Below are positions 1-64,000 of a stretch of 64,000 nt of DNA, in pieces. Position 1 is the first letter of the stretch; each line of letters opens with the position of its first letter. The position numbers and the translations under genes are program-made. The stretch covers positions 43,710,001 to 43,774,000 of the forward strand of contig OX597820.1 in assembly GCA_951406725.2 (NCBI GenBank). The letters are read 5' to 3'. The DNA comes from Octopus vulgaris (Eukaryota). The notes beneath the pieces were generated by a model. That model was not told where the DNA came from and ran no database searches. It was given only the letters and a program-made list of their open reading frames with translations.

Positions 1-190
1 TTGTGGGTAATAAAGAAATTGGTATTTTGTCTGTCTTTACGTTCTGAGTTCAAATTCCGCCGAGATTGACTTTGCCTTTCAACCTTTCGGGGTCGATAAA
101 TTAAGTACCAGTTGTGTACTGTGGTCGATCTAATCGACTGGCCCCCTCCCCAAAAATTTCTGGCTTTGTGCTTTGAGTAGAAAAGAATAT
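1..190 (+). mobile_element. SINE family A fragment (tRNA-like SINE, abundant in window)
   Basis: GTTCTGAGTTCAAATTCCGCCGAG..GACTTTGCCTTTC..CCTTTCGGGGTCGATAAATTAAGTACCAGT core shared with more than 12 copies in the window; B-box-like GAGTTCAAATTC. Confidence 0.85.
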
Positions 191-1479
191 TCTTAAAGAC
201 AACAAAAACAAGATCTCCCTATGACAATACTATATGACAATACTAGATGACATCAAATGTACTTGCCGAGGAATATGATAGACTTGTCAAGTCAATTTTA
301 AATTAGCAGGATGAGGTACCTGAAGACAATGTACTGTGAGTTTTAAAAAGACTAACAAAAAGCCTCTCATCCAGGTCATCAGATTCGTTGCTACTGTTTT
401 TCAGCACTCTAAATAGTAGCGACTATTTTCGATAGACAAATTAAATTTACGAATGCGTAAAGTTATTTTAAATTTTCTAAAGTACCCTTGTAAAACACAC
501 TAGTCTCTGCGTTGTCAATATGTATAAACGCTTGCTGTTTTCTTAATGTTTTGGTTCGAAAGTTATACATTCGAAATGCTTTTCAACAAACAATTTAGAC
601 ATTACTAACATGTGCCGCACAATAACACCTTGCCTGTCTCGCAATGAACTATAAATTGCATTACTCCATTCTTTTGTTTGTTAATGTCGTAAAAATTGCA
701 TGACCTATCTCCGTCGAATGATATTAGTACAAAATATCAGATTATTCTAAATCTTATTGGTAACTACTAAATCTCTTGACTTGCAAGAATTCTGCTCTTT
801 TAGTGGGTGAAAGTAACTTGTGCTATTGAGCATCTTTGGATCTCATCTGTTGACTATACACTTGTGCTATTTTGAGATTCTATATATGAAATCAGTTTTT
901 TCTCTAGCCTGTTAACTTTAGACTTTCGGTCCGATAGAAATGCAAAAATACAAAATTTACCCTTGTTTTGTCGTTTTATGCAAAGTACAGTTAGTATTAA
1001 TTCTTCGTAATATATCAGAGATACAATATTTTAAAGGGTAAAATACAATATAATTTGTATTTGTTCCTTTACATCTCAGCTCAGTTGCTACATTGGGGTA
1101 AAATAAAATGAGACTATAATGTACCACAGGCAGCTAACTACACCCCCATAAAGCATACTGCATAGTATAGTGCAGGTTAACTTCAGATAACGGAGATTAT
1201 ATTAGGCATGTTTTCGTGATGGTAAAAGTATCGAGTGACAACATAGCCGATGAATTTTGAAAGGTTACAGGGGAGAGAAAAAACATATGATATATATCTT
1301 ACTTCAACCGTTTTCCATGGCATGTTCTTTGTATAATACCAACTTAGATGACTGCAGTACGTGTTTCCATATGTATTTTATGATTAGCCAGTTATATCTT
1401 CACACATTCAGATCCAACGTAAATAAATTTAATACTATATCTCCAGGTTGCCTCTAATAGTTACGTTTCAAATTTGGTA

Positions 1480-1682
1480 TCAAATTTTAGCAAGAGGCCA
1501 GCAGTTTCGAGGGAGAGACTAGTCGATTACATCAACCCCAGTAATCAGCTGGTACTTATCGACTCCGAAAAAGTAGAAGGCAAAGTCGACATCGTCGGAA
1601 TTTAAACTCAGCGTAAAGAAGAACGAAATGCCGTTAAGTATATTGCCCAGCATGCTAACGATTCTGCCAGCTCGCCGCCTTG
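1480..1682 (-). mobile_element. SINE family A copy
   Basis: Reverse complement of the family A core, including the head GGCGGCGAGCTGGCAGAATCGTTAGCA. Confidence 0.8.
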
Positions 1683-2442
1683 CAACGATGAATCTAATAC
1701 TATTTGTTCTGTGGAAGGGAGCAAAGCAAGAAAAGGTCGGTTATCTTTTGTTATGTTCAGTGCTTACTAACAACTTCTGATAGATTTCCCTCACAGAGCC
1801 TATTTCATACTTTTTAAATTAAATTGAGCGTTCAAGACAAATTTTAACCATCTCATTCTATCTGCCGAACTTATGTCGTAAATATCTGAGGCGAGAGACC
1901 AATGGCAAAAATGAATGAGATTTGTTGTGCCAGAGAACTGGAGAAAACTGACAAGCCATCTTGAAGGTTTTTCATCTTTTGTATTTTTGTTATTTCAGGA
2001 CAAATACACCAAAACCAAATCGGAGAAAGGTTATACCAACTTGATCTGAGACATGAATATATTTACTCATTGTGCCGAGCTGTCTAATCTGCTGTTTAAT
2101 AAAGTGGATGTTATCGTTGAAACGTGAGGACCGTATATCTCTTAGAAGCACACACGATGAAATTAGAACGCAAACGGATGATTTAATATCATATAAACTC
2201 CTACCCAGTCTGAATTATAAGATACTGTGCGATTTATATCTTCCAAACAGCTCAGCACTTTTATTGTCACTCGGCTAAATGAAAATAATCTGCTAGGTCC
2301 AGTATCAATATTTAGTTTCTATCAACATAACATAATTTAAAAGGGGGTTACGAAGAAGAAGCAAGTGAGACGCCGGACGTCTGCTTTCTCTCTGTCTATA
2401 AGTTCTTCTCTATGTCTCTATCTGTCTCCCTATCTCAAAGCA

Positions 2443-2650
2443 AAGTCCTCACTAGATGTGGTAAGGGAGACATCGTATTTATACCTACAATAACACTATT
2501 ACCAACAGATGTCTCCTTTCGTTTCAAACGATTGCAGTTCCCAATGAGAGTCAGTTACGCACTGACCATTAACAAGTCCCAAGGTCAAACACTGCAGGTT
2601 GTCGTTTTCCATCTAGAAGAGAGTTGTTTCTCACATGGTCAATTTTATGT
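2443..2650 (+). pseudogene. Helitron PIF1-type helicase C-terminal fragment
   Basis: Translates KVLTRCGKGDIVFIP..RLQFPMRVSYALTINKSQGQTL..CFSHGQFYV, matching PIF1/Helitron helicase motifs V-VI. Confidence 0.85.
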
Positions 2651-2668
2651 AAATATATATATATATAT

Positions 2669-3516
2669 CGCCCCTCTTCAATTCACGGTTTTGTGGCGGC
2701 ATACGGGACGATTCAAGGCTGTTGAGGAATTTAACAAGAGAATGAACAGCATCATCCTTGTCGATAGATTTATAGATGTGGTTACCTACAGAGATCAGTT
2801 GTAAGAGATTTCTGTTGATGGCACTTACTGTAATGTTTTGAGGAGCTAAGGTTGCTCGTTCACACAGCCACTCCTCGTTGAGACGGTGAATTTCGAAATT
2901 TTGGGAAGACTTGATGAATGAAGGTATCAATGCTTTCCACTATATCACAGAATGATGAGGAATCAAAACACCTTTCAGAATCGAGGGATGTTTTGCCTTC
3001 ATCAAGTTGTAGAATGTTTGAGCAAACTTTGCAGAAACGTCGTCACCGTAAACCTCTGCCCTCGTGTTTGTTCTGAACTTGAGTTTAGTGACACATAGTC
3101 ACAAAGTTGATGATTTTAGGCAAACTCTTACTTAATCTGCGTGAGTTCCCTTCGATATCACAGTTAAAGCTTGTCGGAAGACCCTTGATAAAACAACAGT
3201 GATTCTTCCTATGATTGTTATGCTGTTATGTATATCTTTCAGTGTTTTGTCAAAGGATTCTAATACATGTCTGTGTGCCATTGTGCATTCATTCCCCAAA
3301 ATTGCCAAACACCTTCGAAATATTTGGGCAGCTCCTGAGTCTTTCTTTATATGACACACTGACATGTCATCGAAAAATAAGTGCACAGATATCTGCGGAA
3401 TAGTAAATTAATTTAGATGACACGAAAAACCTGAAATATTATAAATTTTATTTAGTGTTTTCAGCAGTCAAAGTACAGACAAACAAACAAATTGTGCTAT
3501 TTATAAGGCTATAGAT
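2669..3516 (-). pseudogene. Helitron helicase middle fragment plus probable Helitron 5' end
   Basis: Minus-strand ECTMAHRHVLESFDKTLKDI, VVLSRVFRQAL, WLCERATLAPQN, FLNSLESSRMPPQ; TCTATA-like start near 3515. Confidence 0.75.
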
Positions 3517-4589
3517 ATACTTATTAAAGTGCATTTCCTTCGTAGCCATTTAGAATACTTCCCTACCAATTTAAATACTTCAAATGAAACGATAGTAGGT
3601 TGCTTCCAATAACGGATAGAAACTATAGAGAAACTGATTCTAAAGTCATTTGTATACAATTATGAAAGACATACTACTGTTTGGGCTTAATAAATTGAAC
3701 AAAAGAGAAAAGGTCAAAGTTAATTATCCTCGAAGATTTAGCATCTTATTGAAGCAATATACTCACGTAACCAAACTTTTTATATTAATTCTATACGTTC
3801 AATCGTTGAATTAATATTCAATAGACGGACTTTATTGGATGGAAGATGATTTTTGTTTTTAATGTATCGCTGTGTTTACTGCCACGTGTGTCAGATATTC
3901 CGAGTATCTTTCTAATTTTGATTTGATTGATTAGTGAAAAGCCAATTATACTTGTGGAGAAAATCGTGTAATTTTTAGCATTATTTTAACTAAAGATATA
4001 TCTATGTTTGATATGAACGTAATGCTGTGTCAAAATGAATGGGAAAAGGGCCAGCTCTTATAAAACAATTACAATGATGCTCTATAGTAAACCTAACACT
4101 AAGTAATTTAAAGTTCTGTTCTATCGATATCCGGACTATATTAATAAAATATGAAAATGTTATTCCGAAAATTTGAAAAAGGTATGCAAATTATATGAAC
4201 ATATTTCAAATTACTGCTGAATAATTAAAGAGGTTGAGCAACTTTCAAACTAAAATCAAGACGAACTTTTGAAATGTAGACCGCAGTTGTACTTCACAAA
4301 GGTAGACATTCACAAAATAAGCGCATATGTGCCATTTTATTTCTATGGTAAAGAATACAATGTATACATATGTGTATTTGAATTTGTGATCACCTGCTTT
4401 TTACATACACTCGTCCATACTTGCAAACATATAAACGTACACACTAGTACACAAACTCACACACACTCAAACACACACACAAACACACACATACACAGAG
4501 AGAAAGACAGGCAGAGAAGCAGAGAAAGAAAGAGAGAGGCAGTACAAAAAAAAGGGAAGCGGGACGATTGACTCTCACTTTTTTTCTCA

Positions 4590-4596
4590 TACACAC

Positions 4597-4665
<69 letters not shown>

Positions 4666-4720
4666 CATACATACATACATACATACATACATACATACAT
4701 ACATACATACATAGAGATTT

Positions 4721-4767
<47 letters not shown>

Positions 4768-4928
4768 CATACATACATACATACATACATACATACCTGC
4801 ATCCATACATATATGCATTCATGCATACATACACACACATAGATAGATAGAGAGAGAGAAAGAGAGAAAGATACATATATGCATACATACAGGTTTAGAT
4901 ACTTACATACATACACACACAGATAGAT

Positions 4929-5017
<89 letters not shown>
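4590..5017. repeat. Compound (GATA)n/(CATA)n microsatellite
   Basis: Seen directly; source of the YLSI/MYVC ORFs. Confidence 0.95.
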
Positions 5018-5649
5018 AAGATGTAATGATTCATTTGTTGATGTAAAGTTGCATAAAATCAAGATTCATTTCAGCCATATTCTGTATGAATTTGCAATAG
5101 TAATTATTTCATTTTAATATCTGCAATAGAACCCCACACGAGCAATAATCACAGGAAACTAATAATATATCAATTAGGATACATGCCTTGATTATTCTAC
5201 ATTCTTATGGTTATTAACAGCTTAACTGAGTCCGTGAAGAGATGCAATATATGACAGCTGATTACTTAACGTTGTTAAGATTATAAATTTCACCAAAAGC
5301 ACTTAAAATATTATCAATCAGGGAAGGTTTAATAATTTATTATCTAAACGGTACTGAGTTACATATTTTCGTTGAGCTTCATACGAAGATAATGAAAATC
5401 TTTATTAAAAACAGGAGTACAGAAATTGTATGTAATTTACACCTTGTAATCTAAACATGCATACGCTGTACTATTGTACGCAAGATTGAGGATAGAAGTA
5501 ATAAAGCATTGTGAAGATATTTGCCAATTATGCATAAATGTACATATGCGTGTGTGTAACGCGCGCGTGTGCATGTGTGTATATGTGAGAGTATATATAT
5601 AAATATATATATATATATACATACATACATACATACATACATACATACA

Positions 5650-5682
<33 letters not shown>

Positions 5683-6455
5683 CTGTGCGTGTGCATATAT
5701 ATATACATATGTGTATATACATACATATATATGTACATATATATATATACATATGTAAGTGTGTATGTATCTATGTATCTATCTATCTATGTGTGTATAG
5801 TCAACAGATAAGATCCAGAGATGCTCAATATAGAAAAAAATAATAGTGCTCAAATAATTTGAACTTTCATTTCGAACTGATTTTGTGAACTGTATTTGTG
5901 AACCTTATGAAGTAACTCCGAGTCTCCAGAAATAGCTGTCGTGTCTGTAACTTTATACATTCCCCGCTTTAGTTTTTCTGCGTCTTTGTACCCTGTGTGA
6001 GTTTGCTCTATTAATACGTACATATCTATAAGTTATACCCGAATATTCAACGTCTGAAAATTTTCAGTCTTTGCCCCATGTACTTCGGTTTACGAATTTA
6101 ATGCATTCTTGCAACCTGTTCGTGATCGGAGATTTTCCTAAACTGAAACTTTCTCATACAAAATTCAGGCAAAAATACGGCGAACATGAGGCGATTTACA
6201 TTGACTGAGGCCTAAACGCCCAACTTGTGACCGGCTTGCGTTTTCGTTAATCGATACACCGTGCGACGACTGACAAGGAAGTGTATTTGTTTGACACTCA
6301 GGAAAAAGAAAAAAGTCTTTTACGTTTAGAGTCTACGCTCTTCAAGAGAAAGGAATAAAAGGAAATAAAAAGAGAGACAATGAAAAGAACTTGTATATTC
6401 CAGCGGTCCAAAATATATATGTAGAATGTTTAAAACGTGACACATCAGTTGGTAT

Positions 6456-6897
6456 GTATAAGGAAAATAAGACAAGGTAGAAAATGCTAAAATAATTTTA
6501 TCATAAAATATACTTTGTAATGGTTAGCACCGGTTTCTGCCTTTTCGACTTTTTGGACTATGAGTAAAACAAAGGTGTTTTGTGTATTCTTGTACATCCA
6601 GTGGCAAGAGAAAAATTCAAAGTTTATATCAATCTTTTCCATGTAAAAATAAATGCCTTGAATTATTTTTTGTTTAATGCATGCTTCTATCGAGAATCAA
6701 ATATTGATATTTATCTATACACTTTTATTTAAAATGGAGGAAAAGTACACCTTCTATGAATTAGTGTGTGTGTTTGTATTTTATTTTAAATAATGTGTGT
6801 GTGTTAGAAGATGGTAAAATGATTTATCCTGAAATGCATTGTGTAATGGTTAGTACTGGTTTCTGTCTTTCCGACTTCTTCAACTAAAACACAGGTG
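6456..6897 (-). mobile_element. Penelope/retrozyme-like fragment with two decayed HHR copies 326 bp apart
   Basis: Direct repeat TGGTTAG(C/T)AC(C/T)GGTTTCTG at 6521 and 6847; minus strand reads TAG TTGAAGA AGTC GGAAA GACA GAAAC CA GTA CTA. Confidence 0.5.
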
Positions 6898-7199
6898 GAT
6901 ATTAATTAAGAAGAAAAACAATTAAATTGAAGAAAAAATAAAATTAAATGTTTTATAAATATGTCCATAGTCTTCAAATAAGTTTTCCTTTTCCTCACTC
7001 TCTCTCTCTTTCTATCTCTCTCTCTCTCTCTCTCTCTCTCCCTCTATCTCCCACTTACTCTCTTTCCTTGGTGAAGGTTCGTAAGGCCGGTAGTAGCAGA
7101 TCTGAAAAAGTGTGTATATGGTGTAAAGAGATATTTGATTCTGAAGTTTAAGTAACCACAGCCGAAGAAGGTGAAAGCGAAGAAGAAAAGGGAGGGGAA

Positions 7200-7295
7200 G
7201 AAGAAAAGGAAGAAGAAGAAGAAGAAGAAGAAGAAGAAGAAGAAGAAGAAGAAGGAGAAGAAGAAGAAGAAGAAGAAGAAGAAGAAGAAGAAGAA
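7200..7295. repeat. (AAG)n microsatellite
   Basis: Seen directly. Confidence 0.95.
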
Positions 7296-7298
7296 AAT

Positions 7299-7889
7299 TA
7301 CGGGAGAGGTATTACCTAGTAGTAAAGACTGTCCGTGGAATTTAATAGTCATGTGACCTCGCAGTGACCTATTGTGGTTGTAGTAGTAGTAGTAGTAAAT
7401 TCGTGGGTGGAGACCGTTCTAAACATATCTATCCTTTTTAATATTTCCGTGGATATTATTTTATGATTCCCTTAGTAGTTTCAAATGTGGTGGAATAATT
7501 CAAAAGGGTTAACATTTTGCGATAAAATAAGATTATTTACTAATGCGCTGATTATAAATTGCATTGTCCTTAAAATTACAGAGGAGAAAAGTTCTAAAGT
7601 TCGGTTATAAATTTAGGGAAAATGCAGCCTTACAATCAGCGCATTGGCAAAGAATCGTATTTTATATACCTCAACCGCAGATGACACTACTACAGAGATC
7701 TTAGAATAATACCCACAGAAATATTTAAAGCATAGATATATTTAGAACAGTCGTTACTCGCGGATTTATTTAGAACAATCCCTACTCTTACTACTGCTAC
7801 TACAACAACAACAGATCACTTTGAGGCCACTTGACCATTAAAGCAGATTCCACACACAGTCATTACTACTGGATAATACTACTCCCGTC
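7299..7889. repeat. Diverged ~590 bp inverted repeat (fold-back element)
   Basis: Arms align across a centre near 7590, e.g. AATGCGCTGATT/AATCAGCGCATT and GTTCTAAACATATCTAT/ATAGATATATTTAGAAC. Confidence 0.75.
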
Positions 7890-8178
7890 TTTATATTTTT
7901 CTTCTTTTTCCTCTTCTATGTGTCTATTTCACCGTAATGATTTCTACAGGGTGAAAATATTACTCCACCTATCACTCAACCCATCTCCAACTTTCTCTAA
8001 GTTTATACATTGCATTTATTCCTTTGACGTCATCACCAGACCACTATTTTCTCTCTGGCTGCATATGTGTCCCTCTATCACTACTTCTACTTCTTTTTCT
8101 CACTAGATAAAAAATACGTGAGGTAGAGTGGGGAAGACACAGAAGACACAGAACATACACACACACACACACAAACGC

Positions 8179-8316
<138 letters not shown>

Positions 8317-8570
8317 GCGGGCCAAGTTGCTCCATCTGAAATTTTCATTACACTTTTACTTGGAGGTCAGAAAGCTCATTCTGCTTTCAAATTGGACTTC
8401 GGAAAAGAATCCTAACATCGGGCTACAACAGTAGACGTAAATGCTAAGAATTCTCCTATTGGGTTACAGCAAGTAACTTTAGATGACAAGAACCATCGTA
8501 AGTATCCTATTGTCATTATCTACTACTACTGGATCACACCTTCTAGCTACTATTACTCTGTCAGTTTGAA

Positions 8571-8619
<49 letters not shown>

Positions 8620-8759
8620 GGTTTTTGTCTATCTTGGATTTTATCCAATTAGTCCTTAATACCTGATCTTGTGCAGCTACTAACAAACTTTCTTCTCCCT
8701 CTTCGGCTTTCATTTCTGCAAACATAACCCTGCCTCACTACTACTATTTGCTGTCACTA

Positions 8760-10470
8760 TATTTAGGAAACTACTATAAAACGTCTGGTGCAAGTTAGAT
8801 AATTTCTGTTCCTTTTCTGGTTTTCAAGGTCATTTGGGATTTTGGTTTCCCTAAGTCTTGCTGTGATGCCAGCATATTTTAATAAACATTCTTCACTATT
8901 ACCTACATAGGTGTCTATATCTACTCTAGCTAATCCCACGCAGTCTTCTACTGATATTAACCCTCTTCTTCCTTTCTTTCTAGGTAAGTATAATCTTGCT
9001 ACCCTTGCCCTTGGGTGAAGTCCTCCATTCATATTGAATTCCTTCCGAGTTTATCTCTCCAGCTTTGCTAATTGAGTTTTTGTCCAACCTAGAAAAGCTG
9101 CTGGATATCAAAGTAATGATACTGCCCAAGTATTTACAGCCTTCACTAGATTCGGACCATTTAGTTTTGACTTCATTAGCTTCCTCGCCCTTCTGATATA
9201 CTTCTCAATTTTCGTTTTCCCTCTGTAGTACTGCTCAGTTAGATTCTTATACTTCTAGATATTTATAACTCTCCTCCTTTCAATGATTTTAATGCCTGAC
9301 CATCTGGTAATTGGATGCCTTCGCTGTTGACTACCTGTCACCTTCTTATGATTAATATTGCACACTTATCTAAGCCAAACCCCATGCCTATATCTTTGCT
9401 GAAGTGTCTTACAGTCTGTATGAAGGTATCTATCTCTTTTTCATTCTTACTAAAAAGCTTCAGATCGTCCAAACAGAGCAAATGTTTAATTTTTCCCTTA
9501 CTATTTCTGAACTGATACCATGTTTTGCCTTCCTTAATACTAAACTGAAGGGGATCAAATAAAGGATAAATATTAAAGGAGACAACGAGTCCCCCTGAAA
9601 AATTCCTCTTTTGATATTAACTTTCCCTAAGAGTTTGTCACCTGAATAGAGATCTAATTTCCATTTCTTCAGGCTAAAGTTAATTAATTCTCTTATGATG
9701 CCTGCTATACTGAATAAAATCCAACATTCTTTTATCCATGAGTGAGGCACCATGTCATAGGCTTGCCTATAATATATCCATGATATTGTTAGATTTTTCT
9801 TTCTAGCTTTTACTTCATTTAAAACTGCTTTGTCTATACATATAATAGATCATACATTCCTCTAGCCTTCTTCCAGCAACCTTTCTTTTCTTCTGGCAGT
9901 AAACTCTGGTTGTTGAAGTGCTCGTAAATGCTTTCTGTAAACATTCCTGTTAACAGCTTCCACACTAATGTTAAGCAAGTGATTGGTCTATAGTTGGTAT
10001 CTGTATTATCCTTGCTCTTATATTTCATAATGAGTATTGCCCTCCCTCTATTCATCAAATCAATATTATTCCTCAATTAAGTCAATCCTGAAATTGTTCC
10101 CCCAGTCTCCCACGTAGGCCCTAAATTACTTTAGCCAGTACATTTGCAACTAAATTATGACTGACTGGTTTATCCCAAATATTACCCCATAACTTTCTAG
10201 CTTCTTCTGCATTAAGTTTCTCATCTTCATTACTTCGATCTCCACTATATATTTGGTTATAAAATCTTCTTTGCTCTGTCTCAAATACTCTATATTCTTT
10301 TCTGATATCTGCTATGATACGCTGTTTCAACACTTATATTACTGTCTCAAATCCTTTCTCTTTGACTAAGTATCTTTTCTCAAGGGAATATTTGCATCTT
10401 GTGTTTTCTAACTTGTTCAATTTCTAGGCTTCTATTCTACTCAAGTCTTTATTTTGTAGTCTCCTAACAG
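8760..10470 (-). pseudogene. Decayed non-LTR retrotransposon RT (R4/Dong-like)
   Basis: Frameshifted NYRPITCL..WKLLTG, MVPHSWI, KRGIFQGDSLSPLIF, LHPRARVARLYLPRKKGRRGL. Confidence 0.9.
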
Positions 10471-10967
10471 CTGCAGTCAGTTTGCATCTTTACTGAACCG
10501 CTGCCGAACGAGAGGCATTCCCGTAAAGTTCCAGCTTCATTTTCCCTGTTAACTCCAGATTTCCTTCGAAAACGCCTGTCTCTCATAAACTGAGGTATGG
10601 TAACGTTCGTCACCAACGTCATCATTATTATTTTTCGTCATCTGATAGTTTCAAGCAACTTTCTATTGCAGTATTTGTTCACTTTTGTGCTGGTGGGGTG
10701 GTTTGAGCTGCATTTCCTTTTTAGTTGGGTTGGATATTGTATTGTATCAGTATGTTTTGTTATGTTTTGTTATTAGTTTGAGTCTTCTGTTGTACTAGTT
10801 TTTGCATTTTGTATTGTTTGTGCAGTGCAGGTTGTGTTTTTTCTGACAGGAATCGGCTTTCTATGGCACATGTTGCGGGCTTTGTTCATTTTGTTGGGTT
10901 TTTAAAGTATGTCTTTATTCCCATATGTTTTTGTAGCGGTGTTACATAGCAGTGTATAAATTATACA

Positions 10968-11154
10968 TCAATTATTTCATAATATTTATGGTTATATGTC
11001 CATCGGTCTTTCTCTTTTGGTTGGTTTTGTTATGGGTCCGTTTTTACAGCATTTACCTTTTTTAACTAAGCATCGCCCATAGACATGTGTTGATGTTTCT
11101 TTCATAATTATAATTATTATTGATGTGACGGAGAAGAAAAAACAATGAGCACAT
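10968..11154 (-). repeat. Dispersed repeat, inverted copy of 19706-19902
   Basis: ~190 bp close match by eye (ACACATGTCTA..GGGCGATG..AAAAGAGAAAGACCGATGGACATATAACCATAAATA). Confidence 0.8.
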
Positions 11155-11483
11155 TTATAGAGGACTTGTATAAATATCGATCTATATGTAATTTAAATTT
11201 AAAAGTTAAGATTTTACTCACAACAGTTTTCGTATAGAAATATTGCAGTTCATGTGTTTACATTTTTATGCACATGTTGCTGTGACGGTGCATCTGAGGA
11301 ATACTAAATTGTGTATATATACACACTCCATATAAGAAACATCTTCCAGTTTCCTGAGATGGCTTACATTAAGGCAAAGTTTTCTTTCATTGTTTTATTG
11401 TTTTTGCGGATTGTTTATTCCTGCTTCGCGATGGTTTCATATTTGATCTATGTTCCCGGCAGATCGCTGTCACACGTTCACGC

Positions 11484-11546
<63 letters not shown>

Positions 11547-11879
11547 GATTATTATACTTATTTTTATTATTACTATTACTATTATTATTATTGTTATTGT
11601 TGTTGTTGCTGTTGCTATTATTGTGGTTGTACGTTTTGGCTTTTCCTCTGTATTTGTACAAGTAGACTCCAAAAGGCTTGGCAACAAGTTAGAAGTTTAA
11701 GACAGTGTTATGACTAGAGAATATCTATGAAAACATAACAAATTTAGAAGTTTGTTTCGAAAGTAATTTGATTATAACACGATAGTGTGATGTTAAGACG
11801 ACAGTAAAAGGTGTTTACTATTATGTAAATTTAAAACTATTTTGACACCGTTTACAGATTAAAATGTTTTGGAGATTAC

Positions 11880-12183
11880 ATATTTTTTACAGGATATGAG
11901 CAGTTCCCATGAGCATTATTTTTTTAATTTCTTGCATTTTTGGATTTCCTGATATCCAAGATAGGTAACAATCAGCTCCTTTGGTCAGCATTCTTAGGGC
12001 ACCTATGACAAAAGTTATTGTCTTAGTTTTGAGGTCCCACATTTTCCAAATTTCTATTTCAAGATCTTTATACTTGCTCAGTTATTTGTAGGTCTTGACA
12101 GATACATTTATGTCGATTGATACAGTCATATCGATGAGGAGGCATGATTGTTGTTTGAAATCCTTCAATATAATATCTGGCTT
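11880..12183 (-). pseudogene. LINE C-terminal restriction-like endonuclease fragment (R4/Dong-like)
   Basis: Translates PDIILKDFKQQSCLLIDMTV..KYKDLEIEIWKMW..VIGAL..MGTAHIL, a PD-(D/E)xK RLE pattern. Confidence 0.8.
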
Positions 12184-14115
12184 ATTTGCACAGTAATGCT
12201 CCAAAGGACTGAGATGTGATCATTTTCAAGCACTGGAGGTGGTTTGTATCATTATTGTTGCTGTTTTTGTTATTGTTGTTGTTGTAGTTGCTGCTGCTGC
12301 TGCTGTTGTTGCTGTTGTTGTTGTTGTTGTTGTTGTTACTATAGTCAATTCTCTTCTGGAAGAGAGAAAAAGGGTATTCCATGTACAGTACTCTATAAAA
12401 ACCAATGCTGAAGTGTAGTTCTGTTGCGATATCTGACTGAGGGTAAGCTAAAAATCGTTCAACTTAGAACAACCACAAAGTTCCATATTTGGAAGTATTT
12501 GGAATTCATGCACTGCTTTCGTATTAGTTTTTCTATGCTAAAAGCAACTGCCTATGTTGAACGTTTCACGTAGTGTGTAATAATTAGTTGTTTGTCATAA
12601 ATATCTCTTAGTCTAACTCCTTGAATATTCCGATAATTTTTTATAAATTCATCGATAACGGGAATGTTGATATTGTTTGCAATTTTCATGGCTTTATTTC
12701 TGTAGAATTTCAAGCCAATAATCCAACGAGATCTGCTTTCGCAGCTCCATTTTTTACTTCCTGTATTTGAAACAGCGTTCATATGTCTTTTTAGACACAG
12801 TAGGAGTGATCTTGACGTGACGGTGACTTCACTGCTTTCGTAATTATCGAAATCGATAATCTTAGTGAATTATATTCCAAAGTTCAGGGCATTCAGAATG
12901 AGGGACATCTATACAAGGCATTAGACATTAACCCTATGGAACTGGGTAAATGTCATTACTGCCTTATTTTCAATATCGATGAACGAATTCATAGTAATGC
13001 AATAGCACTTCTAATATAAAAATAAAAATCACCGCCGAATCCCTTTAAAATAATGTCATCTTTAGTGGAGTTAATCAGCTCATAATTACGGTTGGATAAT
13101 AATATAGATTCGTCATCCATAAGGGTGATGTTGAGATGCATCTTGTGACAATCCATGCAGTGATAAGTTCTTTCACTTCATTGTTTACAGAATTTGTAGA
13201 TTCCAATGTTGCCCTTCTGGTATATAACAGCAATACTAAGAAACCAAATTCTGTTGCATAAATGGTGTTTGCTTATTGTATATTTTTGTTTTGTTCTGTT
13301 CTGGTTTTTTTTGTTTTTGTCTTTTTTTCTAGTAGCAAAATATGAAGTGTAGATTGTCCTGAAACTGGTAATCTAATTTTGCAAATTACATAAAAATAGT
13401 TTTGTTCAGATTTGAAAATGTTGCTGTTTTAACTGTTAATCAGTCCTGCTTCAAAGTTTTCTACACTTTGCATATAAATTAAAGATGTCGGTGGTTTGAA
13501 ATTTATCAACGGTTGCTGTCATGAAAGAGTCTCCACATGCATCTACTAAATCAGGTATTCCATCCTCTCCCTGAAATATAATGGAAGCGATGTTGAACAT
13601 TCAAGCCATAGGTAAGATGAGTGATTTAGTTGGTTCTTCAATAATCATTTTAGTTTTCAAAATAATTATTCATTTAAATGATGATTTGCTATATTATTAA
13701 TGTTTAGTTTTTTGTTGGATTTTTCTTTCTTTTTTTGCAATTACAGTCAAGACCATGCTATTACAGTCAAAACCATGCTATTGATTCGAGCATTTTGCCT
13801 AAATATGTCGACTATGGCCTACTAAAATTTGTACAAAAATACAGCCCGGATACTGTACACACAAACATACACACACACACACACACACAAACACACAAAC
13901 AGATACACATGAATATATATGTATAAACACACAAACAGATACACATGAATATATATGTATATATATATAGGTATATATGTATGTATGTATGTATATAAAA
14001 ACGAACATGCGGAAAAGAGGAAAAATAATGCGCAAAGGATGTGAATACGCTCATCCCTCAGTAGTTATCGCTCCCAGAATCCTTACAATTTCTATGCCGT
14101 ATATATGTGTGTGTG

Positions 14116-14169
<54 letters not shown>

Positions 14170-15032
14170 TGCGTGTGTGTGTGTATGTGTATTATATATA
14201 TTATATAACTCACTCATGCACGCTCACACATATATATGTATGCTCGTACATACACAAACACACACACACACGCACATATTTGGGCATATATCGTCACAAT
14301 CGCCAGTATTACTAGCTTTACTATCACTAATATCATCATTATCATCGGCAATATCACAATCGTTGTCGTCGTCGTCATCGCAGTCACGATCATCGTCGTT
14401 ATTATTGGTATCGATTTCGTTGTCACAGTCATCATCAAACATTCTCCTGCAGCTTCGTCCAAATAAAGAATCCATACCTACTATAATCAGTTTCTCTATC
14501 CTAATTATTCCAGCAACGTTCCCAAATGAGTTGCCACAAAACCATCAATACGATTTTAATTTAGCAAAGTTTGCCGTTATAAAAGATTAAACGTAGCTCA
14601 TGTACACACAGCGGAATAGAATAATTTATATGGTTTCTAGCAAGAACACAAATTAATCATAGAACTTTAACATAAAGCAAGATATTAAATACAAATATCG
14701 CCTGGTGATATTAACAGTTCTATAACCTTGACATATCACTTTCGACAATCTTCGAAATTGTATCCAGGTTCGATTACTCATTTCCCGTGATTCATTTAAT
14801 AACTGTTACAAACTGCGTGTGTGCTAATTTCTTCATTTACCTTATATTGTTTAATTGGTCTCCGTCAGTGGATTGTGGCTATGATGGGGCACCCCGTTCA
14901 AGTGTTTTAGTCGAACGTATCGACGACCATGAATTTATTTTACATAAGCCTCGTATTTATTCTATCGATCTTTAGGTTGAACCGTCGTCAAGCGATGATG
15001 GGGTCAAACTCATAGACAGATACATATATATG

Positions 15033-15069
<37 letters not shown>

Positions 15070-15942
15070 TATAAAATGAATAATAGAAGAATGATAAGAT
15101 TACTCCATTACAAAAAACCGTTATCATCAGATGAAATGTAATTTTACAAACAAAAGAATCTCCCAAGAATATAGCAGGGATGTGGCTGGAGTCTGTCGAG
15201 GCCAACTATAAAATGAGAGAATGTCCAACAAATTTGGCCGTCGAGGTTAAGAAGGAATATATTTTGTCAAATGGTATAATATGATATCTACGAGTGAGAT
15301 AGGAGCCTACTTGACTGGTTGTTAGGTAGGTTTGAGTGGGGTTAGGTCATATTTTCTTATAGTAAGGCTTAGAGCAGTGGGTAGCTGGAAGGAGTCCTAA
15401 GATAAATTAAGGATAAAGAATAAAAAAAGACTGCAGAAGTAAAAGTAAAGAAAAATAAATGCATACAAGCCAATCAGGCATAGGGTCGGGTTTTTGATTC
15501 GCTAGCAAGATTAAAGGACAAAGGGAAGAGGGGAGAGATACAAAGAATTTAGCGGTATTGGTTGGAAATTGGAGGAGGGTACGAAGGCAATCGAATAATA
15601 ATGACATCTATCTTTTGAGAAATGAAACTGGAAATATGTAGGATGTTGTTTTAGAAACGAATATGTATATAGGTTAATGGGGACCGCTTAAAATATTAGG
15701 ACATGTTTGCCTGGAGACGGAAAAGCTGGTAGTAATAGTGGAGTACTACGTATTATTAAGGACCTTAAAGAAAGTAGGGGTTGTATAATAAGCTACACGT
15801 AGTACGGAGTTAGAGGAAATACCAAATCGGATATCAAAGAAAGGCAGCAGTAGGGAGTAGTTTAATTATTAACAGTATGGAATCTTATATAGGTGGCGTT
15901 GATATTATTCAATTAGATAGTATAATCATCATTATGTGAATT

Positions 15943-15984
<42 letters not shown>

Positions 15985-16064
15985 AAGGGTGGAAAGGAAC
16001 ACACGAGTTGATATATATGAAAAAACAAATCAAAAATAGAAAATGCTAAGATGATTTTATAGTG

Positions 16065-16117
16065 AATCTTTCAGTACCGGTTTCGGTCATTTTGAGACCT
16101 TTTCAACTGTAACGATT
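16065..16117 (-). ncRNA. Minimal type I hammerhead ribozyme, U3:A8 core variant
   Basis: AAUCGUUACAG UUGAAAA GGUC UCAAAAU GACC GAAAC CG GUA CUGAAAGAUU; helices I and II pair; helix III ACCGGU is palindromic. Confidence 0.75.
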
Positions 16118-16269
16118 AAATAATTAAATTTAGAAAAATTAGAAGAAAAGTTTTTTTAAAAGAATATTTCTGTAGTAGTGTTCAGATATAAGTAGCATTC
16201 TGCCTTTCTCTGACTCCCTTGTTTGCACTTGTGTGTTCGAGGTCGACCTCGAACACACAAGTAAACACT

Positions 16270-16546
16270 AAAAACACCTAAAAGCTCCACGAGGCTCCGG
16301 CAGGGGATGGTGGTGATCCCTGCTGTACTCTTTCACCACAACTTTCTCTCACTCTTACTTCCTGTTCCTGTTGCACCTGTATTTCAAGGGGCCGGCCTTG
16401 TCACTCTCTGTGTCACGCTGAATACGTTAAGGATGCACGTGTCTGTGGAGTGCTCAGCCACTTACACGTTAATTTCACGAGCAGGCTGTTCCGTTGATTC
16501 GGATCAACCGGAACCCTCATCGTCGTAACCGACGGAGTGCTTCCAC
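16270..16546 (+). mobile_element. tRNA-derived SINE family C, 5'-truncated
   Basis: Matches the body and tail of the full copy at 59529-59918. Confidence 0.85.
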
Positions 16547-17169
16547 ATATATATATATATATAACTTACTTGGAAAAGGATGTGTGGCGTTCGATCATAT
16601 AATAATATAAATAATATATAAATATATGCATCTATATGTATATATACCTATATGTATATATGTATATATACCTACATCTATATGTATATATACATGCATA
16701 TATGGGTACAGGACATCAAAAAAATCTTTGAACACAATGAGAAACGAAAACATAAAAACAAAAACATGGAAACGAACTATTTTTCAAACAACGAAAAAGC
16801 AAAGTACAAGACATACAACACAAAGAGTATTCCCCTTCTTCAGTTGTCCCTGTTTCGTCTATTCCGCGGTCCGAGTGTAAGGACAAGACGCGACTTCGTT
16901 AAAACAATCCTTCCCGTAAAGCAAATTAAATATAATTTGGGATTTTTTTTGCGGAGGAGTCAAAGTGGTAATAAGAACTGGACAGTAAGAAGAAAACAAG
17001 ACAGTAAAAACAATAAAAGTAAAAACAATAAAAGATAGAACACAGTGAAAACAAACGGTGAGAGCTGTTAAGCCAAGAAGATGATTACTCTGTTTTTTCG
17101 TTGCTTGAAAAATAGTTCGTTTCCATGTTTTTGTTCAAAATAATTTTTCCATCGTCTTGGCTTAACATC

Positions 17170-17219
17170 TAGTAGCTAGTTGGAAAAATCTCAATGAGAT
17201 GAAAGTAGTAACTCTACTA
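17170..17219 (+). ncRNA. Decayed hammerhead-like motif (U3:A8 type)
   Basis: UAGUAG CU AGU UGGAAAA AUCUC AAU GAGAU GAAAG UA GUA ACU CUACUA; helices I and II pair; two core/helix III substitutions. Confidence 0.5.
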
Positions 17220-17677
17220 AGAAATGGTATTTATCGCCACATTATTATGGCTGTTCGACACTACTGCTGTTTTTAACTCCAGGCAGATCTTCCGCCAGCT
17301 GGTTGCCGGTGCAACCTGCACTCTGTATATATTTATGACGGATCTCTTTCAGTTTGCAATGTTTCGGTTGATTTTGAGTATTAATATAAGTTACTTGCCG
17401 AAGGTGAGACTAACCGAAGATTACATGATTCGAAAGCTAACTTCTTAGCCCCACAGCAACATGTTTCAACTCAGTGGCATAATTGTTTTTATTAATGCCA
17501 CTTGTTTCTCATCGTTCGAAAGAGACACCAAACGGATCCCACAAGTCCTGCAAAATTACAAGGACTACTCCTTCCCCCAGGCTCAGCAAGGAAAAAGAAA
17601 AGAGAAAACGTATTTACAAGGTAAGTACAAAGGTCATCATCATTGATACAATATATTGCAGTAGTATTGCTTGAATA

Positions 17678-18072
17678 TCTTTATATATAAAAGTGAAGTT
17701 GTGTGTCTGTCTCCTATGATTTAGATTCCTAACTACTCCCACATTTTGCGGTGCAGTTTAACCAAAACCGGGTATCTTATAGTCGTGATTCATATCGAGC
17801 CCTTCTGGGTGTTAGCGCGCGTCTACGATGAGTCTACGATTTAAAAAAAAAATTACCATCATTTTTTTCATTTTAATGCATTTTTTCGCTATTATATAAG
17901 GGAAGTAACTCTCTAAAAATGTCTACGACGAGTCAACGATTTTTAAAAAATTTACCATATTTTTTTTTCCATTTTTAATGCTTTTTTTGCTATTTTTTGG
18001 CTATAACTCTCTAAAAATGCTTATATAGTTATTTCCCTTACAAACCCGAGCAACGCCGGTCGATACTGCTAG
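17678..18072 (+). mobile_element. Non-autonomous Helitron (copy 1 of 3)
   Basis: 5' TC, 3' CTAG, subterminal hairpin CCCGAGCAACGCCGG, inserted between A and T with no TSD. Confidence 0.9.
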
Positions 18073-18762
18073 TCCCATATAAAAGAAAAACATCAGTGAA
18101 TGCATTGCCAAAATAAAATTAAGAGAAATACAGATTTTCCACGATTAAATATATTTTACAGCACTGTATCACGGAAAATAATCGTATTTGTGACTTGAGT
18201 CGTTACCCGTGTTTTTCTGTCTTTGAATGACCGCAACTAAGGTAGCAGACATTTTGGTCTAAAGTAGTGATCCTGGAAATTACAGGCGCTGAACTAGATT
18301 CAAATCCCTTTTCTGGAATCAAGCTATCACAAGTTTGTTGTAGGTTATCTTTTGTGCATTCGTGTGGGGAATGGGGGTGTTTGTGTGTGTGTTCGTATTT
18401 GTATGTGTTTATGTCCCATGTACGTCTGTATCTCAAAGAGTACTGTGTCCTTTATAAAAGGCGATACATGAGATTCCCCAGCCTTTCCTTCGATCAGCCT
18501 GGTCATTAGCCACTACGTGTTCGATTCGCAATGGTCCCACTGGAATGGCCTGAGACAACTAAATAAGGATCATGCATGCTTACCCAAGTAACAAGCTACT
18601 AGCGCCTTGCAAAGTCAACTTGTTATATCAATTTGGTCTCCCGTAGTTACTTGAATACAAACACCGTTCTTTCAGTAGCATGTTAATGACATACATACAT
18701 ACATGCTTACATAAATACATGAATATATACACACATACCTGCATGCATACATACATGCATGC

Positions 18763-18801
<39 letters not shown>

Positions 18802-18831
18802 AACAAAGATAAATGCGATACAATAAAATTA

Positions 18832-18888
<57 letters not shown>

Positions 18889-19569
18889 CATCTGTTGTAG
18901 TAAGTCAAAGATTGGATTTCACAGTTATTTGGAAGTTGCTCAACAGCAATTGTTCATGCTTTGAAGTTATTGATATGTCCCCAAGAGCTTATAAGAGAGT
19001 TGAATATCTATACATTTTACTCAGCGTTTACATAAGATATAGTAGATGTGATGGAAAACTGGTAGTAGTTACATTACACTTAACATAATATCCGATTATG
19101 CAACGCAAGCTCTTGGTAATTTCTTCTTGTTTTATTATCTAACAGTGTTAATTTCTGCTATTATTCTTTTCTTTATGACACTGCATTATTTCTGCTCTTT
19201 TATATCTGTAGTTTACAGAGTTTGACAAGATCATTCCATCAGTGTTCTTTCATCGTATGAGCAAGTTTAATTTCTAATCACAGCAGCTTGAATATTTATC
19301 TTGATTATTTGCTTACATTGTTGCAATGTATCGTCTTTTGACATCATACCTCGTATGTAACTAAAATTGTGATAGCGGTTATCGAATTAATGTTGGCACG
19401 TATTTCATAATATTTATTTGAGGTTTTCTGATTCACGGAATGGTGTGCATAAAATTTATGCATAACATTCCGTGAATCAGAAAAACTCTAATACATTCAA
19501 ATATTAGAAATCCTGATTATGAGAGTACAACCAAGTTTCCTAAAATTTAGATTTATTTTATTTCACCTG

Positions 19570-20346
19570 ATACTCGTCGTTAATTAATCGAGACATGCGT
19601 TGAATGTTCGTCTCGAATTAATGGTCTTAACTACAGAGAATTGAGGAGGCGAAGGAGTTGATATTAGGTAATGATGCGTTTGGTGTTAGTGAGATGGGAA
19701 GAGACATGTGCTCCTTGTTTTTTTCTTCTCGGTCTCTCGCTGATACATCAATAATAATTATAACTATGAAAGAAACATCAACACATGTCTACGGGCGATG
19801 TTTAGTTAAAAAAGGTAAATGCTGTAAAATCGGACCCATAACAAAACCAACCAAAAGAGAAAGACCGATGGACATATAACCATAAATACTATGAAATAAT
19901 TGTTTACATACTTATTTCTCTCACAGTAAGACATTCAAATATTAACTTTGTTCTCAATAATATTGGACAGTACCATAGATCTTCTCCATGTTAGTCGAAC
20001 CACCCGAGAGTTATGAATGCAGCTCAACTGTTTCATTTCTTTTGTCTACTATCACTCGACTCTTGAATTCACTTCGTCCACCTGCGACACTTCTCTTAAC
20101 TCCTGTGTTATCTCTGATATCATTTGTTCCCATCGATCAGTTCTACTTCAACATTACTACTTCTGCTCTTTTCTACAAACTAACTGATCGCCACTGATAT
20201 CTTGACTTCTGTCTCTTCCCATCTCACTAACACCAAACATATCATCACTTAATATCAACTCCTTCACCTCCGCAATTCTCTGTGATTAAGACCATTATTT
20301 CGAAACGAGAGTTCAACGCATGTCTCGGTTACTTAACGACGCGTAT
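19570..20346. repeat. ~137 bp inverted repeats (19570-19706 / 20210-20346) around a 500 bp spacer
   Basis: TTTGGTGTTAGTGAGATGGGAAGAGACA versus TGTCTCTTCCCATCTCACTAACACCAAA, plus flanking matches. Confidence 0.8.
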
Positions 20347-20679
20347 GCTCACACGAAATCCATACCCCCATACGCACCCACGAAATCATTCACACAAATA
20401 CCGTCTCACTTCACGCCCGATCCAGCATATACAGTCTTCCTTTTATATCTACCTCACCTCTTCACTGCTCAAGTCAAAAGTACTTCAGACTCTTCCAATC
20501 CCAACCGCTCATTTGCCATCTCTACCCCAATCTACCTCGTCTTGCATTTAAAATCACATCTGAATCATACTAGATTTACAATTCAGTATCTGGATTAGCG
20601 ATTCGGTAATAGTAGTAGGCACCATCACTTGGATTTCATTTTCAGTTACCTGGAATTTAGTTTATTGCATTATGTATTA

Positions 20680-21298
20680 TTGTACTTGTTTCAGACATGT
20701 CTGCGGCCATGCAGGGGCATCGCCATCAAGGGTTTAGTCGAAAACAAAAGACCCATGACTCATTTTTTTTTCTAAGCCTAGTACTTATTATATCGGTATC
20801 TTTTGCCAAACCGCTAATTTCCAGAGACACAAACACACCAGCACCGGTTGTCAAGTTATGGCGGAGGAGGGATGACAAACGCGCGCGCGCGAATATATAC
20901 ATATATTTCTTTACTACCCACAAGGGGCTAAACACAAAGGGGACAAACAAGGACAGACAAACGGATCAAGTCGTTTATATCGACCCAGTGCGTAACTGGT
21001 ACTTAATTTATCGACCCCGATAGGATGAAAGGCAAAGTCGACCTCGGCGGAATTTGAACTCAGAACGTAACGGCAGACAAAATACGGCTACGCATTTAGC
21101 CCGGCGCGCTAACGTTTCTGCCAGCCTGCCGCCTTATACATATACGAGGGCTTCTTTCAGTTTCTGTCTACTCACAAGGCTTTATTTGGGCCGAGGCTAC
21201 GGTATTAGACACATGCCCAACATGCCACGCAGTAGGACTGAATCCGGAACCATTTCGCTTAGAAGCAAACTTCTTGCCACACAGCCACGCATGCGCCT
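20680..21298 (-). mobile_element. SINE family B interrupted by a family A SINE (20903-21134)
   Basis: Family B head GGCGCA..GTGGCTGTGTGG.AAGAAG at 21298 and tail ACTGAAACAAGTA at ~20685, split by a family A copy. Confidence 0.75.
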
Positions 21299-21815
21299 AT
21301 ATATAAATCAGCAAAGATGCATACATAGATGCATACATGTGCGACTGCATACATATGTACTGATGTGTTTGGTGATAGACATATACGTGAAGTTGCTTTC
21401 AAATACGTACGTGTATACTAGCATACAGTGGTCAAATGCGCATATGAGTGGATATATATTGTGTTAGCACTTGCGTTTTGTGTAGCAAATAATTTGAGTA
21501 CGAGTAATACTCTCAAGTCATAATTATAGCAAGCGATTATTTTTGATTGTCATATTTATATACTGTAATTATGGGAAATAAACAGCATTTTAGGATATTC
21601 AATGGAGTTTCATGCCATTCTTATAGATACAATTCACAGAATGTTTTAAATCCAGTATGAAACGCGTTTCTACAGGAAAATTTTCTGTAATTCCTTGATC
21701 GTTTGAAGCAATCAAATAACTAAAATGCATATTTACATATATTGAGTTCTCTCTTCGCATATATGTGAGTGCATGTGTGCGTGTTTCGCTTTCCCTCGCT
21801 CGCTCTCCCTCTCTC

Positions 21816-21875
<60 letters not shown>

Positions 21876-22534
21876 ATCGTCATGGATATATATAGAAGCC
21901 ATATTGTCAACAGAATATGTTTGCGTAATTGCGCGTGCAAGTGAAGATGTTGCACTATTCGCAAAATTATTTGCTGAATGCCGTAATATTTCTTTGTCAT
22001 TTTATGGCCGTTCTGTTTCCATCATAAAAAGGAAATGCGCCATAATTCAAGAAATGTATAAAGTAGTTTGGTTATATATATATATATATATATATACATT
22101 TATATATATATATACACATGTTTTTATGAGAGAGAGTGTGTTTATATATAAGCATTTATGTCATTGCATTTACGTATATATATGTCATTTCATTTACGTA
22201 TATATATGCATATATATATATATATATATATATATAAGTGTATATATATATACATATATATATATATGTTTGTGTTTGTATGTGTACTTTTGTATGTGTG
22301 TGAATATATCGTGCGTTTTGTACTGTTGACGCACAGACTTTAGAAGAATTTTGAAATATTTTAAAGAAAATAAAACAAATTTTCTTTGGTATTTCGATAA
22401 GAATTAAAACCGTACTGAATTATTTAAAATTATTTAATTTCCTTCTTCCACCCCGGATCTGTTCCAACTTTGTTCTTCATCCTTAACATGCTCCCCTGGT
22501 ACTATATGTGTATATATATTTACAAATATACATA

Positions 22535-22584
<50 letters not shown>

Positions 22585-22667
22585 TATCTATAGTTCTCTG
22601 TGGGATATTGTGTATCTATGTATCTATATATACATGTATATATATATATAAAGAGAGAGAGATACAT

Positions 22668-22698
<31 letters not shown>

Positions 22699-22766
22699 TA
22701 CATACATACATACATACATACATACATACATACATGCATACGCACAGACATACATACATAAATACA

Positions 22767-22800
<34 letters not shown>

Positions 22801-23167
22801 CATGAAACTATTACTGGCTCTTTCCTAATATGTCTTAAAAAGATATTTATCTGACACTGGACGAAATATATTTTTGTTGATTCTACCTCTGTGTGAGTGT
22901 GTGTGTGTGTAATATATATAATCAGAAATGCGTTCATCTATATTGTCATTCCATCCCAAGTTTCTTCGCTTTTCTTCTCCTTCCCCGTCCGCTGCCGCGT
23001 CATCTACTCCTCCTATTGGTTCTGAAACAAATATGGCGATTTTATTCCATTTTACCGTTTATTATTTTTATGTCTTACGTCCTCGAGTTTGCACTCAAAC
23101 GATATTAACAGTAATGTAATCACTACGAACGACATTATTATCAGAAATTTATCAATATTATGATTGC

Positions 23168-23230
<63 letters not shown>

Positions 23231-23256
23231 CATCATCATCATCATCATCGTCTTCG

Positions 23257-23363
<107 letters not shown>

Positions 23364-23918
23364 GAGTGAGCGAGCAGAGCATGCCATCAAAGTGACACTG
23401 GGGTAAAATATACGAAGCCCAGTATACCCATCATGACTACCCGACTGATAAGGGTACACCAGGCACATGCATCACAACTATATGTGCGCGACATGGTGAT
23501 CTCATATCAAGATAAACAGCACATGACCTTGCAGGTGGAGCCCAGTTAGAATTTTCTTCAGATCGAGTAACCCATCCCGCTCAAAAGGTCCCTGAATAAG
23601 GGTTGTTTAAGGACGTTGAACGAAACACCCATGTTTCCAGAGGTGAATTATTCAAACCCCAAAGAATCCTTCTCAACACATGGCTATGATGCTCCCCCAC
23701 TACTTCTGCTCGTGATCAGAGATGCACATATCGTCAGCCACTAAGGGACATGCTCAACTGGTTAAGGTGAAACAACTGACAAGCAAATCTGTGCTATTGA
23801 GCAGAATATTTGCTGTAGCCCATCTTTTATACCAAGACAAAACAATGTACATGATAACACTTCCAATCAGTTAAGATCAGAAGCCATGAGAGCCACTGCC
23901 TGGTACTGCATCAGGGCA
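23364..23918 (-). mobile_element. ~555 bp non-coding retroposon inserted in (TAA)n, copy 1
   Basis: Close match to 24050-24603 and partial match to 59041-59357; (ATT)n on both sides. Confidence 0.85.
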
Positions 23919-24035
<117 letters not shown>

Positions 24036-24049
24036 TATTATTATTATTA

Positions 24050-24602
24050 AGTGAGAGAGCAGTTCATGCCATCAAAGTGACACTGGGGTAAAATATACGA
24101 AGCCCAATATACCCATCATGACTACCCGTCTGATAAAGGTACACCAGGCACATGCATCACAACCATATGTGCGCGACATGGTGATCTCATATCAAGATAA
24201 ACAGCACATGACCTTGCAGGTGGGGCCCAGTTAGAATTTTCTTCAGGTTGAGTAGCCCATCCCGCTCAAACGGTCCCTGAATAAGGGTTGCTTAAGGATG
24301 TTGAAAGAACCACCCATGTTTCCAGAGGTGAACTATTCAAACCCCAAAGAATCCCTCTCAACACATGGCTATGATGCTCCCCCACTACTTCTGCTCGTGA
24401 TCAGAGATGCACATATCGTCAGCCACTAAGGGATATGCTCAACTGGTTAAGGTCAAACAACTGACAAGCAAATCTGTGGTATTGAGCAGAATATTTGCTG
24501 TAGCCCATCTTTTATACCAAGACAAACCAATGTACATGATAACACTTCCAATCAGTTAAGATCAGAAGCCATGAGAGCCACTGCCTGGTACTGCATCAGG
24601 GC

Positions 24603-24603
<1 letters not shown>
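24050..24603 (-). mobile_element. ~555 bp non-coding retroposon inserted in (TAA)n, copy 2
   Basis: Tandem with copy 1, with scattered substitutions. Confidence 0.85.
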
Positions 24604-24650
<47 letters not shown>

Positions 24651-25429
24651 CATGGTTACTTTTTATATTAATGTTGATATAAAGCATATGACCATCATCA
24701 GTATCATTATCATGATCATCACCATTAACTCTGTTGTTGTTGTTGGTGGTGGTGGTGTTGATGCTGTTATTGTTATTGTTAAGGCTGGAAACTGCCCCAA
24801 TCATTAGCGCTCTGATCAAAATGCTTGGCGGTAATTCGTCCGTCTGCACGTTCGGAGTTCAAATGCAGCTGTAGTCGACTTAGCATTTTGTCCCTTCGAG
24901 TCGATAAGATAAGTACCAGTTAAGTACTGGGGTCATGTAATCGACTAGCCACTAACCCCAAAATTTCAATCCTTGTGACTATAGTACACGTTTTGCCTTA
25001 TTATTGTTATATTTCCTGCCGCTGCATCCACTCTTTTCCGCTGCTGTGAAAGTGAATGGCATTAATTTGGACTACCGAAGTTATTAGTAAACCTTTCAGC
25101 TCTCAGTAAGCATATTAGACTTATGGATATCGACCGAAGAATTCACATATCTTTAAGCTCCGAGGCCGTCTATTTTAGATATTAAGCAATCTGTAGTATT
25201 CTTATCTACTAGTCAACAGTATACGGTCTAGATATGCTCTGGGAGACCCGATGTGAAGTGTCCACGTCCACATTGGCACATTTGAGAAATGCAGTCGATA
25301 CCTATCAGACGAATGAAATTATATGAACATGTTTATGAACATTTTGCACACTACTCTCCTATCGGGTTAGCCTACACAATTCACATATGTTTCTTCACAA
25401 CGTTTCATTCACCCACTAACACAAAAGAA

Positions 25430-25785
25430 CAAAACGTTGAGAGGAAAATGTTTGTGATGTCTGAAGAAATTTTGTTGCTCTGTATAGACAGTTATTAAAG
25501 CACTCCTTTCGCTACTTTTCACATCCAGGACCAGCACCTTACCATCTTTGTCCATGATGATAGTCTCTATCGTGAGACCCAGAACTTTCCCTAACAACAC
25601 AGTGGCTCCCTGTCTCCGTCGCGTTAGTGAATTGTACACTTCGTATAGACAGAAAATGAGCTTCAAGACACGTAGCTCCGAAATTTGGTTTCACTGATGG
25701 CAACCACATCAATATTTAGTAAACTGAAGGTGTTGAGAAGATGGTCTTGCTTTCATGGTGAATGTAGGCCACCTACGTTTTGCCA
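25430..25785 (-). pseudogene. APE endonuclease remnant of a Tx1/L1-like LINE
   Basis: NVGGLHSP*KQDHLLNTFSLLNIDVVAISETK and GATVLLGK..DKDGKVLVLDVK..LITVY. Confidence 0.6.
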
Positions 25786-27087
25786 TTTATTCTATTCTCT
25801 TTTGCCATGTAAGTTGGAAAGAAGTGAGAAACCCCACTTATCTTATTCCAATGGAGAGACGTATATCCGTCCCTGCGTTGAATTTTGAATGTGTTCACAA
25901 GTAGACCTCTATATATTCTTCTATTTAAATTCCCTCTGATGTCTTCTACGCCGTTGGGACATTTTTAAAGCTGTATGTGTCATGTGATATTTGAATGATT
26001 TTTTTATGTTTCCTGAAATGCTATTAGTTGATGTAATGGACTTAATATGCGGTAGGCTTCTGTGTCAGTGTCTATGGACCATTAGTATTTAATTGCTTGT
26101 GTTTAGTGCCGTGTTGATAATGATGTCTGTTTTTTTTTTTTCGTCTGACTGTGTGTGTTCTGACTATCAATGCATGTAGGAATTGTTAGACTGTGATGTG
26201 TTTGTAATAGTGGTGTCTGTGGTGGTGGTGGTGTAAGTGGTTGTGGTGGTGGTAATGGTTGTGGTGGTGGGGATGACGGGGTTGATAGTACTTGTGTAGC
26301 TTCTGTAAGGGATAATTTTACTAAGTCGATGCTCAAGCATATCTCATTTATTTATGACTCCCAGATATTTTTGCTGTTTTTTTTTTCGTTTGGGTGTATT
26401 TCTATCGTTTCCTTTTCTTTCCATCGGTAACGTTTCAGCCTTTAGGTTCATCGATCCCATCATCACCACATGGCATGTTTGTGTAGTGTGAGCTGGGAAA
26501 GAGGATATCTTGAAGATGTTAACGTTACTGTATATGTTGTTGTTATGTAATGTTTTGCAGCTTTGTTTTTGCTGTTTTCTGTGATACAGTGACATAGATG
26601 GCGATGTATCATCTGTAGTTTTTGCTGTTTTCACTGTTAGTGTTGTAGTTACCGTTGCTGCTGTAGATGCTGCTTAATATCATAGAAGTGGAGTTGCAAT
26701 CACAGTTACTGTGGTTGCATAATGTTGCTGTAGTTCTTGTAACTGTTTGTGCTGCAGTTCCTGCTGTTCTTGGATGTCCTGATGTTGTGGTGTATGCAGT
26801 AGTAGAGGCGTTTTTCAGCTGCCATTTTCTGTAATTGAAGGTTGAAGGCCTTGAGATGATTGGTGTTTCCAAAGTATGCGCGTGGCATAGTAGTTTGAGC
26901 GCACGGCTCACAATAGTAAGATCGTGAGATCAATTCCCGTCAGCACGTTGAGTCCTTGAACAAGACAAGGATTTCATGTTGCTCCTGTTATTATAGCCGA
27001 TCAAAAAAAGAAGCAGTCGAGTTCTAGCATCAATATAATCAGCTTACCCCACTCCTCGTAGAAGCCGACCTTGAGTCATAATTTAAG

Positions 27088-27120
<33 letters not shown>

Positions 27121-27211
27121 AGCATCAGCATCGCAGTGAAGTATATGAAAACAATAACTACTGCCGTTGTTGCTTATATGTATGTGTATGTGTGTGCATT
27201 TGACAGGTAAG

Positions 27212-27890
27212 AACACAGACAGGTAAGAAAGAAAGAATGAAATGACGGCAATCTATCATACAATTTTAAGTTACCTACGGACGTAGGTGAGGCAATTCGT
27301 TGCTAAACCCTTAATTACTTAGTATTACTTAAATTTTCCTCGAATGGGGCTTTTACATGCCGAAATCTACTAGGTGTAATTGATAATTATTCCAAATTAA
27401 TTAATTTCACCCTTTATTATTACTGATAACCATATTTTATCCCAGTAAATGACCGCAGCATTTTGTCTTGGCTACACGCGGGTGGAAGGGGGCTGGTGAC
27501 ACAAACTTTCATTCAAACTTTGAATTTCGTGGTACTGGTCATGCTTTGGCTCGCTCTGACACTGAGTTGAGATAATGCCTTCTAGTATCTCAAAATTTAA
27601 TATACAATTATTCATAATTGTAGTATCCTGCGCCGATGAGAAAAGAAGTTTGGGTAAAGTAGAATTTTCTAATTCTTATGCTCTCCTAAAACTTGATTTC
27701 GAAACATACGTCCGTAGGTAACTTAAAATTGTATGATAGATTGCCGTCATTTCATTCTTTCTTTCTTACCTGTCTGTGTTTGCCTTTCAGGTGCTGTGTT
27801 TTTACTGAGATCCCCCTTTTAGTAGAAGGAATAGCTATATCTCTTTGACTGCTATTTCTAAATTCGGTGTGTTGGGGCAATTACTTAGTA
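27212..27890 (+). mobile_element. HHR-bearing non-coding element (retrozyme/Penelope pLTR-like), ~588 nt monomer with 74 bp inverted 5' arm
   Basis: 27212-27285 is the reverse complement of 27707-27780; unit start GGTGAGGCAATT (27286) recurs in shortened form at ~27874; second copy at 56245-56721. Confidence 0.75.
27627..27718 (+). ncRNA. Type I hammerhead ribozyme, CCGAUGA core, long helix II
   Basis: CCUGCG CCGAUGA GAAA..UUUC GAAAC AUAC GUC CGUAGG; predicted cut after C27712. Confidence 0.8.
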
Positions 27891-27912
27891 TATATATATA
27901 TATATATATATA

Positions 27913-28082
27913 ACGGCGGTGAGTTGGCAGAAACGTTAGCACGCCGGACAAAATGCTTAGCGGTATTTCGTCAACTTTCCCTTTTATCCTTTCGGGGACG
28001 ATAAATTGAGTACCAGTTGCGTACTGAGGTCGATCTAATCGATTGGCCCAAATTTCCGGCCTTATGCCTAGAGTAGAAAGGT
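27913..28082 (+). mobile_element. SINE family A, internally deleted
   Basis: Head and core match the family. Confidence 0.75.
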
Positions 28083-28084
28083 AT

Positions 28085-28132
<48 letters not shown>

Positions 28133-28133
<1 letters not shown>

Positions 28134-28200
28134 CGGATAACTGAAGAGATGGCGGCGTGGATTTCCACCTCGGCATCCGAAACTCGGAGTTTCATCATGG
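28133..28200 (+). ncRNA. Hammerhead ribozyme-like motif in a 170 bp insert between (TA)n tracts
   Basis: CCGGAUAA CUGAAGA GAUG..GUGGA UU UCCAC..CAUC C GAAAC UC G GA GUU UCAUCAUGG. Confidence 0.6.
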
Positions 28201-28298
28201 CTACCGAATAATTGTCACATATAACATTTATTATGTAAATTCTTCTAATTACATAATATCGAGGTCTTTTTCATTCTTTTGTTCTCTTACCATTTTAT

Positions 28299-28331
<33 letters not shown>

Positions 28332-29357
28332 AAAAGTGGAGTTGTAGAGTACCGCACGAGTAGAATTATATACGAAAGAAGGTTTGAAAATGCAATTTAA
28401 AAGATGTCTATTTACATTAACGGTTTCCCTCTTTGGAAAAAGATTGTCAAAAGTAACAAGTAGAAGTTTGGTTGCGTTAATTATTGGTTGTTACAAATTG
28501 CTACATTACAGTCTTTGATCTCAAGGACATGCTTAATATAGTTTCCACAAGTAATTGATATTGGTATTGGTATTGTATCTGTATATTCAAACATGCACAG
28601 AATATTGGTAGACACAGAGTACTACAATCCATATAAATATACATTCTTTGGTGACAAGGGCATGTTGAGAATATAAAAAAGTTTAACAAGCTCATTGAAA
28701 TAATGGGCTCAAAAGATTACAACAAATATATTATACATTCTCAAGATAATTTCCAGAAGGAATTATTAAAAAAAGTTCAGTAAATATTGGTATACACGTA
28801 CAGAATGTTATGAAGCTAAAACTGACCTGTCAGTTTTAGCTTCACTACTATTATAATGTAAACCATTTTGAACTCATAATATTCTGTACGTGTATACGAC
28901 GAATTTATGGGAGATATTAGAAGAGGAACGGAAGACGGTAACACATGACTTGTGCAGGAAACTTAGGTCCTGTGTCAATCGTTATGCAAGGGTGATCTCC
29001 AACAAAGCTCTACAAAAGTCATACTAACTGTATTAAGTACATATTTACGCTTTTTTTTTTAAAGTTTTGTGTTAACTGAAGCATTTTTTGGCTTGATCAT
29101 ACTTTTATTTTACACGTGAGGCATTTGGAGGTAACATGTGTTAGAGTTATTAACTTTTATTATGACCATTATACAAATTTAGATTTTTCCCAGAATTTAG
29201 CTAATGATTAAACGTATTTACGAAACCAATTGCGAATTTGTACGCTTACTAGCTTTTACAAAATTAAAAAAATATTAATCGTTTTCTGTTTTAGCTCGCT
29301 ACTGTATGTATGTACGTATAAATATACATTCATACATACAAGCATAAGTAAATATTC

Positions 29358-29395
<38 letters not shown>

Positions 29396-29813
29396 ATATA
29401 GATCTAGAGAAAGATATATATACTTATAAATATAAGTATATATAAATATAAATATAAATAAATATATAGATATATATGGATATAGATATAGAGAAAGATA
29501 TATATACTTATAAATATAAAAACAAATATTTATTCATAAGGAAAGCAATGAAAGAAGAACAAAGGTAGGTGAGAGAAAGATAGATATATTTTGTTGATGG
29601 TGTGGAACGTAAATATAAAATTGCTCAATACAAAATTTATTTACACCAAAATTAGTAGTTTCATATATGTTCATTTACACATACAACACGCACGCACATA
29701 CATGTACATACAGAACCGCTTATATATACATTTATATATCACACCTACCACACACAAACACACATATATGTGTGCATGTGTGTTATATATATATATAAAT
29801 AATAAAATAATAG

Positions 29814-29851
<38 letters not shown>

Positions 29852-29950
29852 GTATATATATATATATATATTTCATACATACATACACACATACATATAT
29901 ATATACCTACACACATATACATATATATATATACTTATATTTATACATAT

Positions 29951-30002
<52 letters not shown>

Positions 30003-30589
30003 ATGTATATGTATATATATGAATAAATATATATATGTATACATGCCTGTATGCACGGTGTTATTGTTACAATCGTATACTTGTTTCGTTATTATTATTT
30101 TTTTTTCTTCTTCTTCTCACATCAGGAAATGGAAAACCTGAACATAAAAGTTTGGTTGAGTTGTAAACAACATATACTGAGGTGTCAAGCTTGTTTGTTA
30201 TTCCACTAGGAAATATGTAAATATAGACAGAAATAAAGAAATAAATGTAAGCTTCCATTTCTTTATGACCTGCTGTCTCACAAACCAATACTTTACTTTG
30301 TTGACGGAGACACGTTTCCTTTATTATACTTGATTCTGTAGTGAATATTACGTCATAATTACGTCATAGATATTGTAATAGATAAAAACGACCACTCGTT
30401 ATCACGAAGTGATTGAAATTCATTACTTTGTTAGCTGCTCTCATGATAGATAAGCAACAAGCTAAATATCTCTCCAATTTAGATTCTCATTTGAAATCAA
30501 ACTCACTCACGTATAAGAGTATATGAGAAATGATTTTGTTTTTATTTTTCTAAAGAATTTTTAGGCTTGGGCAGTCTATGTAACATTTT

Positions 30590-30805
30590 TTACTATAGGC
30601 GCAAGGTCTGTAATTTTAAGGAAGGGGGCTAATCCATTTCATCGACCCCCAACACTGAACTTCTATTTACTTTATCGAGCTCGAAATGATGAAAGGCAGA
30701 GAGAGGAACTCGGCGGCGAAATTTGAACTCAGATCGTAAAATCTGACGAAACATTGCTAAGTAATTTGTCCAGCAAGCTAACGATTCTACGAGCTCACTG
30801 CCTTC
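30590..30805 (-). mobile_element. SINE family A, diverged
   Basis: Reverse-complement match to the family core. Confidence 0.7.
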
Positions 30806-30839
30806 AGGCATCTAAATAATGTATAAATATCTATAAAGA

Positions 30840-31700
30840 GACTGTTAGTGAGTGTCGTCTTCTCAGGTTTTTAATACAGGATTTTATATAGTTCATTCGT
30901 AGAAAGTTCCAGAAAGATGCCGAAAAGTTGGGTTGGTGGTAACATGAAACTTCGTATCTGACCTATGTGTACTTCTCCTCAGTTATTTCATGTTTGACCA
31001 TGGCACACCTGAACAGTCGGCACTGTCTGCTGTCATCATCGTCAATTGATATGCTGTAACCATTTTTAAAGTCGCTGAAATTTAGTAGTAAGAAAGTCTG
31101 AGGTTCATTTTTCTTGTTCAGTACTTCTGAATATGAAAATATGAATTAACTGTGCCGCCACACCGTATACAACCAAGTCTCCCATTACTTTTTCTGTTTT
31201 AGTTTTTTTGCCTGTTGCGATGGATTCTACTTAGAAATTTTTGATGTATTAATGACAGAAACTTCGTTTGGTATTTGTTGGCTTTCAAACTTGCCAATCT
31301 TTTTACATACTGGATTTACCGGTATACGCTTCCAGTTATTTGGAGTCTTTTTCTGTTTTCTTAACTATATATTGAGTATTACGTATAATATATTAACCAT
31401 CCATATTCCCCTCGATTTTAGTACTTCAACACCGATGACGTCTATGCTGATGCCTTATATTCTGTTTACTGCCTTTTAAACTTATTTCTTTATTTCTGCA
31501 TCGGACGGCCATCCTAGTTTTGTTGTATTGCTTCCGAATTGTGTGACAATCAAAGAGATGTTTAAATTATGTGTAAATATGTTTCTAATTTTCTATGTTT
31601 CTAATTGCCAGATTCTAAGCTCTATTTTCTCTTGCAGGTTTTTGTTTCTGCATATTCTAAGTATATTTTGGCTGCTTTACTAATTTATTTCTATCATATA
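30840..31700 (-). pseudogene. Highly decayed LINE RT N-terminal region (RTE-like)
   Basis: PSDAEIKK..IDVIGVEVLKSRG..PNNWKRIPVNPVCKKIG..NFSDFKNGYS resembles RT domains 0-3. Confidence 0.55.
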
Positions 31701-31859
31701 GCTTTGATAATATTGTCCGGAATATACATTTCCTAGCATTTCTACTTTGACAATTTACCATTATTCACAAACTGTCCTTAACGGTAGGCTCGTAGCCTGT
31801 TTCTGACAACAAATGCAGACACATGCAGATATGAGTGATTGAGTGCATGAGTAGGTGTA

Positions 31860-33138
31860 TGAGATATTTTCATTAAAGATTTCCCTTGACCAGCTTCACA
31901 AGGACTGGGATAAACGAAACTTGGCATAATTATTAGTCCTTCTCTACATAGCCACCACCATTGGTAACACACTTCTCCCATCATTCTATGCAGCTTTGCG
32001 GTCTTCGTCTGTAAAAGTCGGTAGGTTGCGTCTGAACCCAAGATTTTACCTCGGAAATAAGTTCATCATCATACGAAAAGTGCTTCCCCTTCAAAAACAA
32101 CTTCATGATTGGAAAGAGATGGAATACAGATGGTGCGAGGTCGGGAAACTAAGGATCGTGAGGAAGGACTTCACAGCCGCTTGAGTGTGCTTTCATCTCA
32201 GCAACATGCGCATTGTGAAGTGGGGCGTTGTTTTGGAGGAGGCGGACTCCTTTGGTCAGCATGCCACGTCTCTCTGCTTTAATGGCTTCCCGCAATTTCC
32301 GCAGCAGAGAAGCGTAATATACTCCGTTAATTGTGGTACCCTTTGGCAGAAAATCCATCATCACTACTCTGCGCTGATCCAAAAATACAGTGAGCATCAC
32401 CTTGCCTGCTGAGGGTTGGACACGAGCCTTCTTTTGAGGTGATGAGTTATCATGCTTACATTGCTTCGACTGGACTTTAATCCCAAGATCATAGTGACAG
32501 ACCCATTTTTTATCCTGTGTGATAAGTCTGCCGAAAACGTACTCCTCGTTTTCTTGGCACATTGCCAAAAGTGCCAGGGAGAAATTGATTTGGTTCCTGC
32601 ATTTGAAAAGGTGTGAGCATCTGGGAATCCATAATGCAGGAAACTCCGCATGTGCAAATGGTCACCAATGACTTTTTCCAAGAACTCTACACTTATCTTC
32701 ACTTCTTCGGCTAGATGCCGAATCGTCCAAATTGGCCGCTTCCACTCCATGGATGGTGTCGTCATCAATGGCAAGATATGGTCGTCCAAGAATAGGAGCA
32801 CTTTTCACCGGCGATTGACAACATTTGAACTGGCGTCACCAGTTCTTGTCTACGTCGTATGATGGTGCATCGTCACCATACACTTCTGTCATCTCATTAA
32901 AAGTCTCTTTTGGTCTACGACCTTTCAAGTATAAGAACCTGATCACTGATCTGCATTCAACTGCCTCCATTATAACACCACATTCCACTTCAGCAGCCGT
33001 AAAAGACAAACGAATGCTAGTGAGAAGCTGCAATTTACAATGTAACATGTAGAGACATGTATGATTATATTTGTACAAGTTCCGTTTCCTGCAATAACCT
33101 CGAGTGGGTCAGAGGCAATCCTTAATGAACATCCCTCG
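31860..33138 (-). mobile_element. Full-length decayed mariner transposon
   Basis: RSVIRFLYLKG..VYGDDA, LITQDKKWVCHYD, SAGKVMLTVF, LLQNNAPLH, PDLAPS; degenerate TIRs with TA flanks; ~1.28 kb. Confidence 0.9.
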
Positions 33139-34809
33139 TAATGTATGAGTCAGTGTGTGCACGTGTGTTTTTTGTACGTATGTTGTTCTGTATCCAGAAC
33201 TACAGGGCAACCAGTCACTCGTAATTTGATTTTGACTTTCGTTTAAAGGCATTCAGCTTTATTCATGTCATCATATCTGTTGCGTAAAATTCCTTTCCAA
33301 ATAAATGTCATTCATTTCTGTGCATTGTCATGCAATTTTTTAATATTTATGATGCATACACTAATAGAAATGCATAGAAATTAATGTAGAAAATAAACAT
33401 GGAGCGCAAATGATATATTAAACAATATGACTAACCTGTGTGCTTCATTAGCTAGCTTTGAAAGGATCTGTGATGGTTATCTTCCCAGTCTCTCTTATTC
33501 CGGTGTGTTAATGTTTTACATAAAGCGTTGCAAGTCAATGACTGAAAGAAAGGCATGTCCGGGACTGGAATTTTCGTGGACTTACGACCTGATGTAGAAT
33601 GACGTGTTCACTACAGTAGAGATTGGTTGGAGGTTGGACGCAAAATAGGATATAAAAAGAAGAAAAACGGGTGAGATGGGAGTGGCAGTATAGAGGTGAT
33701 AGAGAACTAATCAGATCCGAGGAGTAGAAGCCATTGTAATAGTTTTAGGAAAGGCACGGAAAGAAATCGGCACCTGAGGAACCGGTTTATCTCCAACTGA
33801 TTTTGCACCAATTAGAATACGACTGTTATTTCTATGCGATATAGGGTCTCTGTGTGGGTTGTAATATTTATGACCAAGATGTCGAAACAATAACCTTTTG
33901 CGGGTCCCACTTAAGTTTTATAGAATAATTTAATGTGGGGACGAAATATGTTTACCTTTAAAGAAATGGTCAGTTTTTGAGATGCAGGGATATCTACGCA
34001 TGCTATGGATATGTATTTGCCATGACAGATCATATCGATGATCAAGAATGTTCTAGGAGTGTGTTGCTAACATTTATGCGCTGAGGACAAGAAGATGTTT
34101 CATTTAATGTTGTGTTGTATTTAGTTTATCCAGTGCCTTTTTTAATATATTCAGACAGTGTTGACGTGACCCACTTAAACATTGCTATCAATGCAAATTT
34201 GGTTTGCAGTGACTATGATAAAATGGTTAGAAACAGAACTTAGTATTTTAGCAAATAATAATGTTGTGAAGAAAATATCATCACATAATATTGCTCCAAT
34301 ACTAAAAGACTTTAAAATGGCAATTGATGAATTCATCTGACTTGGGATGAGAACCTGCATCATTATCATCAACACACGAAGCCTACAAGTTTATTTTCTT
34401 ATCAATGGTCATATCGCAGCTCTCTTTAGACATACTCTGCTTGTAATTCCTTCTTAGAATTGTAGCTGAAATGTTTCTTTATCTACAGTTCGTACGAAAT
34501 TTGTGAGTTCCTAAGTTTTAACGTTAAATAAGCACTCATAGTTTACATGAATTACTTTTGTGTATCTCAAAGCTTTCTTTTTTTACAATCTCATCACAAA
34601 CAACCTGGAATTCAATAATTCCCCCTTCGGATTATTTCAAAGCAAATAAGAAAAATCAAAAAAATCATTAAAAATTACCTCTTTTAAGCAAGTTGTATAA
34701 TAGGGTTTATTGTCTCGTCGACATTTTCCCTATTGATCAAGAGTATGTGAATGTTGGTTCTGTTTAAACGAAGTAGACTGATGCCATGACATTCTAGTTT
34801 GTCCTCCAT

Positions 34810-35285
34810 CATTTCTCTTTCCGTTCACATACCTCAACATTTTACAAAGCCGGTGGTGCTTAATTTCGCCCACTATATATGGCGTTAACAGCTGTTTCCC
34901 GGACAGTATGCCCAACTAATTCCAGTATTACCAGTTACAGAAACCTGTATCAGTTTTATATTCGACGCCTCTACTTACAGCATAGAAATGCATTCTCTAT
35001 CTACTTCCCTTTAAGGAAAGTCGATTGTTGAAAATTAAATGTCTAACTCTCCCCTTCAACATTTCTCTTTCCGTTCACATACCTCAACATTCTACAAAGC
35101 CTTAAAGTACTTAATTTCGTCCACTATATATGGCGTTAACACCTGTTTCCCGGACAGTATGCCCAACTAATCTCAGTAATACGAGTTACAGAAACCTTCA
35201 GTTTTACATTCTCATTGAACTGCATCCTCTACCTTTCTCCCTTTAAGAAAAGTCGGTTGTTGAGAAGTAAAAGTCTAACCTTCCC
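34810..35285. repeat. Diverged tandem duplication, period ~249 bp
   Basis: CATTTCTCTTTCCGTTCACATACCTCAACATT at 34810 and 35059, with continued similarity. Confidence 0.85.
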
Positions 35286-35888
35286 TCTCTCTGTCTCTTA
35301 TTGACTATCTTATAATATAAATTAGAACGTTACGCAGTCGAATATTTTATCGGGAAGGAACTATTCTGTGAGTCTGACACCTTTCTCAAGACATTGATGG
35401 CATATGTTTCTAATGTATTAATAACTTAGGTAATATGTTCAATTTCGATTATATCCAATATATATTATTATTTCCAATGGTTCATAACTTTACTTTCACG
35501 GTTTTAAGTAGCATAGAGACGAATCTCTTGCTGAATAGGAAAATTTATGGCCGATCTAACACCTATTGTCAACAACTACATAAAGTGATACATTCAGAAT
35601 AAGTGTAATGCTCAAAATTATGTTAGTGATTATTGACATTAAATTGAAACTGAACCTAAATTGTGATTTTGTGACCTAATACTTTTCGACTTGCCCATTT
35701 CAGCTTATCATAAACGATCTTATATATTACCATTCACACCGTTTCAATCATCTTTGCTCACAAAGTTTGTGTCTGTTTGCCAGAAGGTTTTTGTTTTAAT
35801 ATTTTCGAATTAGTAACGTTTAGATACAAGGATTTTATAAAAGACAGAGCAATGTAGCATACTGAATATGTATATTGTCTATTCTAAC

Positions 35889-36292
35889 ACTATACGTACT
35901 CAAAGGGATTTTTCTTGGACGAAATGTCACAACTTCAAGCGTTTAACAATACACATACAACACACATACATATGTATGCGTATACATTCATACAACCCCA
36001 CACACAAACACACATACATACATGTATGAATATATATATACATAATGCATACATACATACATGCATACATACATACATGCATACATACATACTATACGTA
36101 CTCAAAGGGATTTTTCTTGGACGAAATGTCACAACTTCAAGCGTTTAACAATACACATACAACACACATACATATGTATGCGTATACATTCATACAACCC
36201 CACACACAAACACACATACATACATGTATGAATATATATATACATAATGCATACATACATACATGCATACATACATACATGCATACATACAT
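35889..36292. repeat. Apparently identical tandem duplication, period 202 bp
   Basis: ACTATACGTACTCAAAGGGATTTTTCTTGG at 35889 and 36091. Confidence 0.9.
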
Positions 36293-36322
36293 ACATACAT
36301 ACATACATACATACATGCATAC

Positions 36323-36513
36323 ATAGAAGGTTGATTGGTTTTGCACCTGTAAAGCGCTTAGCTGTATAGGGGTATCATCAGGCTCAACTGTAAAGAGGCT
36401 GTATGATGTACATCCGGCCATTTGAGTTTGACTAGTCGCCTGTATAGCTAAGCACTTTACAGGTGTGAAACTTATGGTCACTCTCTGACCGGACATAATA
36501 ATCAACCTTCTAT
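36323..36513. repeat. 190 bp imperfect hairpin (MITE-like)
   Basis: ATAGAAGGTTGATT/AATCAACCTTCTAT ends; inner CACCTGTAAAGCGCTTAGCTGTATAGG/CCTGTATAGCTAAGCACTTTACAGGTG. Confidence 0.8.
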
Positions 36514-36569
36514 AAATATAATACTGCACGTATATTTTAGTGTGTGCTTCTTTTCCGGATATATATATA

Positions 36570-36968
36570 CTAGCAGTATCGCCCGGCGTTGCTCGGGTTT
36601 GTAAGGGAAATAACTATATAAGCATTTTTAGAGAGTTATAGCCAAAAAATAGCAAAAAATGCATTAAAATATGGAAAAAAAATGATGGTAAATTTTTTTT
36701 TAAATCGTTGACTCAACGTAGACATTTTTAGAGAGTTACTTCCCTTTTTTTAATAGCGAAAAAAATGCATAAAAATGGGGAAAAAATTATGGTAATTTTT
36801 TTTAAATCGTAGACTCATCGTAGAAGCGCGCTAATACCCAGAAGGGCTCGATATGAATCACGACTATAAGATACCCGGTTTTGGTTAAACTGCACCGCAA
36901 AATGTGGGAGTAGTTAGGAATCTAAATCGTAGGAGACAGACACACAACTTGACTTTTATATATAAAGA
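36570..36968 (-). mobile_element. Non-autonomous Helitron (copy 2 of 3)
   Basis: Reverse complement of 17678-18072 with TC/CTAG ends. Confidence 0.9.
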
Positions 36969-39734
36969 TATATACGTATACATATCGTATATATCGGAGG
37001 AAGGGGAGGCGGAGGCAGAGGAGGTAGAGGAAGGGGAGGAAAGGAGAAAGGGAGGGGATAAAAGGCGGAGGAAGAGGAGAAAAAGAAGAACAGCAACAAC
37101 AAGAGGAAAAGACAAACAGGAAGAAGAAAGGAGGGGAGAGGGGGAGGAAGAAGAGGAGGAGGAGAAGAAGAAGAAGAAGAAGAAGAAGAAGAAGAAGAAG
37201 AAGAAGAAGAAGAAGAAGAAGAAAAAGAAGAAGATAAAGAAGAAGAAGAAGATTAGTGTACCGTTTCTGTGTATCTCAATGAAAATAGTGACATATTCTA
37301 TGTCAAAATTTTGAATTGGCAATTTGTTTACTAATACACACTTTAAAATGATGGATAGAAAAAAGAAAAATGAGAAAAAGCAGCGAAAGGTACAGGAGGA
37401 GGAGGAGGCATTGGGTCACATATCCCAAACACAAGTGGGGTGCTTAAATCGCTGCACAAACATCGAAATAGAGAAACTAATTTAATCAGTTCGGTAGGTT
37501 GCATCAATGCAATTCTATGGTACCCAGGATTTTGAATACAACTAAAAGGTTCCTTCGTCGGATGCAATGATGATCATTCTAGCTGCTCAATCAACAACGA
37601 ATTTACTGAATTACCTTGAAGTGGTTTAGTATTTCAGTCACGTGTCGTCTTAATATATTCATGATGCACAATTACTGTAACATGTTCTGCAACAGAAGAA
37701 TCCTTTGAATTACAGGTACAATGCACCCGAGAGATTTCAATACAATTTTCGTGTGACCGGTTTGATTCTAAGCTTGAGGTTAATCTGTGGTTAAGGTTAG
37801 GTAGTAACGTAGGAGACACATCCAAGATGCTACGCATTGTGATCAATTCAATGACGTCATGAACGTTATACGAACTTGTCATCCAGTGGACTGTGCTTGT
37901 GCTTAGCACTTGTAGCAATGAAACATCCATTCAGAATATTTTGTGGAATTGCGGGTCTCAAAGCAAATCCATCAATACAAGTAGAGAATAGAAACATAAA
38001 GAAAAAAAACATTGCGTCGGCATTATCATTTGCTGAATCACAAAAAATGAATGCCGAGGTGTCAGCGGTGTGTCCCATCGCACTACGAGGTCACGGGACA
38101 ATAAATTCATAACAAATCGATAACCATAGTGGTTATGATTTTTGTTTTCGTTTATTCATCTATTTATTTATTTTAATGTTGATTACTTCGATAGATGTTT
38201 TCCAAGACCTAATTTGCAAAAGTATTTTAATATTTCGATGAAAACAAAAATCAGTATTACTACGAGAAAGGAAGTACTGCACAGCTATTTCCTAATTTTG
38301 TCACACTACAATGAGCAGCATTAGTATTCGTGATGTTATTTAATTACTCTTTGCCTCAGATCTAATATTTCTTAATTATAACATTTTTTTCCTCCTTAAC
38401 AGAATACAAGTAAGGTCAAAACGTGCCATTTTGTAGGAATATTAATTTTATTTCATTTTGAAATTTGTAAGAAATTTATATTTAAAAAAATAGGAAAATA
38501 TGTAGGTGGGAAGGTGTGGAGGATAAATGTTAAATTCCATTGAGATTGTAAAGAGAACGTTTATTTCTGTTTTCATTCATTTATTCCTTTCGGTGGGGTA
38601 AATGTCGGTTTAAAAACAAGAATAAAATTTCAATGAAAATAAAAATATAAAAATGTTTATAAATGAAAGAAGCAATAGAATGGGAAATAGAGAAAGACCG
38701 AAGATGAAGAGAGAGTGATTGGGTGGAAGTCAGAAAGAGAAGAGAGAGACAGGAAGGAATTGGAGCCGATTTGCTGCAAAAAGAAATAAAGGCAAGAATA
38801 TAGAAACGAAAGTAATTAAGGAAAGAAAGAATTGAATGGAGATAAAGAGAAACGATAAGTTAAAGATTCTAATGAAACCATGGGGAGAGGAATGAAAGCG
38901 ATATAGGTTTCCGTTGATTAGTCACAAAGAGCTGTAAATTTTTGTCGGATAAATGGGTAGGGATATTAAATGTGGCCAGCATTCATACCGGTTCCTCCTG
39001 AAATGAGCTATTTTTCATTTTCTATTGAGGGTTGAAACAGAATAGTTCACTCTTGGTTTTTACAGCTCCCACCAAAATGGAAATATCGTTATAGAAAACA
39101 ACGTAAATGCATAAACAAATAAGGTTTGCACAGATAAAAAAAAAAAACAGTAAAGGAACAGAATAATTAATAAAAATAAAGAGTGAAACTAAAACAAACG
39201 AAATATAATGAAAAGAAGCAAGAGGTAAACGATAAACAATATATCTGTTGTCAAGAATTAAGTAAATGTGTGTTAAGAAATTTATTTTGTTTTCTCTGAT
39301 ATGAAAAGTATTACTTTTTATGTTTTTATGTTTCTAATTTCTTTGTATTCACTTCTGTTATTCTCTTTCTATTTGTGTTGGTTACTTGACAGGAAAAAAA
39401 AAACACGAAAGATAAAGACAGAATAAAATGGACAGCATTGAAATTTAACAAATGATTGTTGATGGTATCCTAGAAAAAAAAAGAGGTCAAATGGTACCAC
39501 CAAATAATTGACCTCTGTAGAAAGATTGCGTTGATCAAAGTAAGCACTGAAACAATATATAACAATAATAGCACCGGTAGTACTAATAATAGTAATAATC
39601 GAAATAACAATAAGATTGTTATTGTTTTTTGTTTTGCTTTTTGCCAAAGGGCCCAACACGTTGGGGACAGTAGAAAGATGGGAACAAACAATGAATATAT
39701 AAGAATTCGTGTGTGAGTTATTGTGTGCTTGTGT

Positions 39735-39815
<81 letters not shown>

Positions 39816-40015
39816 AGTGTATCTGTGGGGATAAGCGTTTGTTTGAGTGAGTTCGTGAAGTGGATTAACATAGAAAACAAAAATACTATTGTACCAAGTG
39901 GCGAATAATTAGAATTATCAAACCATAGCAGAAGAGATGGAAGAATTTATTGTAAACGACATATATACAACGTGAGCGCGCGTGCAGATATATGTGCAAG
40001 TATGTATGTGTCTGC

Positions 40016-40048
<33 letters not shown>

Positions 40049-40056
40049 GTTGTGCG

Positions 40057-40345
40057 TGGAGGCGCAATGGCCCAGTGGTTAGGGCAGCGGACTCGCGGTT
40101 GTAGGATCGCGACTTCGATTCCCAGACCGGGCGTTGTGAGTGTTTATTGAGCGAAAACCCCTAAAGCTCCACGAGCCTCCGGCATGGGGTGGTGGCAATC
40201 ACTGCTGTACTCTTCGCTATAACTTTCTCTCTTTCTTCTGTTGGCCTGCCCGCTTAGCGGGTTGGCGTCATTTGAAGGCTAAAACAATGCGAAGCGCATT
40301 GTGACCAGCGATGTGTAGCAGCAGCTGATAGCCTGGTCGGTCACG

Positions 40346-40349
<4 letters not shown>
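40057..40349 (+). mobile_element. tRNA-derived SINE, family C head with an alternative tail
   Basis: A-box TGGCCCAGTGG, B-box-like CTTCGATTCC; head matches the 59918 copy, tail differs. Confidence 0.8.
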
Positions 40350-40377
<28 letters not shown>

Positions 40378-40549
40378 CGCGCGCACGTATGTGCGTACAT
40401 GTACGCACAGAACAGTTCTCTTTAAAGAATGTAGAATTAATAGTAATATGTATGATATTAAAAATCTAAGGAACAAGGAGTGGAGATCTTGTAATATCTT
40501 AGTTTTATATATATATAGTTTAATATATATATATTTTTGATATATATAC

Positions 40550-40757
40550 TGTTATGTCGCAATACTACACAGTGGCTGTGTGAGCATCTCATCTTCGTCG
40601 CCAATGTTATGTCGCACATTCGGATGCCTTCTACTCAACTCTCACCGCTACTCTGCTGTAGTCTCCTGTTCTCTCTAGTCTTCGATTTCTAGGCTTCTCC
40701 TTCAATATCTACGTATTGGGTTAGCCTACTTCGTCGTCTGGGGGCGTCCACACCACA
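40550..40757. mobile_element. Solo-LTR-like insertion
   Basis: Starts TGT, ends ACA, flanked by the 5 bp direct repeat TATAC (40545-49, 40758-62). Confidence 0.5.
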
Positions 40758-41064
40758 TATACATACATATGTACATATATATATATATACACACACACAT
40801 ATACATTTTACTCATATATATATATATATATATATAATTAATCAATATAGGGTGGCAAAAAAAAATTTTGTAGAATTCTTTTGCCACCAGCGGCCTAGTG
40901 GGAAAAAATTAAATAGTCATAAACCATTTTTAAGTTCAACATCAACAATCAAGGAACGGCCATAATAGGCCATTCACCCACTAGAAATAACAGCCAAACG
41001 CTTTAACCGCAAAATAACGTTAATTCCGTAAACCAGGAGAAAATTGAAAAACATTTACCCTGTA

Positions 41065-41171
41065 ATTTCTTAGACGATGCACCGTTTCATCTTCTGTTTA
41101 ATGGAAAACTAACCTGATTAAATTAAATCAAGCCAATCCACCATAGGCCCTTAGATTCATCAGTAAGAAAT
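41065..41171 (-). ncRNA. Type I hammerhead ribozyme (mirror copy)
   Basis: Reverse complement of 41414-41520. Confidence 0.85.
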
Positions 41172-41413
41172 AGCCAAACCGGAACAGATATTTTTTACGA
41201 GGCATTCTCATTGCTACCTCGTCAATATCTGACCTAAAATTTTCAAATCGTCGCACTCGCGCCAAATTTATCGGCAGCAAATAAATATAAGCCGCCGATT
41301 CCATTTGCTGCCGATAAATTTGGCGCGAGTGCGACGATTTGAAAATTTTAGGTCAGATATTGACGAGGTAGCAATGAGAATGCCTCGTGAAAAATATCTG
41401 TTCCGGTTTGGCT

Positions 41414-41520
41414 ATTTCTTACTGATGAATCTAAGGGCCTATGGTGGATTGGCTTGATTTAATTTAATCAGGTTAGTTTTCCATTAAACAGAAGATGAAA
41501 CGGTGCATCGTCTAAGAAAT
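41414..41520 (+). ncRNA. Type I hammerhead ribozyme, canonical core, long helix II
   Basis: AUUUCUUA CUGAUGA AUCU..AGAU GAAAC GGUGCAUC GUC UAAGAAAU; 8 bp perfect helix I; predicted cut after C41512. Confidence 0.88.
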
Positions 41521-41641
41521 TACAGGGTAAATGTTTTTCAATTTTCTCCTGGTTTACGGAATTAACGTTATTTTGCGGTTAAAGCGTTTGGCTGTTATTT
41601 CTAGTGGGTGAATGGCCTATTATGGCCGTTCCTTGATTGTT

Positions 41642-41677
<36 letters not shown>

Positions 41678-41967
41678 TATACATTTTACTCATATACACA
41701 TGTGATTATATGATATACATTTTCGTGTGTTTGTATATATGTGGGAGGGTTTCTGCATAGTAGAAACGCTTAATACGTTGAATGTTGTTTTTAATCTTAT
41801 TACAGTAAGGAAAGCTTCTGCTTTTTTTTATATATTGCATATAGATGACAGAGGAAATATGGGACGGAAAATCTGAATACAATTGCCAAAATATATACCA
41901 GAAATCTTCCTCGAGACGAAGTCCGAAACACTAACTCCACTAAGGCAAAATGGAAATTTATAATAAT

Positions 41968-42823
41968 ATTTTCAAATTTTGCCACAAGGGCAGCAATTTT
42001 GTGGCAGGCAATGAGTCGATTACATCGATCCCAGTGTTCAGCTAGTATTTGATTTATTGAATGCGAAAGGATGAATGGCAAAGTCGACCTCAACGGAATT
42101 TGATCTCAGAAAGTAACGACATGCGAAATACCGCTAAGCGTTTTGTATAGCGTGCTAACGATTCCGCGTGTTGGCTGCCTTAGTGATAATAATAACTATT
42201 TCTACTGTAGGCACAACGCCTGGATTTTGTAGGGTGAGGAACAGTCGATCACATCGACCCCAGTACTCAACTGGTAGTTAATTTATTGAACCTGAAAGGA
42301 TGAAAGACAAAGTTGACTCCGGCGGAATATGAACTCAGAACGTAGCGGCAAACGAAATACTGCTAAGCATTTCGCCCGGCGTGCTAAAGATTCTGCCAAC
42401 ACACCGCCGTAGTGATAATAATAATGGTTTCGAATTTTGCCACAAGGGCATCAATTTTGAGGGAGGGGACTAGTCGATTACATCGACCCCAGTGTTCAAC
42501 TGGTATTTATTTTATCGATCCCGAACGGATGAAAGGCAAGGTCGGCCTAGGTGGAATTTGAACTCAGAACGTAGCGTCAGAAGAAAACTTCTTATTTCTT
42601 TACTACCCACAAGGGGCTAAACACAGAGGGACAAACAAGGACAGACAAGCGGATGAAGTCGATTACATCGACCCCAGTACGTAACTTGTACTTGTTTAAT
42701 CGACCCCGAAAGGATGAAAGGCAAAGTCGACCTCGGCGGAATTTGAACTCAGAACGTAGCGGCAGACGAAATACCACTCAGCATTTCGCCCGGCGTGCTA
42801 ATGTTTCTGCCAGCTCGCCGCCT
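41968..42823 (-). mobile_element. Tandem array of four family A SINE units
   Basis: ACATCGA(C/T)CCCAGT..GGATGAA..TG A(A/T)CTCAGAA module repeated at ~42020, 42250, 42480, 42665. Confidence 0.85.
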
Positions 42824-42861
42824 TAGTAATAATAATAATGATAATAATAATATACTACTAC

Positions 42862-42929
<68 letters not shown>

Positions 42930-43507
42930 TAATAATAATACAAATATGCTGTGTGCGTGTGTGTGTGTGTGCTTGAATGCCTTTAAATTGTAAATATGGG
43001 GGAACTACTTGATTTCAAAATTGTAAATCGTTCATTCATTCCTAATGAAGATTGATCATTCATTGTGATTACAGTTCAAATTAATGATAAATGCTGTTTA
43101 AGTTTGATTACCTACGGTTATGATATATAACTCATAGTAGTATAATCAACCCCTCCCAAAAAAAACGCATTGGGTACTCCCAGCTTGGTGTTATATCCCA
43201 TCAATTGTCAGTAAATAGAGAAAGGTATCAGAATTTAATATTTAAAAGTATTTGTTTGAGATTTTACACATACTTAAAGTGAATTTAAGAATTTTGGTCT
43301 ATTGTGAGATTAAGTGCTCTATTGTGATCTTAGAACCGCAAACAATTTTGCATTTGCTGGATTGAAATGATAGATAAATAGACAGAGACTCAGGGAGACA
43401 GACAGACAGACAGAGAGACGCAGGCGCGCAGACATAAAGACATACAGACACGCAAACACACAGACAGACAAAGAAATAAATGGAATGACGCATGGATGGA
43501 TACATGC

Positions 43508-44867
<1,360 letters not shown>

Positions 44868-45013
44868 GCATCTTAATATGTGTGTACTTCTGTGTGGATA
44901 TACATATATGTAAATGTTATATATGTGTATACGCTTACTCATACAAATTTATGAATGTCTATACTTATACATACTTAAGTAGATCATGCATTTATACATA
45001 CATACATACATAC

Positions 45014-45047
<34 letters not shown>

Positions 45048-45490
45048 GCATGTACACAAATATGATACAATCATACATATGTATGTGTGTTTTAGATATA
45101 TACAGATCAAAGCATATTCTCTATCCTCTCATCTCATCTCATCTCATCTCATGTCTCTATGTCCTTTGATTTCTGTCTGGCATTCGAAATCTCTCTCATG
45201 ATTATAACATTATTTTCACCTTCGTTTGTAGAAGTGCTAATACATATTAATACACGGGTTATTAATATAAAGATACAGAGTTCAATCCGGCATGCGTACG
45301 ACTGTTTCAGTGTATATTCCTCTTCAGTGGATTTTTGTATGGTTTTAAGTTTCGGGTTAATTATTTTCCAGTCATAATTCTTTATCTGTACGTCTCTAAA
45401 GAACGCACACAAATGGATATATATCTGTGTATGTGTTTGTGAGTGTCTGATTTTTACATCTCTCTCTCTTCCTCTCTCTCTCTCCCTCTT

Positions 45491-45584
<94 letters not shown>

Positions 45585-45600
45585 CACACATATATATATA

Positions 45601-46340
45601 GACGCAGGTGTAGTTGTGTGGTAAAAAGCACCATAGGTGGCGAGCTGGCAGAAACGTTAGCACGCTGGGCGAAATCCTTGGCGTTATTTCGTCTGCCGTT
45701 ACGTTCTGAGTTCAAATTACGCCGATGTCGACTTTGCCTTTCATCCTTTCCGGGTCGATAAATTAAGTACCAGTTACACGCTGGGGGCGATATAATCGAC
45801 TTAATCCCTTTGTCTGTCCTTGTTTGTCCCTTCTGTGTTTAGTCCCTTGTGGGTAGTAAAGAAATAGGTATTTCGCCTGCCGCTACGTTCTGAGTTCAAA
45901 TTCCGCGGAGGTCGATTTTGCCTTTCATCCTTTTGGGGTCGATTAAATAAGTACCAGTTACGCACTGGGGTCGATATGATCGACTTAATCCTTGTTTGTC
46001 CCCTCTGTGTATAGCCCCTTGTGGGCAGTAAAGAAATAAGTACCTTGGGCAAGTGTCTTCTACTGTAGCCTTGGGCCAAAAAAGCCTTGTGAGTGGATTT
46101 GGTAGACAGAAAGTGAAGGAAGCCCGCCGTATATGTATATGTTTGTATGTCTGTATTTGTCCCTTGACAACCGATGCTGGTGTGTTTACGTCCCTGCAAC
46201 TTAGCAGTTCGGCAAAAGATGACGATAGAATAAGTATTAGACTTACAAAAAATAAGTCCCGGAGTCGATTCGTTTGACTAAGGATGGTGCTCCAGCATGG
46301 CCACAGACGAATCACTGAAACAAGTAAAAGAATAAAAGAA
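45601..46340 (+). mobile_element. SINE family B interrupted by a dimeric family A SINE (45637-46042)
   Basis: B head at 45601; resumes CCTTGGGCAAGTGTCTTCTAC at 46043; tail ACTGAAACAAGTAAAAGAATAAAAGAA. Confidence 0.8.
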
Positions 46341-46589
46341 TATATGTGTGTGTCTCTGTGTGTGTGTGTGTGTATATGTGTATACTTTATATATATATAT
46401 ATATATACGTACATCCAGTATTTATATATTCATATTTGTATAAATATACATATACACGCATATATAAATGTATGTCTATATAATATATATATATATACAC
46501 ACACATATATATATATATACATACATAAATGTACATTTATAAATAAATATGTTTATATATACATACTTGTATACACATACACACATACA

Positions 46590-47060
46590 AGGTGAAAACA
46601 AAACACGATATTTCGTCCTGAAGGTAGTAGTTTTGTTTAAGTAGCCTGCCTCAGCCTCCACCAAGACCTCGACAGCGCTCCGGATCCTGACTCATGCGTT
46701 GCTCACTTCGGCCCTAAGAATATCTCTGAATAGCTTCCTAGTCTCGGCCGCCAGCTCCACCTTCGTGTTTCAGACAGAGGAGTTCGTGTCTTTCTCACCC
46801 GCACCCCACACATAGTAATCCATAAGATTACAACTGGGGGAATTTAGAGGCCAGATATTGGTTCTGGTCAAGTTGTAGAAAAATCTCTAACAGCCAACTC
46901 TGACACTTTCCAGAGGTATGGCAATGACTCACATCGTACTACGACACATATGGCCTTAGAGCAACAACCCTGTCCAACCAGGTGTTGACCACCACCTCTA
47001 GCACCTTCATATGCTCGTGTGAATTGAGTCTAAGGCCCTGGTGAAATATGTAGTGATAAA
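46590..47060 (-). pseudogene. Tc1/maT-like transposase C-terminal remnant
   Basis: HMKVLEVVVNTWLDRV..IWPLNSPSCNLMDYYVWG..VEAEAGYL matches the WPxxSPDxNPxDxxVW motif. Confidence 0.7.
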
Positions 47061-47262
47061 TTCCGAAATGCGGACGCAACGCTTCCCGTGACCCCTTTTC
47101 TAGGCTGCAGCTTCGTTGTCTCCTTTGCATCTGTCCATGTAACCTCTTACAGTTTTAACAGTGTTCACAGAGAATAGAACAACAGTCATGACGTCGGTAT
47201 TGTGATACATGACATGAATTGTCATAGTACAGATACCTTTTTTCAATATTAAGATGGTTTAG

Positions 47263-47480
47263 GGGCGGCGACCTGGCAGAATCGTTATCACGCCGGCTGA
47301 AATACTTCGTGGTATTTCGTCCGTTTCTATTTTCCCGGTTCAAATTCAGCTGAGGTTGTCTTTGCCTTTCGTCTTTTCGATGTTCATAAATCAAATACCA
47401 GTGAGACATTGGGGTCGATGTAATCGAATAGTCCCACCCTCACTAAATTTCAGGCCTTGTGCCTTTAATAGAATGGAATA
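47263..47480 (+). mobile_element. SINE family A, diverged
   Basis: Head and core match. Confidence 0.75.
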
Positions 47481-47735
47481 TTAAAATGACTTCTATACCA
47501 CAATGTTACCTAACTTTTTCTGACCTACAATTTTAAAATTTATGTTCTCCAATGCCGTTCACTGTTCTAGAAAAGACCAAGATATTCGGAAACAGCATAC
47601 ATACAAAACCGTCAGATGCAGCCAAACAAGATGTTCGGCTGCATCTGACGGCTTTGTCCGCAGGAAGCTGAGTGGACAATGGTTATATACGTAGGGCTCT
47701 TACTCATTTATTCCAAGTAGTACCCTAACTGTATA

Positions 47736-47783
<48 letters not shown>

Positions 47784-47827
47784 CAATATAATAGAATATA
47801 ATATAGAATATAATATAATATAATATA

Positions 47828-47867
<40 letters not shown>

Positions 47868-47992
47868 TTTTTATTTTACGAGGAAAAAGTTGTTGATACT
47901 AACTACGAAATTTCTGGTTAATTGCCTTTATCTTGACGATTGCAATTAAGCCGAAAGTTCAAAGTCTCTATTAAATTTTCGACGTAAAAATG

Positions 47993-48078
<86 letters not shown>

Positions 48079-48164
48079 ATATATATACACATATATTTAC
48101 ATATATCTATATATAAATAGTATTATTATTATATATGTATGTATGTGTGTGTATATATATATAT

Positions 48165-48195
<31 letters not shown>

Positions 48196-48858
48196 TTATG
48201 CATATACATATGTATTATATTATATTATATACAATTTATATGTATATAGAAAGAGAGAGAGACAAAGAGAGAGTGAGTGACGTAGAGAGAGACACACGTA
48301 CGTACGTAAATACATACATGCATAAAAATACATAAATACATACATATATACACACATGCATACACACATGCATACATACATACATACATACATACATACA
48401 TACATAAATACACATGTTTATTTGTGTAATATAGGAAGTAAATAGAGAATGGATCCCTAGCGAGCTTTGTTTATCCAGAGAATAGAACACCGGACAACAC
48501 ATTGAAGTTCTGAGCGTAGATGAGTGGGTCGTACACCCCTGTACCCTTCATGTAATCATCAAACTGAGTCAGTATGGCATAGTGAATGAGAACTTTTAAT
48601 CACAAGAAAATTTATCTAAGTGATTTCAACGCGCTTTACATTTAAATATCTATGCTTTCTTATCCCTACGCATTCCGTCCAAATGATGCTGTAGAGGCGC
48701 TTATCAAAGTTTATTATCAGCTGTCGCCAATCCCACATCGTTTCTCTTTTTTTTTCTCATGCACTCATAATGCCATACTTTCTCTGTGATAAAAGGACTA
48801 TCAGAAACGTCAATTTTTAAACTTATTTCTTTGGTGTGTATGTATTTTCACCATATAT

Positions 48859-48987
<129 letters not shown>

Positions 48988-49145
48988 ATTTCATATTTAT
49001 ACGCTAGTTCAGTTCTGTGTTTCTCTTGTATAGTAGAATTTGCCCACTTTCTACTTACTACGTAATTTTACTCGTTTTATTTGTGTGAAATTTTATCTAT
49101 CTATCTATCGATAGATCGATCGATCTATATATTATCCGTATATAA

Positions 49146-49192
<47 letters not shown>

Positions 49193-49276
49193 TATATATA
49201 TATGTATATATGTATATATATATATATATGTATATCTATCTATGTATCTTAATGTGTCTTATACATATATATATAC

Positions 49277-49371
<95 letters not shown>

Positions 49372-49601
49372 CATATATGTAATGTATATGTACGTGTGTA
49401 TGTATATATGCATGTATGTAAATTACTGTTGTTAATATTCACCACAGATAATGTTAACAATAGAGCTATCGTATTTCGAATGTAAGCATTCGATATTTGC
49501 TCATAAATATATTTGCATCGTGTGGACTGGTTTCCGCGCAAAACAAATCAGAACACTAATAGACTTATAACGTGGTGGATTTAGAATTTTTTCTTCAGTA
49601 A

Positions 49602-49659
49602 CTCATATTGATGAAGGTTGAGTCCCATTGGGACAGCACCCGAAGCCATGGTATATGAG
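49602..49659 (+). ncRNA. Decayed hammerhead ribozyme motif
   Basis: CUCAUA UUGAUGA ..GUCCC AUU GGGAC.. GAAG CCAUGG UA UAUGAG; perfect 6 bp helix I, palindromic helix III, two core transitions. Confidence 0.6.
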
Positions 49660-49850
49660 CATCTTAATGGCATAATCTTTAATGGTATGCTTTTTAATTT
49701 CTTATTTCTTTATCCGTTTCCTCACTTATTTTCTGTTCTTATGTTATTTTCTGTTCTTATGGTGCTTTTCGGCGGTTGAATTGTGTCTTTAACTCCTATT
49801 TCTAAATAGGTTGACGCTTCGCGCACCCTTATGCTTCGTGCTATATATAT

Positions 49851-50730
49851 AGGCGCAGTTGTGGCTGTGTGGTAAGAAGCTTGTTTTCCAGACGCATGAT
49901 TCCGGGTTCAATTCTACTGCGTGGCACGTTGGGCAAGTGTCTTCTACCATAGGCTCGGGCTGACCAAAGCCTTGCGCCTGGATTTGGTAGACAGAAACTG
50001 GAAGAGGTACGTCGTACAGGTGTGTGTGTCTGTGCGTGCGTGTGTGTGTTTGTGCTTGTATCCTCATCACTGATTTACAACCGGATTTGGTGTGTTTATG
50101 TCGCTGTAACATAGCGGTTCGGCAAAATAGACCAATACAATTAGTACTAAGCTTTTAAAAATATGTTCTGGAGTCGATTTGTTCGACTAAAATACTTGAG
50201 GACAGTGCTCCAGCATGACTGCAATCAAATGACTGAAACCAAAAAATGGAATAAAAGAATATAGATAGACAGATAAATAGATAGATTGGGAAGCATGGGT
50301 GTGTGGTAAGAAGCAAGCTTCCCATCTACAGGGTTATGGGTTCAGTCCCACTGCGTGGCATTTTGAGTAAGAGTCTTTTACTATAGGTTCGATTCGATCA
50401 AAACCTTGTGTGTGGATTTCATCGACGGAAACTGAATGGAGCCCGTCGTAAAGATATTTATCTCCATGTGTGTGTGTGTGTGTTTGTGTCTGTGCGCACG
50501 CACGTCTGAGTGTGTGTGTGTCTTTGTGCCTGTTTGTATTCCGCCACCGCTTGACAACCGATAGTGGTGTGTTTACGTTCCCGTAACATAGCGGTTTGGC
50601 AAATCGGACAGATAGAATAAGTATCAGTATTAATTAAAAAAGAAAATAATAAATACTGGGGTTGATTCATTCGGCTAGAAATTCTTCAAGTTGATGGCCC
50701 CAATATGGCCGCTTTCTAATGGCTGTTTCT
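49851..50730 (+). mobile_element. Two tandem family B SINEs (49851-50260, ~50290-50730)
   Basis: Both have the GTGTGGTAAGAAGC head, an internal (GT)n and a matching 3' body. Confidence 0.8.
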
Positions 50731-51909
50731 TCATTCTTCAAATATGCTCAAATCTTGTATCATGATAATCACCACCAAATGTATGATCACATGATTGTGA
50801 CACAATTAATTTAAATAAAATTATTTATATACCAGGTTTATGGAATTATATATTCGGTGGTGTTTATCCTAATGACACAGCTACATATACTTGTCCTACA
50901 AAGTCTTCTTGATTTTGACCGATCAACTTTCGGCCTACCCGTGCATTGCTTCTACAAGATTATTCCCTTACTTTTAAACACCATCCTGGCTTTCCTATTA
51001 TCGTCTCTCCAGCTTTATGTTTACACAGAAATGCGTCCACAGTATTCATCCCTGTATGTAGTTTTGTTTTTCTGATGCAACAAAATTTATGTTGGTAAAA
51101 GATGCAACAACTTCTACTCAAGCACATTTATCCATTTTTGATTCCTTCTTCGATCCACTATACTTCTCTTACATCAGTGACGTCGTTGGGAAAGATATAA
51201 ACGGCAAATAATATTCTTCCTCTAATAATATCAATGGTCTTGTGCCAATAAAAGAAATCAATATTTCTTACTGTTTGAATCGTCTGTCTGTTAGTTTCGA
51301 AAGAAATTAATTTGCTTATTCAGACAAAGAAACCGAACCGAATTTAATATAAGGAATATAGGTAAGGGAATGAATGTGAACTTGTAAAAACAAGCAAGCC
51401 AGAACAAAAGTGGAGTGGAGTGTATTGGTGAACTTACTCAATTACTACAAACTTCGTGAGACTAGGTTGAAACTGTACATATATGTGACATCTAACGACA
51501 GACAGTGTCTGCTTCTGTGATATTTCGGGCATGAATATTGAAGATGTTGGGTGATAAAAACAAAGGAATACTCTGCTTAGGGGTAATGCTCATTAAGCCT
51601 TAATTATATATGTGTGTAAGATGAAGGAGGCAGTGTTAGCTACAACAAAGCCAGAACCATTATTTTATATTGGTTTACATAGGGATTTCAAATCCTTTAA
51701 GCACATATGCTCTTTCAGCATCAGTAGTAGTATGGAGTCCTGCACGACAAATGAAGTATGTGATTATATCAAAATCTTTAAAACATAAAGATGCTGATCA
51801 TATTTTAGCGGGGGAAAATGGAAGGGAATGAGTGACGCAATTGAAGTAAAACTACACGAAATTAAGCATCAAAACACGGACACGGTTTCAGGCTCACAAA
51901 ATGTTCAAT

Positions 51910-52320
51910 CTTATTTCTTTACTCCCCACAAGGGGCTAAACACAGAGAAGACAAACAAGGACAGACAAAGGGATTAAGTCCATTACATCGACCCCAGTGC
52001 GTAACTGGTACTTAATTTAATCGACCCCGAAAGAATGAAAGGTAAAGTCGACCTCGGTGGAATTTGAACTCAGAATGTAGTGGCAGACGAAATACCTATT
52101 TCTTTACTACCCACAAGGGGCTAAACACAGAGAAGACAAACAAGGACAGACAAAGGGATTAAGTCGATTACATCGACCCCAGTGCGTAACTGGTACTTAA
52201 TTTATTGATCCCGAAAGGATGAAAGGCAAAGTGGCCCTAAGCTGAATTTGAACTCAGAACGTAGCGGCAGGCGAAATACTGCTAAGCATATCGCCCGGCG
52301 TGCTAACGTTTCTGCCAGCT
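51910..52320 (-). mobile_element. Dimeric family A SINE
   Basis: Two ~185 bp units joined at AAAGAAATA|GGTATTTCG (minus strand). Confidence 0.85.
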
Positions 52321-54581
52321 GTTCAATTTTACTCAACGGAAACGCCTCTCTATCCTGACATTATAATGTTCCTTGCTAAAGCACAACATCCCATATTTGC
52401 TGTAAAAGAACATAAAATTATGAAATGCTGTTCTTTTTCTTGAGACGACATAATTTAAATAGTATTGCTACAACCTAGAATTGCTCACAGAATTTTGCTC
52501 ATTCTTTGTTGTTGTTGTTGTTGTTACTTAACCCCAGCTATATTGATAGAGTAAGCTTGTAAGCAAAGACATTATAATTGTGATTATCCCGCTTTTTCAT
52601 ATATAATGTATGTTAAACTACATTACCAAACGTGTCCTTCTCTTATGAAGGTAGTCTGAGTTTCAAGAGGAAGTTGGTTACTGTTTCTTCCAGACCGAAT
52701 GTCTATGTAATCGCTCTGTTGTTTTGGACTAATTTGTATAAGAGAAGAAGACCTCTGGTAAGCTGAATTTTCTTATTGCTTATTGACCCATTTCACTCTA
52801 ACGATATCACGAAATTTCTTGTCAATATATGAACGTCACAATATTTCTCAATGGATTACTCTGGTTGAAGTAACTCTGGATGCTTCTAGGACAGAGTAAG
52901 TTGATTCAGTAGATGTTTATCTCGAAAATCTGCAAACAGTCAATTGCAGAAAAAAAAAAACAAGTTGGGAGAAAAATCTAAGGAAATGATGCTCAGAGAT
53001 GATTAAACTTAGTAGTACAGACGGAATTTTTGGTGGAATACAAAATATGTTTGTGAAGTCATGTGACACACGACTTTGCATGTTGCAATCATGATCGCAA
53101 AACCGTTGCCTCTATACCCGGACCGGGAGGTGCATTGTGTTCTTGAGCATGAATTTCATTTCATGTTGCTCCATGAGCAACCCTGAGAAGGACTGGCTCA
53201 GGGTTACTCCGCTCAGGAGGGCTATTGTGATTTCAGTCACTCGTTCCTAAAGTGGTTAACCGGTCTTATGAATCGTAGGACTCGAGACAGAAATATTCAG
53301 GAGACTTCTACAATATGAACCGGAGAAAGCACGAGTGAATGTGGCGTGAGGACGGCCGACAAGGGTAGGCCACTGCAATAGCGGCACTCGGTGCATTGAT
53401 ATCCGAGACTATTTACTTATTATCAGACCATAACAATCATTTTACTAACATTCAGTATTGAGTGTTGTAATGTAGAATTCAGCTTTCGGCGTACTCAGAC
53501 GGTGAGCAAATTTCAAATCTGGTTCGCAGTCATTCTAGTTTTAAAATGTAAGACATCAATATTTAAATAAAGACAAAAACAAAAACGTAAATGGAAATAT
53601 TTTTTGGAAAGCTAAATGGATAAAAGGGTTACTTAGATAAATGATACTCTAATTGCAAAGTCATCTCTTGGTAAATATAATGTAATAGTTTGTTTGGGTA
53701 TTTCTTAGTTGTCTTTTATGTAATACCAATCCAGAGGAATTATTTCTTTTTATTAGATAATTATCTTGTATTAAAGTCTGTTCTGGGTCATTGCTCTAAG
53801 GTAAACATCTCCGATTGAATAAATAAAACATATAGGAAAAATTGCTTAGATGAAAGAAAAAAATAAGGAAAGATAGGGGTGCTGGCGATTGAGAATGAGA
53901 GAGAGAGAGAAAGTGGGAGAGAGGGAGGGAGGTTGGTTGGTAAAGGAAAGTGAATAAAGTTACAATGAAAGGGAATTACAGAATATAGGTTTTAAAAGAC
54001 AAAAACAATGGGGAAGCGGACAACGAGGAGAAATGTTAAAGAGAATTGCTGGAAGAGTATAAAACAAAAATGTTACTAATTTTAGTACGAGTCAGCAACT
54101 TGATGAAAAGGGGCAAGTCGATTGCATAGACCGCTGTACTTGCCAGTTTCCATTATTACATCAGTAATTTATGCAGACATAAATTACATAAATTACCATC
54201 GTGCTTATTTCACAGCCCTTTCTCTATCATCTCTTTGTGTATTATGTTTTTCTTCTTGTTCGCGCTCACTCTCTCCCTCTCACACTCCCCCTCTCTCACT
54301 CTTTCTTTCCACGGTCAGCTTTGCTTTTCATCCTTTCGGGATCGATTAAATAAGTACCAGCTCAAAGCTGGGGTCGATGTAATCGATTTAACCCCTCCCA
54401 CGAATTTACTGGCATTGTGCCAACGTTTGAAATTAATATGAAGTCTGTCCTGCAGTGAACGCAGAAGCTCATTACTTTTCTTCTGGTTTTTGTGTACACA
54501 GTGATAATTATATAGAACATGTCTTGTCTTTGAAATGTTATATTAAAAGATAGAAACCGTGTAGAATATGAGTTATGTATA

Positions 54582-54886
54582 CAGTAATCCCTAGACTATC
54601 GCGGGTGTTACGTTCCAAAACCCCCCGCGATAGGTAAAAATCCGCAAAGTCGAAACAATACTGTGCTGTATATATATTTTCTATTTTTATAATTTGCATA
54701 TATTTATTTTATTACAAATGCAAAACAACACCACAGAAGAATCGACGTAAGCTTAAATAAGGGACTGCAACAGGTGAACCGCGATAGGTGAACCGCGATA
54801 GGTGAACCGCGATAGGTGAGCCGCGATAGATGAGCCGCGATAGGTGAACCGCGGCAGGTGAACCGTGATATGGCGAGGTATTATTG
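54582..54886. mobile_element. pogo/Tigger-like MITE with internal 14 bp tandem repeat
   Basis: TA|CAGTAATCCCT..AGGTATTATTG|TA ends; (AGGTGAACCGCGAT) about 7 times at 54772-54870. Confidence 0.75.
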
Positions 54887-54915
54887 TATTGTGTCTTAAT
54901 TTATGGTAATAAGAA

Positions 54916-55126
54916 AGCGGCGAACTGACAAAAACCGGTAACACGGCGGGAAAAAGCTTAGCGGCATTTCGTCAATCTTTACATTTTTCGTTCAAATTCC
55001 ACCGAGCTCAACTTTGCCTTTCATCCTTTTGGAGTCGATGAAATAAGCACGAGTTGAACACAGGAGTCAATGTAATCGACTTAGCCCCTCCCCCGAAATT
55101 GCTGGCCTTGTGCCAGAATTTGAAAC
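54916..55126 (+). mobile_element. SINE family A, diverged
   Basis: Head and core match. Confidence 0.7.
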
Positions 55127-55139
55127 CTATGTAAGGAAA

Positions 55140-55538
55140 TCTTTATATATAAAAGTCAAGTTGTGTGTCTGTCTCCTACGATTTAGATTCCTAACTACTC
55201 CCACATTTTGCGGTGCAGTTTAACCAAAACCGGGTATCTTATAGTCGTGATTCATATCGAGCCCTTCTGGGTATTAGCGCGCGTCTACGATGAGTCTACG
55301 ATTTAAAAAAAAATTTACCATCATTTTTTTCCATTTTAATGCATTTTTTTCGCTATTATATAAGGGAAGTAACTCTCTAAAAATGTCTACGATGAGTCAA
55401 CGATTTTGTAAAAAATTTACCATCATTTTTTTTTTCATTTTTAATGCATTTTTTTGCTATTTTTTGGCTATAATTCTCTAAAAATGCTTATATAGTTATT
55501 TCCCTTACAAACCCGAGCAACGCCGGGCGATATGCTAG
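55140..55538 (+). mobile_element. Non-autonomous Helitron (copy 3 of 3)
   Basis: A|TC..CCCGAGCAACGCCGGG..CTAG|T. Confidence 0.9.
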
Positions 55539-56244
55539 TGATTATATAAAAATATGCGTGGCGTTCTTTTACTGGATAATGAATATTTACAGTAAGAGCT
55601 GATTTGCCTCCTTTAGTTTCTCATTCTGCGTTGTATACTTTGTGTATGTTGAGCTAGATTTGATCATGATTGAAACGGGTACTAACAAAGTTTTTAGATC
55701 AAGGCAAAGTGTGTGAATTAGAGACGTTTTCCATATTTGATTAGTTCCTAAAAAAGGTAGATTTCAAACTGAAGCTGTAGGCCCTGTGTGACCTATTGTC
55801 ATGATTCACGAGTGTTTGACGAAATGAATGACAATTGAAACATCCAAATGAGTAACTAATGTGATTGTTTTAAATATTCCGTATCTTCTGCATATGGTAT
55901 ATTAGCCGTCAAATGTTCAGGTTTCTTTAATTCACGTACACATGAATTCAGAGCGCCGACTTCTGGATATATATTTGCGCATTCTCGGTTTTTAAGTAAC
56001 CTGCTAACATGAACGAAGTTGCCATCGCCTCAGATTGATAGATAGACATATAGATAGATTTATTCATACATGCATACATACATACATACATACATACATA
56101 AATACATACATACAAACATACCTACATACATATATGCATAAACATACACACATACGCATGTATATACATTGGTATATACATATATAGATATACATACATG
56201 CATTTAGATGTATATATATGTTTATACATATATATATATATATA

Positions 56245-56717
56245 GTTATCAGTAATAATAATAAAGGGTGAAATTACACGCGGGTGGAAGGGGGCTGGTG
56301 ACACAAACTTTCATTCAAACTTTGAATTTCGTGGTACTGGTCATGCTTTGGCTCGCTCTGACACTGAGTTGAGATGATGCATTCTAGTATCTCAAAATTT
56401 AATATACAATTATTCATAATTGTCGTATCCTGCGCCGATGAGAGAAGAAGTTTGGGTAAAGTAGAATTTTCTAATCCTTATGCTATCCTAAAACTTGATC
56501 TCGAAACGTACGTCCGTAGGTAACTTAAAATTGCATGATAGATTGCCGTCATTTCATTCTTTCTTTCTTACCTGTCTGTGTTTGCCTTTCAAGTGCTGTG
56601 TTTTTACTGAGATCACCCTTTTAGTAGAAGGAATAGCTATATCTCTTTGACTGCTATTTCTAAATTCGGTGTGTTGGTGAGGCAATTCGTTGCTAAACCC
56701 TTAATTACTTAGTATTA

Positions 56718-56721
<4 letters not shown>
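56245..56721 (+). mobile_element. Second copy of the HHR-bearing element, between (TA)n tracts, with a short 5' inversion
   Basis: 56275-56677 matches 27473-27875; 56245-56276 is an inverted copy of 27402-27430; 3' end runs into the sequence that starts the 27286 unit. Confidence 0.8.
56429..56520 (+). ncRNA. Type I hammerhead ribozyme, CCGAUGA core, palindromic helix III
   Basis: CCUGCG CCGAUGA GAGA..UCUC GAAAC GUAC GUC CGUAGG; predicted cut after C56514. Confidence 0.82.
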
Positions 56722-56785
<64 letters not shown>

Positions 56786-56834
56786 AATACATATATATAT
56801 AACTGTGTGTGTATGTATAAATACATATATATAT

Positions 56835-56869
<35 letters not shown>

Positions 56870-58231
56870 AATACATATATATATAACTGTGTGTGTATGT
56901 ATAAATACATATATATATAACTGTGTGTGTGTGTGTGTTTGTATAAGAGAGAGAGAGAGCCAGCCACATACATATATAGATTGACATACTTGAATTTATT
57001 TACAAACCTGCATATATTTATATTTATATAATTATATATAAATATACATTTGTGAGTATATATATATATATTTACACACACACACATACACATATATATA
57101 TATATATATACATACATACGTACGTACATACATATATATCCATATATATATATATACATACATATATACATGTATGTATGCACATGCGCGTAGATGTGTA
57201 TATGAATGCGTATGATGTGTTGAATACTGCGTTCTAGTTGGATACTTTTATGAAGGTTTCGCATTTTATTTTAGCATTTTCTATGAGTTCATTGCAGTTT
57301 GATGGGAAGTGTAAAGTTAGTGAATCAAACAAACTTCAAGAAACTCTAGGAACATTTCAAAGAAAGTAAAAACCAACTGGAAAAAATTACGCATTCAATA
57401 TAACATAAATAAAAGAAACTCTGGAACCGATGTATACAAATATGTCAAAAAAATATAGATATACATATATACACTTACATATACGCACATACTTAACTGT
57501 ATATATGTGTGTATTTGTGTGTCTGTGTGTGGGTGTCTGTGTGTGTGTTGTATGCATGTAATGTATATACATACGACTAAATGTATATTCAAATTGCAAT
57601 ACCTTTCATTACGTCGTATGTCTGTGTACGTATAGGTAGAGTCTCGTTGTACGTTATGTATGTTTAAAATACACGAACAAGGGGCGGTGTCAAAGAGTGC
57701 ATTTGTAAAGTTTAGTACTTTACCTCTAGTTGTATGAATGCATGAAAACCTGTATGTTTACATTTACACAGAAGCACGGTGACACACTAAAACACACACA
57801 GACACACACACACACATACACACACACACACATACGGATGTATAGTTATTGTGTGTATGCATGCATGCATGTATGCATTCATATGTGTGGGTGTCATACG
57901 TGTCTGCCGCTACATACACGTCTACATCTATTGCAAAGCTTATCGTCATATAAACTAATGTGAATGAAGTCTTATAAATTCCATATTTTTCCAATATATT
58001 TTCAATCATTCATTGAGTAGGTTCCTATTTTGCAATTGGAAAAAGTTCGAAACCAGTTCTAGTGACAAAACATGCGTATGTGTGTGTGCGTGTGTGTGTG
58101 TGTGTGCGTGTGTGTATTATACATGTCTGCATATATGTATATATGTGTATATGTATATATATATATATATATATGAATTCATATATATATACATATGAAT
58201 ACATAAGTGTGCGTATGTATAAATTAGTGTG

Positions 58232-58262
<31 letters not shown>

Positions 58263-58371
58263 GCGTGTGTATATAATTTTGTAAGAGCTAAAACACAATA
58301 TATAAGTCATATGTGTACTTTGCTTTGATCTAAAACCTATGAACTAGTAAGTATATCAGCACACCACTACC

Positions 58372-58418
<47 letters not shown>

Positions 58419-58428
58419 CAACAACAAC

Positions 58429-58462
<34 letters not shown>

Positions 58463-58635
58463 GCCATTACAACAATAATAACAATAGCATCAATAGCAAG
58501 AAGGATAAGAAGAAGGAGAAGAAGAAGAAGAAGAAGAAGAAGAAGAAGAAGATGAACAACAACAACAACAACAACAACAACAAGAAAAAGAAGAAGAAAA
58601 AGAAGAAGAAGAAGAAGAAGAAGAAGAAGAAGATG

Positions 58636-58673
<38 letters not shown>

Positions 58674-58740
58674 GAAAAAGAAGAAGAAGAAGAAGAAGAA
58701 GAAGAAGAAGAAGAAGAAGAAGAAGAAGAAGAAGAAGAAG

Positions 58741-58772
<32 letters not shown>

Positions 58773-58800
58773 GAAGAAGAAGAGCAACAACAACAACAAA
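58372..58800. repeat. Compound (AAT)n/(AAC)n/(AAG)n microsatellite
   Basis: Seen directly; the ATG(AAC)nAAGAAA(AAG)n block occurs twice. Confidence 0.95.
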
Positions 58801-58991
58801 GAGAAGACGCCAACAATTTTGAGAGGAGAGGTTAATCGATACTTTTGAGTTCAGTGCTATTTTGATACTGTAAAAATTCAATCCCCGAAAGGATGAAAAG
58901 CAGTATGACTGCGGTGGGGATTGGCACTGAGAACTTTATAAAAAAAGAGAACGGAATACGTACGTTGCAAGGGTATCTTAATCCGGTCAAA

Positions 58992-59040
<49 letters not shown>

Positions 59041-59042
<2 letters not shown>

Positions 59043-59357
59043 TGTTGACAGGAATTCTTTAGCGTATGAATAATTCACCTCTGGAAACATGGATGTTTCA
59101 TTCATCATACTTAAACAAACCTTATTCGGGGACCTTCTGAAAGAGATGGCTATTCGAGCTGAAGAAAATTCTAACTGGTCCCCACCTCGAAGGTCATTCG
59201 CAGTTTGTCTTGATATATGATAACTATGTTGCACCCATATGGCTGTTATGCATGTACCTGGTGTACCCTTATCAGACCGCTAGTTATGATGGTCATATTG
59301 GCCATCCTATATTTGTACCCCAGTGTTACTTTGATAACATGCGCTGCTCTCTTACTT
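59041..59357 (+). mobile_element. 5'-truncated diverged copy of the (TAA)n-inserted retroposon
   Basis: Reverse-complement similarity to 23364-23680; (AAT)n on both sides. Confidence 0.8.
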
Positions 59358-59430
59358 AATAATAATAATGATGATGATGATGATGATGATGATGACGATG
59401 ATGACAACGATGATGATTATAATAATAATC

Positions 59431-59490
<60 letters not shown>

Positions 59491-59528
59491 CTTAACAACA
59501 ATATATAAAATACTATCAGGCTTAACAA

Positions 59529-59918
59529 TGGAATGGAAGCACTCCGTCGGTTACGACGACGGGAGTTCCGGTTGATCCGAATCAACGGAACAGCCTGCTC
59601 GGGAAATTAACGTGTAAGTGGCTGAGCACTCCACAGACACGTGTACCCTTAACGTAGTTCTCGGGGATATTCAGCGTGACACAGAGAGTGACAAGGCCGG
59701 CCCTTTGAAATACAGGTACGACAGAAATAGGAAGTAAGAGTGAGAGAAAGTTGTGGTGAAAGAGCACAGCAGGGATCACCACTATTCCTGCCGGAGCCTC
59801 GTGGAGCTTTTAGGTGTTTTCGCTCAATAAACACTCACAACGCCCGGTCTGGGAATCGAAACCGCGATCCTACGACCGCGAGTCCACTGCCCTAACCACT
59901 GGGCCATTGCGCCTCCAC
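59529..59918 (-). mobile_element. Full-length tRNA-derived SINE family C with 12 bp TSD
   Basis: TSD CAGGCTTAACAA at 59517-28 and 59919-30; A-box TGGCCCAGTGG, B-box GTTTCGATTCC. Confidence 0.9.
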
Positions 59919-59989
59919 CAGGCTTAACAACCATGTATAAAATACAAACATCTCTCTTGACTGAATACGCCTATAGTTTTTTTAATAGG

Positions 59990-60829
59990 AAGTGGCATCT
60001 TCCCTAGTGAGCAAAAAGGATGTAAACGTGGGTCCTATGGTTGTAAAAACAGCTACTCATCAATAAGATGATCTTGGAAGATTGTTCCAAACAACACAAG
60101 AATTCGTCGATAGCCTGGACAGATTATAAAAAAGCTTTTGATAGTCTACCACATACTGGATTCATAAACGTTTGGAAATTCATAAATTAGCACCTACTCT
60201 ACGAAACCTCTTGTCTGTAAGTATGAGATCATGGGCAATGAACACTGCCTTTGAACAGTGACAATGAATCTTTCAATGCTGGAGATGTAAGAATTTCCTG
60301 TGGTTTTTTCCAGGGTTACTCTCTATCACCACTCACCTTTTGTCTAGACTTAATACCTCTCTCGAAATTGCTCGAAATATAAATCATATTTTTAGATGGA
60401 TGATTTAAAACGCTTTGCAAAAATGACCAACAACTACAGGGCTTACTCTAACAATTGTTAAACGGTTCAGTGATGGCATCAGGATAGAATTTGGCCTCGA
60501 TAAATGTACAAAAGCTACTTTATCAGAGGTAAAAAAAAATAGAAACATCCAACGTTAATCTTGACCAACAGTATATCTTAATGGAGTCAGGACCAGCAGA
60601 GAGCTACAAATACGTAGGAGTATTTGAAGGTGATGGGTAAGGACTTTGTCAACATCGGCTTCTAATTTACTTATGTTTTGACAGACATTCACTAGAACAA
60701 TACTCCGTGCAAAACGAAATATATGGGCCCCTAATCATAACACCAACTTGAATTTCAAACTAGTCTCTTGCGTTCTCTGGGTGAGACTTGGAGTCAGCTT
60801 GTACAAATACAAAGCAAAAGCCAAACATA

Positions 60830-60860
<31 letters not shown>

Positions 60861-62380
60861 AAGAAGAAGAAGAAGAAGAAGAAGAAGAAGAAGAAGAAGA
60901 AGAAGAAGAAGAAGAAGAAGAAGAAGAAGAAGAAGAAGAAGGAAAAGAACAACAACAACAACAATTTGAGGACAGAGAAAATTTTCAGATTCGTACTTTG
61001 TTGCTGAATATCATGGAAAGAGACTGTTAGGTGTTTGACAACTGGTTACTGTCTGCTATCACAGAATTCAACTGAGTAAGTAAAAAAGAGGTCTAAGAAA
61101 TTAAATGATGCATTAAGAAGAATAATGCTAATGATTGAGAAATAGTAAATATATGGTATGAAACGGTAAAGAAATGGGGAAAAGGAAGAACAACAGGATA
61201 AACAAATGCAAAGAAATAGAATTATATGGCCCTTTCATGTGACAAACCCAGAATGTTAGAACGAAAGACCGTTGGCTTTGTTTGACGGACGGGAACATGA
61301 ATTGTGATAAAGAAATTATGACCACTTAGGTACAAACCGTTAGAAGAAATCTGATAAAGGCGAAGATCGACAAAACTCAAACAGACGGCAGATATAAAAT
61401 ATTCAGGAATAAGGCGAAAGTATCAGTCACGTTTTGAGTGAGCACAAAGGAGTACAAGCGCAGGCAACATTGTGTAGGCAAAGAAATGTATTAGAATGAT
61501 AGCCGAGTGTTCCTTCCCTCAAAGGTGGTATGAACACGAGACTGTGATAGAGAATGGGAATTACGAGGTGGTATCAAAAGATTCCCGAACTAAATGATGT
61601 TACTTACTTACCTAAGTTTTAGCATCGTCTCCTTCGAAATATTTACCTTGCGCGGCAATACATCGGTCTCAGCGTTCCTGTCACTTGTAGAATCCAGCCT
61701 GGAAGTTGTTTTCTGAAAGCGAGTCGAGGACCTTCTGCGATTTGCTGTGAATTTAGACGACGGTGTTCGAACAATGTCCTTTCAGCTATATTTTCACCTT
61801 CGGCAAGAGATGGAAGTCTGCAGCTGCTATATCTGGCGGAAAGGGCGGATGCAGAAGCGATACCAAGATGATTGTTTTTGGCGAGAAGCTCCCGAGTGAG
61901 GAGAGCTTATTGACAAGATGTATTGTCGTCGTGTAGAATCCAAGTTTTCGTGCTCCACAGATCCGGTTGCTTTCAGCGAATGTCCTCCCTCAAACGCTTC
62001 GAAACGTTGCAGTAGAACTCTCGATTGATTGTCTGGCCCTGGGGGTCGAATTCGCGATGCACAATACCATATTTTCGGGAGTGACGTTCGTATCAGGTTT
62101 TTTAGCTCACTCATCGTTTCTCCAAGAAGTTCTTCCACTTTTGAAACGCTCTTGACACTCGAAACAACATTGTGTACAACCTATTACATCATCGCCCTAA
62201 GCTTACCGAAGCATGTTCAATGTCTCTGTAGCAGACTTCCCAACCGCATGTTGACATCTGTCAACACAACTAGTCCTGGAACATTTTGATACACCTTGTA
62301 CAAGATATTGTGGGACTACCCTATAAAGACTGGCCATAATATTGAAACAAGAAGACCACATATGACTATAGAGGACAAAA
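59990..62380 (+). pseudogene. Decayed R4/Dong-like LINE pieces (RT, then zinc knuckle/RLE region), interrupted by (GAA)n and a mariner
   Basis: WTDYKKAFDSLPHTWI, GFFQGYSLSPL, MDDLK; ENGNY|KILWDYPIKT..RRPH. Confidence 0.75.
61564..62298 (-). mobile_element. Internally deleted mariner element
   Basis: TIRs CGAGGTGGTATCAAAAGATTCC / GGAACATTTTGATACACCTTG with TA duplication; minus-strand GIVHREFDPQGQTINREFYCNV..WILHDDN. Confidence 0.85.
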
Positions 62381-62390
62381 TAAGATTTCC

Positions 62391-62980
62391 GTAAATATAA
62401 ATATTAACAGGCGAAACCATTGGTACGTAGGTAATCGTTTTTATTTCGTATACTTTCATTTGCCTTGCTCCTTTTTACATTCTGGCGTTTTTCTTCAGAA
62501 CACACTCCTCGTGGTAAGGCGATTTGACGTCTATATTTAGCATATTAGGTGTCCACCTTGGTGGTCATTCCTCTTAATTTTGTACGCAATATAATTTTTA
62601 ATCTTCAGATTTTTTTTAAATATGCTAAGCCACTGGTTTTAATTGATTAATATCAATTTGTACCCTCATTATTTAATTTCTAAATAACAATGTTCTCTAA
62701 CCGGCAAATTAGCTGCAGAAATTTATTAACTGCAGAGTTGTTTCCGGCCTCAGCGCGCCAAAATGAAGACACTTGAAAAATACCTCCAAATATTATTTTT
62801 AAAACTTTATAATGCTCTCTTTCGGGTGAACGTCCTGTGTCTAGTTCTGGAAATCGTGTTTTGTAAGCGACAGACGGCTCTAATGAGCCTGCAGATATTT
62901 ACATTCGTAAATATTAACAAGTGAAACCATTACTACGTAGGTAATCGTCTTAAATTTCATATATTTTCATTTGTCTTGCA
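62391..62980 (+). mobile_element. Terminally redundant ~510 nt element with a decayed HHR (62873-62949)
   Basis: TAAATATTAACA.G.GAAACCATT..TACGTAGGTAATCGT repeated 510 bp apart; core CUAAUGA GCCUG..GAAAC..GUA. Confidence 0.6.
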
Positions 62981-63049
62981 CATATATACATACTTACATA
63001 CATACACACACACACACACATGCATACATGTGTGTGTGTGTGAGTGTGA

Positions 63050-63195
63050 CAGTGCGGGATAGAAATTTGCTTCCAAACCACATAGATCTAGAATCCGCTC
63101 CATTGCGTGGAACCTTGAGTAAGTGTCTTCTATTACAGTATCGGGCCGACCAAAGCTTTTTGAGTGGATTTGGTGGACGGAAATTCAAGATGGAT
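63050..63195 (+). mobile_element. SINE family B 5' half
   Basis: CCTTGAGTAAGTGTCTTCTA..CGGGCCGACCAAAGC..GAGTGGATTTGGT.GACGGAAA. Confidence 0.7.
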
Positions 63196-63224
63196 AGACA
63201 GATATAATATAAATAAATACATAT

Positions 63225-63270
<46 letters not shown>

Positions 63271-63309
63271 CACACAACCACACACACACACACTCATACA
63301 CACACTCAT

Positions 63310-63371
<62 letters not shown>

Positions 63372-63541
63372 GGAGGTTCTTTTCTCCCCTGTTTGAAAAC
63401 ATAAGTCCACCGAAGTATTGTATCACATGGCCAACTGGAAACGATGTTTCCTGGGGCTAAATAGCAGTACCATTCTTCCCTTTCCTGGGACTGCCACATT
63501 AAGTTGGAAACAAACCATCACTTTCATACATATGAATACGT

Positions 63542-63575
<34 letters not shown>

Positions 63576-64000
63576 TAATATAGTTTACACCCACTGAAAT
63601 AATACTGATCACAGCGATTGTAAGAATGCTATTTCGAAAAGTTTAATCTTGGTTACAAACATAATCATGTAAAACGGAATGCATTGTCTGAACGGATGCG
63701 GGGTCAGTGTATTTTGGCCTGAAAATAGCTTAATAATTGTCACAGACACAAATACGCCCACAGTATTCACACACACCTGCATACATACACGTACAAATAT
63801 ATTAACACATGCAGTTTTATATGCACCCAAATATTGGCGTGTAGATGCATACGCACATAGACTTAGACACACAGAGAAAAAAAGTTTTCGGCAAGAGTTT
63901 TGTGTTGAAATATTACAACTCATGTCAAATTACCATAATATATAAAGAAAATGTCAACGCTCCGGTTCCATGCCAGCCATTGTACTTCATAAAGATAATT

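Follow-up and report, generated by a model that had tools for sequence, protein, structure and literature searches.

Two insertions in a stretch of AT-rich animal DNA, rich in microsatellites and SINE-like repeats, raise the question of what kind of template they were copied from. The stretch (the window: all 64,000 nt, or 64 kb, of Octopus vulgaris DNA analysed here) contains two copies of a short sequence, each with a hammerhead ribozyme (HHR), and the sequence with which the unit starts in one copy is the sequence with which the other ends. A sequence-only reading took the copies for circular permutations of one monomer, copied from a circular or tandem RNA in the manner of retrozymes. Do the copies bear this out, or do they belong with the Penelope-like elements (PLEs), of which the O. 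vulgaris genome has 190 families (6.83% of the genome), 31 of them recently active (PMC13282606)?

Organization of the two copies

The copies, A and B, are composed as follows:

27202–27890: copy A, whole
27202–27211, minus strand: outermost 10 nt of copy A, within a 12-nt duplication (27202–27213 = 27218–27229)
27212–27285, minus strand: inverted arm of copy A, the 74-nt exact reverse complement of 27707–27780
27286–27331, plus strand: 'tail'-like terminal repeat of 46 nt that matches the 3' end of copy B without mismatch
27332–27626, plus strand: body 5' of the ribozyme; left arm of the predicted rod from 27355; includes a weak second intron-like stretch, 27374–27445
27627–27718, plus strand: type I hammerhead of copy A
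27718–27790, plus strand: intron-like stretch of copy A, 73 nt, GT..AG, with pyrimidine tract
27791–27873, plus strand: segment between intron-like stretch and tail; right arm of the rod
27874–27890, plus strand: shortened tail, the 3' end of copy A, with 3-nt and 19-nt deletions; (TA)n follows
56245–56721: copy B, whole
56245–56276, minus strand: 5' inversion of copy B, 32 nt, equal to 27402–27430 plus a 3-nt insertion; (TA)n precedes
56275–56721, plus strand: forward part of copy B, equal to 27473–27873 plus the full tail; (TA)n follows
56429–56520, plus strand: hammerhead of copy B
56520–56592, plus strand: intron-like stretch of copy B, acceptor AA instead of AG

Much of what had been read from the ends holds exactly. 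The 46-mer at the start of the unit in copy A is the end of copy B (56676–56721), and it occurs in the window at these two sites only, 27286 and 56676 (BLAST E 5e-17); the exact run between A and B is these 46 nt, with no extension 5'. Copy A ends, as claimed, with a version of the 46-mer shortened by the two deletions. The unit so reconstructed, 27286–27873, is 588 nt long, has a GC content of 36% and contains one type I HHR; copy A amounts to 1.03 unit and copy B to 0.76. Between them 412 aligned positions match and 11 are substituted, and the stretch 27332–27401 and the junction 27331/27332 are present in copy A only. BLAST and nhmmer found no further copies in the window beyond A, B and their inversions (two matches of 44–46 nt, E 0.02–0.05, were set aside as weak). 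Neither copy contains a tandem array or a second complete HHR, and there is no array in the window. An exact 22-nt motif had no match in bacterial or archaeal genomes.

Both copies begin with an inversion, and A has the 46-nt direct repeat besides. The inverted arm of A spans most of the intron-like stretch and carries A's own allele at 27732, the one arm site at which A and B differ; the 12-nt duplication is probably a primer slip where the arm begins. The arm had been thought to stop within about 6 nt of the predicted cleavage site. The distance is right, but the arm overshoots the scissile bond (27712/27713), extending 6 nt past it to end at 27707. The short inversion of copy B, noticed earlier as well, overlaps the forward part by 2 nt.

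The unit is without an ORF, as had been reported: the longest that begins with ATG in the circularized unit has 48 codons on the plus strand and 47 on the minus. The ORF of an autonomous PLE (telomerase-like RT plus GIY-YIG endonuclease) was not found in the unit by ORF scan or Pfam, which gave no match for the unit's three frames and GIY-YIG in none of the 122 window frames scanned. Nor is an ORF remnant recognizable in the 341 nt 5' of the HHR, although the searches used frames of 40–42 aa and the evidence is accordingly weak. For the 40-aa frame 27453–27572, none of 13 candidates matched, and two 'significant' representative hits were rejected as sums of many 20–22-bit matches to a tandem repeat; of the two, only P0045 was compared, and P0046 has three of its four spurious Pfam families. 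One 48-codon frame crosses the entire ribozyme from an ATG in copy A (27575–27718) and, by eye, is open in B too (56377–56520). We rejected it as coding because the opposite strand has 47 codons and such lengths are at chance level; in an Anolis PLE the ORF likewise starts within the HHR.

The hammerhead and the stretch that follows it

The ribozyme has the features of a type I hammerhead with one core variant, U4C. In copy A, it comprises a stem I of 6 bp (27627–27632 with 27713–27718), the core CCGAUGA that includes U4C, a 61-nt stem II arm and GAAA. Cleavage is predicted after C27712 in copy A and after C56514 in copy B. Stem III of copy B is an intact 8-nt palindrome with a self-duplex of −9.8 kcal/mol, versus −2.1 in copy A, where the palindrome is broken at 27706; the HHR descriptor scan detects B and misses A. 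With a strict descriptor the window yielded three hits, namely B and the two arms of a second family described below, whereas none of 20 shuffles yielded any; a weak HHR-like match at 23737–23624 on the minus strand stood at shuffle level and was discarded. Rfam had no match in the window at the gathering score. At an E-value threshold, Hammerhead_1 (RF00163) scored highest of six matches in 56380–56580, with 18 bits (E 0.067) against the 34 required for gathering, and the full model was covered, with a 57-nt insert.

Pairing probabilities are 0.99 for stem I and 0.98 for the base of stem II; in the minimum free energy structure both stems form and the core is mispaired. A compensatory pair in stem II, A27642–T27698 in copy A and G56444–C56500 in copy B (P ~0.03 by simulation), accounts for two of the 11 differences between the copies, and two others break predicted pairs. 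U4C is a natural HHR variant, much less active in vitro, that yet permits viroid infectivity (PMC3088659), and PLE hammerheads typically have a palindromic helix III and cleave as dimers (PMC4209133; PMC6765202). A hammerhead with a palindromic stem III and a U4C core would be expected to cleave slowly, and as a dimer. It does not match the HHR of Hydra-1_Obim, and on this difference identity with that element was rejected.

Six nucleotides after the cleavage site begins the 73-nt GT..AG stretch with its pyrimidine tract, the donor of which overlaps stem I. It scores better than 99.8% of background anchors (10 of 6821 score equally well) on what is a crude measure, built on the splice consensus and with thresholds set from the observed site. 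The second intron-like stretch, 27374–27445 (72 nt), follows an ATG at 27356 and coincides almost exactly with a side branch looped out from the rod; 298 of the 6821 anchors (4%) score as well, however, and we treat it as a lead only.

Neighboring repeats

The window contains another HHR, at 40838–41644, in a head-to-head palindrome whose arms differ at one site. The core is canonical and stem II long in both arms (41414–41520 on the plus strand, its mirror on the minus; Rfam E 0.0054). Just 3' of the ribozyme lies a 78-nt intron-like stretch, 41527–41604, equaled in score by 16 of the 6821 anchors, and the order of A and B, HHR then intron-like stretch, is repeated at 41414–41604. (TA)n stands at both ends, and the left arm is longer at its 3' end by 104 nt. 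The two HHR families show no homology, their best local match being 17 nt; judged by sequence, 40838–41644 appears to be a second PLE-like family, unrelated to A and B.

Other repeats are plentiful. A SINE-like family is abundant (27913–28085, and for example 41960–42840, 45635–46040 and 51909–52320), with head-to-tail multimers frequent; one copy comes after the (TA)n that borders copy A on the 3' side. A peptide from one such repeat, 85% identical to an O. vulgaris hypothetical protein, was the sole match among 28 candidates. A young family of ~400 nt (17675–18073, 36560–36971 and 55139–55548; 94–97% identity), with a 3' hairpin and then CTAG, presumably resembles a non-autonomous Helitron. 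Decayed transposon fragments at 2331–3407, 9341–9849 and 32149–33108 represent a PIF1-like helicase, a LINE-type RT and a mariner transposase. An imperfect palindrome of 85 nt (19412–19496) and two inverted repeat pairs of 88–91% identity (19570–19706/20210–20346 and 10969–11154/19706–19902) are possibly MITE-like. Two more interspersed families, one at 16271–16545, 40056–40237 and 59534–59918, the other at 23923–24366/59040–59489, have identities of 84–90%. A tandem of two ~240-nt copies, 80% identical, lies at 34803–35285; the descriptor scan found no HHR there.

Fold of the unit

Folded as a circle, the unit reaches −149.3 kcal/mol, compared with −120.3 ± 5.6 for shuffles (z −5.2; 0 of 60 as low), with 66% of its bases paired. 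When the HHR was held fixed and the rest shuffled in 60-nt blocks, 0 of 40 were as low. From 27355/27872 inward as far as the HHR the helices are nested, forming a rod over 518 of the 588 nt, in register across 27443–27512 and 27733–27807; the rod juxtaposes the two cleavage ends, and the 46-nt tail lies in its open loop, with no pairs outside itself. The arm-to-arm duplex has z −4.0 (0 of 200 shuffles as low), and linear copy A has z −3.3 by the folding tool's built-in shuffle. For the portion common to B the duplex falls to a non-significant z −0.85 (35 of 200 shuffles as low) and the linear fold to z −2.6. In the second family, too, the arms give good folds (z −3.4 and −5.0), and so structure of this kind is not specific to circles: in the model, a linear pLTR can form every rod helix equally, and so can a long transcript whose ends pair.

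Ends, targets and the template

If the copies had been reinserted from a circle at random, their ends should scatter, and on this point the idea of circular permutation finds no support. A and B have 3' ends at one site, no more than ~7 nt apart, leading into (TA)n in both; (TA)n is present at either end of B but only 3' of A. No target-site duplication above 4 bp is discernible by eye in the flanks, and B lies inside (TA)n. Both copies combine a 5' truncation, a fixed 3' end and a short tail, though two is a small number. By analogy with the Anolis PLE protein, which in vitro cuts AT-rich DNA on both strands, uses mainly uncleaved RNA as substrate, and begins reverse transcription at fixed internal sites, by which the tail is defined, one shared 3' end in (TA)n looks like a mark of PLEs, left by an RT start that is internal and fixed (PMC11167929). 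The 3' ends, the (TA)n, the 5' inversions and an intron-like stretch after the HHR are likewise, by analogy, PLE traits.

The notion of a circular or tandem RNA template fares better in other respects: the HHR junction has been read through and the intron-like stretch left unspliced in both copies and in A's arm, and copy A extends, in this one case, over one unit and 46 nt. The arm crosses the cleavage site and ends halfway through the palindrome of stem III, and so retains no trace of a cleaved RNA 5' end; the template must have been uncut or ligated there, or else RT jumped between juxtaposed ends. Since the arm duplicates sequence within the forward part, it requires no tandem template by itself. 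The closure is seen at one junction, 27331/27332, once, exactly where B ends. A natural junction crossed as RT enters its second lap is expected to have the same sequence as a partial tandem that arose by re-priming, and a partial tandem formed during insertion could produce the same closure. To go by this one copy, a stop soon after one lap would be expected of a circle on which RT stalls against its own cDNA, whereas an uncut tandem transcript would give such a stop by chance in roughly 46 of 588 cases. Among PLEs, single units flanked by a short direct repeat have been described, as have partial tandems and copies inverted at the 5' end (PMC2377424; PMC8557442), and circular templates have been proposed for PLEs (PMC4209133).

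Competing explanations

That the element is related to PLEs at all we consider very likely. It is probably, we think, a non-autonomous, ORF-less derivative, a mini-PLE or retrozyme-like monomer of ~588 nt mobilized in trans. Its RNA would, by computation, form a rod that carries the type I hammerhead at one tip and leaves the 46-nt tail in an open loop at the other, and would be copied in trans by a PLE RT/GIY-YIG protein. The PLE endonuclease would nick (TA)n and, within the tail loop, RT would begin at a fixed internal site; the copies themselves show the TA targets and the fixed ends, and the endonuclease and RT step is borrowed from the Anolis work (PMC11167929). RT would then cross the ribozyme junction on an uncleaved or ligated, unspliced template, the read-through itself being visible in A, in B and in the arm of A. 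In the case of copy A, RT would have gone once round the unit and 46 nt farther, provided that the junction is a natural one. The other DNA strand would prime inside the same RNA and so leave the 5' inversion, a step that we take to resemble L1 twin priming. Given the mini-PLE explanation, a covalent circle as the template has, in our estimate, somewhat less than an even chance.

A bolder proposal, to which we give a low probability as a whole, is that the element is a circular RNA that bears an intron and parasitizes the Penelope elements of a cephalopod, and that PLE RT starts in the open loop of the circle, completes one lap, and stalls ~46 nt into the second on its own cDNA. Because the donor site overlaps stem I, splicing and self-cleavage would on this proposal compete, the one leading to exported RNA and the other to circle. 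If this is true, PLE retrotransposition from a circular template would have left a direct footprint of itself in the genome in these copies, and short direct repeats and the formation of pLTRs would be accounted for.

A plainer account, somewhat unlikely in our judgment, derives A and B from an autonomous PLE, of which they would be the 3' ends (pLTR and tail) left by 5' truncation. Closure in A would then reflect re-priming by RT at its standard start, with a 46-nt upstream piece making a minimal partial tandem, or a one-off internal deletion within 27332–27372. The junction does coincide with B's 3' end; partial tandems, inverted copies and tails of 30–40 bp are normal in PLEs (PMC8557442), ORFs flanked by 34-bp direct repeats are known (PMC2377424), the window holds only two copies, and its second family has ordinary truncated PLE-like ends. 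Other points fit it poorly. The 341 nt 5' of the HHR are without the expected ORF remnant (on the weak evidence of 40–42-aa frames); with the base of the 518-nt rod at 27355/27872, chance truncation would need to have stopped just 23 nt outside it; and the special length of both pieces would amount to a double coincidence.

One type I HHR per unit, a GC content of 36%, a rod-like circular fold and a length within the 51–972 bp of vertebrate families (bioRxiv 10.64898/2026.07.22.740005) would all suit a classical non-LTR retrozyme, the unit of a tandem array, abundant as circRNA and reinserted from random start points. Such an origin is nevertheless improbable: the 3' ends are common to both copies and not random, there is no array in the window, the intron-like stretch, inversions and tail are PLE traits, and the U4C core and 61-nt stem II are unlike canonical retrozyme HHRs. 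Rearrangement at the DNA level, or misassembly of a single old repeat, is more improbable by far. PLE-type structures are known to trouble assemblies (PMC8557442), and identity between the arm and its forward partner is 100%; yet the loci differ at 11 sites and in their inversions and junction details, they have a common end site in (TA)n, and A's allele is present in the arm, as a single RT event would give.

Comparison with known systems

The pLTR ends of EN+ PLEs (Penelope/Poseidon, Neptune, Hydra; PMC8557442, PMC3846280, PMC2377424, PMC11167929) are the natural comparison. PLEs are described as having 5' truncations, partial tandems, inverted 5' copies, tails of 30–40 bp and (TA)n targets (PMC8557442; PMC3846280; PMC2377424; PMC8969392), and Penelope has a 75-bp intron in its pLTR (PMC8557442; PMC2377424). 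The octopus element resembles the EN+ PLEs in its HHR near the 3' end, its 5' truncation, the inverted copy at its 5' end, its short tail at a fixed RT start, its (TA)n targets and a cleavage site that is read through, and its intron-like stretch may correspond to their retained intron of ~75 nt. It differs in that the unit lacks an RT/EN ORF, and the inversions of A and B start internally, not from the element's 3' end. In the unit the intron-like stretch comes after the cleavage site, whereas in D. virilis the intron's 3' end abuts helix I at its 5' end.

In metazoans, non-LTR retrozymes consist of HHR repeats in tandem, with expression as circles of 170–400 nt (PMC7229834), and a preprint (bioRxiv 10.64898/2026.07.22.740005) derives retrozymes from PLE pLTRs, with consensus lengths of 51–972 bp and many monomers among them. 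Like these, the unit is non-coding, a few hundred nucleotides long and low in GC, with one type I HHR, a palindromic stem III and a self-paired circular fold; unlike them, it occurs as 1.03 and 0.76 unit and not in arrays, exceeds at 588 nt the 170–400 nt of the circRNAs tested, and has a U4C core, a 61-nt stem II and an intron-like stretch. Of the marks by which retrozymes are recognized, a highly self-paired monomer that leaves the HHR foldable is present (z −5.2, with stems I and II formed), but in this window each insertion has one HHR and not two consecutive units, and for that reason we file it as a PLE-derived non-autonomous element rather than an active retrozyme. In the literature searched, which took in few subscription papers and not Repbase/Dfam, no HHR element of this sort is described for cephalopods, nor, with PMC5680766 included, a retrozyme with its own intron. 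Four motifs, two per HHR family, had no matches in the PMC8557442 supplement, which holds Naiad, Chlamys and Hydra consensi only and whose wrapped lines may hide matches.

As a class, non-autonomous PLE derivatives are already known. In Chlamydomonas (PMC8557442; PMC9977147), MRC1 and Chlamys-N4_cRei are likewise ORF-less partners of PLEs that make pLTRs and target microsatellites, a likeness drawn from their descriptions; these, however, are algal, and most Chlamys PLEs lack canonical HHRs. The octopus element is real, well-formed and young, and is unusual for its U4C core, its long stem II and an intron-like stretch set against stem I; a circular template is a possibility, not a result. The family touches on two questions, the role of hammerheads in PLEs and the regeneration of their partial tandems. 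Being young, ORF-less and of only 588 nt, it offers a compact test, in which the distribution of copy lengths would separate circle from tandem.

Follow-up and report, generated by a model that had tools for sequence, protein, structure and literature searches.

The palindrome at 40834–41644 of the 64-kb stretch of DNA analysed here (the window) consists of two single partial monomers of a 493-nt hammerhead-bearing repeat family joined head to head, and its arms stop outwardly at two different fixed ends, a short end A and a long end B, a pairing found in 69 of the 71 simple head-to-head inversions of this family that we identified in the genome. The family forms tandem monomers with a conserved ribozyme core, lies in (TA)n targets and, at loci described below, has private variants in both arms of an insertion. 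As a single locus the palindrome is real but ordinary for this genome, in which a genome search showed the same structure to be frequent and not unique to this locus. We consider it probable that this head-to-head insertion was made with the help of a borrowed Penelope-like enzyme, which would have nicked a TA-rich target on each strand and used a single RNA as template two times, priming at internal site B for one of the strands and at internal site A for the opposite one.

Structure of the palindrome and its ribozymes

The two arms (40941–41282 and 41303–41644) are 342 nt long each, are separated by a gap of 20 nt and differ at a single position (41196/41389, 1/342), as an earlier note made from the sequence alone had described them. 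That note took the 20 nt for a loop, which they are not: these letters are sequence of the 493-nt family and form part of the left arm, whose last 3 nt (41303–41305) are at the same time the first of the right arm. Measured against a real copy that we used as the monomer ruler (L034:6586-7078, with CUGAUGA at 164 and the predicted cut after 254), the long (B) arm occupies 40834–41305 on the reverse strand and spans monomer positions 22–493, the short (A) arm occupies 41303–41644 on the forward strand and spans positions 45–386, and the head-to-head joint (41283–41305) is made of 20 nt of the long arm only and then the 3 nt in which the two overlap. Outwardly, the left arm extends 107 nt beyond the point that corresponds to the end of the right arm (40834–40940, reverse strand), close to the ~105 bp first noted in the direction of (TA)n, and this tail, which lies between short end A (386) and long end B (493), is present in this arm only. 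Folding of the reference monomer predicts a 13-bp hairpin at 40851–40888 (reverse strand) that stops 11–17 nt before end B and an 8-bp hairpin at 41610–41631 (forward strand) that stops ~13 nt before end A, so that both end sites lie 11–17 nt past a predicted hairpin.

The palindrome is framed by a 44-bp direct repeat (40775–40818 and 41653–41696), of which the left copy comprises a TA run, a 24-bp unique core (40790–40813) and the beginning of the next TA run; since only the core is unique and the remainder is TA, the target duplication proposed earlier at ~44 bp holds as one of 24–44 bp. The TA run at the long-end junction (40814–40833) is 20 nt long where the right target copy has 5 nt, so ~15 nt of TA were apparently gained there at priming, and the run at the short-end junction (41645–41667) is 23 nt long where the left target copy has 15 nt, a gain of at least 8 nt; later slippage could instead account for the added TA at either junction. 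An exact-match test, to which duplications within TA runs are invisible, found a duplication of unique sequence at only this one of the 69 inverted loci, and the locus is useful because its duplication holds unique sequence, which places both nicks and shows the TA gain at both junctions. The earlier claim of a very recent insertion agrees with the 1/342 difference between the arms and with the closest sampled monomers (2/424 differences), and the palindrome is supported as a recent retroelement insertion with a target duplication.

Each arm holds a type I hammerhead, the right copy at 41414–41520 on the forward strand (CUGAUGA at 41422, GAAA at 41497, GUC with the predicted cut after C41512) and the left copy, its mirror, at 41065–41171 on the reverse strand (CUGAUGA at 41163, predicted cut at 41073, the mirror of C41512). 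The 8-bp helix I, CUGAUGA, GAAA, GUC and the ~68-nt helix II with an inner stem that had been listed for them were recovered in both arms, as was a helix III with the palindromic loop UGCA, and the core (CUGANGA, GAAA, NUH), the three helices and the open helix I are those of a type I ribozyme. Their diverging orientation is also as described; the two face outward on opposite strands, and a single transcript therefore carries just one. A motif scan of the 64-kb window matched only these two hammerheads. Comparison with Rfam gave nothing at gathering score in the window, and the 18 matches at E ≤ 10 in 40800–41700 were generic hairpins, none of them a hammerhead family, probably because of the 68-nt helix II.

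With ~8% divergence between its subfamilies, the family has the 11 positions of the ribozyme core intact in 204 of 206 monomers, and the cleavage triplet is GUC in 96 monomers and GUA in 108. When 14 ribozyme variants are compared, pairing is kept in 97.9% of the cells; double-sided changes number 4 and all stem from one 77%-identical relative. The computed fold of the isolated ribozyme lies 3.2 kcal/mol above the minimum-energy fold.

The earlier suggestion that a read-through transcript would form double-stranded RNA competing with the ribozyme stands in its energetics, since the computed 342-bp hairpin has −630 kcal/mol and the ribozyme fold −24.8. Such a transcript makes the antisense arm ahead of the ribozyme, so the hairpin would, in this calculation, likely block cleavage in any read-through RNA. 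As to a source of that transcript, the window has 17 long open frames, none of whose translations, judged by eye, reads as a host gene at the palindrome. Words of the family occur in public runs that we guess to be RNA; these are contigs that may hold DNA and are not attributable to the palindrome locus.

A 493-nt retrozyme family with two outward ends

The genome-wide copy search proposed in the earlier note yielded 1,656 candidates, of which 40 were scored; the best of these are 99% identical and lie in arrays of 493-nt period. A 24-letter ribozyme pattern had 2,212 exact matches in 2.8 Gb. Tandem arrays reach ~12 units, and monomers with one type I hammerhead each occur in tandem at many loci. 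There is no frame of at least 150 aa at the palindrome locus and none of at least 200 aa within the arrays at 14 loci. Its sequence would place the family, under the criteria of PMC7229834, in its accessible part, and of bioRxiv 10.64898/2026.07.22.740005, among the non-coding non-LTR retrozymes, with ends that are Penelope-like. The outward ends of its insertions are A, at 386 (382–391 in variants), and B, at 488–493; 251 exact A ends adjoin TA, as do 617 B ends on the forward strand. Five 5′ ends (L039, L043, L058, L109 and the palindrome locus) fall at monomer positions 21–24, directly before a predicted hairpin, and are possibly an RNA start or stop site.

How the two ends combine was examined at 95 loci, namely the palindrome locus, the 14 top matches, 60 A-end matches in list order and 20 B-end matches, with entries that were already in the set passed over. 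These comprise 71 simple head-to-head inversions, 23 uninverted insertions and 1 complex one. Among the simple inversions 69 are A+B, 1 is A+A, 1 has an odd end and none is B+B, and at the lone A+A locus the second end jumps to B sequence. Loci chosen by their B end are A+B in 13 of 13 cases (p = 0.005 against a free 50:50 choice), and the only opposed pair among 61 distinct listed B sites, counted by eye, proved to be two separate insertions 8 kb apart. End A occurs without a long arm at 9 loci, and three loci scored as having A only carry a stub of the B end. Clean TA runs of at least 8 nt lie on both sides of 53 of the 69 inverted loci and interrupted TA runs flank the other 16. The combination of an inverted head-to-head copy and a one-sided tail, by which Penelope-like insertions are recognised, is present at 69 of the 71 simple inversions. 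Two unrelated hammerhead retrozyme families with monomers of 399 and 481 nt were A+B in 2/2 and 5/5 distinct inverted loci, respectively, among 30 fetched. These two families (L175–L204) lie in the same (TA)n target and have only the inner helix I letters in common with the 493-nt family. At L194:1362-2330 a chimera was seen in which a short-end arm of the 481-nt family runs into a 77%-identical relative of the 493-nt family that supplies the long end, which suggests shared machinery.

The inner ends of the arms, mapped against 13 real monomers, are not fixed in this way. Of the 114 inner ends at 57 loci unselected for length, 39 lie at 255–290, just 3′ of the predicted cut (254/255), as against 3 at 219–254. 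The excess is significant only in subfamily 2 (35 vs. 2 of 92); the palindrome copy's own subfamily has 4 vs. 1 of 22 (p = 0.375), and 19 head-to-head joints listed from public contigs have 14 vs. 3 of 38 ends. At 14 of the 57 loci each arm is a short piece of the kind that a ribozyme-cut monomer would yield if primed internally at A and B. This pile-up, mainly of subfamily 2, is an indirect sign that the hammerheads, as their sequence predicts, may self-cleave; it could reflect ribozyme-defined RNA ends, stalling of the polymerase at a folded ribozyme or an AT-rich hot spot of joining. Clustering of long-arm inner ends at A, as in classical non-overlapping twin priming, was seen in 11 top matches and was lost in the larger set. 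The junctions of the 69 loci have overlaps of at least 2 nt in 26, are blunt or share 1 nt in 16 and contain inserted letters in 27, some of which are repeated copies of adjoining sequence; overlaps and templated insertions are expected of polymerase-theta-type joining.

Variants carried by the arms bear on the template. The variant at 41586 in the short arm of the palindrome is common only to the other arm (mirror 40999), and the 34-letter stretch that contains it has exactly 2 matches in 2.8 Gb, one per arm. At the asymmetric locus L070 a variant that occurs 4 times genome-wide is present in both covering monomers of each arm, and such private variants recurring along the array would fit a circular template. 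A third variant tested as private (L108) had 237 matches and is a subfamily marker. At L095 one rearranged unit is present in both arms in a non-mirror register, and at L095 and L044 the same template stretch occurs in both arms, offset by one monomer. The arms of L116 and L032 carry different variants, so use of one template segment is not universal. The arrays of L066, L093, L116 and L032 have variants that alternate (period 2) or return with period 6, a hint that their templates may have been dimers or multimers. Monomers of the same locus were closer to one another than to the nearest other locus at 17 of 40 loci, a signal too shallow to weigh a circle.

Two primers on one RNA as the probable mechanism, and its alternatives

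How might such insertions be made? The RNA template would be a circle, a multimer or a ribozyme-cut linear monomer, and two nicks 24–44 bp apart in neighbouring TA tracts would supply two primers, each of which would gain TA units and then be extended from its own site. At the palindrome the nick that primed synthesis from B would lie on the top strand, in the short TA tract that follows the unique core, and the nick that primed synthesis from A on the bottom strand, in the TA tract that precedes this core, both cDNAs having passed in this copy through an uncut or religated ribozyme. Since cDNAs of the same polarity cannot anneal, host end joining would link the inner ends at short overlaps, from which the palindrome, the target duplication and the tail on one side would all result. 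In vitro, the Penelope-like protein of a lizard, predicted to form a dimer, nicks AT-rich DNA in each strand, extends the two and begins reverse transcription at the two internal sites that bound the tail (PMC11167929); one start per strand would yield the product seen here. The same study reports start sites without a strand difference and ribozyme cleavage that is dispensable in vitro, both of which we count against this model, as we do the facts that the palindrome locus is among the 8 of 69 loci that fit a simple fold-back and that fold-back or conversion between the arms would account for its private variant just as well.

The earlier note had attributed the palindrome to fold-back during reverse transcription, and for this locus its junction (3-nt overlap, 20-nt offset) and the genome-private variant in both arms do fit. 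In the general form of this explanation a B-primed cDNA folds and is copied back, an endonuclease cuts at A and joins the product to the other target strand, and later deletions skew the centres; the accessible portions of PMC3846280 and PMC8557442 contain self-priming and endonuclease-resolution proposals close to it. Near-symmetry at 23 of the 69 loci, 9 of them outside the 255–290 pile-up, is also as fold-back would have it. As a general account it does poorly, since 61 of the 69 loci misfit even when a loop of up to 60 nt is allowed, the short arm extends >60 nt further 5′ than the long arm at 24 loci, and among the near-symmetric loci the short arm is the longer-reaching one in 18 cases vs. 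3 (p = 0.0015), the wrong direction for a copy of the long arm. A 6-letter variant block present in alternate monomers of one arm of L116 is missing from its other arm, end A is also present at 9 loci that have no long arm, and fold-back alone leaves two different fixed arm ends unexplained. The centre of a palindrome tends to suffer deletions afterwards, and these would make the asymmetry test less sharp; because they could rescue fold-back, we regard this explanation as unlikely and give it no lower standing than that.

The different variants in the arms of L116 and L032 and the free lengths of the arms would also be expected if a dimeric particle carried two RNAs from a single source locus and priming took place at A on one of them and at B on the other. 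Locus-private variants are common to both arms at 2 of 3 loci tested, and two such RNAs would require source loci absent from the assembly, so that we consider this explanation quite improbable. A fold-back artefact of assembly or library would be compatible with the fact that no listed contig from 4 public runs crosses the palindrome junction or shows an empty allele, an absence that proves nothing because repeats are skipped in such contigs. The arms, however, are unequal in length and at one base, stop at two fixed family ends and are framed by a target duplication, and like head-to-head joints are present in contigs of independent runs, including those of a second organism; an artefact is accordingly very improbable indeed.

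Copying of one RNA from two primers, which we prefer, has a stronger form that we put forward only tentatively, as possible but on balance doubtful: two-site twin priming might be obligatory for Penelope-like elements, with a dimeric enzyme holding one RNA (often a ribozyme-made circle), its active sites fixed at A and B, TA added in the fashion of telomerase and both cDNAs rolled off the same template. If it were true, a single reaction would account for the inverted arms, for the tail on one side and for the tandem arrays of retrozymes, and the genome would be a record of ribozyme cleavage in the germ line.

Relation to L1, retrozymes and Penelope-like elements

In L1 twin priming two target nicks prime two cDNAs that are joined head to head at short overlaps, the second primer lands variably and the two pieces do not overlap; in the 493-nt family, by contrast, both start sites are internal and do not vary, and each arm often has a copy of one and the same stretch. 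The animal non-LTR retrozymes (PMC7229834, in its accessible part, and bioRxiv 10.64898/2026.07.22.740005) resemble this family in their non-coding tandem monomers of a few hundred nt and low GC, in having one type I hammerhead each with a short helix III and a palindromic loop, and in their dispersed arrays that co-occur with Penelope-like elements. Their published arrays, as far as the accessible text describes them, are head-to-tail, whereas the sampled insertions of the 493-nt family are mostly two head-to-head arrays with two fixed ends in (TA)n; the word "inverted" is absent from PMC7229834. The 493-nt family, known here from genome sequence, differs also in the 68-nt extension that forms its helix II.

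Likeness to endonuclease-bearing Penelope-like elements, as described in the available text of PMC3846280, PMC8557442 and PMC11167929, extends to the head-to-head inverted copy (pLTR) with a tail on one arm, the AT-rich or microsatellite target with a variable target duplication, and the hammerhead upstream of two internal end sites. The 493-nt family differs from them in having no open reading frame and in a tail of 107 nt vs. their 30–40. Those texts give the tail as optional or often one-sided and leave A+B coupling uncounted. Inverted copies, one-sided tails and microsatellite targets are already known for Penelope-like elements, according to the accessible portions of PMC8557442, PMC3846280, PMC2377424 and PMC4209133, and what is available of PMC8557442 treats it as an unresolved question how their insertions come to be tandem and inverted. 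A literature search, beyond whose reach most subscription papers lay, found neither the 493-nt family nor head-to-head retrozymes nor a counted A+B coupling; the strict coupling, then, was not found in print, and the inverted arms and one-sided tails are not new. Mobilisation of retrozymes by Penelope-like elements has so far rested on co-occurrence and repeat similarity, and the end rule adds evidence in the form of a mechanistic signature for retrozyme use of Penelope machinery. Four families of this genome offer young natural products that all obey the same strict end rule, and with an intact enzyme gene present the mechanism is directly assayable.

The intact gene belongs to an autonomous Penelope-like element of the same genome that matches the 493-nt family in target and end pattern. 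Its frame of 1,310–1,312 aa contains RT and GIY-YIG-type segments by pairwise alignment, gave no match in a Pfam search and has a CX2-5CxxC motif like one that the accessible part of PMC8557442 names for Neptune-type elements. The element lies in (TA)n and ends at +35 or +91–94, i.e., at two ends 56–59 nt apart, which are paired A+B in each of the 13 two-ended inversions that 45 fetched, partly overlapping stretches contain, one complex locus being set aside. It is young, with many intact copies and an asparagine-rich N-terminal part (L236:2263-6198; L235–L249), and its repeat has a hammerhead-like motif with CUGAUGC instead of CUGAUGA. A second intact element family (L155–L171) has a 781-aa RT + GIY-YIG frame and a separate frame of ~480 aa ahead of it.

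No partner enzyme with a terminal sequence matching the monomer was found among the fetched elements, 150 of 6,136 endonuclease candidates having been scored. The best candidate was the 1,312-aa element, whose likeness near monomer end A was not significant (shuffle p = 0.11); the terminal sequences of the 781-aa family and of other endonuclease loci are unlike the monomer, and the element beside L178 is decayed and only adjacent. A pattern with the same helix III and a short helix II gave 0 matches, and a looser helix pattern gave two other retrozyme families instead of a partner.

Elsewhere in the window, frames at 2331–2804 and 32149–32661 resemble, respectively, what we take to be fragments of a Helitron helicase and of a mariner transposase, and 40058–40345, 430 bp to the left of the insertion, is presumably a tRNA-like SINE head ending in a TA run. 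The left flank at 40391–40505 is represented in contigs of run X1 only and the right flank in those of all four runs, so the left flank may be polymorphic or filtered. To the right of the insertion, at 41948–42840, a SINE-like repeat of 229 bp is present in three to four tandem copies that have diverged.
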